Shown: in pieces, positions 1-64,000 of the stretch
Layout of the letters: each line of letters begins with the position of its first letter
How positions within the stretch are numbered: position 1 is the stretch's first letter
NCBI GenBank assembly: GCA_030704615.1
Contig: CM060731.1
Coordinates: 14,074,001-14,138,000 of the forward strand
DNA from: Takakia lepidozioides
Lineage: Eukaryota; Plantae; Bryophyta
Direction: 5' to 3'
Length of the DNA: 64,000 bases
Notes under the pieces: model-generated
Seen by the model: the letters and a program-made list of their open reading frames with translations, nothing else
Database searches by the model: none
What the model was told of the DNA's origin: nothing
Translations under genes and position numbers: made by a program

Positions 1-1818
1 AACAGAGACGGTAACTGCAATTCGAAGCCAAGTGCTACCCAACCCGTGTACACTTATGTACATATCAGATGAATATAGGCAGAGTCGACAGATTTGAAAA
101 CATCTGAAGAGGCCTGAAGAAGGTCCCCCAGAGATGATCTCAGGATTTTAGTGGGCCACGTACATTTATCAGGGGGAAAATGTAAATGACCACCCTCTAG
201 GCCCCCTTTTAAGTATTTTGAAATTTGAACAATGAGTGCTTTGCTCTACATACATTCCAATGGCTTGTTAGATCGCACTCGTGCGAGACTAAGGACTAGC
301 AGCAAGCAAATTTGTAATCGTCCTGATGTTGTCCGGGCTGCACAATATTCCTGGGTGATGAGTGTATGTGCACTTTTCGAAAAAGTCTGAATAAAGGACA
401 GCAAGGTTGATCGCGCATGACTCAATGTGGGTCCCCAAGCGCAGTTCATGCAATCTATCGAGTTGTATTCATCCATGAATATAACCGTCCAGATCCTATC
501 AGATATGTACAGGCTTGTATATATAAGCAAGTGCATAAATTACATTTCATGCCTCTCATATCCTCCCTAAGAGGCATTCACTTTTGAGTCCTACAATAGA
601 GTTTTTCCCTACAGAGTGGCGATCTGCCAGGATGACCAGCTACCTGCAGCTAGGATTTCGACCACTAAACACAAACACCAGCCTGGAACCAAGTACAACA
701 ATGAGGCAACCTCACTATCGCTAAGCAGCAGCTGAGATTCACTGATGTAGTTGCTTCTACTGGCATGCAGGCTCCGAAGAAATCGGCTAGCTCAAAGTAA
801 TGTTCGATATTTAATTTTTCGAGACTGTTGATTTCTGCCACACTATGCTGAACACACTGTGCACTGTTTTAGTTGATATGAGCTCTTTCATACTACCTTC
901 AATTCTTCTCAATCGTTGTATGTAAGGTTACCTATACCAATCACCCTGCAGAGCTTTTTAATGGGTAAATCTCTTCAACTCACCATCACGATGAGGATCA
1001 AACTCGCAATTTAACTGGACTTTCTACTCTGACTGCTGAAGGTTTTGGCTTCTGACTTGCGACCGAGTTTTGACCATGGCCACTAAACAATGCATAAACA
1101 AGTCTGGTCAGGAGGTCGTGGTATGGACAAGTGCAGAGGTTGACGCGCTGTGAATGGCACTCCTCGTCTTATAGTCGTGCACATGTGAATTGATCATGAA
1201 GACAAGTGTCACTATGGCTGCAACTTTAGTAGACAATTGTCAAAACATGCGGACAACAGTAGAGAATTGGAGATTTGACAGTTTTCACTTACATTTCTAA
1301 GAAGGTGCAGAGCAGAAGGGCATTGTCACTTGACACGCAGAATAACATACTGACTGTCCGCTCGCAAATGAGTTTCAACAAGTTTCTTTGCTTAGATGTA
1401 ATGTGCAGTCATGGATAACATTCCTTCTCTTCTCAGTAGACACCAGTTGCAGAACGCATGTATCTTGACATACATTGTTGAAACTCCAAAGTCGACAAAC
1501 CCAGAGAGGAAGCACAGAATCAAAGAGACATTATATAACCTACAAAAAGCTTACCTACACATAATATTGAAATGATATGTACAAAATCTGCACTTGATAC
1601 ACTCATTATTGGATCAACTAATCGCCTTTCGAGCATCCATCTTTGTATGGGTTCTGATGCTTTCAAAAAATGTGTAGCGAGGGTGTATTGTACCTAGGGT
1701 TTAAAATGAATTGTTCGTCACTGAAGTATGTGTGAAGAAGTTACACAGCATAAGTTTGCTGCAAATCAATGGGTGACGGATCAATATGGAAGGACTGCTT
1801 ACTGCCGGGAAATCCAAG

Positions 1819-4065
1819 CTAATATGATCCGATATGCTTCAGGTAGTTTGGATTTGTGATAGGCTGGTTGTAGAACTCTTCTTCAGAGAGTCGATAACTG
1901 GGTGAATAAGACTGGCTGGGTCTGTACTCGCTGGGGTAATGCTCTGTCCTATACTCACTGGGATGGTAAGCCTCTCCTGTTCTCATATGTTCTCTTGGAG
2001 GCAGAGGTTCTGTTGCTCTCATGTATTCTCTGGGAAGAGGCTGTGTTGTTCGCACATATTCCCTATGAGGCAGAGCCTCGGATGTCCTGACATACTCACT
2101 TGGGGGTCGACCCTCTGGGGTCCTCATATACTCCCCATGGGATAGAGGATCAGCTACTCTGCTGTACTCATGACCCGGTCTATACTCCATTGGGGGTGGA
2201 GGAGTCCCTCCTGGCCTCCCATATTCTCTGGGAGGATTATGCATTGAGGGTGGAGGCCCTCCTGGCCTCCCATACTCTCTGGGAGGACTGTGCATTGGGG
2301 GAGGAGGCCCTCCTGGCCTCCCATACTCTCCGGGAGTACTGTGCATTGGGGGAGGAGGCCCAGTTTGTCTGCTATACTCCCTGGGAGGATTATGCGCTTC
2401 GATGGGTCTATTTTCACGTGGGGGATATGCCTCAACAGGACGTCTCACATCGCTTGGTGGTGGTCTCAGGTCGTATTGCTTTGGGGGATACACTTCGCCC
2501 GCGCGTCTCATATACTCTCTTGCGAGCTCAGATCCCCTCCTCAGAAGACCCTTTTTCTCCTCCTGGGGCGCCTTCTCCATCTTCTCCCCTGACTTCTCAA
2601 TATTCACAGATGCTACAGGGGCGGCTGTTGGCTGCGACTCGACAGGCCAGAAGGTAGCTTTCTTGTCGACTTTCCTCTTCGCCTTCTTGAGCACTTGCTG
2701 AGGGTCGGGATTTCCGAAAACAGTCACCTTGGATTTTCCCTGGTCCGTGAGCACATCAACTACCCCTGCACAAGACCATGAACAAATCATAACTGTCAGA
2801 GTTGTACAAATGTTTTTACATTCCAGGTCCCCCACATGTCAACACCAGCGGCCGAAGGTTGTTCAGCAACACTACCACAGTAAGACTACATATTTGTGTG
2901 AACACATTGGGAAAATGCACATTTCCAGTTCCCCCAGCTTGTCTAGCTTTAATAGTTCAACACTGCCGCCACACACTGCAAATAGAAGAGAGGGAAGTAG
3001 AGTTGGCTGCTTATAAACACTCACCATCCAGTTCACCAATCTCCTCTCTAATTTTCTCTTCACATTTGACGCAGCACATTTTCACCTTCAATTCAAGCCT
3101 CTGCACAACGAAGACAGCGTCGATCAGGAACAACTGACAGAGTATATCTCCAGTTACGATTAGTTTAACAACTAGATGTTTGGTTGTAAACCGCGCAGGA
3201 GGTGTGCAGGCAACAGGCATTCAACAAATACACAGAAGTTCCACAGTTACTCGGAAACACATCTGCTCATCAAATTTCAGCTAGTTCTCTTTGGATCCAC
3301 TGGAAATGTTCCAGCTTACTTCTCCCTGAGGTGACTAAGCCTGACAGGTGAAAGACGCCTCAACATCCTGGGAACAGGACAGCAACTTCCAAGACTCCAT
3401 ATGTCGACTGATAATCAGGCTTTTGTGCAAATGTCAAGTTTGACACAAGTAAGCTTACCGGCAGCTTGGGCGCAGGTTGAGGAGCAACCCGTGGCCTTTG
3501 AGATGTTGGGGGTGGCGCAGCACCACGAGGGTCAGCCATCCAATTAGGATCATTGATCCGTGAGGGGGGCGGAGCACCACGACTGTCTATCATCCCATTC
3601 CGAGGTGGGGGGGGAGCACCACGACCGTCACCATAACTGTCAGTCATCCCGTTCCGAGGTGGGGGTGGAGCACCACGACCGTCAGCCATCCCATAGTGTG
3701 GGGGGGGTGCAGCATCACGAGCATCAGTCATCCACTTAGGATCATCGTTCCGCTTGCTGAACATCTGTAGAATTCAATCAAACCGCAAGGTACATTAAGA
3801 CATCAGGTCCCTACTCGAGGTCTGCAAATCAAACGGGAATACATTGAGCGATGAATTCTGCCCGAGCACATCCCTTCCATGCACCGACCCAACCTCGACA
3901 TGCCTAACAAACCCCTCCACCGTTCAGTGCAGGTGATTACTACCGACACTCTCACACACCAATGCAGTACAACACTCCCCGCACTAGCCAAATCCCACAT
4001 GAAACAAACCCAATTCGAAAATTGTCTGTAACCGCCTCCAATCTTACCTCATTCATGGACGCCAT
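1819..4065 (-). CDS. Heavy-metal-associated (HMA) domain protein, HIPP clade-II-like but without CaaX; Pro-rich repeats
   Basis: Four GT-AG exons in phase: 4065-4048 (MASMNE), 3764-3459, 3100-3025 (RLELKVKMCCVKCEEKIREEIGELD), 2765-1819 (GVVDVLTDQGKSKVTVFGNPDPQQVLKKAK...FWP...ITNPNYLKHIGSY*). Confidence 0.88.
1960..2400 (-). repeat. Coding tandem repeats in HMA gene last exon
   Basis: About four 51-nt units encoding PPREYGRPGGPPPxMHx, then about five 36-nt units encoding REY/HxRxxEPLP-like peptides. Confidence 0.85.
3500..3740 (-). repeat. Coding tandem repeats in HMA gene exon 2
   Basis: Repeated DxRGAPPPPRNGMxD units; gagcaccacgac recurs on the + strand. Confidence 0.8.
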
Positions 4066-5827
4066 TGCGGCGCTCCCACAATTTTCAGCTTCACAAAGTC
4101 CTCTGTCGCTGTGTACCAGGTGCGGGGGAACCTTGTGACAGAAGACGAACTAGGAGGAGAGCAGCCTTGATCAAAGCGTACAGACACAGACTTTCTAGAG
4201 AACACCGATTACGAAGGAAATCCCAGAATTAAAGACAGATGGAATCTCGGCTGGAAAACAACACACAGACAAAGGGATTGACAAGCTCTGAAAGGAAGAA
4301 AGAATGCAGGAAAGACAGGCGAGACAGGAGGTGGAAGCAAATCTGAAGAGCTCTGGCAGGAGACGACGTATATGAAGGAAGGCAGTCGTCTTTCCAGGAA
4401 CTGCCAAGTGTGGCACGCGGGTGAAAAGATCTGAGTTTGAGCGACGTATACGACTAAAATACTCTGGACCGTATATTTACCGGTGACCCTTCACAGCCGG
4501 TTGTGGGGAGGCCGGTGGCGGCTCTCTAATCGCTTGTGAGGGCGGCACGCGGCGTTGGGCGGTGGGTTACCCGAAGCTTCCTGGATGAAAACCGACACCT
4601 GCAAAATATGGATGAAAGTATGTTGGATTCCGACAATCTGAGGGGGCACATTGATTAGTGAGACCTAAACCCCTCACTAACGGTAACTAAGTACAACCTA
4701 ATTTATAAATGCGTCCTAAGCGGTCTTAAACCCCCATTAAATTATTGATTCTGATTAGCATAGGATCCTGTAATATGCTGCCCTTTCTTGAACCCACCAA
4801 ACCCGGATTGAGTTTCGCCCCAAAATTGTTAATTAAAATTAATTTTGACATTAACTATATTATTATGATTGTTTTCCCCTCCTCTATCAAATCATGGCAC
4901 CTTGACGTTCTTTTTTCCTCGCCTTACAATGCCTTTCTTATGCTTCTCAAGATAATACCTCCCTCAGATAACATCTTTCTTATTGAACATTTTATGAAAA
5001 ATAAAAATGGATGAATTTTCAGGTTTATTATGGATGAAAGTATATTTACCTATTCGCAAAGAGGAACCATTCGCGTCTAGCCACTTGTTAAAATTTTGTC
5101 AAATGAAATATTACACTATTGAGCTTGGTGATTTCTTCATGGACAGGTTCAAGATCCGCCGACCTAGAGGTCGGTTGGATATCCTACATATCTCGAAATT
5201 CGCAATGGGTTGCTTGGGTTTTACATAGAAGCCGCATGTTGCACCGGCGTGCGCGGCAAGCCTCAATATAGTTGATGTAGGTATTGAACAGTACGGCCAC
5301 GGAGCCACATGGCAGAAATTTTGCGGACCATTGCGGAAATCCGGACACTGCTGGAGCACATGGCGGAAGATGTATACAACACGTGATTCCGATCGCGCGG
5401 ATTTGTGGGACCCTATTCACCACAGGGCACCACTTCTCACCTTCTCGGAACTTCCATTAACAAATTAAGTCTAGTCGTTGCGGAGCACGGTTCCGGTGTA
5501 ACACTTGTAATTCCGCACTTACACACAGCAATGTGGTAACGGACGGGAATGCGACAGGAGGGGCAAGCAGAGCCGCAAGTGAGGATGTCCTACAGGGACG
5601 TGACACCGGACATAGGACTTGGAAGTGCTTATTAGTCATTGGTTTATGTTGGGGGCACCCTAACTAGGGATCAATGTTTAGACAAATTTGTGCGGTAGAG
5701 ACTTTCATCCCTCTGTCTAATATATTGAAGAGAGAGAGAAGCCGCCGGCCATAACTAAGATGAAGATTTCATACCGAGAGAAGCGGCTTTTACTTACGCT
5801 GGCTTCAAGGCAAAAATATTCTCTCTA

Positions 5828-5935
5828 TTTTTCCTTTTTCTTTAATAAAGGGGAGTGATGCCCCTGCGAACTTTATTTGGGATTATTAGGAGGAAAAAAA
5901 TAAAACCTCCGGGCAAACCACAAGGCTACCAAGCG
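5828..5935 (-). mobile_element. Short 3'-end copy of the L1-clade LINE
   Basis: Reverse complement gaggttttattttttcctcctaataatcccaaataaagtt..caggggcatcactcccct plus an A-rich tail closely resembles the LINE 3' end at 15385-15475. Confidence 0.65.
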
Positions 5936-6544
5936 AGAGCAAGCTCACGAAACCGTTATCCAATTTTATGCGTCATAACCGACTTTATACACTGAATAAG
6001 TAGTTTGACGCATATAATTTTTTCTTAAAAGACTAAATAGGTAACATATCACAAAAAATTAAATAAATGGAAGCACATCAGAGCATCGATGCTGATCATA
6101 TGCATGGGCCTGTGGGTCTGGAGTTCAATCCCCTATGGTCTCATTGGACTGTGGTATGCCTCATGGCTCATAACAAAGGGGATTTATTTTAGTGCAGCCA
6201 TTTCCTTCAAAATATAGAACAGACTGGAGAAATAAAACCATGAAAAAGAATTATAGGTACTTCACATTAGTTAAGTAATGAATTCCTGGACATGTAAGGA
6301 TCTCCAATCCAACCTACTAGGGTCTATCTGAGTCGCAATCTTCATATATATCAAGTTCTAGAAAATCTCAATAAGCCCCCCCAATGGGTGATGAGCTTCA
6401 TTAAGAAGAGCCTGATATACAATGTCTCTCCTACTGCTATCATTCCAGGTTCTCAAGTTCAACATTCTAATTTCCCAAAGTTAGTTGCCAGACTCCATAT
6501 AATTGATGCTCCTTAAGAATTTTCTTATTTTTTAAGAGGGAACC

Positions 6545-6612
6545 AACAGTCAGTAGCTCACTTGGATAGTGCACTGAAGACCACCCAGATGATTCTGGGG
6601 TCAAATCCTGTT
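6545..6612 (+). mobile_element. tRNA-like (Pol III A/B box) SINE head or tRNA pseudogene
   Basis: A-box-like TAGCTCACTTGG 6554-6565, B-box-like GGTCAAATCC 6599-6608, aacag/ctgtt flanking stem; no proper anticodon arm. Confidence 0.45.
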
Positions 6613-6687
6613 ACTTTGATGGGTACGGTATATTCTTCTCCCTTTGGGGGGTGTCCAATGCGAGTAAAGCCTGCGAGGCAAGGTTAT

Positions 6688-6821
6688 TTTCTCCTCTCAC
6701 TATAAAGAAGGGGCCTGATTTGTGAGCTGTCACTCCCAGGTATTTCCCTTTAAGAAATAAGAACAAACAATTTCTCCTCTCACTATACATAAGGGGCCTG
6801 ATTTGTGAGCTGTCACTCCCA
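6688..6821 (+). repeat. About 51-bp direct repeat, 2 copies
   Basis: tttctcctctcactataNaNaaggggcctgatttgtgagctgtcactccca at ~6688 and ~6771. Confidence 0.85.
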
Positions 6822-7531
6822 AGTTTTTTTTTTTCTTAGTGTGACAGTGGCCCAGGTTGGAATTTTATTTTATTGATGGGAAAAATAATTCAAACCCTTG
6901 ATGAAAGTATTTCCCTTTGAGAAATAAGAAAAAGAGGTTTCCTGAGGTTATTTTTTTCCTCAGTTTTATTAATAAAATTTGTCAGGGCTCCCCTGTTCCA
7001 AAAAAAAAGGGGGGGAAACGGGCCCAACAACATGATAATTTGGATATTGTAGAGGGTAATGTGAATTAAATATATTAAGTTATGATTTAGGTGGCTACAT
7101 TTTCAGGCCAACCTCTTTTCTAGAAAGATCGATCATGTTTTTGAGATTGTAGGTGGAAAGGAGCCAGGATGGAGGAAGAAGAAGAGCTCCGCAATGCGTG
7201 GTGTGTGCAAGCTTCGCCAATAGCCTCCACACCTCTTCAACCCTAGCACTCGGACTCCCCTTCCTCCCATCGCCTCTAAGTCCCATACAAGCAAATGTTG
7301 TACCACACAAATCATCCCGAACATAATAACTTGGTGCCATCGACAGGCCCCATCCCAATCACCGGATCTAAGCGGCTATCATGACGAGCCTGTCTATCTT
7401 CATCAGAGTCGCATGCTTAGCCGTATGCTTCTCAACTCACCTCTATTAATTCTGCCTAAAGCGCAGCCGCCAAGTGCATAAGTTCCCCCCCTAATCCCCT
7501 GCCATAACATCTTGGCCAATCCGATCCCTAC

Positions 7532-10500
7532 CTTTTTCATCATAGAATTGCTCAATGTCAGCCTCTGGTTTCAGTTTCCTAGGAGCCGTCTTCACTAACT
7601 CACCCCTAAGCCCCTACCCGCGCTTGTAGCAGCTGATCAGCTTAGGCCCCGTTTTTCAGCTTGTGCCCTTTCCTCCAGTCCTTCTTCTGGCCTTTCCTCG
7701 TTTGGCCTGCCTCATATGCCTGCAAGTTCGCTTGCGACCCTTTTGCTCGCATCTGGCTGATTCTTGTTATCCTCCCAATTGCCCCTCTCCTCCTTCTCCT
7801 CCAGCTCCCTCTCCTGTTGCTTTAGCTCGCTTCCTCTCCATGGCGCCCTTCCCTCACAAGACCTTCAACTCGGCAACCCATCGCCCAGGTCAAGGCCCAA
7901 GATTCCCGGATCTGTTGTTAGAGGGCTGCTTGGGACTTAGACGCTTTTACGGGTTCTGTGGGGTACCCTTAATTTTTTCGCAGACTTATGAATGGTAGAC
8001 TGAGACCAACAGGAGCCTTAGGGGTGGCAGGCGCAGGCTTTAGGGGGGATAGACAACTTGTCACAGTCTATCACAGCCTCCATCCGTCAACGGGGACAGG
8101 CTTCTTCATTGCGCATCAAACCCATTCCATGGGCCTTATGGCGCATAGTTCTTCTCGGGCAAACCGTCCCGCACCTCAGTTCGCTACAGGCCCTCCCTTG
8201 AGGACCCCCATTCACATTGCTGTTGTAGGGAGGTCTTCCAGGCCCTACTCAGATTCCCCGAGCCCGCCCATTCCGGGCAGCCCGCCCACGGATCTCTCGG
8301 AAGATTCCCCTTCAGACTCAACTGCCCTGCAGTCTGCAATCGCCAAGGACCACCCACTCGTCCCAGTGGAGCTCGACCAGATTGACTCAGATGCAGCTCA
8401 AATATGAGAACAACGGTATCCTTCTTCATTTCCCAGGCAAAAAGGTGACCAGAAACCAAGCGAGAGACTGGGCTAATCGTCATCTGGGAGCATCAGGTGA
8501 CTTGCTTCATCACTTTTTGTCATGCAAGGGGCCGTGGATTCTTCTCCATTCTTTTTTATTCCAAAGAGGTAGCGGACAAAGCCCGAGCATTCAATCCTCA
8601 TCTGCATGGGCTTAACGTCAATATTTTCCCATGGTCTAGATGCATGGGTAACAGGAATGGCAAGATTTGGAGCCCAAGGATCATATCGTTGCCTTACATT
8701 CCTGACCAATACCTCTTGAGCCTACCGGCTATAGGTAATTATTTTGGTGCTTTTTTGGGATGTCTGGCGATCTTTGACAATGATACATACACTGCCTCCC
8801 TGCGATAGCACCCAGCATGGAGAGGGGCAACCATATCATCAAAGGCGAATGAAAACGGATTTCCTAAGATAGTGGTGCTAATGCCCAACGATCAGGAACT
8901 TCCAGAATTCATCAGGCTACCAATTGATAATCAAGGCAATTATTTCTCTGTGAAAGTGTCCGAGGACACGGCAGCTGCGGCATGTTATTATTGTGGAAAA
9001 TCTGGGCACCTCAAGGCAGGTTGCCCCAAGCTGAAAAGGAGGAGAATGAACAACCCACAGGCTGGGCACGGAAGCACCGCAATTATTCAAAATTCAGCTC
9101 CTACCACAGATCCCCACCCAGGAATTCCATTCAAGCACAACGAGTCCTCTCTATGTCACCCACTCTCGCTAGAGAAAGTTGACCAGAGGCCTGCCCTTGA
9201 TCGGAGCAACCATGCCTGGGATAGTGCAGTCAATCAAATTTCTACCTCCCCCCCAACAAAGAAAAGAAGGCTAATTGAAGACCCTATGGTCATTGAGGCC
9301 TCCTCTGCACCAGCTTCCAAATCCCACAGAGGCAAGGGCCCCATCATCTCTGAACTCCAAGCTGCAAGCATCCAAGGCTCCTCTTCTTCAGATTTCCTCA
9401 AAGCCCACCTTCCAGCAACACTTCCTTCAATGCCCACCCCCATTCCAATTCCAGGGATTATCAATTGGGAGATGGAACAGGCCAAGAACAAAGGGAAAGC
9501 ATGCTCCAACATCATCACCAGGCACCCAGTGGAGCAAGCACATACACCACTTCGTCGCCCCTCACCGCTAGCACATAACCCTACAATTGCCAAAATTTGC
9601 GCCACTCTGGGAACATTTCCTTCACTCTCTCTCAAAGGCTGTTCGCAGCTAATCATCAGGGAAGATCCAGTCGCCACTCGTCTTACCCCTATGATTTTCA
9701 GAAGGAAACCAAACCTAGCTTTCAGGGTCACTGCTAGGGACAATATGCACTTTGACTCAATATGGATCTCGGTGCAGGACATCCACTCATTCATATCTAA
9801 GAGCCCCATGGATAGCTCCCCTATCCCGACCCTCTGCAACAAGATCAGGCCTATCTCAACTCCAACCTCCCTCTCTACTCTCTTTTCTCTCACTCTTTAG
9901 TCACTTGGGGCTCCTACGTAGAGGCCTTCCTTGGGCTTTGTCAAGATCTGTCTCCAAATACCAATATCTTGGCTCTCATGGACGAAAACCAGCTTATTCA
10001 AACTGGAACCACTCTCCCAGGGGTATGGGCAGAGGCTGACCACTTTGAAGGTCCTTACACTCCAAGCAAGGTCCTGACTAGGTCCAAAGACACCTTAAAA
10101 AACGCCTTCACAGTTCTTAAGGCCTATCTGGACATGGAAATTAAAGCGCAGAATGATGAAATCGATCGAAAGAGAATTGAAGACTACGGCAACCCCAGCT
10201 ACGTCCCAATGGGCTCTTGGTCGACCTCTAGCTCCTCCGACCTCCAGATCTTGCAATTCTTCACGCAGCATTCGCCAGAAGTCTCTCAACTGCACGCCGG
10301 GCACCTCCACCCAGTCACAACTCTGTTGCCTTCCCCGACACCGGCTCCCCTCCTTTCTCCATCCTTCCCTGTAAGTCACCCATTCCACGCTCAATCCACT
10401 CCCCTGCTTTTCTTTACATTCTTTTCGGACAAGGTATGCAGTATCCTATGTCTCTCGCTTGGGTCACTCCCCTTTGCCCCTGGAGGTAACAAGTGGAAAT

Positions 10501-13500
10501 TGCTGCCCTCATCTGCCTACCCACTGCCTCCTTATCACCTCTCCAAACTTCTAAATTTGCCTTCCACCCCCCAGCCCACCATAGTATCCATTAAAACATC
10601 CCTTCAAGATTCCAACAGATTTATCCCTCTTGACGACGCATGCAAACCTCTACCCAGTCCGCCAAGCACCAAGTCATATTCATCCACCTCAAGGACCCCA
10701 TCAGTGTGGAACCCCCAAGGCTCCACTGGTGTCCCTCCCCAAAGCCCACAGACAAACGTACCAAATTTCGTTTCTTTGCTTTACCCAGGCCATCAATTGA
10801 GTCTCATCCCCTCAACCTGTCTCCATCCCGCGATGCAGGTTAGCATGTCTTCCTGGAACATCAGGGGCCTGGGTTCTGACCAGAGGGCTCTCAAAAAGGT
10901 CAGGCTCTCAGCCTGGCTGGCACCTCTCATCACTACTCAGGCTATCGTCTTTCTCCAAGAACATCCTAAAGCTCACCAATCAGTTATGGCCTAAAGCTTT
11001 GGCTCTCTTGAAACCCTCTATTGAAGGAACTAGAGGAGGGACAACAATTCTTTTGTCCCCTTCCATCCACCAATTTTTCATCAAAGACGAGATCTGGGAA
11101 CCAGGGAGAGCACAATTCTGCTCCCTAAGATTCCCCAATGACACTGAGCCCACAGGTTTTATCAACATTTATGCGCCAAACGATTCTCCTCTCAGAGCGG
11201 ATCTCTGGGCCAAGATAAACCTCTAGATGGCGTATCACAGTGACATCTGCAGATGGATCGTGGCGAGTGATTTCAACATGGTAGAAAAGGAATCTGACAG
11301 AATGGAGAGTTCTGCAACTCACCTAAGCCCTGAAGAAGACCTCTCCTGGCAGTCTCTAATCCAGTCTCACAGCTTGGCAGAATTAGAAAGACCCCCCAGT
11401 GACCCAATGGGAGCTAACCCTTTCTTCACCTGGACCAACAACAGAGATATTAATGATCTTTGCATGGCAAGGCTTGACAGATTCTACTCCTCTATTTCCC
11501 TTTCCCCTGCTACCCGTCTATGCCCTCAGGATCCCATTCCCCAAGGTGTTGATCATGCACGAGTGTCTGCATCCCTCACTCTACCCAATTCCCACCCTAG
11601 AGGTAGAGGGATCTACAGGCTCAACTCCTCCCACCTTTGAATCTCTTCCTTCACTGATGGCCTTAAGTCGGCCTGGCTCTCCGCTGCAAACCACAACCCA
11701 TGCCCGGTCCAAAGATTCCAGGCCAAGCTCGCTGCCACTTGCAAAGTCAGTCAAGACCTCCGGGCCATTGCAGAAGCACAAAAAAGGAAGGCCCGAGCCC
11801 TCCAGAAATGCCTAAGTATCTGCCAAAGAAGGGTTGAATCTCAATCCTGCGACGCGCACACGTTTCAGTCATACCTGGAAGCCCGACATAACCTGGACTG
11901 CTACCACATAGAGCAAGAAAACAAAATGAAAATGCAGGCAAGGGTCAACTGGTCAACGAAGGGTGAAAAAATGAACAAATACTTCTTCCAAAAGGTGAAG
12001 CTCCGTAGATCCTCTCAGACAATCTCCCAGCTCTACACGGATCTCCCTGGTAACACTTCTTCCAACCCCAGGCAAATGTGCGCGTCTGCGTTCAATCACT
12101 TCTCCTCTCTGTTTCGGGCAGACTTAAAGGATCATGACTACCCAGACAGGCTTGCTGCTTGCCTTCAAACCATCCCCACTACTTTGAAGGCAGAGGAAGC
12201 GCTCCATCTTGAGGCAAGTCTTACCCCAGAAGAATTAGAGGATGCCCTTAAAGCCCTAAACAACAACAAAGCCCCTGGGATCGACGGTATGCCAGTAGAG
12301 TTCTTCAAATCTCTCTGGTCGACCATCTCCAAGGACTTCTGCGAAATGGCCAATGCCATTAAGGCCCAAGGCTTTATGACTGACTCCATGACTGAGGGGG
12401 TCATAACTCTGCTCTTCAAGAAAGGTGACAGAGCTAACCTTTCCAACTACAGGCCCATCACCTTGCTCAATGTAGCCTACAAGATCATCACCAAGGCCCT
12501 CGCGCTCCGCATTCAGCCCCTTCTCCCATCAATGATCAGGTCTGGTTAGGCAGGCTATGTGAAGGGAAGATACATCCTAGACAACGTCCTCATGGCTCAG
12601 GAGGCTAACCACTATGCAAGCAATTCGGGCTAGGCTCTTGCCCTCTAGCTCCTGGATTTTGAAAAGGCCTTCGACAAGGTAGATTTGTCTTTTCTCATGG
12701 CGGTCTTGAAGAAATCAGGCATCCCAACTGGCTTTCGCCAGTGGGTTCAGATTCTCCTTCAGGGAGCAACCAGCAGAGTCATGATCAACGGGCATCTGTC
12801 CAAGCCCTTCATGCTACAATGCTCAGTCAGACAGGGGTGCCCTCTAGCGCCCTTTCTCTTCTTTTTTGTAGCTGATACCCTTGGTCACATGCTGGACAAT
12901 AACACTCTAGTGAGGGGCCTCAACCTGCAGAACCCAAGAAATAACCACCGCAAACAAGTTAAGGATTCCATGTTTGTAGATGACCTGTCACTTGTCCATC
13001 ACTGGTAGGGCATTAGTTGCCAACCAAATCTTGCTGGCAGGGATCTGGTACTTTGCTTCAACTTGGCCCCGGGTCGAAACTCATCAAGGAAATCAGGAGA
13101 TTAATTAGGAACTTCATCTGGGGAGCGGAGTCTTCCACCCACAATAAAAGGCCCCAAGTATCCTGGGCCCAAATATGTCTTCCAAAAAAAGTGGGAGGCC
13201 TAGGTGTTTTGGATCCAGAATTGCAAATCAAGGCTCTTTTGGGAAAATGGATCCCCAGATTCATAGGGCTGGAGGGCGGCTGGTGGAAGCTCATGGTCAA
13301 TTCCACCATTTCCTCCTCCTCACCCTTGCAACGAGTCCTCTGGCCCGCATCCAATCGCTGGCTGCTGCAAGGCTTCAACCACAAATCTCTTGGTTCCCCT
13401 CTTTGGTCTTCAATCTGGAACTCCTGGAATTCCCTCAGACCATTCTTGAGGAAACAAGACCCTTCCACGTTCCAGGAAACACTAAGACAACACCTGTTCC

Positions 13501-15475
13501 TTAATGAACCTAACCCCTCTCTTCTGGAAAAACAAGAAGCTAAGAAATAGGCAGCTTGGGAATCTAGGGGTATCTCGACAGTCAACAATCTATGGGTCAG
13601 CTCCCCCCCAATCGCTACAGCAAGCTTTAGGGACCACCCGCCTTAGATCCGGGATTGCTCAAATCATCCTCTCCATCCCAGACACCTGGAAACTGATTCT
13701 CAGAGCAGGGCAAGGCGATTTTCATCCTGGTCAATGGGTTATGCACAATCCTCCCTCTCTACAGGTCTTCTACGTTTCCGTGGTTTCTCAGCAGTGGTTC
13801 AAGGGCTTCTGCTTCACAGCGGACGACCTCTCCGGACGTCTTTGTCTTTCTAGTCAGGACCTAGTCACAGTCCCTAATCTCAATTCCACCCTGGTTCATA
13901 TTTGCCAATGGACCTCCCAGGACAAAGTATTCAATCCTACTGCACCCAAAGGTATTAACACCCTTACTTGGCTTAGCAAAGGACCCTTCGTCTTATTTGG
14001 GAATTCTGGCATTTCAACATTGCAACTAGACCCATCAGAATGGAAATAGGCTTTCCAGGAAGAGCTCCACCCCCTGTTCTCATACACTGCAAAGACGGGC
14101 TACAGATGCTCGGTGCAAGCCCTCCTATCTCAAAATGGGAAGGTAGATGGGCTCATGAAAACTTCAATTAGGAGAACTGGAAGGGCATTTGGGCAACCAT
14201 CTGGGATCAGACCAAGCCAGCCAAAATTAGTGCATTCTTATGCAAGTGGCAAACAGGGTTCTCAAGGTGGGCCAGTTTCTGAACTACAAAGATGCGCTCC
14301 TGTGTCACTGCTGCACAAATCAGACAATAGAAACACTAGAACATTGCCTTCTCTACTGTCTGGCACCAGCATCCATCTGGCTGATAGTGCAATGCTTCTA
14401 TAGCTCCTGGGAGGCATTGCAATTTGGATCCATGGCAATCTTACTTAACTATTGCAAAAGCCAAAAATCCAAAGCCACTGACTGCCCTGTCTTTGAGTCT
14501 CTAAGAAGCTCGGTACTTTGGAACATCTGGAAAAGTAGATGTGCATGGGCAATCAACAATGAGAACACCTCTGTGTCAGCAATCTTAACTCTGGTTTTCT
14601 TTGATCTGTTGATTGCTGCTAAAAAGGCGTGGGCCACACTGTGTGCAGAAGCTGCCAAGAAGCCTCAGCGTCTGCCTACCCTCATCTCTGCCTTCCGCGC
14701 CACTTGGGGCAAGGAGGGAATCCTTTGTCGTTGCTTTGATGACCTCACCTGTGTATGGGCAGACAAACTCCCCTGCTGTTGGGAGGGACACAGAGGACTC
14801 CTCTTTGGCCTCCCCGGAATTTGAAAGATCCGAGATCAACTGGAAACATGTCCGTTCGTCTTCTGCAATGCGGCTCCACTTCCATCGATAGCTTCTTGAT
14901 TCATTCTGGCTCGGCTGCCTCTCTCCACCTCCCCTGATCAGCTCCACCGTCCGCCCCGTTCCACTTCACAATCTCCACAAACGTTCCGTTTCGCGCCTAC
15001 CCTACCCTCTCGTCTCCCCATCTATCTCGTTTTCTCCTTATTTTAACCCTAGTCAAGCACTTGTGCAAGTCTCTTTTGGGGCTTCTTCTTCTTGGCATGC
15101 AGAAGGCGAGTTTGCGCTTTTCCAATGCTTGGTCTTGGACTGGAAGATTACTGGCACTTTCTAGTAGTCCTCTAGTCGGCAGTTCGACTCAGTCTATGTC
15201 TTCTGTCAGGGGGGGGTTCTTTTCCAGGGGTTCACACACCCTCCCTAGGGCTCGCAAACCCAATAATAATAGGCAGCACGCCGATAGAGCACTACTTCTT
15301 CTTACGGAATATCCGGGAAGAATCCTCAGTAACGAACTTCAGTTATCTTGCATGGCTCTCATGCGATATGCCTTATGGCAGCCTCGAGGGTTTTAATTTT
15401 TTTCCTCCAATAATTCAGCAATAAAGTTACCAACCAGGGCCAAGTCCCCTGTTTCTTTTAAAAAAAAAAAAAAAA
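7532..15475 (+). mobile_element. Near full-length L1/Tx1-clade non-LTR retrotransposon (inactivated)
   Basis: ORF1 with CCHC knuckle CYYCGKSGHLKAGC (~8980-9025). APE endonuclease from 10845 (SWNIRGL, FLQE, INIYAPN, DFN, RLDRFY). RT motifs KAPGIDG, NYRPITLLN, DFEKAFD, RQGCPLAP, FVDD. zf-RVT (CHCC..ETLEHCLLYC, LWNIWKSR). AATAAA and poly(A) 15460-15475. Possible TSD gatccctac at 7523-7531 and 15476-15484, so the 5' limit is uncertain. Many stops and frameshifts. Confidence 0.92.
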
Positions 15476-15552
15476 GATCCCTACAACTTATTGCGCCGCC
15501 GCCGCACAAGTTTCCCAGCACGTGCGGATTTGGAGACTTAGCGGCCCGCGGG

Positions 15553-15798
15553 CAGTGTGTTTTTATTTCATTGTTCCAGCATTGCGGGCTGGAATTCTAC
15601 CACTGCCCATGTGGCGAGAATAACGAGGTGGCACGGTTAGAAAAGTTTTGCTGTACATACCATGTGGCACGTTTTAAACGGTCCGCGCCTTTTGGCGCAA
15701 TACTCGGACTTTACCACCCGTAAATCATTTGTACAAGAAGCTGACCCATTTTAAAGTCAAAATCTGGCGCGGTTTTTCACCAGAAAAAAGAAACACTG
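15553..15798. mobile_element. MITE with CAGTG...CACTG termini (hAT-like)
   Basis: Imperfect TIR cagtgtgttttt / aaaaaagaaacactg; no clear TSD. Confidence 0.5.
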
Positions 15799-15974
15799 GT
15801 AAGTAGCGGATCACCTTTCCGCGCTGTTGCGAAGCACAAGTGCCAACAGGTTACTTTATATTTTCTATATCATATGTATCATGTTTCTGCCAAACAAGCT
15901 CATGCAGTACTATACCTCTATTTAATTATGTGTCATTCCCACCAAGTTGTAGCCCAGTGGTAATGGGCACATAC

Positions 15975-16320
15975 CAGTGTTGGCCGGATCTACCCCCTTT
16001 TTTCATATAGGCCGGTTCCGGATATTAAAAGCTTTTGGTTTTAGATATCCGCAGGTTCCGGTATTACCAACATGACAAACAGCGGATCCAGGTATGCATC
16101 CAATTATTAAGTTTAGGGCTGAGATCCGCTAGATATTGACGGGTATTGGCCGGATATCTGCCGGGTATAGGATTTCTTTTTGTATTTTCATATCCGCTGG
16201 TTATGCATCTAACCCGGATACTAAAAAAACGTCGGTTCTGGGTCCGGATACAGGTTCCGGGTACATTGATATCCAGGTTGATATCCTGCTATTGATATCC
16301 TGATGACTCTATATCAGCCC
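15975..16320. mobile_element. hAT-like MITE inserted into a tRNA-like SINE head
   Basis: Starts cagtgttggccgg, has many ccggatat/ggtat subterminal motifs, and is flanked by gcacatac/acacatac (7/8 TSD). It splits an A box (tagcccagtgg, ~15950) from a B-box-like gtttcaatcc (~16349). Confidence 0.55.
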
Positions 16321-16409
16321 ACACATACCACCTGGGAAGAGGTTGTGGGTTTCAATCCACCGATTGGTGTCACAAAGGTGTAAATTGTAAATTATGGTGG
16401 ATTAGGTCT

Positions 16410-17441
16410 TGCGCATGCGAGATATCTGTCATTCAGTCACTAAACAACAACTCAAGCTCAAAGTTGCTAGACTTACTCAAACTAGAGCAACACCTTCAGC
16501 AACGGCATTCCTGGTAACTCGTCTTGGTGGAAATGGTTCAAAAAACGGCATCCACATTTATCCCTTCGCATTGCAGAAGGATTGTAAGTGGCTCGAGCTC
16601 TCACCTCAAAACATTGCAAAGAGTTCTATGCCAAGCTACAGCTGTTATACGACAAATACAAGTACCCTCCTTCCCACATCTGGAATTCTGATGAAACAGG
16701 TTGTCAGGCTGGCCGAACATCTGGAGCTACGAAGGTTCTCATTTTGTTTGCAATATCGTACGACAATCAACAGAATGGCTTACCATCAATGCTTCTGTCA
16801 ATGTTGAGGGAGGCAGAATCCCCAACTATTTCATATTCAAAGGAAAAGAGCTCAGTGGATCAAAGATTGTGAACCAGGTGCATGTATGGCAGTATAGAAC
16901 AATGGCTCACATTCTTTCACCACAACATTCCAAGATCTTATCTTACAGAATCGACACTTACTCATACTGGATGGACATGGAAGTCATACTTTGGAAGCTA
17001 TTGAGTTTGCAACAACAATCGGTTTGGACATGATAACTCTACCAGCACACACATCTCATGCATTACAGCCATTGGATGTTGTCTGTTTCAAGCCTTTCAA
17101 AACAGAATTTCCGCAATACTCGTGATGTGGAAATGCTGAAAAGAAATTTCATAGAACGAGACAAAACAACCTTGGCTACATGGGTTGACAAGTCTACACA
17201 AGCTTCTCTCACAACTTCCAACATAAAAGTAGGCTTTCGAACAACAAAAATATGGCCATTAAATCCTCTTGCAACGGAAAAGAAGACTGGACCAGCTAAC
17301 CAATTTGTTGAGGGAGATGAAGCGGATGACATTTGTGAAAGTGCGAGTGAAGCTGATGAGGGTGATGAGCCAACTGAGGCTGATGTCTATGCGATCTGCG
17401 GATCAGGCTGTATCTGCCGCAAGCAACCTTGCATGTGCTAA
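16410..17441 (+). mobile_element. pogo/Fot1-type DDE_1 transposase pseudogene
   Basis: Across frames: WWKWFKKRHP, IWNSDETG, WLTINASVN, LLILDGHGSH, LPAHTSHALQPLDVVCFKPFK; frameshifted. Confidence 0.8.
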
Positions 17442-17769
17442 GGTTAATGAAGATCATAGACATTGCACTATGTGAGGTTCCATATTGGTTTAGATTTTGC
17501 CGTGAGAGCCAAAAGGTTGAATTGCAAGTGCTTGAGTAGATTTAGAATCCTCCATGTTTGGTTATGTAGTTGTAGATTTAAGAACCAAGTCGGTGAAATA
17601 TCAAATCCTGAGATCAACGAGGAGGTCTACGAAGTCGCGGAGAGCAACGATGAGGTCGATATCGACACTGATGAGATTGAGTCTGATAGTGGAAGCCAGT
17701 AGCTACTCGGCACATACGTGAATGCTATATCATTCTCTGTTCTTCGCAATTTGAGTTTTATTTGTTTCA

Positions 17770-19200
17770 CTTTATGGCTCCCAAAGTTCAACTGAACAAT
17801 GAACAACGGAGAGAGATCTTGTTGTACCATCAAGAATAGTCTACAGAGAGTAAAGTTATGAGCAACAAGGCTTTGAGTGCATGGGCTTCAGAGAAGTTTC
17901 AGTTTACAATATCGAAAATGACCATTGGTAGGCTTTTGAAGAAGAAACTTGAGTACCTTAATCCCGTAAAATCTCTTTCCAAGAGAGTAAGAAAGGCTCT
18001 CTCCCCACGTGTCGAGGAAGCTACTTTATCTTGGTTTAGTCTTATGTAGGAAAGAGCTGCCACCATCACATACGCTTTAATATGTGAGGCTGTCAAACGC
18101 TTTTACTACATAGAACGTCGAGAAGGTGACCGACTCTTGATGTTTTCACATGGATGGCTTCAAAGGTTCAAGAGGAGATTTGCCTTTCGTGGTTACACAA
18201 GGCACGGAGAAGCTGCCTCCGGAAGCAGAGGCACAAATCAGTGTGGTAAGTGGACAAGTTTCTGAATATGCTCCAAGTGATGTCTTTAATAAGGATGAGA
18301 CGGGTTTTTTTTTATAGGCTAGAGCCAAACAAGACTCTTGCAACCAGACGATTGAGTGGGAAAAAACAGTTGAAGGAACGCATCACTGTCGCCTTGACGT
18401 CAAATGTTGATGGAAGTATTAAACTTCCTCCTTTTGTCATCAACAAGTCAGCCAAGCCCCATGCTTTCACTCGCAGAAATATCACCCGACCTTCAAACCT
18501 TGGCATATTGTGGGCCAACAACAAGAAGGCATGGATGACCATTTTATTGTTTTGAAAAATTCTTGCTTGACTTTGAGAGGAGGATGCGACTCGCTGGAAA
18601 AGAGAAAGTGCTCCTGTTTTTTGATAACTTCTTTGGACCTAAGGTGGTCAATATTTCTGAGCATCTACATATCACCACCATTGTTATGTTGCATCCTAAT
18701 ACCACAAGTGGCGGCCCATGGATGCAGGCATCATCAAAAGTTTCAAGGCTCAGTATAAGAGGCTTTTCATAAATCACCAAATTGAGGCTTTGATGGATAA
18801 CATGGACCCCTCTATTGATGTTTATCAAGCCGTGATAATGCTTGAGAAAGCATGGTGTGAATTTGTAACTTGTGACACAATTAGGCATTGCTGGAGGCAT
18901 TGTGGTCTATTTTCCTTACCCAATTTGAATGGCGATGAGAGTAGTCTTTCCCCTGTACATGGTCCCCAGGTTGAGCTTCCAGAGATTAATCGGTTATTAG
19001 AACAGTTTGTGGAGCTCTCGGTCCATCATTGACTCACCTACTACAACTCCTACTATAGATGATCTGGAATATCTTGAGCTTGAATATCAATTCAATTTGA
19101 CTGAGCCATTTGAGCCGATAGATGAGGAAATATGGGATATGGTCACACCAAGTAAAGAAATCCATGAGGTTAACAATTATCTAGGTTTGACTGGATGCGA
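17770..19200 (+). mobile_element. Tigger/CENP-B-like pogo transposase pseudogene
   Basis: HTH region (ALSAWASEKF..TIGRLLK), VFNKDETGFFYRLEPNKTLA, KERITVAL, KKAWMT, VLLFFDNF, PMDAGIIKSFKAQYK; stops and frameshifts. Confidence 0.85.
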
Positions 19201-21670
19201 CCGAGGCTGCATCTGATATGGTTCATAGGCCTTTCATGGGCATGTTATTATCGGATACATGCACATGTAATTTGGGTACTTCACACCATCTTCATGTTTT
19301 ACATACTTATTCACTTTGATCTTGTACTACATTAGTTCATAGCAGTCGGAGGTTAAAACAAAATGTCGGAAACTGCATCATAGAAGTAATTTCAAGCAAA
19401 AAAAATCATTTTGCATACCTATAGTATGACATGTGTTACATAAGATCATTGTATAAATATTTATGTAGTCGAGATTCTGGAGTCTTCACACCTTCCTCTT
19501 TGTTGCAGGCCCGTTGCATAGTCTTGCCCTAAGCCCTCCTCTTCCTCGCGCTCTTCCTCTCTTGCACTCTCTCTTGGCTGTAGCTCCTTGCTACATTTGC
19601 TACATCTCTCATGCCATCTATCCTGAAATCCAACTCCCCAACTATGTCTGTGGTTGGAGAGTAATCTCTTGTTATGGTTTTAAGTCTTCAAGACTGCATG
19701 AGGCTGGACCAAGCCAAACAAATTCTATGTCCAAGCCTTAGCTAAGTGTGTCAATCATATATTTTCCCCTTGATTAAAGCAAATGTACTGCACTCAAATT
19801 CTACTTTAGTTTGCCACCTGAAGGAGCCTAATTGGCACTCTCTGGAAGCTTAACAGTGATGGAACTGTTGAGATGTAAAACTTCAGAATCTACTATTTGA
19901 GCCACAAATGCAGTGGGTCAGCAATAAATCCAGATTGCCTTGGATATGATGCAGCAGTTTGAGGCCTTGGATCACCACATGAAGCTTCCCAATGGCACCC
20001 TGCTTGGAGCCTCGTCCCATCACCTCCAACTCTGCTGTAGCATGCCCCTTGTCTCGTCCTCTTGCAGCGCTTCCCATAAATTAACCTTCACCAGACAGTT
20101 GATCTTAGTTAACCACAATTGGCCACCCAACACGGATGATTGGATAAAAACAGCAGTACCAATGGTGAGAACCCTGACAATGTGTGTACCCTATGGCGTA
20201 CAGATTGTTGCCAGGCTTTTCCAAAAGCAACAGCAGTTTATAATGCTAGTGGCTCTACTTAAGTTAAAACACTCCAACATATCAAACTAGTTTCCATGCA
20301 GTTTGACATTATAAAAATGGGGTAAGGCCTGCCTAATGTAGCCCCGAAGAAAAGTTGAGTTTCCAAGTGCGTGGCTCACCTGGCAGAAGCCAACATTGAG
20401 GTGCTGATTAGGCTGCTCAGCTTCACCCATAATCTGGAAGGAGATGCATGCCGTCTGCTCCGATTGTAGCAACCTTTTTGTTGCCTCTTGTGCATTGATG
20501 CATCCAGAGAGAATCCTGCAGTCATACAAACTGACGTGTTGAGTAGGCCATAATGTTAACTTGAATCAAAACTCACTACTGTATTCTGATACCTACCAAC
20601 AGCATGAATCAGGACATGCTCGCTTCCTAAGTACACATTGAGGTCTGCTTCAATTGGCCACATTTGTCTCCAATTTTGCTGGATCTGCAAGGGCCCCTCA
20701 GGCAGTTTTATTTTGTCTAACCCACCCAATGATATACAAAACCATAGGCAATGTGAGCACCAACACCAAAGATGGTTACTCCATCTCTGATCTAATATTT
20801 GAAAGAAATCTGACAGGGTGAATACCAAGTGTTAATAAGTAGTAGAGAGTGGTTTGGTCATTGGGCACTGATGGTGTCCGTTGGTCAGATGGGTTACAGA
20901 AATCAGGCAAAAAGTCAAAGAGGACATAGACGCGCTTCACATCACTTAAAATCAGAGGCCCCAGCTCCAGGCTGCGGATGGTTATTATGATATGGTTGCG
21001 TGGGGATGGAAGAGCTAGATTTGTTGGCTCCACTGCAATATTCTTTTTCACATCCCCTGGCTTTCTGGCGTTTGATGTCTTCCTTCTAGTACTTCTCCTG
21101 AGGGTCTGGTTGCCAATCTGTATCAGAAATTCCACATGGAAAGTATGAGAGTTCTTGAGGGTTCTTGAGGGGGAAATTGAAACAGACAGCAACAAAGGAA
21201 GGTTAAGATGTAGGATTCATTGTGCTCTATAATACTGTATGGTCTATGGAGAGGACTTCTTTTGGCAGAAGCTGAAAGCAACGTAATATCTTCATTCCTT
21301 ATTTTACAGTGTGGCATGTCTTAAGAGACTCGAAAAGCTGAGGATACAGTGTCCTCTCTTTATAAGTCTTAACTAGGGAGGACAGCTTAAACATTCAGTA
21401 TACTCTCTATGCAAGTGTGGAGAGATGAAGATAATGTGCTTCGTTGAGTGGTTTTATTGCAGCCCTCTGTAGTGCGAGGAGCATGTTCGTAAACCCTAGA
21501 CCTTTAATTCTTACTGCACTTAATATAAGGCCCTTACGTCTTTCAACAACTGAGGGCTTCCTGAACCATCAGGGCTGTAGATATCAGGACTGGAAGTGAA
21601 GGAAGGGGTCCCTGGAGTGGAAGCTGTGGTCTTAAAGAGGGGGACCGGTATTCTTGAACGTTCTCTCTCT

Positions 21671-22306
21671 CTGCAGGTTTCAGGAACTCCTACGTAACGG
21701 ACTTTCTACTGCTTTCTGAATCCAGATGAGGTGGACATCACATCCAGACATGACCGCAACAGACTCATTAGGAGAGAGCTTATGGAATTACATGTCAAGA
21801 GAACTTGGAAGCTACCCAATCTCACGACAAAGCTCCACTTCTATCGAGAGACATTCTTGGTGCTCCGCGATGATAGAATCTTGAGATCAAATTACCTTTC
21901 AGCATCCTTATCTCCTTCCCTCCTGAGGGCATTGGGGCGGTTCAGGTGGGTTCCCACAACCTACGGATAGAGACTGGCAGATGGGAAAACCTGCAACGGG
22001 AGGACCGCCTATGTCCAGCTTGCATAGGGCGCAGCAAGGAAATTGAAACTGAAGAACACTTCTTCTTCTACTGCCCTCTGTACTACGAGATCCGTGGGAG
22101 ATTCCACTGTTTATCCAAACTCTCACTGATGTCTTCCACTATGAGGATCAAAAATGCTTGGCAGCCTACCTGCACGAGGCCTTCACCCTTAGACAATCGC
22201 TAGAACATTAATTGTGGTTTCTGGATTTGTTCCTCTCATGTTTTCTTCCATTTTGTCCCATAAGCTCTATGAGCTTTCCGTGGACGTTATAAAGCACCAT
22301 TTCATT
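21671..22306 (+). mobile_element. 5'-truncated RTEX-like LINE copy
   Basis: Encodes HNLRIETGRW..DRLCPAC..ETEEHFFFYCPLY, ends in a (CATTT)n tail, TSD tctctct (21664-21670 / 22307-22313). Confidence 0.85.
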
Positions 22307-23644
22307 TCTCTCTACCTTCTGCATCCCCTCATCCTTGCCCTCGAATCTATTCTCTGTTCCGCTCCAATGCATGGGAGTATGCACCAATATTGCTCCATGG
22401 CACCAAGCAAAAATAATCTGTCATCCTTGCGGCACTTCAAATGTTTTACTATTGTAAACTTTTGCAGGGTTAATCAGATGGTAACTATCAACTACATGAC
22501 TATGTTGATCTGGTAGAGCACTTTCTCACAGAGCAATGTGTGTCCATTAGGCAGTAGTATTTTGTAAGACAATCATCGCAGCCTAGACATTGAACTTATT
22601 CATGTGGGCTTGCAATGGGAGTGTCGGAAGGTGTGCAGGGTGGGAAAGAGAGTAAGATTGTGCACATATGCTGCTAACGGGGGAAGGGACCTTGCAGCAC
22701 TACTAATCTGAGTTCTTGGTGGTACTTTTGAAGGACCCAGCTGATAGGACTAGAGATTCAGTGAAATCGCCCACTAGAACAAATTCCTTGTTCAACTTAT
22801 GAATTCAAATTATGCCTTGAGTTAAATACATAACATTTTAGTTGTACAAAAGTGTTATTTTCTCCTCTCAGCAAAAGGGAAGAAATCCTCATAGAAAATA
22901 TTTCCCTTAAGTATGACCCTCGTAGGAATAGAAACACTTTGAACCTGCTGTGGGACTATTAACAGTCACCTTGCCCGTGAACCTCAGTTCACAGGTTCAC
23001 TTATACTATGTGCACACGAAAAATTCAACCATGAGAGGTAATCCAGAGATCTCTTGAGCTTGGGATGCTCCTCACTGTTTGTTTGGATACTTGCAGAATG
23101 TACTCATAAGACGACGTTTGTCGTAGCCTTGTGGCCATTGACCCCGCGCCCATTTGAGCGAGACTTGGAGGATATTTACAGAGAGAAATAGAAAGAAACT
23201 GGAGAGCCCGGTAGAGATAGTGCACATAGGCATCTCTTCAGAGTGATGAAAATGAGGGAGTAACAGATAGAGGAGTCTTGGAAAAAAGGGAGAAAAGCCT
23301 TTGACATCTGGCTGGGTTTGCATCTGTCCACCCTGATGGTGCAGCTTCTTCCTCAGGTCCTCCAGCTCCTGCCAGCTCGATGTCCCAACATGAACACTCT
23401 TTTGTGTATATAACTAACTCTCTTTTTGGACATGGAATTGGCAGGGCTTACTGCAATTTCACTAGGAACTCTCTATTTGATTATGTATTCTGTTTCATGT
23501 CCATAACTGCATTTGTTGCTCTCTTTCTCGATCTTCAACACCTTACCATAGTCCTCTCTTTTGTTGAGGGCCTCACTTTTTTTCTTTTCTCCTGTTTTCT
23601 GTTGACCCATAAGCTCTAGTTTGAGGACATTATAAAGTAGTGAA

Positions 23645-26330
23645 ATCACAAGTTATGGTCACCATCTACTCAAATTTTGTGAGATTCAAGGGCTTGTCAT
23701 CTACAATGGCACTACCAATTACAAATCCTCCAGTCAGTTCACCTGCCACACGTACAAGGGACAGAGCGTAGTCGACTATCTCTTGGGGTGCCCCAACACA
23801 ACTGATAGGGTCAGCTCTTTTTACATTACGAGGTAACCGGATAATGATCACTCTTGCCTTTCCTTTGCATTTCCTTTGCATTTCCATCCATCTCTTACCC
23901 CATGAGGGACTCCTTCGCTTCTCTCCTTTCACTTTAATACTCCCTTCACTCACTTACACCAATATGAAACATGCCTAGCGTCAATCCTCCCCTCCATCAT
24001 GAATCTACCATCCACTAATGACAAAGCTTCCTATCTTACTCCCGCTCTTTGGGACTCAGCCCTGCGATCCTTCCCAGTCACCCTCCCATCTACCTCCTCA
24101 TCTTTCTCCACTCGTAGATATGCACCCTTCTATATTGACGAAGAATGCAAAGTTGCTAGACGTCACATCAAATCTTTGCTCCTTGATATCCATTCTTCTC
24201 CAGATTCCAAAAACCTAGCTCTCAAGCACTATAAGTCCCTCATTAGATCCAAAAAGAGAGCCTACACTTTCAAGCTGCAATCTACTTTCCTTGCAAAAGT
24301 CAGGCTGTCTCCTCGTTCCTTTTGGTCCCTCCTTAAGCCTCACAGAGACCCACCCCCAACCACTGACATCCACATCTGGCATGAGTATGCTCAGTCATTG
24401 TATCACTCCCCAAACCAATCTCCCTTTCCCATAGCCTCCAAACCCCTACACTTCTCTCTCTTCACTACAGCCAATATCAGCAAGGCAGTCAAGAAGTTGC
24501 AAAATGGCAGGGCATTGGACATATCAGGGCTACAAAATGAATTCATCAAGCACGCGGCAACAACTTTGGCCCAATTTATAACATACCTCTTCAATGAAGC
24601 ACATGGCTTTCTAACAGAGTGGACAAAGAGCATCATCCACCCCCTCTTCAAGAGCGGTGACAAGCTCGCACCGATCACCAACTATCGCACAATTATGGTG
24701 TCTTCGTTACTGGCTAAACTGTTTGGGGCAGTAGTGGCAATGGAACTGGATGATTGGGCTGAATCCTCTCAAATGCGTACTATAAATGCTTGCTTCGTAG
24801 ACTTTCAAAAGGCTTTTGACCTTTTGATTCGGTTCCTCGAGACCTTCTTTTCCAACGGCTCCATAGGGTGGGAGTCCCTCAGGACATCCTATGCCATCTG
24901 TTCCATGCATGAGATTGTCATTGGCATGGTCAACGTCGCGGGGGAATTCTCAGCAGAGGTGCATAGCAACATTGGGGTCAAACAGGGCTGCCCCCTCTCA
25001 CCTACCCTTTTCAGGATCTACATTGACGCTTTGGAAGGTTGCATCTCAAAAAACCATGGAGTCAGATCTCCTCTACACTGATGATGTTGCCCTCTTGGCA
25101 CAATCTCATGTCTTCCTGCAACGCCATCTTCACATCCTGGAAGAGTTCTCCAAAGACTATGGGCTGCAAGTCAATCTTAGCAAAACCAAGATCATGGTTT
25201 TCAATGGCCAAGCATACCACAGATACACTGGTTATCCAAATTCCAGTTTGCATCAACTGCCCTGGACAGATCGACAAAGGGCAAGGCAGCCTCCATCTCC
25301 CTTCAGGTCAAATGCAAACAGATACATCTGCGCCAACCCCCAAAAGTGGCTATTGACAGCGTTGTCACCCCGGCCGCCACTTCTGGTTGTGAATTCTAGG
25401 CACCTGGTGTCCCAGTTTCCTGGTGGGAAAAAAATCTGGAACCATTGCAGTCATCTTTTCTCCAAGCAATGCTTGGCGCCTGAGGCACAACTCCATCTCA
25501 CATCCTATGTGCAGAGTTTGCATGCGTGCCACTTCAAACCGAGGCCCTCTTCCGGCTTACAATCTTTCTTAATAGGTTACAAGCCCTTCCACCCAAGGGG
25601 CTCGTGGCAAGAGCCCTCGCAGCATCTACTAGGCTCAAAACAGCAGGTTTCAAGCACTCCTGGTATGCTCGAGTATGCAGTTTTTTTGAGGGCAATGGAC
25701 TCTCTATTGCTTCACTATTGCCAGAGAATCCAGAAGGATGGAAATCTCATCTAAACATGATTGCAACAAACTCATTAGAAGGGAACTTACGGAACTACAT
25801 GTCAGGAGAACTTGGAAGCTACCCTATCTCACAACAAAGCTCCATTTCTCTCGAGAGACATTCTTGGTTTGCTGTGATGATAGAATCCTGCGGCCCAATT
25901 ACCTTTTGGCGCCGTTTTCCCCTTCCCTCCTGAGGGTATTGGGGCGGTCAGGGTGGGCTCCCACAATCTACGGATAGAGACTGGCAAATGGGAAAACCTG
26001 CAATGGGAGGACCGCCTATATTGCCCAGCTTGCACCAGGCGCAACCAGGAAATCGAAACTGAAGAACACTTCTTCTTTTATTGCCCCGTATACTATGAGA
26101 TCCGTGGGAGATTCCACTGTCTATTCCGTGGAACTCAATCTCTCACTGAAGTCTTCCACTAGGAGGATAAAAAATCTTGGCAGCTTACCTGCACGAGGCC
26201 TGACCCTTAGACATTCCTTTGAGCGGTAGTTTCTTTTGGGCTGTTTGTTTCCTCTCTCATGTTTTTTCCATTTTGTCCCATAAGCTCTTTGAGCTTTCCG
26301 CGGACGTTATAAAGTACCATTTCATTTCAT
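23645..26330 (+). mobile_element. RTEX-like LINE (partial APE + RT + C-terminal Zn motif), degraded, in an RPGRIP1L intron
   Basis: GHHLLKFC..FTCHTYKGQSVVDYLL (APE end); NYRTIMVSS, FVDFQKAFD, GVKQGCPLSPTLF, LLYTDD (RT); HNLRIETGKW; (CATTT)n tail. Confidence 0.88.
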
Positions 26331-27609
26331 TTGTTCTTTCTTTCTTCCACTCCCTGTCAGATCTCGTTAACCCTCACTGTCTACTTTTAGCTCTGTTTGT
26401 GCAAAGGAGTTTATAACCTTCTTGTATTGCTTGTTGGCTGCTTCCTGGATTTCAAGTGTAGTTTTCAGGTCTTGAAGCTCTGCAAGCTGCACACGCAACC
26501 AACAAAAATACTTTGGTTTTGTCAGAAGTGAACTTTTCAACCCCAATGATTACATGCAGAAAGTTTGCTAGTGTGGTGATGTTGTGGAGTGCCAAGGCCA
26601 TCACTTTTAATTCTACTTTGTCCTTAACATTGTTAAAGATGTGATGCTCATGACAAGGGATCTCTGAGGCAGTTGCTCAAAACCACCAACCTGGACACTC
26701 GAAGTGGATAGCATATTTGCGCTGGCAGCATCGAGGTCCGCTTTGCACTCGTCCAGCTGCCCAGTTTAACCACCCAAAGCATACTGACTATAACTTGTCT
26801 CGATTAGGGTAGTTCAAGTTCCTCCCCCTGAAATATGGTATCAGAGCAAATTACCTGCCGCTAGTTACTGTTATTCTAAGAAGAGGAAGGGAAATTATCA
26901 CACTTATAGACACGTTCAGCTCTTTCTATTGAACTGCTCTGTATGTTGGGTAGTCATTCCCAGATATGTCCAGTGTGTTGCTGTTGGGGGCATAGTTGGA
27001 GATGCCCACGCAGCTCCTCCACTTTATAGTTTGGGATTGAAGGAAATTAAAGTTTGAAGAGTCCACCTCTTTCTGAGACCTCATTGGAGGTATCAAGTTG
27101 GGAGAAAGAGAGATACGCAGAGAGAAAATGCATCTCAAGGCTTTTGCAACCAGTGAACTCTTTGTTCAGCTCTCTTCATGGGGAAGTTTACCCTAAGAGG
27201 TTAGTGTGAATATCTTGGTCAGTACAAGTACTCTGTCCTTGCCAGAACAGATTACAAACAAGGCAACCTAAACACACTCCAACAAAACACAGAGGGGAGT
27301 TTCATAAAGTTGGCGTTTTTTGGGTCTGGGTAACATGGCCTTGAAGGGTAAGTTACTTTAGCTAAGGCTTTGGTTGTTCGGGATTCAGCAAACTTGCGCT
27401 GCTTCTTCTCCTCCACCAGTTGGAGTCGCAAAGTTTTCATCTCAGTAAAATTTGTCCGGGGCACATTCAGGGCTGATGCAATGAGCTCTGCATTCTCATT
27501 CTCCAGCTGTGTTTGCATCCAACATTATTTGTTCAGTAGGAGCACATGAACACCTTGCCATGAGTTGCATGCCTCTCTTAACCCTCCTCCATTCTTCTCT
27601 TTGTTTGTC

Positions 27610-28410
27610 ATGCAGTCTTGTCTTTGAACTTCCTGTGGACGTTGTGAAGTTTATTGACATATCTCTCTCTGATCTCTTGACCTTTGGGCCTCCTGTGGAT
27701 GTAATAAAAATTTGTCTACTCCTTCTATCTCTATCTGTGAACAACTTTCAAGTTACTTTATGGTTTCCTCTTGCAAATTTACCATCCAATCAGCCCTCCA
27801 TGGACCTTACAAATTTACAGGATGCTCTCCACATGAACGAATCACTCGAGGTTGAGTTGCAGTTTTATGGTTTTGGTGGCTGGTTGTTGGGGGTGCACAC
27901 TTTTCAGTTGTTTTCTCTTTTCCTCTGAGCTCTTTGAGCTTCCCATGGAGAACTTTATATAGTTCTGTTCACCCTTTGTCTCTCTTCCACTCTCTGTGCT
28001 TACTAGTGTCTCACGGCCTACTGTAGACGTAATGCATTTTCTTTTCCTCTTTTCGCAATTTCTTCTTTCCTTCTCTTGTCCCATAAGCTCTTTGAGCTTT
28101 CCTTGTCCAGACATTATAAGGTGTCATTCCATTCATTTCCTTTCACTTTCTATCATAGTTAAACACAAGCCTCTCCCTTAGAGAATCTCTTGATGTTAAA
28201 TTGTTGTTCTTTTGGCTGGTTGTTGAGGGCCCCACATTCTTTCTTGTATCTTGTTTCCTATTTTCAAAAATCCTTTGAGCTTGTCATGGATGATAAAAAC
28301 GGTTCTCTCTTTCTCTTGTTCCATAAGCTTTTCGAGCAAGTTTCTTTTCACATTATAAAGTACCATTCCATTTCACTTCTTTCTGTGGACACTATGAAGT
28401 ATCATTTCAT
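27610..28410 (+). repeat. Cluster of degenerate RTEX-like 3' tails
   Basis: About 8 same-strand variants of (aagctc)tttgagcttcctgtggacgttataaag..catttc, e.g. ~27620, 27680, 27925, 28080, 28270, 28320, 28380. Confidence 0.6.
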
Positions 28411-31400
28411 TACTTTTTGTGCTTCCTTTTTCTCCCTCCGCTACCTTCTCTGTGTTTTGTCCCTCATGTCTACATCTTCCTTTCATGTGGACACATAGGG
28501 CCCATTTTATTAGACAAGTAATGTCAGATGCAATGAAATACCTGGAGATTATGTTGGCGCGCTTGCTGAAGCAAGGTTTCAGTTTGTTGGGCAGCAGACA
28601 GCTCAGCTGTTAAACGCTTTTCTATGGCTTCCAATCGCATTGTCTTTCTTCTTTCCTGGTATACCAATGATGTAAAGAAAATTAGTAAAAACACATGGAA
28701 GTGGGACCGACTCTAGGATGGACGGCAGGATGTGCTTGTGAGAATGGTGTAATTTGGGCTATGCAATTTTCTCATATTGCAACTCGTCATTGCAAGGAAG
28801 AATGCCAACAGCTGTGACAGGCTTATGCATTTGCAATTTAGTACTGCTTGGACATACTCCATTGTTTCTATTTTCTATCACCATCCAGTTTAGATGGATT
28901 GACGCAAAATCAATCTCATGAAGTAGAAATAGAGGCAAAATCGCACACACAAAAGCCAGAGCAATGACCTCATTAAGGTCGCAGTAGGTCTCTTGAAGCT
29001 TCTGCAACGCCTTTTCATGGTTTGTTTTGAGCACCCGAAGCTCCTCAATTGATTTGTCATACCTTTTTTTCAAAGTTTCCAGCCGCTCCCATGTCTCCAG
29101 CATCTGAGACGTGACAAACTGGGCAGATGGTCCTTGCGCACCTTCTATGCTTTGCTTTAGCACACAATCTTCTAGTTCATTGTCTGGGGTCCGCCCGCCT
29201 TCCCTGTGCATGTTCATTCCATGTACTTTCTCTCCATCCTACAAAAATATCCATCCAACAAAACAATCACCAGAGAAGATCCTTCAATATGTTGGACATT
29301 TTGATAGGCTTCTTTAAGAATCCCAAAGAGAACTTTGTCCCCACAACTTATCTAAACCATGGCATGTCCAGGGCATATCTTTGGATGTCCACATCCAAGC
29401 ATAGACTATTCCAATGTTGATAGACCTTAGGAGAACATCTTCAAGAAAATATCAAGTTGAAAGTGTTTCAACAAGCAAGTGTTTCCTAGGTCATGAATTA
29501 AGATCCAGATTCAACCTATGTCTCACATGATCTTACTTTCTCAAACAACCATATTCAATCCCTTTGCATAGTCACTGCAAGGCAGATTCTAGCATTCTGC
29601 GACATATGCCACTAGAGCATAACTCTAAAGGCAATAGTCTCTAGTGTCATATGTGGCCTGCTCCAATTTACCTGGCTTGGAACACAACAGCTGATCATAT
29701 TATGACTAGGCTCCAGCATTTGCGATGGGAATGCCTTGATACTAGATGGTGGCAGCTGTGCAAGGCTAGAGATTTGAAACTGAAGATTGGTATTCTCTTC
29801 CTGCAACTTAGCAACTTCTTTGCGCAGCTCCTTCACCACCTACATAATTACAACTTTGCTAACTTTTTCATTGGTCAAGGGAGTTGAATGAACTAGAATA
29901 TGTCTAAACGATGTTATATACAACATTAAAGGACAGATGTAGTGACCGACATTTGGGAAGACCATGCCATTGTTTTTCTTAATGCTCCATAACTTTATAG
30001 CCACACAAAATCATGTGCCCTCTTTAGTTAAAAAATGCAAGTATCTTTTGTTAGAAATTCCTACATGTAGGAAATCTTGAGAACTAGCCACCATTCTGGT
30101 GTGGCATCCAGGTGTCATATTGCAGTAAACCAAGTGAATGGCAGGTCAAAGTCTGTCACCAGTACAGGCAATCGGAAGCTCAATCAACTGAAAATAGGGT
30201 GGAAGAAATCAATATCAAAACATGATGAAGGATGCACTCAGGGAAGGTGATGTCAAAGTTCCTCTAGTACGATGCCTACTCAAATGACCCTCTGCAAGAG
30301 CTTCTGACATGTCTAAAGGACAATGACAAGTTTGAGCAAACAAAGGGATGGTGCCTGCACCTTTTCATGCCGGCGAGTAACATCATGAGAGGTGAAAGGC
30401 TTAACACGACGTGTGAAACGCAATGTAGTTTCTAACCGCTTCTTGAGAGACTGTGTCTCCGCCTTGTATTGTTTTGTCCACTCTGTTGCCTTTTGGGCAT
30501 CCCGGAGGCGCTCCCTCAGCTTTTGCTCTAGTTCTTGTATCCTCTAATGTTGATCCACCCAATGCAACTCCAGGATAGTCAACAAGGAGTGACCAAAGAA
30601 CAAGTGTGATTCTATCAACCAGAAATCACCCTCGCCTCTTCTGGATGTAGTTGGTCACGTATTGATGCTATGGTGCCTCCACCTTGGATTGGTTAATTTC
30701 GAAAGTGTCAACTGGTTGTTCAGATTTCTACGTTGTTGAAGGTTCAGATTTTCTTGGATCATACAAGCAATATCCAATTATACCGTGCAAATCCACATAT
30801 TGACAACTGCGGCCTCCCATATAGAGAACATAGCAAACACAAGCTCAGAGAGCACTTCCGTAAAGGAGAGAAATGGCAGGCTACCATATCCCTCAGCCTC
30901 AGTCTCTCTGAATGTTTCCAGTCTGCTGAAAATTAGACGTTCATCACAATGGCCATCTGACTTTGACCCTGAACTTTCTAAGGCCATGGTTCGACACCAT
31001 AGCTTGCATGGCTATGGTGTGTTGTTTCATTTGATTCTTGCCTCTCCACCCCCTTGAGGACAGAAAAAGCTAGATGACCTGGGATTAGCAGATACCCATC
31101 ATTAGCAGGGACATTTACATGGCATATAGCAACCTGCATAGCATGTTGGGTTGACTTCAGAGCCTCTGAGGCTCCGAGGGTCAGCCCATCCATATATACA
31201 GAGTGAATGAAATGAATTTCTCTGGTGGAGGCTGATTGCAAAATAAAATGGTTCATGTCATAAGGCAACTGAGCTTGCCATTGGGCCTGGAACCTTCTCC
31301 AAATGAGGAGCAGATTGGAGTCCATATGTAGTAGTAAATTGTCATGGGCTGTGGATTGTATTATGCTGCTTGTTTCATGGCACGTTATCACATTGAGCAG

Positions 31401-33990
31401 CAGAAGATGCAATCACAATTTTTGAGTTATTCCAGTGGGGATCATTGGGTCTTACCTTCAGTTCTGCCTCATATGTATCTATATGATGCAAAAGTCATGA
31501 TGCAGAAGGATTCACAACTTCGTTCATGGTTTCATTTGGCTTGGAATAACTTGGCAAATGAGAAATTGGGCCCTGATGATATTTTCTATAAGGGACATGA
31601 AGCCTGGAAATACTTACACTGTTCCAAAGTCATTGGCACACCTCTTACCTATACGGCTAAGGAGTTCAGGGAGTTCACTCATTTTGCTTGCCAGCGTTTA
31701 CAGCAAGTAGTCCAGTTTAAGCTTCCAAACATGTTGGGCCAACATTGTATGCAGGCAGGCAACTTACTTGCTCGGCATAATACTGATGAGTGATAGCGGC
31801 CATGGCATTGGTCTTCTGCTTGCAGGGTCTTAAACTCTGCTGCAGGTTGTCCCGCATCTTCCGCTTTGCTGCATCCTCTGCCCGACATAGCCTTGCTACC
31901 AACCTTCAAATAACCACCTTTCAGCCTTTGTTAGCAAACCTTTCACGTACTTAAAACGAAGGAGACACAGAGAATTGAATCTCAGCCATTTCAAGTATCC
32001 TTCAAAGAATAGTGGCACAGACCAGGAATGTCTCCATTTAGTAGGTGCATTCAGGGTAAAGTCTATGAACTATGAAGCCCGAGTAATAGAAGCGAACAGG
32101 GGATGCAAAGAGAAATGGACCTTGGAATGTTTGGCCTTGGCAGGCCAGAGGACATGTAAAGAAGGTAAGGGGTGGGTGACCTTAGGCATACTTCTGGTGG
32201 CTGCGACACAAATTAGAGTAGAAAAGTGGTATTTATAGTCCAGGAATGGGAAACATGGAAGTGGGTGAATTGATCTGAAAAATATACAGCAAGAGGGGAC
32301 AAAGATTAACATCCGGCATGCCTACTTTCAAGAAACAGGGTTGTGACAGTCCTTTAACCTTCCTCCTACCAGTCACTGTGTGATCAGTATGTGTAGACGA
32401 TGTCAGAATAATAATTTGAAAGAAAACATTCAGCCATTTGATGTGATGCCTACGTTGTAACACTCTTCTACATTGTTATTCCATTATAATAACTGCTTCA
32501 ATGTTGTCCTGTGTTGATAACTGTGGTCATCAGTGTACAAACATGGGTGCTGGGCCATGAGCAATGCAGTTAGATGATGTCTTTGCAAGCATGAAAACCT
32601 ACACTTTGTGAGACTCTTCTTTGACCATTAAATGTTTCTTCAGACGATAGACCTCTGCCTGCATTTCCAGAAAACGTTCTTCTGACACTGGGCCCCCTTC
32701 TATAGCACGCCGTGCTCTCTTCATCCTTACAAGGAGCAGTGGGTCTGTTGCTGAGCTCCCAAATACACTAGCACTTTGTGACCCACGGGCTGACATTGGA
32801 ACAAGTGCTGTAAACAGTGGGCTTTTAATGGTGCGATGGGTATCAAGGATCCCGGCATTGGAGTACTCCTTCTGAACAGCTGTCTGGAGTGTTCCAGCAG
32901 ATATCTGGCTAATACCAGTAGCATGTGTACTCCTTGTTTTCCCTGTTGGAAGAAAAAGACCATCTGGGCTCCATGATTGCATTTTGGACACTCTCAGCAA
33001 AGCAGAATCTGCAACATTCATTGTTTGGTTAGTAGCTAGTTTCTAGGATTCTGTTGCTGCAACCGTGTATAGTTTCTTTCTTTCTATCTGCGGTCCTCCC
33101 GAGCAACCAATTTCACCTGGCTGTGGCTATCCTGCTTCCTTGTAGATACCCCGGCATGGTTTTGAAAACTCGTGTTGCTTTAGATTCTCACCAATTTAGC
33201 ACAAATGCAGCGATCACACTGGATCAACCGAAAGGACCGTGCAAACAATACCACAAACAGTCATCTACAACGTGCTCATGGGAGGGTTCGTTTGGCGCGA
33301 TGAATACGCAATTTAGGCGAGGAACAATAAAAAATGCATAAACGAAATCTCTCTCAAAAACCTAACTTGCCGATCTGAACTACAAAGGTTTTGACTACAT
33401 GAGGTTTAAGGATATGATGCATCTTCCGGGATCTTGACAACAAGGGACAGCACTTTTCACGTAGTTGCTCAGACATTTTCCACACTTTGTAAAGGAATTC
33501 AAAACATCAAGTCTTCAACTTTTCTTCCACAATTTCCTTAATTGCCAGTCATTACTGCTCAGATTCCGAACCACCTAAAAGAATGAAAACAAACTCGAGG
33601 AAAGGAAGGTGGAATAAAAGACAAACAAAAACAGGGGATATGAAGGGTAAATGAGTACCTGAAGGCATTTGGAAATACACGGATCACATCCCGGAGAACC
33701 TCTTTTGCCCATCTATCCCAGCTCCAAATGATGTCCCTCTAACACGGACGCTACCACTCAAAGTGGAAAACCCAAATCATCGACCCCATGAACTGTTTGA
33801 CGACTGTGTAACACCAACACCCACATCGGGAAGATTTCACACAAGAACACGAGAGAGACAACACACGGGGGTACCTCACAGGGCTAACCGCCAGACCAAC
33901 TGGCCCAATAGAACTTTCTTTTTCTTTTTTTTCTTTTTTTCCTTTTTTTTGGGAAAAAGGCAACGGATTAATCAGGGCCTCTCAGTGTCC

Positions 33991-34279
33991 CAGAGTTTTT
34001 TTCTTATAATTCGGAAAATAGCACGAGTGGCTACAGAGTTTTGCAAAAATTAGGCATATATTCTGTTCATCCATTCAAATTAGGACAGAATCATCCACAT
34101 CCATACTTTCATCCATTCATATCATCCAAAATTGGCGAATTCATCCATTTGTTTTATATTTTTTGGAGAATTTAGCGATTTCATCCATGAAAAAACATGG
34201 AATTTTTTACGGAATATTCTTTTCTATTTTTTGAGGTCGCAATTTGGCGAAAATTCGCCAAAACAAAACTTGAACGCTG
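33991..34279. mobile_element. MITE-like element rich in TCATCCAT motifs
   Basis: cagagttttttt...aacttgaacgctg ends with repeated tcatcca. A related inverted sequence lies at ~4990-5120 (atggatgaa..tagccacttgt). Confidence 0.45.
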
Positions 34280-34280
34280 C

Positions 34281-34480
34281 GAGTCTGTCCCCTGTTCACT
34301 TAAAAAATAAACAATAAAACAATAAAACTTTTTTTTTAAATCAGGGCCTCTGTCCCCTGTTCACTTAAAAAATAAAACAATAAAACAATAAAACAATAAA
34401 ACAGTTGTTTTTTTTTAAAACAACGGAGGCCAAAATGGATTTATCCCCTGTTCTTTTTTTAAAAAAACAACAACAAAAAA
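34281..34480 (+). repeat. Tandem L1-like 3' tails (cccctgtt + A-rich)
   Basis: Three copies of (gt)cccctgttc..aaaaa(ataaaaca)n at ~34288, ~34353 and ~34445. Confidence 0.55.
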
Positions 34481-34520
34481 ATCGGGTTGTTACGTTGTTA
34501 CGTTGTTACCACAACGTGTA

Positions 34521-34529
34521 TTAGGGTTT
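34521..34529 (-). promoter_or_regulatory. Telo-box (AAACCCTAA) upstream of the DOMINO1-like gene
   Basis: TTAGGGTTT about 90 bp before the ATG; telo-boxes are typical of plant ribosome-biogenesis genes. Confidence 0.5.
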
Positions 34530-34619
34530 GGGAGGTTTCTTGGTCGATTTCTTGCGTGCGGGGAAGAAGTGTCGAGCGTCGCTCCCTCTCTCTCTCTTGT
34601 TTCTGTCGTGTCTGAGGCC

Positions 34620-35813
34620 ATGGAGGTGGAGGATGAGAAAACATCGAAGAAACGTGGTAGGGATGAGGACTCACTGGGTGGGGACGTAGAAGTAGCTGCA
34701 GAACAAGCACTGGACCCTGTGGCAGATGAGGCGGTAGAGCCAGTGAACGACGGTGTTCTCACTGAGACTGTGACTACCCCAATTGTGAAGAGAGTGAAGA
34801 CCAATGCTGGAGAGCCGGAGCTCGAGAATGAACAGAATGGAGTGAACAGTGACGATACAAAGATGGATGAGCTGATGGAAAACGCGAAAGAAGGGGCAAA
34901 TGCTCAGGAGGTTAAGGAAGCCGAGGAGGTAGAGGAGAAAGCTGGCGACGATGAAGCAAAAGCAGTGACTCCTATCAAGCTTGGGCCTAAGCTCTTCCAT
35001 TCGGGTGTTGAAATGTTCACCTACCTTTATGAGCTGCTACATGCGTGGAACTGCAACCATAATGTCAACAAGGTAGGCTTTCTTTTCCTCAGCCTTCTTG
35101 GGATGAGGAAGGGACACGCAACATGAGAATTGACGTCACTTGTAACTAAGATGAAGCAGCTAACTTCTGCAGGCAAGGACAAGCGATGCTTCGAACCGCT
35201 TTTGCATATTTGTTAATCCTGAAAGTTTTCTAAGTTAAGTTAGTTTTGCTTTTAATGTTAGGGTTGTTTGTTTCGTTGTGGTCTTTATTTTGAAAACCTT
35301 TTCAAGTTTGTCCTGTGGTTGAGTTTAATGTCCGTGTTTGGTGTGAAATGGAGTGACCTTTCCGATGTTAAAGGTGGGTCAATGTCTTCTGGATTGGGAA
35401 ATGTGCAGTATGAGTTTATGGTCCTCTCAGATCTCATCAAGAAAAGTGCGCCACAAAAGCTTGGTGAAGGGATTGAGTCCTTTCAGATCCGCATGCACCC
35501 TTCATGGCAGAGCCGATGCTACTATTTAATTCGCACAGATGGCTCGGTGGACGACTTCAGCTATCGCAAGTGTGTGGACAAGTTGATGCCTTTGCCACCA
35601 AGTCTCTTTAAGCCCAGTGGTGACTTGGATCTCGACAAGCTGTTTCCTGACCAGAAGGGTAGGCATCATCATGGGAGGGATAATGGTGGAGGAGGAGGCC
35701 AGGGGGACAGAGGCCATCGCGGGGGGAGAGGATTTCATGGTGGACGAGGTGGGGGAGGCAGAGGTGGTCGTGGAAGAGGAGGGCGCGGTAAGGGGGGGCG
35801 CTGGAGCCGGTGA
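34620..35813 (+). CDS. DOM1: DUF3223/DCL-family nucleolar protein, DOMINO1/EMB514-like, acidic N-terminus and RGG tail
   Basis: Exons 34620-35072 and 35409-35813, phase 0. LGPKLFHSGVEMFTY..NVNK|YEFMVLSDLIKK..FQIRMHPSWQSRCYYLIRTDGSVDDFSYRKCVD; GGRGG repeats. Confidence 0.85.
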
Positions 35814-36399
35814 TTGGGAACTGCATTTGAATCCATTTTAGACAAATACTACATGACCAACCTTTGATAAGGTGCTGGCCATGGGAGGACGAGTGCCTTC
35901 TGGCAAAGATTCACAAATCACATATTTGGTTTCGATAGGTCTGCAAAAACTCCTGACATGCTGAGTTACATTATTTGCAACCCTCCCTTGGTTTTTGCAT
36001 AAGAAATACATCAAGTCATCAAATTGGTGAGCCAATACCATAGAACTTGCATGTCGGGTTTTCTCTTGTATCTTTTCTTAGGACACAGCTAATTATTCCA
36101 CAATCAATTTTGTATGCTAGTGATTGCTGCTGAAATGATAGCTAGAGATTTGTAAAAAGGAAAAGAAAAAGAGAACAAGTGAAAATACAGTTGTTAAAAT
36201 TATTGCTACAGTGATGAAAGTTACAAAAGTTGCAAAAACAGAAAAAACACACTCAGAAAAAACAAACCAAACTACATCCTACTTACAGGCACCTGCATGT
36301 AGATTGAGCATGTTTTGCGCATAGTATAAGTCTGCGAAAGAATCAGTGCTTTGAAGATGATGGACTCATGTTCTTCCTGTGTAATGCCCAGCAGCTTAT

Positions 36400-37715
36400 G
36401 GTGAAAGTTGGGTTGCAATGAAGGGCTCATATAAGGACTTGCTAGACTTGATCCAGGCAGCTCCTGAGGAGTGTGCCATTGTGTATTGCCATTCGTGTGA
36501 CACCTGTAATGTTATTGGTGCTCTCACTTGTCCCAAGATGGGATTTCTTAACCAAGTGTAGTGAAAGAGTAGTGTGAACTATGGGGTGTTGAGAATGCAC
36601 ACGAGAGGTGTGAAAAGACTGTTGGTATCAAAAGGAGAATCTGTACCATCTTATCTTGGCTTATCACAGCTTGCTCTGAAGCACGTATTAACAAAAAGCC
36701 TTTGGAATTGCCATGGTGAAGATTGATGTTAACTTTGGCTTGGCTTTGGGTTCAGTGTATCATGCAGGTCTTAGAAACAGTTCGCAGTTGAGCATTGGAG
36801 GATTGGACATTAGGCAAGGTGCCTGTTGTAATAGCAACTGCTGAGGTAGGAGCCTAAAGTAGCAATGCTGGAACCAACCTTCATGCTTTCTAGTTGACCA
36901 CCATGCCAAGCCCTTAAGTCAACGCTCGACAACCTCAGTGCTAACTCGCACTATGGGCTCCAGGAGGGCTACGATGGTCTCAGGTGCATCGCAGCAGACG
37001 TTTGCAGGGAATCCTCAATGACATGATTCTCTTTCTCTGAATCACAAGAAAGTATTGGTCTCCTGAATGTTATGTTTGATAGCCCTGATCTTATTGAGTG
37101 CAGGGGTGCTGTCTGGGGCTTTTTCTCTGCATCAAACATCTGCAGAATGGTAGGCACTCTACACATGGGAACTGCACAAGAACTTCCAAGTGATTTGAAT
37201 GAGATTCTTTATATTTGCTGATGTATTACAAATGACGATTTTGCATGATCAACTGTTTCAAATACTGTCATTGCTGGGTATGGCAGACAATAGCCCAGCT
37301 TTGGTAGTTACCGGAGGCTTCCCCATTTAGCACATTAATCCAGGAATTTTCTCTTAACATGAGACCATAGGCAAGAAATTGGAGGTGCTCCAGTCCTCAA
37401 AACACTCTGGATGTAAATTGACAGTGGATCTTAGTGAAGCAGAGAAACAACTGCAAACAACATCACGCTTTATGAATTTCGGTAGAAAGGGAAATGTGCA
37501 GGGGATTGATCACAAGGATGTCCACCTTGTGTGCCACTACGACATGCCAAAGACAATGGAGTGCTCTATCAGGAGTCTTGCCAGGATGGGCATGATGGCA
37601 AAGCTGCCAAAAGTGGCAAAGCTGCCAACTGTGGCTTGGTTGATCGGAGGACCATGGTAATGTCATGGTTTTGCCATATTGATTTTTCACAGGAAGGCCT
37701 TATTTGGAACTGAAG
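36400..37715 (+). pseudogene. RecQ helicase (RECQL3-like) C-terminal helicase-domain fragments
   Basis: CAIVYC (~36475), YHAGL..KVPVVIAT (~36760-36845), GIDHKDVHLVCHYDMPKTME..YQES..GHDG (~37500-37600), with splice sites, stops and frameshifts. Confidence 0.75.
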
Positions 37716-38030
37716 TTCCTTGAGCAGTCCTGATGTTCCAAATGTCACTTTATCATGAAAACTTGCATAACAAGAAGTTTATTCTACGTTTGTCTGGATA
37801 CAGGAACTCCTTGCTAGTAAACCTGATTCGAAACCTATTGCAATGAAAGATCATGAAGGCGTTGATCCCATGACACTCTCTTTGGACTGATGCAACATAG
37901 CTCCTTCTGAAACACCCACTTGATGCATCCATGTCTTCAAATGCACTTAATGAATGAAGAACAATTCTCATTATGCCCATTTTACAGTTCGTAGACATTT
38001 GAATTTTGACACTGAGGAATTTTGGACTGA

Positions 38031-38381
38031 TCACAAGTCATAGTGCTAGCACTCTGCAGTGTGTGGAGAAGGTGGAATATTCTAATTAGAATTGTTGGAA
38101 TTTGACATAGAATAGAGATAAAAGATGAACTGATTACTGAGAACTCTCCACCCAACCATAGGACCACAACAAGCTGTGTCCACCCTCCGAGCTCTCCCTA
38201 TTTATACTCAAAGTCTAATCCAGAAATAGCTGAGATAACTATAGCATAACTCCATGCTTTTACTTAAGTTATCTCCACCTGCTATTCTGGTACAATGACT
38301 TGAGTCACTAATAACTGAAGCTAACTTTAGCTATCTTTTAGTTAACCGAGGCTTATCTCTATTGTTAACTATGACTTGCCA
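38031..38381. mobile_element. Possible solo LTR
   Basis: 11-bp terminal inverted repeat caagtcatagt / actatgacttg, ending ..gcca; internal ctatttatac (minus-strand TATA); no TSD seen. Confidence 0.35.
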
Positions 38382-38995
38382 GAACTCCTATTATGGAAGC
38401 CTGACTTGTCATCACAGTAACTCTAGGTAGTAGTAACTTGGTTAGGAGTTGATTTCCAACAAGAACAACTCCAAAACTGTGCCAAAATGGCACTAGCAGG
38501 TAATTTACAAAATGAACTGTGACTGCACTGTTCATATCTCTTGATTGGTCAGCCCTCCAAATCTTCAACTTGTGTTGGAGTCTAGATTGGGCCACATTTT
38601 CACTGGGCGAGTAAAATCTTCTGCTCGGGCCCTACTTCATACTGCAGTGGAGAGTCAATTTTTTTCTAAACTCCCAAAATCAAGGGGAGCAAATTCAGGA
38701 CATGAAGAAGGCCACTGCAGGGAATAAGGCTTCTGATAACCTTTGCCAATTACTGCAGTGACGCATCCCAAAGGAGAATATTGTGCAACTCGTACTCAAA
38801 TATGTTTGCCTGTACACTGAGTGGGCGGGCTCATTGCATCTCGCTGCAGGACAAACTGCTGCTTCTTGAGGCTTAAATAAGGTCGAAACCTTAAGGCCCT
38901 CTCTCTCTCCTCAGGACTCAGGGCAGCCGGGCATAGTAATAGACAGCCTTTGCAGATAGACAAATTGAATCTTCTGATGGAGCAGAATGATTTGA

Positions 38996-40082
38996 TCAGT
39001 TCTTCTTTTTGGGCCAGAATTCAGAATCCTTCTTGACACGTCTCACACGTTCAAGCACACGCTCAGGCTTCACATCGCCCGTGACAATCACCTTTTTGGT
39101 CCATTGATCACATTTCACTTTCTCAACACCTGCACATAGTCATCATGACATTCTCAGTCAATCACTAACCAGCCCAAAAGAAGGGAATTGATTGACAGTC
39201 AAAACAAAATTGGTACCCCTGGTTAGGCTGTTAGCTTCCCCTGTTTTCAAAGCAATCTGGCGTGCTTGTCAAAGCCAACATTCTACAATGGAGGTGAAGA
39301 GTAAGCATTTGTGAAGAAGACTGACTCGCGAGCACTTACACAAAGGAGGGATCTACCAAGTTTCTCACTGTGACTATTGGTGACTACCTTGGAGCAGACT
39401 TAGAAAATAACAGTTGGTCATACAAGATGTTCCTAACAATTGGCTTGCAAATAATTATTCCACTTGAAAAAACGTAGCATAGGAGTTGACAAAACTCACC
39501 GTCCATGTCCTCCAGCACTGCCAGGACTTTGTTTTCGCAGTAATCGCAGCAAAGGGACACCTTCAACTCAACAGTCTGCAGCACACAACCATGGCAGAAT
39601 TTGAGGACAGAACATAGGTTGTAACATCTCCGCCAGTGAAAAAATACTTCCATTCTAGCTTCGAGCGCTGCCTGCTTCAAAACAACAGGAAACAGACCCA
39701 GATGACATATTCGAAAGCCTACGAAAACCGTAGGCTACCGGTACAGAGATCAGGTGACATGGGGGTGCCATACCTTCGGCTTCGCTTCCTCCTTTTTCTC
39801 CTTTTTCGTTTCCTCTTTTTTGGCCTCACTCCCTTTGGAATCCTTCTTTTCATTGAATAGCTGCGCACACACGGAAACAACAACTACACTGCTCAGCAAC
39901 ACGAGCAAATTCAGATCAAGCTACATTGGTGTGAGTCAAATACAATTCAACACGTCAAATTTGAGAGGCACTCTGCAGCCTTCACAAGAACTTACCTCAC
40001 TCAAAGGCACCAGTTTGCGATCATTTGGAGAGTAAAAAACAGGGTAAAACGGCCTGGGATCGTAGAAGTAGTTCCCCGCCAT
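38996..40082 (-). CDS. HMA domain protein (CCxxC), short, no CaaX
   Basis: Exons 40082-39996 (MAGNYFYDPRP..LVPLSE), 39860-39774 (LFNEKKD..KPK), 39575-39500 (TVELKVSLCCDYCENKVLAVLEDMD), 39129-38996 (GVEKVKCDQWTKKVIVTGDVKPERVL..SEFWPKKKN*). Mostly missed by the ORF track. Confidence 0.88.
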
Positions 40083-40619
40083 TGTGCCTAGAATGGCAGA
40101 TCTAGTATGAAGTTGATTCCAATACAGTCACAGTATGAAATTGAAAGAAACAGACAGATGGTGAGTTGGTCTAGGGAAGGTAACGTCGGATGTTTGATCT
40201 CTCTCTCTCTCTCTCTCTCTCTGACTGATTGATCTCAAGTCTCAAATTGGAACGAAAGATGCTCTGTGTCTGCCTTCTACCTCAAGCCAAAATCTCTTTA
40301 AACCCTTCTCAAGGTAGCGTCGCTATCGTGTTCCCCCTTGGAAGGATCGCCTGCAACTTGGGAGAATTGCTTGTGGAATCCTGCGTTCCTCTGGAAATTT
40401 TTAACAAGAATCTTTGAGAGACAAAGTAGGAGCCAGGAAGTTCTCATAACCGAGCTTTGCAATTCAGTACGCGCAAACGCTGCCGAGCTTGATTCGAGGT
40501 CGTCCGCCATCCCCCCTGAGGGCCCACACGGCAGTTGTTCGTTGTGGACGACTGAGAGACCGCTGCTGCTTCCAACAACAACACAGTCCCCAAAACAAAC
40601 CCAGTCCAAAAGTCCACAG

Positions 40620-40760
40620 TCTTTCCTTTTTCTTTTTCTTTTTTTATTTTTTAAACAGGGGCTGAGGCCGTGCAGAAATTTATTAACAAAGACTGAGGAA
40701 AACATAACCTCAGGAAAACCTTTTTCTTTAAAAAAAAAAAGAGGAAATCCTTCTTCAACC
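40620..40760 (-). mobile_element. L1-like 3' tail / SINE tail copy
   Basis: Reverse complement ggttttcctgaggttatgttttcctcagt..ttaataaa..cccctgttt plus A-rich tail; closely resembles 6930-7008. Confidence 0.55.
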
Positions 40761-42212
40761 AAAAGAAAAGAAAAAAGAAAATGTTCATCCATATATAGAT
40801 GGACGAGAAATAGTCAATCACCCAAATGCAATCAACTGTAAATGGGGCAATAATCATCCATCGATGTGGAATATATACCTCTTACGTGGGTAGTCTCTAG
40901 TAATACAACGCCGCTTACAAATGGTCGTGGGTTCAAAGCCACACATGATACTATGCCCTAATCATTGTGATATATATTGGATGTCGAAATGACACAGTAT
41001 GTTATGCATGTTTCAGTCTTCCAACTCTCTTCCAATTTTAGCACGTTACTTCCACTATATATTTCAGTTCTCTTCAGTTTTATCCCTTCACATTTGTTCC
41101 TTCCATTTCAATTTTTTAACTACCAATATGAAGAAGGTGTTGACGTTGGTTGTCAAACAAACCTGGTAAAAAGTCCTATTTGTCAAATATCCAAATGGGA
41201 TGTTGAAAAAAAAATCTTGGATTTTTCTTTTCCCGATGCATGACAAGTGGCAAACTGAAGTAAATGTGAAAATGTGAAGAAAAACCAACATTTGTAAATA
41301 GGTTTGTCCAACGTTTCAAGCTAGAGGGATTCTTTGGTCACATTGGACCAGTCACTCTGCAAGAAATGGTCACATTCATGCGCATGTGGACAACAAATGC
41401 CTTGATCTGGTATACCATGCATTGTAAGAACCCTAACCGTTTACTTGTCACCCGTGGTTCCTAGCTAATTATGAGCAAATTGTCCAGCAGTGGAGTGATC
41501 GCATCATCGATTTAGTGTTCGATTGCTTGAATTACTAGTTCAGCTTTTTTTAATTCTAATATCAATTACATTCATGTTCGCTTGGTCTTTCTCTTAAACT
41601 TAGGCCCTTTTCTAACGAGCGGCAGTGGAAGAGAGCGTCTCACACGCTTTCTTCCACCCACTTTTCCAATGAAAAGTGACACATAGGCAAGGGTGGATGT
41701 TGCAACAAACACACGAGTGGAAGTTGATAGACACGCCGTGGGTGAACAATAGTGGATTTTCTTGATGGATTTTCTTGATTTTGTGGAAACCATCGACAGC
41801 GTAGATCTCCGTAGTGAAGAGGTGCGTGAAAGAAGTTTGAGAAGAAGGAAGATGTTGGTGGCCCTGCATTTCATGTCACGACACAACCTTTTAGAGGTCC
41901 GCAACACTTCAAGCCGGAAGTGCCTGGAAGTCTTGCGGCTTCCAAAACCTTCCACGTCATTAGACACGTCAACTTCCTTTAGAACCAGTAATTAGTGGCC
42001 GGTTTCCCCTCTACCAATGGTCGTCTCCCATTCATCTCGATTGCCTCTCGTGTGCCTATGCCCTTATAAGAGAGACGTGATTGCTTCTGTCTAGGTATCT
42101 GTGCGAACCATTCTAGCCAAATAACCCCACCATGATCAACACGTCCATGTTGAAGTTTATAACGAAGTATCTGATTCCATACAACAACTTGGTCGTCTAG
42201 TCTAGTCTCTAA

Positions 42213-42932
42213 CATTGTTGGATTGGTATGTAGGGTACGGTCGGGTATCAACCAGGGTATTGAATAACCGGCTGGTATTGGCAATTCCAATACTAGGGCT
42301 AATAACCGGACCGGCTGTCCAATACCCGTATTATGCGCGAAAACAAGGACTATACCATGGTGTAGATATGAAATGGCACATGCCATAGGTAAGCGAGTGC
42401 ACATGTCAGGGGGTGGGCATGTCTAGCCATGTCTAGCCCCAAGGGACCACTATTCTTCATTTTTTAGCACATGCCTGATGAATATGAGGACCCCGTTGCA
42501 TATGTTGCATATGTTGATGATGAGGGTTGCAATCAGTCTTCTTTTAACTAAGCTTGCTTCACTTTGCATACTAAAATCTGCAACGTTATTATGTAATGCA
42601 AAGTCTGAATTTTTCAACATAATAATTAATTTCCTTGTGAAATCAAGTATGCTTCTAAATTCAAGTAAAGACATATTAATGATTTAGTGGTTACTTTAAT
42701 TTTAGTTTTAATTATTTATATCCAGGTTGATGACCAGCTGGTATTAGATTGGAATACCCATCCTATTGATACCCGTCCGCAAATAAAAAATCATACTACT
42801 ATTGAGAACCGGCGGATATTAAAATTAAGTGAATCTTCCAATACTATGGAACAGGGTAGTATTGAAAATTTAATTTCTTTTCAATACCAAGACTTGGCTG
42901 GTATTAGAAAAAGTGATACCCGCCCAACAGTG
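42213..42932. mobile_element. hAT-like non-autonomous element
   Basis: Imperfect TIRs cattgttggattggtat / atacccgcccaacagtg, flanks gtctctaa / gtatgtaa (6/8), ccgg/ggtatt subterminal motifs like those of the 15975 element. Confidence 0.5.
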
Positions 42933-45042
42933 GTATGTAATAGGACATAACCTCACAGGAGATGTTGGGTCGATTGCAAGAAGATAGGAGCACACATGGT
43001 TGGTGTAAGTCTGCCGGTTCTTTATTACATCCTCCTGCACTCTGTGTATCAGTTACTTACAGCATAGGTACAACACTGATCACTTTATTAAATTGCCTAT
43101 CAAGCTGAACGAAAGACAGACAAATGCTTTTGAGAGTAGCCTACACAATCTGCACAGTCCATGGATAGAGCTGAATTTGCCCGACCTCACACGTTGTCAA
43201 TCAGTTGAGAACATGCCAGAGTGTATAAAACACCTGAGAATCCTCAAGTGTTTCTTTGGTGCCTAGCCCAGTTGGTTTTAGCTGACAGAGCTGGAGAGCT
43301 CATCTATTGAGGGTGGATCTGTTGATAGTCTGCCAGAGTATGAGGAGCCCACCCCATTCTGTTGGGTAGGTGATAGAGCTAGAAGACTTCGACCTCATGG
43401 GGTGAGGATGGATTGGCAGTCTATCGGGGACATGAGAGTGTTCGAGTTCAGGCATTCTTTCAAACACTTGACCTACATCTACCATGCTCCCACAGTTCGC
43501 ATACATGTTGACAAGGGCGTTGAATAAAAATGCATTTGGCTGAATCCACTTCACATAATGTGGTTTTGTACCTGCTTTCTCATTTGAATTCCTGGTTTTC
43601 ATGCACTCCCGCAAGAGACAGACATAAGTAGTGGAATGTGCCCGAACGCCATCTTTGATCAAAATGTGAAGCGCCTCTCTCAGTTGCGCTGACTGACATA
43701 GTTTTCTCACATCCGGAGGAGTTTTGTTGACACCATCAAGAGTTCTCGCTCGAACCTGTCTTCTGGCAGCTGGCGCTGCTTTACCTCATGACGGTCCGAG
43801 CAACCCTCCACCCAAAGGCCTCATTGCAAAGGCCTCATTGCTTATGGCTTCAAGTTTGGTGATTTGGACTTTTCTGTGAAAATCACCAGTGGGCAGCTGA
43901 TAAGCCATGATTGCTTCAACCACAATACAATTACTAGAGTTCCAGGCATCCTTGACAACACACTGCAAGGACCGCGCTTGCTGCTTTCCGTGACGTAGAG
44001 GAAAATTTCTTTAGCATGAAGGACACCCAATTCAATCCAGTCCAGTCCAAGCTTTAGTCACTAGCCTTCCCCAACATAAAGTTTCAAGTCCTACATAGTG
44101 ATAGCCTCACATTATCAAAACTCTTGTCACCACTGAAGGACTCCTGCCAGACTTGTTCCTTGCTCTTGCAATATGAGTAGCTACTAGCTACCTCGAGCGA
44201 GGGAGGTGAATATCCAGATTCTTGGTGCACATCATCGACAAATCGATTTTCGCTTTGGGAACCCGAAGATATGGGTACCAAAACTGAAGGTTTTACGAGG
44301 GTTGATCACATTTGAAAGTTTGAAAGGAAGCTGTTCTAGGAAATCTTATCATTTGTTATGTGTTCTAAGAAGGGAAGCATCAAACCCTAGAAAGCAGTGC
44401 GCTCACCAGAGAGCTGAGTCCCGATGGGGCCCTCGGCAGCTACGTGATCTTCACACCAATTTGTCAACCAACCTCCCCGAGAGCCATCATCATTGGACCC
44501 TGAGGACTTCACAGAAGAGAAATGAAATGAAATGGTGCTTTATAACGTCCGCGGAAAGCTCATAGAGGTTATGGGACAAAATGGAAGAAAACATGAGAGA
44601 GGAACAAATCCAGAAACCACAATTAATGTTCTAGCGATTGTCTAAGGGTGAAGGCCTCGTGCAGGTAGGCTGCCAAGCATTTTTTATCCTCATAGTGGAA
44701 GACATCAGTGAGAGTGTGGGTTCCACTGAATAAACAGTGGAATCTCCCACGGATCTCGTAGTATAGAGGGCAGTAGAAGAAGAAGTGTTCTTCAGTTTCA
44801 ATTTCCTTGTTGTGCCCTATGCAAGCTGGACATAGGCGGTCCTCCCGTTGCAGGTTTTCCCATCTGCCAGTCTCTATCCGTAGGTTGTGGGAACCCACCC
44901 TGAACCGCCCCAATGCCCTCAGGAGGGAAGGAGATAAGGGTGTTGAAAGGTAATTTGGTCTCAAGATTCTATCATCGCGGAGCACCAAGAATGTCTCTCG
45001 ATAGAAGTGGAGCTTTGTCGTGAGATTGGGTAGCTTCCAAGT

Positions 45043-48000
45043 CTCCTTCTCAAAATCGTCTGGTGCATATTCCGGAAGTTCGACGTCCCTTATCATCCGC
45101 ATACAACTTTGCCTGTGGGATTTCGGCGAGAGAGACAAGAAGAGTTCCTCAGCAGTGGGTCGGATCCCACAAAGCCCACGGTGAACTCTGCATCACCCAA
45201 TCCGCACTTGCTTGCTTGAAGCATCCCTTTGCTGCAAGCTCTGCAGAAGAAGAAGCATTGAGACAGTTCCCGGGGTATGGAGGCAGTAGCAAGCGGAGCT
45301 CTGCAGCAAAGGAAGAGTTTGGAAGTTTCAGAGGTGGTAATAATACCCTTCCCCTTGTAAGGGAAGTCCATCCTACGACAAAATTATCCCATATTGATTG
45401 TCGGGAGCAGGGAAGAAGAAGGTCTTGGAGTCTGACAAGCGTGGACACGAGAAGTACGATGAGCGGCGTCGCCAGACCTCGGCAAGGCCTGCAACGCCGC
45501 CAACTTAGTGGAGGTGTTGGCAGTAGCGACAGCGGTAGCAGCGCTAAGCGAGCAAGCGGCCGCTGTGCAACAGTGGACCCCACGCCGGTCAGGCAGCCTC
45601 GATCGGCTCGTCCCCCAGCTCGTTCAGCCCCGACGCCGTACAGGCAGCCAACTCCAGCCCTCACCACAACCCCTTTACTACCTACTCCACCATCCCTGGC
45701 AGTTCACTCCCCAAAGCAACGAGAGGTACTGAACACAGCCGCAACTGCTCCTACTGGAAGATTTGCTCCTCTTGGAAGACCCCAACGCCAACGTACCCCT
45801 ACCCCTAGCTCACATGTTCCTGATGCGCACCAGAGTCCAAGCTCCAGACACCAAGTTCAAGAAGAGTCGTCATCTTCACAACAGTCTTCTCCACCGCTGA
45901 TTCCAGTTTCTTCCATTGGCGCCCCACCGACCGAAGAACTCCCACAGTGTCTGTTGAGCCCTCCCCCGCTGCGCCTCTCAGGTAGGGTTCGAGGTCCCAC
46001 ACCAGTCACTTCTCCTCCAGGTTCTCCATCCCATTCTCGGCAGCGGCTTCAAGGCAGCCCAACTCCTCTTGGCACTCCTTTATTGCTGCTGGCCGTATCC
46101 CTGCCCCAGTGGCTCGTCTCCTTGGGGCCTCCAGATTGTTGGCTATGAGCAAACCCTCAAGTACTGGCATCCGCCCTATCACAGTTGGAGAGGTTCTTTA
46201 CTGCCTTGTCAGCCGCTCACTTTGTCTTCAGTTTCGAGATGCCTTCTCCGGACACCTCTTTCCGCACCAGTTCGGGATCGCCACTCCAGGCGGTTGTGAG
46301 GCAGTGGTTCAGGGGATTCGTGCAGCTCTTGATCTTCATCCGGATTGGGTGGTTCTCCAAGTCGACATCACCAACGCTTTCAACACTGTGTCACGAGCGG
46401 CTATCTTTCAGGAGCTCCGTTCAGCCGGAGGAGATTTCCACCAGCTCATTCCGTTTGTTTGATTATTCTATGCATCCACCACTCCCCTATACTACAGTCA
46501 TCATTCTCGCCTAGGTGAGTGCTCCATCATTCAGTCCGAGGTTGGGACCCGCCAAGGCGACCCTTTAGGAGGACTTTTGTTTGCCATGGCTCATATCCGC
46601 GCCCTCACGGCTTCTGCATAAATTCACTCATCTTGTCTTTTTCCGTCGGTGGCAGACAACACGCACATTGTAGGCCCTGCCTCACAGGTACTTTCAGCTT
46701 ACTATCATTTTGTCACCCAACTTCTTACCGTGGGCCTTTCAGTGCAACCTCGCAAATGTGCAGTGTGGTCTCCGTCCGGTTTCCTTGCAAATTTTGTCCT
46801 CCCTACTCACTCCATTGCTCCGCCCAATGGCATCAGAATCCTGGGAGTCCTTTTTGGCACCACCCAGTTCACAACGTCCTTTTTGGAAGATGCACTCTAC
46901 CAGGATGCCACCCACGCCGATCTCCTTCATAGGCTCGGAGATGTACAGGTAACATATGGAATCTTGACCAAATGTTTCCTTCAGCGTCCCTCATATCTCT
47001 TGCGCACTGTTCCACCCAGCCCAGATTTCCTACACCTCTTATCTGGGTTTGATACTACCATGATGACTATCTTCGGGAGATTGTTAGGACCAGGAGCTCT
47101 GGAGGGTGCTCAGGGACTTTTGCCACAACAGCAAGCCACCTTGTCCGTCTCTTCCGGTGGTGTGGGTCTTTCGTCCACTGTCACTACCGCCCCGTCAGCT
47201 TTCCTCGGCAGTTGGGCATTGGTGGCGCCAGCCCTCGCTTCACGATTTCTCTGTGACCATCGTCTCATCCTTATGGACGTCGTTGCACATGTCAACAGTG
47301 CATTTTACCCTTCCAGCAGCATCTCCGCTCTGCACGAGATCTTCTTCCGGCACCGGCGCGAGCATGTCTATTTGAGCAGTCTTGCTCAAGGCCTCGACCA
47401 TCTTCAGGAGTCCATTTCCGAGCGCGTGCACCGTCATTCTTTTTCCGGCATGCTCTCAAGTACTTCTTCTGAGTTGCATCGAGCCCGACTTCTATCATGC
47501 GCAGGACCCGTAGCAGGGGCATGGTTGACAACACGACCCACTATCGCACATTTTCGTCTCTCATCCCCTATTTTCACTACTGCGCTCCGCCTTCGACTCG
47601 GTTTGCCTCATCCTTCGGCATTGGGCCTTCAGCGTTGCGTCTGTCTTCAGCCCATCGATGACCTTGCCATCCATCTCCTCCGTTGTCCATGTGGTGGTGA
47701 GCGCACTGCGTCTCATGATATGGTTCGCAATGCGGTGGCATCTATTGCTCGGGAGGCAAGGCATCATGTACTGCGTGAGCAACCACATCTACGACCTACG
47801 CTCACGTCCCACTCTACACGCCGCCGTGTTGACATCGTTCTATCTAGAGATGGTTTGCGTACCTTAGCAGATGTCGTTCTCGCCGACCTCACTCGAGCGG
47901 ATCTGCTATCTCGCGCAGCTACCACACCAGGCACGGCAGCCACTGTAGCAACCTAGGCCAAGGAGCGCGATTACAGCGATTGTCACCCCACCGACAGATT

Positions 48001-48503
48001 TCTTCCACTGGTGGTCGAAATATTTGGCTCATTGCATCGGCACTTCGACGATTTCCTGCGGACATGTGCACATCATGCAGCCAAGAGCGGGTCCACTGGC
48101 ATCCCACATGCCTCCGTCCTTGTCGCCTACTATCGACAACGTGTTTCTGTTGCTTTGCAGAGAGCACAAGCCATCTCTATTTTGCATCGGGCTGATGTGG
48201 CTAGCTCCGCGTCATCTCGTCTTCCGCCTCTCCCTGACACTTTGTCTATCTCCTTGTCTGATCTCCTCCAGGCTGTTGGCTGGGAGGGTCGCTCTGCTTG
48301 AGTAGTTTACTATAGCTTCTGTTTTCGTCGCTGGTTGAGTAGCTTACTATAGCTTTTGTTTTTTTTCTGTAGCTGAGTAGCTTACAATAGCTTTTTGTTT
48401 TCTTCTCTTGTTTCTTGTTCCTCCCCCCCTTTTTGGGAACTTCACATCACGTTCACCCATTGTACATGTTGTAGCCTAAATAAAGTCTTACAGGGTTTCA
48501 TCA
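45043..48503 (+). mobile_element. CRE-clade-like non-LTR retrotransposon (RT + CCHC + restriction-like endonuclease)
   Basis: RPITVGE, QFGIATPGGCE, VDITNAFNTVSR, GTRQGDPLGGLLF, GGVGL, GAWL, CVC..HLLRC, HDMVRN, RVDIV, KERDY, FLPLVVEIFG. AATAAA then a tcatca end; TSD ttccaagt at 45035-45042 and 48504-48511; a few stops. Confidence 0.85.
48299..48405 (+). repeat. Three ~37-bp tandem units in the CRE 3' UTR
   Basis: tgagtag(c/t)ttac(t/a)atagcttt.gtttt starting ~48299, ~48336 and ~48374. Confidence 0.8.
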
Positions 48504-50768
48504 TTCCAAGTTCTCTTGACATGTAATTCCATAAGCTCTCTCCTAATGAGTCTGTTGCGGTCATGTCTGGATGTGATGTCCACCTCATCTGGGTTCATTG
48601 GTAATAGGAAAGCAGTAGAAAGTCCGTTACGTTGAAATAAACTGTCCACTCGAGCATACCAGGAGTTCATGAAACCTGCAGCTTTGAGCCTCATAGATGT
48701 TGTGAGGGCCCTTGCCACTAGCCCTTTGGGTGGAAGGGCCTGCAATCTATGGAGAAAGATTGTAAGCCTGAAGAGGGCCTCGGATTGCAATGGTACACAT
48801 GCGAACTCTGCACCTAGGATCTGAGATGGAGTTGTGCTCCTGGCGCCAAGCATTGCTTGGAGAAAAGATGACTGTAATGGTTCCAAATTCTTTTCCCACC
48901 AGGAGACAGGGACACCAGGTGCCCAGAACTCACAACCATGGATGGTAGCAGGGCCGACAACGGTGTCGAACAGCCACTTTTTGGTCGGGGGATGCCGCAG
49001 ATGTATTTGCTTGCATTTGGCCTGAAGGCGGACGGAGGCTGCCTTACCTTTGGTCAATCCGTCCAAGGCAGTGGCTGCAAAGTGAAACTTGGGGGAGTGG
49101 ATAACCAGACCCAGGTACCGGTATGATTTCACAATCTCAACTTCCTGCTGGTTGAAGATGAATCTACGATCAGCCTGGCCATTGAAGACCATGATCTTGG
49201 TCTTGCTAAGATTGACTTGCATCCCATAGTCTTTGCAGAACTGTTCCAAAATTTTGAGATGGCGTTGCAGGAAGACCGGGGATAGTGCCAAAAGGGCAAC
49301 ATCATCAGCGTAGAGGAGATCTGATTGCGTTGGTCCCCCATCCAATGGTACCCCAACCCCATGGTTTTTTGATATGTAATTCTCCAAAGCGTCAATGTAG
49401 ATCCCGAACAGGGTAGGTGAAAGGGGGCAGCCCTGTTTGACTCCGATGTTGCTGTGGACCTCGGCTGAGAATTCACCAGCGACGTGGACCATGCCAGTGA
49501 CAATCTCAAACATAGAAGAGATGGCACAAAGGATGTCTGGAGGGACTTCCACTCTATGGAGCCGTTGGAAGAGAAGGTCCCGAGGAACTGAATCAAAGGC
49601 TTTGTGAAAGTCCACGAAGCAAACATAGACCATTCTTTTGTCATAGCGTGCACTTTCCACCATAACCTGAAGAGTGAAGAGACAAACTTGTTCTACTTGG
49701 TTTGCATGTCTTTCGTTTACGTCCGGCTCTGCGTACTTGACTTCAGATGCGAGGTTTCTACTGTCTTGCACCACGTGGGACGGCGAGCTTGTTGCTCTAC
49801 ACTCTACACACAGCGAACCACCAGAAGCAGCATGTATTAACGGGCTGTATTGTGGGTCGGTAAGTTCTGCATACTTTGATAAACGTGCTTTTGTGATCTC
49901 CTGAGACACGTGGTAAAAGTAGCATTTCTCAAAGTGGACTAGTGCAAAACAATCCTGGATAGGAACATGGCAATCTCATTATGATAGGACGGATCTGTAA
50001 GCGTACGGGAGCTTGGGGACTTGGAGGTTGCCAGGCCGAGCATTTGCAGAGGGGCGCCATGTGCGACTTTGCGGGATCAAGGAGTCAACACCAAAGTCTT
50101 CATTTCTTGCTAAGGTCGCTTCTAAGATTGTCTTGACTCTAATGTCTTTGCTGTTCCTTCATGCGTACTGGACTACTGTGAACATCGTTAGTTCTTCATC
50201 TTCTAGCAAAGTTTGTCTGGTGCAGGTAACCTTTGAGCCAAATATTCTTGACAAGATTGCCAATTCATCTCAGTTGTCAAGGTCACAGTGTCTTACGTGA
50301 TTTCTAATTGCCAATTAATGATGTGGATTCTACAGTAAAATTGATCAAACCTGTTGTCCCACCACTGTGAAGAATCTGACGAGAACTTCGGCTATGGTTT
50401 TTCTTTGCTGTTTTCTCAAGCGTGCAAGAACTACAAGTTGCATGCTGTATTGTAGGGCGAGGATAGTGTACACCCCCATAGCAACCATTCCCATAGCATA
50501 CTCAGTGGAACTGAGCTTCTCACTCAGTATATTGGTGGGCTCAAAACGATCAGGTCTTATATAAGCACATTGATTTCAATTGTGATTGTGGAGACTGGAG
50601 ACCAGGATGCCCACAGGTTTAACAGGTTAGAGACATAGTTAGTTTTGCATGTCTTAAGTTACCTGGTTGTTGATTTATGGCAGGTGGTAGAAAATTTGTA
50701 TCTCCTGCATCAAATCAGAGATTTCTTTCTCCACGGGCACCACAGTTGACTCATTCTATCCTGCAACC

Positions 50769-51628
50769 ATGAGATCCCTCGAATCAGCACATACTGTGTG
50801 TGTAGCATCAATGCAGAACATGCCTGTCTTCACCACATCTTCTCAAGGCATCTTGGGTTGTCCTCGTAGGGCTCCAGGAGGCTTCACTGCTTCCAAGCCT
50901 GTCCCTGGGCTGAAAGGTTCAAGAAGGTGTGGGATGTACTCTCCTTTTCATTTCCAGAACAGCCTTACAGTCAGATTTGTGTCAATCAGTTTCACGTCAA
51001 ATGCGGGGCTGTGGGGACCACTGGAAGAAGATGAGGGGGATTGGCAAGGAGGGTACCTGGAGCTGGAGAATGAGTGGCCATGTCCACCTGGCGTTACAAT
51101 CAGCAAGACAGTTCCCAACAGAAGCAAATGTCCAAAAAGCCGAAATACAGAGGAGGACAAGCTATGTAACGAATACTTTTCGGATCCCAGTGAATGGTGG
51201 GACAATCTAGACGATAAGGTGAATTCCTGTTATGCCACAGCAGAAGCAGACAACAAAGCTGCATTGAAAAACTCTCAAGAGTATGCCGTAGCCAACACTT
51301 TTCCAGTACTTAGTTGCTTCCTCTCTCTGTTACAGACATTCATTGAGCAGAGAAACTAGTGTCTGCTAGGCAGAGGTTGGATATTTGCTTTGTAAATTCT
51401 GGGTGGTCATTGTCAGCTGCTGTTGCCGAAAGAGAGGATCTATGCATTTCTCGAATTTCTCTGTGGAGGCAATAATAGCTGAAGCAGGCAGGGACAGCGG
51501 GTGAGTGCAGATCCATCATGGAGGACCAGATGTCAAGTGCAGTACTACCAATGAGGCACTATGGTTTGAAAGCTACAAGAGGCTTGCATGGGTAGATGTA
51601 GAATTGAAGAAGCTGCAAGCAGGTAGGG
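50769..51628 (+). CDS. Upstream exons of the PPR gene: putative transit peptide + OSB-type PDF motif
   Basis: Exon 50769-51218 (..LCNEYFSDPSEWWDNLDDK|gt) and exon 51511-51622/51628 (ag|IHHGGPDVKCSTTNEALWFESYKRLAWVDVELKKLQA). Phase 1 is compatible with an acceptor at 53544/53545 of the PPR exon; the junction is inferred. Confidence 0.62.
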
Positions 51629-52449
51629 GTAAGTATCATAAAATGCTATGAGATAAATCAGGTGATATGCAGAGTGCTCCTTACTTTAGGTATCAATGAA
51701 GGATAAATCTTTCATAGGGTCTTAATCCGTTTGGGTTTAGAATGATTATTGGATGCTACCAGCATTGTCATGGTGCCAGTTTGGTCAATTATCTTCCTTG
51801 TTCTTCACATGGTTAAACTTGTTTCTTCATCTGTCAGACGTACCAGGAGATAACTGTGAGTTTGCCCCTTTTCCACGTCCCTGCCGCCTCCTGCCTGCTT
51901 CCTTTTCTTTTGGGTTTCACATGAGGGTTTACTGAACAACGGTCTACTATCTTTGCATCATGGGCTTTGTATGTAAGTTGGCTTGTCTGATGAGTCTCTG
52001 GTGGGTCTGATGTTTTATTTGAAACATGGGGTTGCAGGCAAATATTCAAAAAGTCAAAATAGAGATGAGGAGGAGCTTTGGAACCCCAGTCATTGGTGGG
52101 CCAATCGAGGCTGTAAGGTGAATGCCTGTTATAGTACAAAGAATAAGATGCATTGAAAACACTTCTCAATAAGTAAACGATGCTGTACAGTCTCTCTCTT
52201 TCTGATGCTTGTGTGAAGGGATTTCTAGGGGAGATCTGGAAAGCCTGAGCCAATTGTTTATACGAAGTCAAGTCCCACCACTAGAGTGAGCCCCTCATGA
52301 AGGTAGTGTCTGTTCCCTCTTGTTCTGCCTAAACTGGTCGCTGGATCTACGGCAAACAACGTCTCATGAGTACACACTCTCTTTTTGGATGTTATAATGT
52401 TGTTTTTTCTTGCTTTTTCTTTCTCTGTTTGATGCTGTTTGATCTGTTA

Positions 52450-52620
52450 AATATGCTTGGCAGCTTACCTGCATGAGGCCTTCACCCTTTAACAATCACT
52501 CGAACAGTAGTTCTTATTCTTGGCTTTGGTTTTGTTTCCTCTCTCATGTTTTCTTCCATTTTGTCCCATAAGCTCTATGAGCTTTCTGCGGACGTTATAT
52601 AGCACCATTTCATTTCATTT
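52450..52620 (+). mobile_element. Short RTEX-like 3' tail insertion
   Basis: tgcttggcagcttacctgcatgaggcc...cataagctctatgagctttctgcggacgtt..(catttt/cattt)n; tctgtt on both flanks. Confidence 0.8.
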
Positions 52621-52857
52621 CTGTTTTGACAATCCCTTCTCATCAATATGGACTGGTCGTGCATCCATTTCATGTGTCAATCTGCTCTAATGTAGGGTGC
52701 CAGTTGAGCAGTGCTGGATCAACTGCTTTCTGAAACAGTCAATTCCTTGTAACTTGGGGCTGTCATTGTCAGCTATTTGTGGCAGGAGGAAGGACTCGTG
52801 ATTTATGTTGTGGAGGCACGGATAGCTCAGGGAGGCAAGGATGGATTGTGGGTGCAG

Positions 52858-52975
52858 GTTCACCATAAAGGACCAGGGATCAAGTGCAAGAGCACCAACA
52901 AGGTACTGTGGATTGACAGCCACAAGAGACCTGTGTGCTTATCTGGTCGATTGGAGAAATTGGAAGCAGCTAGGC
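52858..52975 (+). other. Duplicated copy of the PDF second-half exon
   Basis: ag|VHHKGPGIKCKSTNKVLWIDSHKRPVCLSGRLEKLEAA; upstream intron sequence is also similar to 51460-51510; the equivalent GT donor is missing. Confidence 0.6.
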
Positions 52976-53522
52976 AAAAGTCTGCAGCGAGCACTGGTGG
53001 AGGGGGATTATCAGGGTTCTTCCAGTATAACTGTCCCTTCTCTTTAACAGATGCATACCTGCTGAATTTCTAATCTTTCTGTTAGTTTCATGGGGTTCAT
53101 AATTTTCATGAAGGGACCAAGACCACATATTGGAAGATTCAGAGTTATATTTGTGAGTGAAGGTTTAGCTACTTCTTTTTGTTTGGACAGAATGGAGCTG
53201 CAATGGTATGTCAGGGTGTGCAGAAGGTTACACACTTTGAGGGAATAACACTGAAGTTTACATTTTAGCCTTTTGTCGGTGTGAAGGTGAACAGAGTTGG
53301 CAGAAATGGTTCTTAGTAGTCCATACAGATATGGAACTGCAGCTGGTGTCCAAGTTGGTCTATTTGTTGCAAGACTGCACCTCTCTGATGTGGGAATGCA
53401 ACCTAAAGAGAATCCCTATTCATGGAGGAGCTGGTCCATGTGAAGAGGTCTTTCTTGCAAGTATATAGGAGCTTTCAAATCTATGAATATCAAGTCTGAT
53501 TATCAAGGGTTCTAACTAAAAT

Positions 53523-55757
53523 TTGGATTCATGCAGGATGGCAGGGTTGGAGACAGAGTTGTATCAATCAGACACCTCCACCATGACCACTACTTGTGAC
53601 AGAAGACCTATAGAGGGAGTCAACAAGAACTCATCTGGCACTTGTGAGTGTTTGAGGACTCTATGTAATGCAGGACGATTGCAAGATGCATTGCACATTT
53701 TGAACCAAGGAGAGATTTCGGTGGATTTGAATACTTACGGCTTTCTCTTGCAAGAGTGCATCGAGGTGAAAGGCCTAGCAGAGGGGAGGCAGGTGCACTC
53801 CCACATTATCCAAAGTGGATTCATGCCAAGCGTCTTCCTGCTCAACACCATCATCAACATGTTTATTAAGTGTGGGAGTTTGGTGGATGCGCGCCTAGTG
53901 TTTGACAAAATGTCTGAACGAGATGTGTTTACATGGACTACAATGATGGCTGGTTATGCCAAACATGAGTGTAATAGGGAGGCCTTTCAGATGTACGAGC
54001 AAATGGTACTGGAAGGGGTGACACCTAACAGGGTTACAGCCACTTGCATACTCAAGGCGTGTGCTGGCCTAGGAGCCCTGGAAAAGGGCCAAGAGGTCTA
54101 TGCTGATATTATCAAAGCTGGAATTGAACCAGATGTCATTCTGGAGACTGCACTTGTTAACATGTATGCCAAATGTGGGAGCATGAAGGATGCATGTGAG
54201 GTGTTTGACAACATGGCACAGCGAGATGTAGTCGCATGGAGTGCAATGATCACAGGATATGCTCAGCAAGGGAGTGGTTGGAAGGCTTTTGAGATGTATA
54301 AGCAAATGATGTGGGAAGGGGTGATGGCCAACAATGTGACCTTCATTTGTGTTCTCAAGGCGTGTGCCAGCCTAGGAGCCTTTGAAAAGGGCAAAGAGGT
54401 CCACGATGACATCATAAATGCTGGAATTGTGCCAGATATTATTCTGGAGAATACCCTAGTTGACATGTATGCCAAATGCGGGAAAATAAAGGATGCACGT
54501 CGAGTGTTTGACAATATGGCTCTACAAAATGTTGTCTCATGGAACGTGATCATTGCAGGATATACAAGGCATGGGTATGGTAGGGAGGCTTTTGAGATGT
54601 ATGAGCGAATGATATGGACAGGGGTTATGCCAGACAAGGTAACATTTATTTGTGTTCTGAATGCTTGTGCAAGCCTTGCAGCTCTAGAAAAGGGCAAAGG
54701 GGTGCATGCTGCCATCATCAAAGCTGGAATTCCATTGGATACCATTCTCGAAAATAGCCTTGTCGACATGTATGCCAAATCAGGGAGCCTGAGGGATGCA
54801 CGGCAAGTCTTTGGCCAAATGGCTCAACGAAATGTAGTCTCATGGAGTGCATTAATTGCAGGATATGGGCAGCATGGGTATAGCAGGGAGGCCCTCCAAC
54901 TATTCGAACACATGCAACAGGAAGGCTGGAAGCCAGACAATATCACATTTATATCGGTTCTCTCTGCATGTAGCCATGTGGGCCTAGTGGATGAAGGGCA
55001 TCACTACTTTGATTCCATCAGTCAAGATTATGGCCTTACCCCCACAGCGGAGCATTTTGGCTGCATGGTGGACCTTCTTGGCCGTGGAGGGCAATTGGAC
55101 AAGGCAGAAGACTTCATTAATAGCATGCCATTCAAACCAGGCTCTTTGGTGTGGATGGCCTTGCTTGGTGCCTGCAGAATCCATGGCAATGTGCAGGTAG
55201 CAGAACATGCAGCAAAGTATATTCTCAAGTGTAATCCACAGGATGCTCCAACTTATGTGATGCTATCAAACATCTATGCTGCAGCTGACAGATGGGATGA
55301 TACAGCACAGGTAAGGAAAATGATGCAGCACAGAGGTGTCAGAAGGAAGCCAGGGCAGAGCTGCATTGAGGTGGACGACTGGGCACATACTTTTGTTGTA
55401 GATGATAAGTTGCATCCACAAATTGAGAAGATCCATGCTGAGCTGAAGCGATTATCTGGGTTGATGAAGGCAGCCGGGTACGTGCCTGACACACGCTTTG
55501 TATTGCGTAACGTGGAAGAGGAGCAAAAAGAATTTTCTATTGGCCACCACAGTGAGAAGCTGGCCATTGCTTTTGGGCTGATCAGCACCCCACCTGGGAC
55601 GCCTCTCCGTATCATCAAGAACCTTCGAGTGTGTGGTGACTGCCACACGGCCACCAAGTTCATCTCAAAGATTGTTGAACGAACAATTGTTGTACGGGAT
55701 GCCAATCGGTTTCACCACTTTGAAGCTGGGGTTTGTTCTTGTGGGGATTACTGGTGA
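53523..55757 (+). CDS. PLS-class PPR protein with E1-E2-DYW (PG-type) cytidine deaminase domain; C-to-U organellar RNA-editing factor
   Basis: 14 repeats L-S-(P-L-S)x3-P2-L2-S2, then E1, E2, PG box (KPGQSCIEV), HHSEKLA, CGDCH and terminal CSCGDYW*. Confidence 0.96.
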   Translation: MDSCRMAGLETELYQSDTSTMTTTCDRRPIEGVNKNSSGTCECLRTLCNAGRLQDALHILNQGEISVDLNTYGFLLQECIEVKGLAEGRQVHSHIIQSGFMPSVFLLNTIINMFIKCGSLVDARLVFDKMSERDVFTWTTMMAGYAKHECNREAFQMYEQMVLEGVTPNRVTATCILKACAGLGALEKGQEVYADIIKAGIEPDVILETALVNMYAKCGSMKDACEVFDNMAQRDVVAWSAMITGYAQQGSGWKAFEMYKQMMWEGVMANNVTFICVLKACASLGAFEKGKEVHDDIINAGIVPDIILENTLVDMYAKCGKIKDARRVFDNMALQNVVSWNVIIAGYTRHGYGREAFEMYERMIWTGVMPDKVTFICVLNACASLAALEKGKGVHAAIIKAGIPLDTILENSLVDMYAKSGSLRDARQVFGQMAQRNVVSWSALIAGYGQHGYSREALQLFEHMQQEGWKPDNITFISVLSACSHVGLVDEGHHYFDSISQDYGLTPTAEHFGCMVDLLGRGGQLDKAEDFINSMPFKPGSLVWMALLGACRIHGNVQVAEHAAKYILKCNPQDAPTYVMLSNIYAAADRWDDTAQVRKMMQHRGVRRKPGQSCIEVDDWAHTFVVDDKLHPQIEKIHAELKRLSGLMKAAGYVPDTRFVLRNVEEEQKEFSIGHHSEKLAIAFGLISTPPGTPLRIIKNLRVCGDCHTATKFISKIVERTIVVRDANRFHHFEAGVCSCGDYW

Positions 55758-56499
55758 TCTGAGCGACATGTACGGAAGAAAGCGTGTTCCTTCAAATGTG
55801 ACGGTTGAGAGGTCATGCTCTGTTACGGTGGATTCAACTGGTTTGTGTCTTTAAATGGTACAATTACTCTGGGCCCCCTACAATGATGATTACATGTATG
55901 TATATCACCAAGAGCAGCAGTGAACGCCATTGAAAATCTTATTACAGAGGAGTTCACAGATTTTCCAAGTAACAGTCAGGGCCAGCGCCAACACGCCCAC
56001 TAAATGTGGTGTACTCTCCAAAGGGCATTGCGGACAGCTATCCTTCTTTCAATAATCCTGGGGTAGAGGAGATTTGCTGGTTCTATGCATGCCTGCATGC
56101 TCTTATTCAAATTCATCCTGTACTCCAACAGGTTAGTGGCTTTCTGTGAGATGAGAAAGAGATAGGGTCAGAGGTGCAGGGCAGGTTCTCAAATTGTGCA
56201 TGCATATGGAAAATACAGTCCTTAATCAGACCAGGCTTCACAATGTCTTTTCGAATTTTCAATTTATTAGCTTTGGATGGTGTCAAGTATTCTCTTTGCT
56301 GGCATTGGCCTGCTTTGCTTGAGGTTAAAGATGTCCTGAACATGTGGTAGTTTTGCTGAGTTATATAGGTTTGACTTCGACAGTTTAGGAGACCGTCACA
56401 TTGGCCTTGTCCTTCAACTTCGATTGGCCATGCGTCCTTGGATCTTAATGTAATAGGGAATGATATTCTCACTGTCTTTTACAGGGGGTAAGATGACTG

Positions 56500-58000
56500 A
56501 ACTGACGTGAGGCCGGTAGAATCTGCAAATGGAGCTGCCAGTTCATTCTTGCCCAATTGTAGATCTGGTTCATGGAACTGTCCTCTGTCAAAATAGCCAT
56601 ATTGAAAACCAGGTGGAGGGAGAAAGAGGCAACACAGTGTTTGAGGAGTTCATGCAAATTTTCGCTATCTGAAGACACAGCATCCTGCCTTGCGTATGAC
56701 CCCACAAGTGATGAGGTTGATGAGCAGATCAACCCTTCCCTCAAGCTGGTAGATGTGACAGAGTGCCCGACAGAGTTTGTTGAGTGGACAATCTCCCTTT
56801 CTGTGCACGTTGTGTGAGAGAGAAGTGCCACGTGACCGAGCCCCCCGCCGCAGTTGGTGCAAGGCCATGGGCATTCCTACCAGAAGAAGCACTGGAGGGA
56901 AATGCATAAAGGCAGCTGTGAGCTTTTTAAGGTATGAATGAGGGCTAGTATACCTATTCGAGGTAAGTGCAGTGTAGCCGTAGGGATGCTGGATTCCATT
57001 TGAACTGCTGCCAGTCTTCTCATTTGGTCGACATTGTTGGTCTTCAATTGCTCAAGATCTGTAAACTGTTGTTGAATCGAGTGGAGCTCGTACGATTGCA
57101 TCCATGTAGATTTCATGTGGGCTCAATAAGTCAGTGTACCATGGATACCATTGTCTATCTTTTCATCTGGTACTATTGGTGCCTGTAGTGCTCAAGGCCC
57201 AGCCTGTGCCTGCTTTCTTTTTGAAACCAAACAGAGTCTTAGTGTGAATGCCTTGCAGGGGCTGTGGGTGGCAGGGCTACAGGTCACTCATCTTGTCACT
57301 GCCAACCCCTTCCGTTCACCATTCCTAATCAGATTTCAGATACAAATCCCTGGGTCAGCAATGGCTGTGTTCGGTGTGAACACAGCTGCATCCTGTGCCC
57401 GGTTTGGGCGGAACGAGAGGGAACAGACACTACCTTTGTGAGGAGCTCACTCCAGTAGTGGGACTTACCTTGGTATAAACATTTGGTTTGGGCTTTCCAG
57501 ATTTCCTCTAGAAATCCCCATCAATCTGCTGTGTGTGAGCTGCCTAGCAGTTAGACCTCAGCAAAGCCAGGGCCTTGGGATTTTGAACGTTGGTGAACAG
57601 AGAGGTGCAGGGACTACGTTCTTGATGGTGCTGAAGAGGGTCACTCTCTGATGAGAAACCCTGGACATTGTACCAGAAAATGGATATTATCTTCAAGCCG
57701 CCTGCACATTGGGCATTGACAATCTCCCTTTCCTCTGATGTGAGGGAGATAGGGCTTGTCTTGTCACAACAAGGAAGGATCTGTCAGGACTTGACCAGAT
57801 CAGAATTTGAAAAAAAAAACCAGGACAAAAGAGCCTTGCATTGGAAGGCACCATCACCCTTCTCCTAAAGCAGGAGCTCTGGTTTTGTTTCACACTTCTG
57901 GGTGATATTGTTAGAAACCCTTCGAAAAACCGCCTTTCTTCACAGTGACAGACATCATACTGAACAATATTAATGTTCACTGTACTGTCATACTGGGATT
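56500..58000 (-). mobile_element. Old L1-like ORF2 3' remnants
   Basis: GFLEEIWKAQ (an IWKAR-like motif) at ~57515-57480 and EREIV motifs at ~57730 and ~56800; homologous inverted copy at 52216-52350. Confidence 0.35.
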
Positions 58001-58793
58001 TCCGGAAAACCGAAATTCGTGCTAGCATGTGGACTGTAGGTCAGTGACCTCCAAGTCAGCCTTAGCCTTCACTTAAGCAAACCAGTGCTTGCTTAAAACC
58101 ATGCAGTAGCCCTTCTCTATGAGGATAACTCGGTAGCATCAAAGTAGCGTCAACACAAATACGTGCCTGAAAATCACGTCTCAAACTGAGACAAATCCAA
58201 GTCTTCCGCCATAGCCCAAATGGCTGTGCTGCCATGTCTTAAAACAAAACAAACACAGTATTCAAAATGAAACCACTCAGCTGGGCTGTAAACTGAGATT
58301 GATCCAAGTCCAGACGGGCTTCCAGAACCCTCTGGTATCCAGATTCCAAGGGTAGATTACTTCCGTACAATACTTCCTCACAGAAACATGAGGCTGTCGT
58401 CAAGCGTTGTACCATTCGTCCTAGGCAGTGGCTGCCTTCTGTGATAGGCGATTTCCATCATCTATCCATTAGCAAAACTTACACATATAGCTTAGAGACC
58501 CATGAAAGGGGAAGGCAGCCACCGGCGCTCGGCCCACAAACCACCACATCCAACAGAATTCGTGTTAGTGAGGATGCGGGCAGGTCTTCACGCTTGCTAT
58601 CGCTGTCCACATGCAGATCTAAGCAAGTGAAAGGTTGCAAGAGTAACAGTAAAGGTGTGACATTGCACAGAACCCGAAAGTTTGAGGCAGACCAGTCTGC
58701 GACATTGCACATATCTGGTCACGCAACAAGTAATTGCAAAGCACATGTAAGGGCTGAGTGTAACTTCCTGTTCGTGTCAACAATGAGCCTACC

Positions 58794-59240
58794 TTCAAGT
58801 GATTTCCCATCATCTGACCGGTGAATTGTTTCAATCCTCCATTGTGTGACAGGAGATTCCCTCACTTTGAAGATGATGAACATTCTTTGGGCGTTGATAC
58901 AAATCTGGCATTCAGTGAATTGTCTGACCTCATGCAGGCTTTCTCTTCAAGTGATTTCCCATCCTCTGCCCTGTGAATTGTTTCATTCCTCCATTGTGTG
59001 ACAGGAAATTTCCTCACTTTTAAGATGATGAACATTCTTTGGGCGGTGATATGAATCAGGCAATTGAGTGAACTGCTATACTGGGTCATCGTGCAGGCTT
59101 TCTTTCAAGTGATTTCCCATCATCTGCCATGTGAATTGTTTCATTCCTCCATTGTGTGACAGGAAATTTCCTCACTTTGAAGATGATGAACATTCTTTGG
59201 CTGTGGATACAAATCAGGCATTCAATGAACTGTTATACTG
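58794..59240. repeat. About 155-bp tandem repeat, 3 copies
   Basis: ttcaagtgatttcccatc..gtgaattgtttca.tcctccattgtgtgacagga..ctcacttt.aagatgatgaacattctttgg at ~58794, ~58946 and ~59104. Confidence 0.9.
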
Positions 59241-59408
59241 GGGTTGCGGGTCATGTTGCTTGATAACTCTTGTAATCAACATACCCATGACAGTGTAAAC
59301 AACAGGAAACAAATCAGGCATTCAGTATGGACTGTTATAGTGGGGTTGGGGGTCGTGTTGCTTGATAACTCTTGCAATCAACACACCCACGACAGTGTAA
59401 ACAACAGG
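59208..59408. repeat. About 101-bp tandem repeat, 2 copies
   Basis: acaaatcaggcattca..gggtc.tgttgcttgataactcttg.aatcaaca.accca.gacagtgtaaacaacagg twice. Confidence 0.88.
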
Positions 59409-61825
59409 TGCGCATCCTCTAGAGACCAGGAACTGCAGCATGTACTGAAACTGGCCGTAACAGGGCTCGGCCATGGGTATGGAGGATTGTCGTGCACCTC
59501 TTACTGTATGTCTCCAGTTTGCCCGAGTGTACATACGATGTACCAAAGTATATTAGTATGCCTTGAAGTCCATCAACGGGGAGAGTCTTTATGAGTGAAA
59601 ATATATGCCGTAGTTTATGATCTCACTTCGTAGTAGAAACTAGAGACTAGAGGTCATACTGTAAAACAAGTATCCATTTTCCTGACAAGAAGCTTCAGCA
59701 CATAGTTTCAAGAAACCAGGATTAGTCACCAGAGAATTTCAATCCTTTCACACCGTCCGTGATCTGCACATGCTTACACACGCCAAGCGAGACAACACCT
59801 TTTCGATTAATTCGCTGGGCAGTCTGCTCCACACCTCCTCCTCCATCCTCACGCTCTTCTGCAGACGTGCCCACAACTTCCACTGTGCCTCCATGGATTG
59901 ATTGATGTAACTGATGCAATGGTATGACAAGTTCTTCAGACAACATAGGTTTATAAGAGCCTGCTATCCAGCTCATGAGTAGGGACAAATGGTAAAGCTG
60001 GAAGCTCCAAAGCTCGAAATGGGTTCAAAGCACAGAGGGCGGCGCCCTCGCATGGCAGCCCACAGTGCATTCGCCTCGAGAATATTGACCAACCAGCTTG
60101 CGGTGCTTGTTGCTGCTGTAGCTCTGTCATTCCTCCACTCACAGGTGGGCCACCTTGGGGACTGCCCATGTACCAGACTTCGGACGGCCAGACTCCAAGG
60201 GCTCTCTTTTCCATACCAAGAAAGCGCTTGGGACCACTTTATTTGCTCAGAGAATATCAGAATCCTCAACGCAGGTGGAGCTAGGATTATTTTATTAGGT
60301 AGGTAGTACTTACCAAGAGGAGGAGCACTTTGTCTGTCTGAATTTTGACCTGACATGCATTGTACGTAGCTCTCAAATTTCCATACGTCTATGAAAATGG
60401 ATGAGGGAAAAGACAACAGACCCTCCTCGTAAATAATTTCGGTGTACTCGTCGGTGGAGTTGCCCAGAAAATACACAAGGCCCAAGGCCCACACAGCGTG
60501 TCTCGTCTAATAACTCTCAACGTATACTCTTTACGGCCTTGCACAATGTGAAGAGCTGGGTACCTGACTTATATAATGAAACATGCAGAAAGACCCAGGT
60601 ACATCAGAAGGCCTGCTCTGAAACTGGCCGGGCTCAATCATGCTCTCAGCAACAAAAAGGGGTGACTGGGTTCAGAGAGTACAAACGGAGATCTTACTGC
60701 TCTCTATTCATACCAAGAAAGAGTATCCTGTGCAACCTATCAGTGTTCAGATCAGTGCTCGTCTTACACACAGAAATACTAATTACAGGCATCAACGAAG
60801 TTGTCCAGAGAATGAATACATTAAAAAACTTCAGAAGCCTCGGTGCACAGCCCAGGTCCCAGGACCTGACACACGAGATATCGCTGCTCAGTTGCCCATC
60901 AGATCATAGGCTCTTCTCCCGACGAGCAGAAGATATCTAACCGTAGGTTGTATTGATGAATGATGCCAAAGGAACTTGACGGCTTTTCCGTTGCAAACCT
61001 CTGCAATGGCAGATAGCAGTTCCAGATCTCAATGAAAGCTTCAGAATAGTTTTGGGGAAGAATGCTCTTCCGTGATGCTCTTTGTATATGGCAACAAGAG
61101 ATCAACACATGTTATATATTATATCGAGCTCTGAAACTCGCTAAGTTTGTCCCAGCTTAGTGCCATGGTAAGCTGGAGCTACAGCACGAACTGCAGAGTC
61201 CAGACTACAGTAGTGAATATGAGCTCACTTAAGACAAACTCACTAACGACAACAAACTGCTCTGAGATCTGACCGAGGACAACTCACTAAACAACACTTG
61301 TCCCACTTCGGATACTCCTACGTATTGGGAAACTCACTAATCCTGACATGCTTAGACCTGTGACCTCACTAACCACCTTTGAGCTAATTATAGTTATTAT
61401 ACATGATGATGCTAACAACGGCAGTCGTAACGCGGTCGACTCACTAATCAATACTGTCCTTGACTTAATGATGGATGCTAATTATAATTAATCCATAAAT
61501 CAATTATCAAGTGCGTCATTATTAGTCTGTATTGTTTAAGCCTTGTCTCTGTCAGCAACAGTTCATCAGATGAACTAGGGTGGGCAGCTTAATGTAGACG
61601 GTGCTGCTGACAAGAGGAGGGATTGTCTGTTGATATAAAAAATCTCCCCTTCCATAGCATTCTCTGCAGAGCACAGCTTTCCTCTCTTCCTCTTTCGACG
61701 GGGGTGTTTTCGGTGTCTTTAGTTTGCTCTTCAGTACATAGCGTTGGTTCAGGAGCGTGCTTTCTTTGGTGGGGTGGAGCTAGCTGCGTAGCAGACTGCA
61801 GTGGTAACTGGGTTGGACGAGCAAG

Positions 61826-63188
61826 ATGATGTCAGTCGATCAGGTATGTGCAGTCCCATCATGCATCTGTAGTTGGGGGGTGTCCCAAAAACATGCGCGC
61901 AGGAGGGGGTTTCCTGCCCTTGTGCAAAGCTGGGAACGATCAGGTGTGGAGAAGTGTCTCGAGAGCTGGTTGGATTCTACACGACCGGTGTGAAGTGTCG
62001 TAGAAGCCAACTACATCTGGACTGCTTTAGTTTTCACAGTTGACGTGATAATGTTGTGTGAGAAGCAGGGCTGCTGGAATTTCAATATACATAGATGTGC
62101 AACATCATCGTTTTCTCTCTAGACTGAGTTCTCTCACATTGTGCAACCAAGTTTCACACGAAATACTTGTGGGCTCGTCGATTTTGCAGGTGTTCTACAG
62201 TAAGTCCGAGCCAGTCTGGACTGTGAGCAGTCTTCAAGATGTCAACAGCGCTTATGCTCACAATCAAAGGAATGTCCCTAATGTTACCCATCAACCCCGC
62301 CGCATTCTGCCGGTAAACTTGTGGGCATGGTTTCTTTTCGCGTGATTAAGCTGCCTAACCCGGTCTAGTACTTCTTAGCTCATAGATTGGACGTTGCAAA
62401 CGGACGATCAGTTCTTCAAACAAGTGGGCTGTTGTAACGTTTATTTAACCTACTGCACTGTGGAAAACTTGAAAGTCGGATGTCGTTGGTTGGTTGTCCT
62501 TGTACTCATGGGTGTGCAGACCATCGAACTGAGTGTACCCATGTGCTGCACGAAATGCGAAGAAATAGTGAGGGAATCTCTTCTGGATATGGAGGGTAAG
62601 AATCTCCAGTGTCATGTTTTGTCAGCGAAATGATGGATCTATCTAGGATGTAAGTGTGAAGAGCTTGCATATGTAGGTAGCGCATCAAGTGTTCACTTCA
62701 CGCCAGGGTGAGTTGATTTAGGCTGAAGAGCTTCTGGTAGTCTTTTCGAGTGTATTGAATGTCTCCAAAATGGATTACAGCCAAGTGGACGGATGGTGGA
62801 AAGTGCAGGTGTTGTGGGGGTGACTTGTGATCTGTGGAATCAAAAGGTGACTGTTACTGGTCATACGGACCCGCTACGCGTGCTGAAGAAGATGAAGCGC
62901 GTGAAGAAAAGGTCCCAGTTTTGGTCTCGATCAACCTCCAGTCAGTATGAGAGGGCTAGTCAGTACGAGAGGGCGGGCACAGCTGCAGAGAAGTCCAGTA
63001 TTCGTTTTGGCGACCATAGATCAGCTTACAACCAGCACCCTGCATATGGATCAGATTATAGGCCCTCTTACAACCAGTTTACTCCTGCGTACGGAGAATC
63101 TTATATCCACTCCTATGGGCCTTCCTACAACCAGTACAGTCATCCCCTTATCACGAATCCAAACTATCTGAAGCACATTCAGTACTAA
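61826..63188 (+). CDS. HMA domain protein (CCxxC), Tyr/Ser-rich tail ending ITNPNYLKHIQY, no CaaX
   Basis: Exons 61826-61843 (MMSVDQ), 62190-62312, 62520-62595 (TIELSVPMCCTKCEEIVRESLLDME), 62809-63188 (GVVGVTCDLWNQKVTVTGHTDPLRVLKKMKRVKKRSQFW..). Confidence 0.9.
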
Positions 63189-64000
63189 GTGCAGATGCAC
63201 ATCGCAAGTCCACATTGTGTTCATAGTGCCTCTATAATATGGGCATTGGAATTGGTGCATGCGAAGCTGTTTGGTCGGAATCGTCAGTCTAGTGCCTCAA
63301 CGACCGATCTTCTACATCGAGCAGGTCAGCAGCAAGCAGTAGTCCATCAAGCTGTCTAATCCCCATGGTCAATGTGGCAGCATGCACACTGTGTTGTTTT
63401 TACTTAACTTGTGAAGGCTTTTTCCCTGTGAGCCTCGCAGAACGTATATTTTCAGTTTCCCCGCTATATCTGGTGGCAGGATGTTCTCAGGGTCTAGAGC
63501 TGAAGAATGTGCACTTTTTCCCGATAGGTAATCTGTCGTGGTCACTATAAGGATGATGGAAGGAAGTGTCCATGGGCTCGCGGGGTTTACTATCGGATGT
63601 GTAAACTGTATGTAAATAAAATCAATCCCGCTTGTAAATGTATTTCCACCTGTAACTTACGTGCTGCCCACTGGTTCATGTTGGGGGAAGCTGCCACAAG
63701 AGCAGGCATGCGGTCTGCAAATTCTGTTGCGCAATCTCTTTAGTATACCAGTCTAGAGAAGACGTACATCCCATCTGCTATCTCCTAGTTCCTGCTCGTG
63801 CCAGTAATACTTGCTCATGATTTGAACATCAGTCAACATTGTGGCTTTTGAGGTGTGCATCTCAGGGATCATAAAACCGATTAGTTCACAGAGCTCTCAG
63901 CAGGAATGTGAGGGTATGTGATATAATTACCCAAACATAACCAAGCTGATATCGAACCCAAACGCGGGCTTACAGTCTAAAGGTCTAAACATTCCCAAGC

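Follow-up and report, generated by a model that had tools for sequence, protein, structure and literature searches.

The window, the whole 64,000-nt stretch of Takakia lepidozioides DNA that was analysed, carries a gene whose five exons lie on the forward strand in one frame with zero stops (Table 1), as delineated by intron-skipping contigs of the public run X1. The predicted product of 1011 aa consists of a transit-peptide-like start, two PDF modules (PDF1 and PDF2), PLS repeats, an E motif and an intact DYW deaminase. All four junctions appear in X1 contigs (GT..AG joints 51218>51511 and 51628>52038; 52117>52858, depth 9.6; 53024>53537, depth 26.5), which are separate contigs of one run whose type is a guess ('RNA?'), each record covering part of the exon set and exons 1–5 being spread over several records. 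The contig spanning exons 1, 2 and 3 and the contig spanning exons 4 and 5 are alike in depth (about 27–30); the latter reaches just 30 nt past the joint, and a contig of run X2 continues 8 nt beyond the donor at 53024. Minor splice forms use the acceptor at 52773 (52117>52773, depth 8.3) or the donor at 52902 (52902>53537, depth 9.7), and both hit a stop. At the 5′ side, X1 record 1 extends 97 nt past 50700, reaching ~50603 if colinear, and a TATA-box-like element lies further upstream as a putative promoter element.

An earlier sequence-only reading of this DNA had proposed that a PPR-E-DYW editing factor is preceded, in the same frame, by a PDF motif, and the X1 joints and their phases bear this out. 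Its first junction, 51218>51511, is the one seen in an X1 contig. The rest of its splicing scheme has to be redrawn: in place of a second junction from 51622/51628 to 53545 the contigs give the three downstream joints listed above, and the acceptor at 53536/53537, set aside as out of phase, is the one actually used, in frame. Exons 3 and 4 had been overlooked, and they form a second intron-split PDF-like module where a single motif had been recognised.

Table 1. Features of the PDF-PPR locus and its surroundings, in window coordinates.
Feature	Position	Strand	Description
Relic PDF first half (...DSSQWWDNR...)	50345..50391	-	PDF profile E 1.1e-5 and 3.6e-3; translation
TATA-box-like element TATATAAG	50559..50566	+	Putative, read from sequence; ~40 nt upstream of exon-1 contig end
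Exon 1 coding part, 150 codons	50769..51218	+	Transit-peptide-like N-terminus and PDF module 1 first half; phase-0 GT donor
PDF module 1 first half	51153-51218	+	Ends ...LCNEYFSDPSEWWDNLDDK; profile hmm 2-27
Exon 2, 118 nt	51511..51628	+	PDF module 1 second half (IHHGGPDVKCSTTNEALW...AWV...) and linker; phase 1 end; profile hmm 29-60
Exon 3, 80 nt	52038..52117	+	PDF module 2 first half (...EELWNPSHWWANRGCK); phase 1 in, 0 out; hmm 11-27
Exon 4, 167 nt	52858..53024	+	PDF module 2 second half (VHHKGPGIKCKSTNKVLW...) and linker; phase 2 end; hmm 26-61
Exon 5	53537..55757	+	PLS-class PPR array, E motif, E+, DYW deaminase, stop codon; acceptor AG 53535-36 used (X1 contig)
Duplication unit 1	51124..51634	+	Exon 1 end, intron 1, exon 2; homologous to unit 2
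Duplication unit 2	52038..52981	+	Exon 3, intron 3, most of exon 4

The PDF motif is a ssDNA-binding motif of ~50 aa that belongs to OSB proteins (OSB1-4 in Arabidopsis, PTAC9 being OSB2), in which an SSB-like OB fold is followed by 1–5 C-terminal copies. In the window gene, module 1 is split between the end of exon 1 (...FSDPSEWWDNLDDK, then the GT donor) and exon 2, which opens with IHHGGPDVKC... after splicing; module 2 reads ...ELWNPSHWWANRGCK followed by VHHKGPGIKC... across the joint of exons 3 and 4. When the 64 kb were searched in six frames with PDF profiles, the four exon pieces were, apart from a single relic on the minus strand, the only matches at E<0.06, noise setting in from E>2. 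The exon pieces, which are the top window matches of both profiles, alternate along the forward strand, each first half being followed by a second half, and match complementary parts of the profile (E-values with the two profiles: exon 1, 1.3e-6 and 2.7e-5; exon 2, 1.9e-3 and 1.1e-5; exon 4, 1.3e-3 and 8.1e-5; exon 3, about 0.05). The assignment of the motif to the OSB type also holds: profile A1, made of PDF motifs from lycophyte and liverwort PPR proteins only, found 1194 proteins, matched a Populus 'protein OSB1, mitochondrial-like' at 1.1e-28, and among its best 110 proteins Pfam detected SSB in 29 and PPR in 9. The upstream exons gave zero matches to Pfam, SSB included, at E up to 10, and since the SSB-like OB-fold domain is missing the window product is not an OSB protein.

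Both modules are diverged, scoring 10–26 bits per piece vs 80–105 bits for whole canonical motifs. The Pro-Asp-Phe signature, whose D and F are invariant across an alignment of 92 motifs, is absent, module 1 having P-D-V and module 2 P-G-I; in addition, the first conserved W of module 1 is replaced by C, and module 2 has lost the FF segment through a 15-nt deletion. What both retain is the WW pair, the K, the P, the LW and the region of the C-terminal helix. AF2 folds the PDF module into a compact domain in which short strands lie between two helices (pLDDT 87.9), and PPR and SSB clusters of the ESM Atlas match this model at TM 0.81–0.87. The PDF motif of AtOSB1 is sufficient on its own for ssDNA binding (reviews PMC6963530, PMC4166229), and by analogy the window's copies may bind nucleic acid. 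OSB1 and OSB2 prefer ssDNA over RNA (PMC4166229), so that binding of RNA by the motif is no more than a possibility.

The intact PLS-E-DYW ORF that had been recognised is confirmed at 53538-55757. Pfam places on it PPR_2 (7.1e-76, 9 stretches), PPR (1.8e-68, 11 stretches), E_motif (9.6e-17 over 1-63/63, above cut-off; about 55182-55370), Eplus_motif (17.5 bits, under its 24-bit cut-off) and DYW_deaminase (3.7e-43, full model 1-93/93; about 55476-55754). The zinc-binding HxE and CxxCH read as HSE and CGDCH, and the ORF terminates in ...CSCGDYW. In the first 60 aa from the ATG at 50769 there are 1 acidic and 7 basic residues and 12 S+T, a presequence-like composition suggesting import into plastids or mitochondria. 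Known PLS-class PPR-E-DYW factors (PPR56 and PPR65 of Physcomitrium, the DYW-type factors of Arabidopsis) have the same PPR array, E/E+ and complete DYW domain (HxE, CxxCH, terminal DYW) and likewise an organelle-type N-terminus, but they are described with a targeting peptide only before the PPR array, whereas the window gene has ~270 aa there, with two PDF modules and four extra exons. The sequence-only reading also raised the idea that the deaminase acts on DNA or R-loops; these modules would then send the DYW deaminase to ssDNA or R-loops and the protein would edit DNA, an idea that draws solely on ssDNA binding by the PDF motif of OSB1. We find this scarcely credible, since the PPR array, E and DYW do not differ from those that ordinary C-to-U RNA-editing factors possess, the deaminase sequence carries no distinguishing feature, and we know of no DNA editing by DYW domains.

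PDF-PPR genes occur in a liverwort (Calypogeia), in Sphagnum, in a lycophyte (Diphasiastrum) and in a fern (Adiantum). Each of 14 Diphasiastrum proteins, and Calypogeia P0065 as well, has 1–3 canonical PDF motifs ahead of its PPR array; Sphagnum clusters and Adiantum P0153 show the combination too. The window gene is one member of a large old family that spans liverworts, mosses, lycophytes and ferns and is widespread in seed-free plants, and like the family it carries its PDF modules between targeting peptide and PPR array in a single frame. The order of parts in Diphasiastrum complanatum P0099, P0273 and P0280, Sphagnum P0283, Calypogeia fissa P0065 and Adiantum P0153 is that of the window gene, and these proteins are annotated merely as hypothetical or PPR proteins. 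They differ in having the canonical ..WWDNR..K..P.YPDFKHK.., where the window has the derived HHxGPD/G-V/I-KC. A single exon, moreover, holds the second half of the motif together with the PPR array in Calypogeia, in Sphagnum and in part of the Diphasiastrum genes; in the window gene the two occupy separate exons. The sequence-only reading could not confirm that the architecture is undescribed; our literature search found no paper describing a PDF-PPR fusion.

Introns are shared across the family. Introns 1 and 3 of the window gene are of phase 0 and fall directly after the K of the motif, and this post-K intron together with an 80-nt first-half exon (phase 1/0) is found in P0065, P0283, P0273, P0280, P0099 and exon 3 of the window gene; exon 1 lacks the upstream phase-1 intron that precedes the first-half exon elsewhere. 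A phase-2 intron ahead of the PPR exon occupies the same place in P0099 and the window gene. OSB proteins have the same PDF motif in tandem copies, and the fern OSB gene P0312, the one OSB gene on which the comparison is built, has introns of phase 0, 1 and 0 at places matching those of PDF-PPR genes, both within and between motifs. Because the intra-motif phase-0 and linker phase-1 introns match, exon shuffling out of an OSB-like gene is the most likely origin of the PDF module. Compared with OSB proteins, the window product is without the OB fold, its PDF modules are N-terminal rather than C-terminal with a degenerate triad, and their partner is an RNA-editing module.

These introns also bear on whether the locus might be two genes, a small PDF-only one upstream and, starting at ATG 53538, an intronless PPR-DYW one, joined only in read-through or chimeric contigs. 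PPR-DYW genes are mostly intronless, the acceptor lies one base ahead of that in-frame ATG, and the contigs that cross or approach the joint are short, as described above. We nevertheless judge such a division very improbable: the annotated Diphasiastrum P0099 has the same phase-2 intron between its PDF second-half exon and its PPR exon, the exon 4-5 joint is in frame, the exon 1-3 and exon 4-5 contigs have similar depths, and the peptide from ATG 53538 has 8 acidic residues among its first 60, unlike a presequence.

The two modules belong to a tandem duplication, in which 51124-51278 matches 52038-52169 and 51390-51634 matches 52747-52981 at 68% identity (blastn). Intron 3 holds about 580 nt not in intron 1, and contig depth runs into the thousands across 52068-52751 in both runs, indicating a dispersed repeat. 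Between the units, exon identity is 79% and 71% and that of the flanking intron parts 90% and 77% (one gene's two units, a small sample); with exons no better conserved than introns, nothing indicates that both copies are under purifying selection. Two of the four differences between X1 contigs and the window in PDF1 are amino acid replacements, one from N to S and one from F to L, and a search for a close orthologue with which to judge conservation of the window's PDF variant found none. Since both modules share the derived HHxGP..KC, this form was fixed before the duplication and then persisted. On the opposite strand, upstream of the gene, lies a relic of a PDF first half that resembles the consensus more closely than the copies within the gene do; neither a PDF second half nor a PPR array was found downstream of it, and a reverse-transcriptase ORF (48488-49909, minus strand) follows it.

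We favour, with moderate confidence, the interpretation that the locus is a five-exon nuclear gene for an organelle-targeted C-to-U editing factor of ~1011 aa, of the PLS-E-DYW type, with two diverged tandem PDF modules. A lesser but appreciable possibility is that the fusion is real and its PDF modules are decaying relics, the exons being kept as transit peptide and linker of an ordinary PPR-DYW factor. Such decay would agree with the loss of the triad from both modules (PDV, PGI), the W-to-C change in module 1 and the 15-nt FF deletion in module 2, with the low profile scores of the exon pieces, with an exon divergence between units that equals or exceeds that of the introns, with the two amino acid-altering differences out of four in PDF1 and with minor splice forms that terminate in stops; even the intact frame could merely reflect the need to connect the transit peptide with the PPR array. 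Weighing against decay, both modules retain the WW pair together with K, P and LW as well as the C-terminal helix region, the derived form persisted in both after it was fixed, four introns are spliced with the frame intact, and the comparison used to gauge selection comes from a small sample.

Under the favoured interpretation of an editing factor with diverged PDF modules, the PPR array would recognise RNA lying 5′ of a target C, which the DYW domain would deaminate, as in other PPR-DYW factors. We infer that the PDF modules may influence editing: placed at the N-terminal end of the array, they would face the RNA 5′ of its footprint and could add sequence-independent single-strand binding, either to RNA upstream of the site or to nucleoid ssDNA, a contribution that may be weakened in the window copy. 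The module would multiply by tandem duplication of a two-exon unit, the second copy of the window gene having presumably arisen so. More speculatively, and we think improbably, the PDF module of seed-free plants might anchor editing factors to nucleoid ssDNA or nascent RNA (transcription-coupled editing) or act as an in-cis MORF-like helper. ORRM proteins (RRM), RRM-PPR fusions, MORF/RIP and PPR-SMR proteins embody the shared idea of an extra module helping a PPR factor, fused or in trans (PMC13386178), but their accessory modules have a different fold from PDF. MORF is confined to seed plants, whereas the PDF-PPR genes found here are all from seed-free plants. Neither PDF nor OSB appears in a 2026 survey of fusions (PMC13386178). 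The lack of a PDF model in Pfam probably explains how the fusion escaped domain-based surveys of OSB genes as well as those of editing factors.

In early land plants PPR-DYW factors are commonly viewed as solitary, with MORF, ORRM and OZ helpers needed in seed plants. The fusion of many editing factors in liverworts, mosses, lycophytes and ferns to an unreported conserved module, presumed to bind nucleic acid, alters this picture of factors acting alone, and the PDF-PPR fusion would represent an older editosome design if the in-cis helper reading is true. The PDF module emerges as a mobile two-exon unit that is not confined to OSB proteins, and, as a small accessory binder attached repeatedly in nature, it is of practical interest for PPR engineering. 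As a diverged member of the family, the window locus offers a good case for asking whether the PDF module is still needed.

The gene at 50769-55757 (+) ends in a large reading frame whose product is a PLS-class PPR protein: from ATG 53538 to 55757, Pfam matched PPR_2 (7.1e-76), PPR (1.8e-68) and the E motif (9.6e-17), with a weak match to E+ and a match to the DYW deaminase across the whole model (3.7e-43), and HSE, CGDCH and the terminal DYW were all found in the deaminase. The sequence-only reading had proposed that this PLS-E-DYW frame is joined to two upstream exons, and its description of the frame and of the first exon, which opens at ATG 50769, was borne out by Pfam, by reading of the frames and by the GT donor of exon 1. 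The contigs of two runs from the same organism (X1 and X2, both labelled "RNA?", the type of run being a guess) were compared over 5101 nt, and the X1 contigs crossed the joints listed in the table.

Features of the PPR-DYW gene and its surroundings, with the joints carried by X1 contigs
Feature	Position	Strand	Details
Reverse-transcriptase fragments	23999-25754	+	weaker matches
Reverse-transcriptase ORF	48488-49909	-	RVT_1 2.8e-27
PDF first-half relic	50345-50391	-	..DSSQWWDNR..; ~400 nt upstream of the gene
uORF	50677-50772	+	31 codons, 5' leader; TGA overlaps the main start (ATGA)
Exon 1 coding stretch	from ATG 50769	+	150 codons; ends ...FSDPSEWWDNLDDK immediately 5' of GT
Exon 3, first half of module 2	52038-52117	+	encodes ...EELWNPSHWWANRGCK
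Exon 4, second half of module 2	52858-53024	+	encodes VHHKGPGIKCKSTNKVLW...
PPR-DYW ORF	53523 / ATG 53538 to 55757	+	no interruption
Joint	51218 to 51511	+	GT..AG; depth 29.9; 814-nt contig, extends 97 nt upstream of 50700
Joint	51628 to 52038	+	GT..AG; depth 29.9; same 814-nt contig
Joint	52117 to 52858	+	GT..AG; depth 9.6
Joint	53024 to 53537	+	GT..AG; depth 26.5
Joint, minor form	52117 to 52773	+	GT..AG; depth 8.3
Joint, minor form	52902 to 53537	+	GT..AG; depth 9.7

The resulting chain has five exons (450, 118, 80, 167 and 2221 nt; intron phases 0, 1, 0, 2) and predicts a product of 1011 aa in a stop-free frame; it was assembled from separate X1 contigs, with no single record running across all exons, and X2 covered the upstream exons poorly. 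Of the two junctions proposed earlier, the first (51218 to 51511) was confirmed, whereas in place of the second (51622/51628 to 53545) the contigs link 51628 to 52038; exons 3 and 4 had been overlooked. Once these two exons are included, the frame runs on correctly through the acceptor at 53536/53537, which the earlier reading had taken to be out of phase and which is the one used. The minor forms, with the 52773 acceptor or the 52902 donor, each reach a stop within about 30 codons or fewer. X1 contigs and the window differ at four positions in PDF module 1, which is encoded by parts of exons 1 and 2 (51169, 51182, 51565 and 51573). Two of these differences change the amino acid (N to S by AAC to AGC, F to L by TTT to CTT), the other two are synonymous, and all are probably allelic.

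The N-terminal 60 residues from ATG 50769 include 1 acidic, 7 basic and 12 Ser/Thr residues, and the 60 residues following ATG 53538 include 8 acidic ones. Because the composition is presequence-like at the upstream start and acidic after the internal one, exon 1 is probably needed for organelle import. This speaks in favor of the fused protein, but by the same token the preservation of the frame is in itself no proof that the PDF modules are needed. The overlapping uORF could regulate translation.

Pfam returned no match for the upstream exon pieces and likewise none for the canonical PDF regions of database proteins; Pfam has no model of this motif. Two profiles were used, A1 from 18 PPR-linked PDF motifs only and the broader A3 from 92 OSB and PPR motifs. 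Run against 1.84 billion representative proteins, A1 matched 1194 at E<=1e-3; among the best 110 of these, Pfam identified the SSB domain of OSB architecture in 29, PPR repeats in 9 and DYW in 2, and a Populus "protein OSB1, mitochondrial-like" was matched at 1.1e-28. As a profile built from PPR-linked motifs only recovers SSB proteins and a named OSB1, the PPR-linked motif and the OSB PDF motif are one and the same. The earlier assignment to the OSB PDF motif thus holds, and the exon pieces of the gene match the profile as well: a six-frame scan of the 64-kb window with A1 and A3 gave five matches, the next lying at E>2, namely the minus-strand relic and the pieces of exon 1 (A1 1.3e-6; A3 2.7e-5), exon 2 (1.9e-3; 1.1e-5), exon 3 (about 0.05 with either) and exon 4 (1.3e-3; 8.1e-5). 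The exon halves pair with the corresponding profile halves, first with first and second with second. Elsewhere in the database, P0121, a Kingdonia uniflora protein of 1160 aa, has 13 matched PDF stretches and zero Pfam domains, and is an extreme PDF array of neither OSB nor PPR architecture; for some long angiosperm matches (Striga ICR2-like, Coptis kinesin), a merging of gene models is a possible explanation.

When the 120 best relatives of the PPR ORF were examined, one to three textbook PDF motifs (..LWQEFFSDPSQWWDNR..K.SPKYPDFKHK.T.EGLW....P.WV) were seen before the PPR array in 14 proteins of Diphasiastrum complanatum and in one of Calypogeia fissa, but in no Ginkgo, Cryptomeria or angiosperm PPR protein of that set. 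Named PDF-PPR proteins were found in the lycophyte D. complanatum (many genes), the mosses Sphagnum fallax, S. jensenii, S. tenellum, S. troendelagicum and S. compactum, the liverwort C. fissa and the fern Adiantum capillus-veneris. For its PPR part, the Takakia gene has its nearest relatives in a Diphasiastrum subfamily (53-57% identity), and it is a diverged member of this large family; we hold the five-exon model and the family membership together with high confidence. In the open-access papers searched, "PDF motif" and "pentatricopeptide" occur together only in a review, and no paper pairs "DYW" with "organellar single-stranded DNA" or "PDF domain"; a 2026 survey of 182 OSB genes nowhere mentions PPR, and a kingdom-wide survey from the same year, on domain fusions in editing factors (PMC13386178), nowhere mentions OSB or PDF. 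The gene is a PPR-DYW editing factor with a previously unreported accessory module.

This accessory part is present twice. Module 1 reads ...PSEWWDNLDDK, then, across intron 1, IHHGGPDVKCSTTNEALW..., and module 2 (exons 3 and 4) is split at the same place. The stretches 51124-51278 and 51390-51634 align with 52038-52169 and 52747-52981, respectively, at 68% identity, indicating a tandem duplication that included the intron. Identity between the units is 79% in the first-half exon, 90% and 77% in the 5' and 3' parts of the intron, and 71% in the second-half exon; in this small sample, the exons are no better kept than the introns, and nothing points to purifying selection acting on the two copies together. 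In place of the P-D-F triad, whose D and F do not vary in the 92-motif alignment, module 1 has P-D-V and module 2 has P-G-I, and the KHK that follows is changed to KCS or KCK. Module 1 also carries C at the first conserved W, and 15 nt spanning the FF segment are absent from module 2. The derived form HHxGP..KC is common to both modules and is therefore older than the duplication, by which module 2 arose inside the lineage of this gene. Searches for homologous proteins, for which single exons of the gene were used, found no close relatives of exon 1 or of the first 110 aa of exon 5.

PDF-PPR genes share a hallmark, an 80-nt first-half exon that starts in phase 1 and ends in phase 0 just after the conserved K, followed by an exon that opens with.NP.YPDFKHK; mapping of proteins to their loci located it in Calypogeia P0065, Sphagnum P0283 and Diphasiastrum P0273 (twice), P0280 and P0099. 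Exon 3 of the Takakia gene fits it exactly (80 nt, phase 1/0), and both motifs are interrupted after K in phase 0. In P0099, as at intron 4 of the Takakia gene, the second-half exon is separated from the PPR-DYW exon by a phase-2 intron, which removes the suspicion over an acceptor one base 5' of the ATG and places the gene in that Diphasiastrum (lycophyte) subfamily. A fern OSB gene, Ceratopteris P0312 (SSB and two PDF motifs), has phase-0 introns after K in both motifs and a phase-1 linker intron, the same positions and phases as introns 1 to 3. The common linker intron had suggested that the whole two-module array was inherited; given the internal duplication, we dropped this reading and restrict the claim to the common intron pattern of the PDF unit. 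Unlike the fern OSB and the Takakia gene, Populus OSB1 has both motifs within one exon, so the intron is not universal in OSB genes. On the simplest reading of these gene structures, the PDF unit is an old two-exon cassette that a PPR gene acquired from an OSB-like gene when land plants were young, and that multiplies by exon-pair duplication with the frame kept.

The gene is flanked by retroelement insertions. The relic upstream is nearer the consensus than the gene's own PDF copies; possibly it is what is left of a PDF-PPR gene in head-to-head orientation that the adjoining retroelement severed. Within intron 3, summed contig depth over 52068-52751 reaches thousands in both runs, versus about 10-30 on adjacent exons; nothing equivalent to this part is present in intron 1, its homologue, no inverted repeats were found in intron 3, and the 64-kb window holds no second copy. 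The segment resembles a dispersed, transcribed repeat that entered the intron once the duplication had taken place.

AlphaFold modelled the PDF module as a compact domain of helix, short strands and helix (pLDDT 87.9, pTM 0.74), and in the ESM Atlas it matched three PPR clusters and one SSB cluster from Streptophyta (TM 0.81-0.87). Foldseek against the PDB gave nothing at E<1, the wide VIA-align search a best Z of 2.8, and the BFVD viral models nothing; with no convincing relative among these solved structures and viral models, known folds give no guide to how the module binds. In the Atlas, the PDF model (m25a047cdb658) also matched two Uroviricota (tailed phage) clusters of hypothetical proteins (~190-200 aa; TM 0.72 and 0.63), which may offer a clue to where the fold came from.

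It is established for PPR-DYW factors that the repeats lie in parallel orientation on the RNA upstream of the edited C, and that this C is deaminated by the DYW domain. Reviews describe the AtOSB1 PDF motif as sufficient for binding to ssDNA (PMC6963530, PMC4166229), and OSB1 and OSB2 as preferring ssDNA over dsDNA or RNA (PMC4166229). By analogy, PDF modules might lend family members an extra, sequence-independent hold on single-stranded nucleic acid, with RNA 5' of the PPR footprint and nucleoid ssDNA as alternative targets; we offer this tentatively for the family, at a little under even confidence, and consider it less likely still for the degenerate Takakia copy. While the PDF/OSB identity and the fusion in the sequence-only reading were upheld, its suggestion of DNA or R-loop editing found no support. 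As the overall best explanation we favor, with moderate confidence, a PDF-bearing PPR-DYW editing factor. MORF helpers are restricted to seed plants (PMC13386178), and the named PDF-PPR genes found all come, in a limited sample, from seed-free plants; within that sample, the complementary distributions are suggestive.
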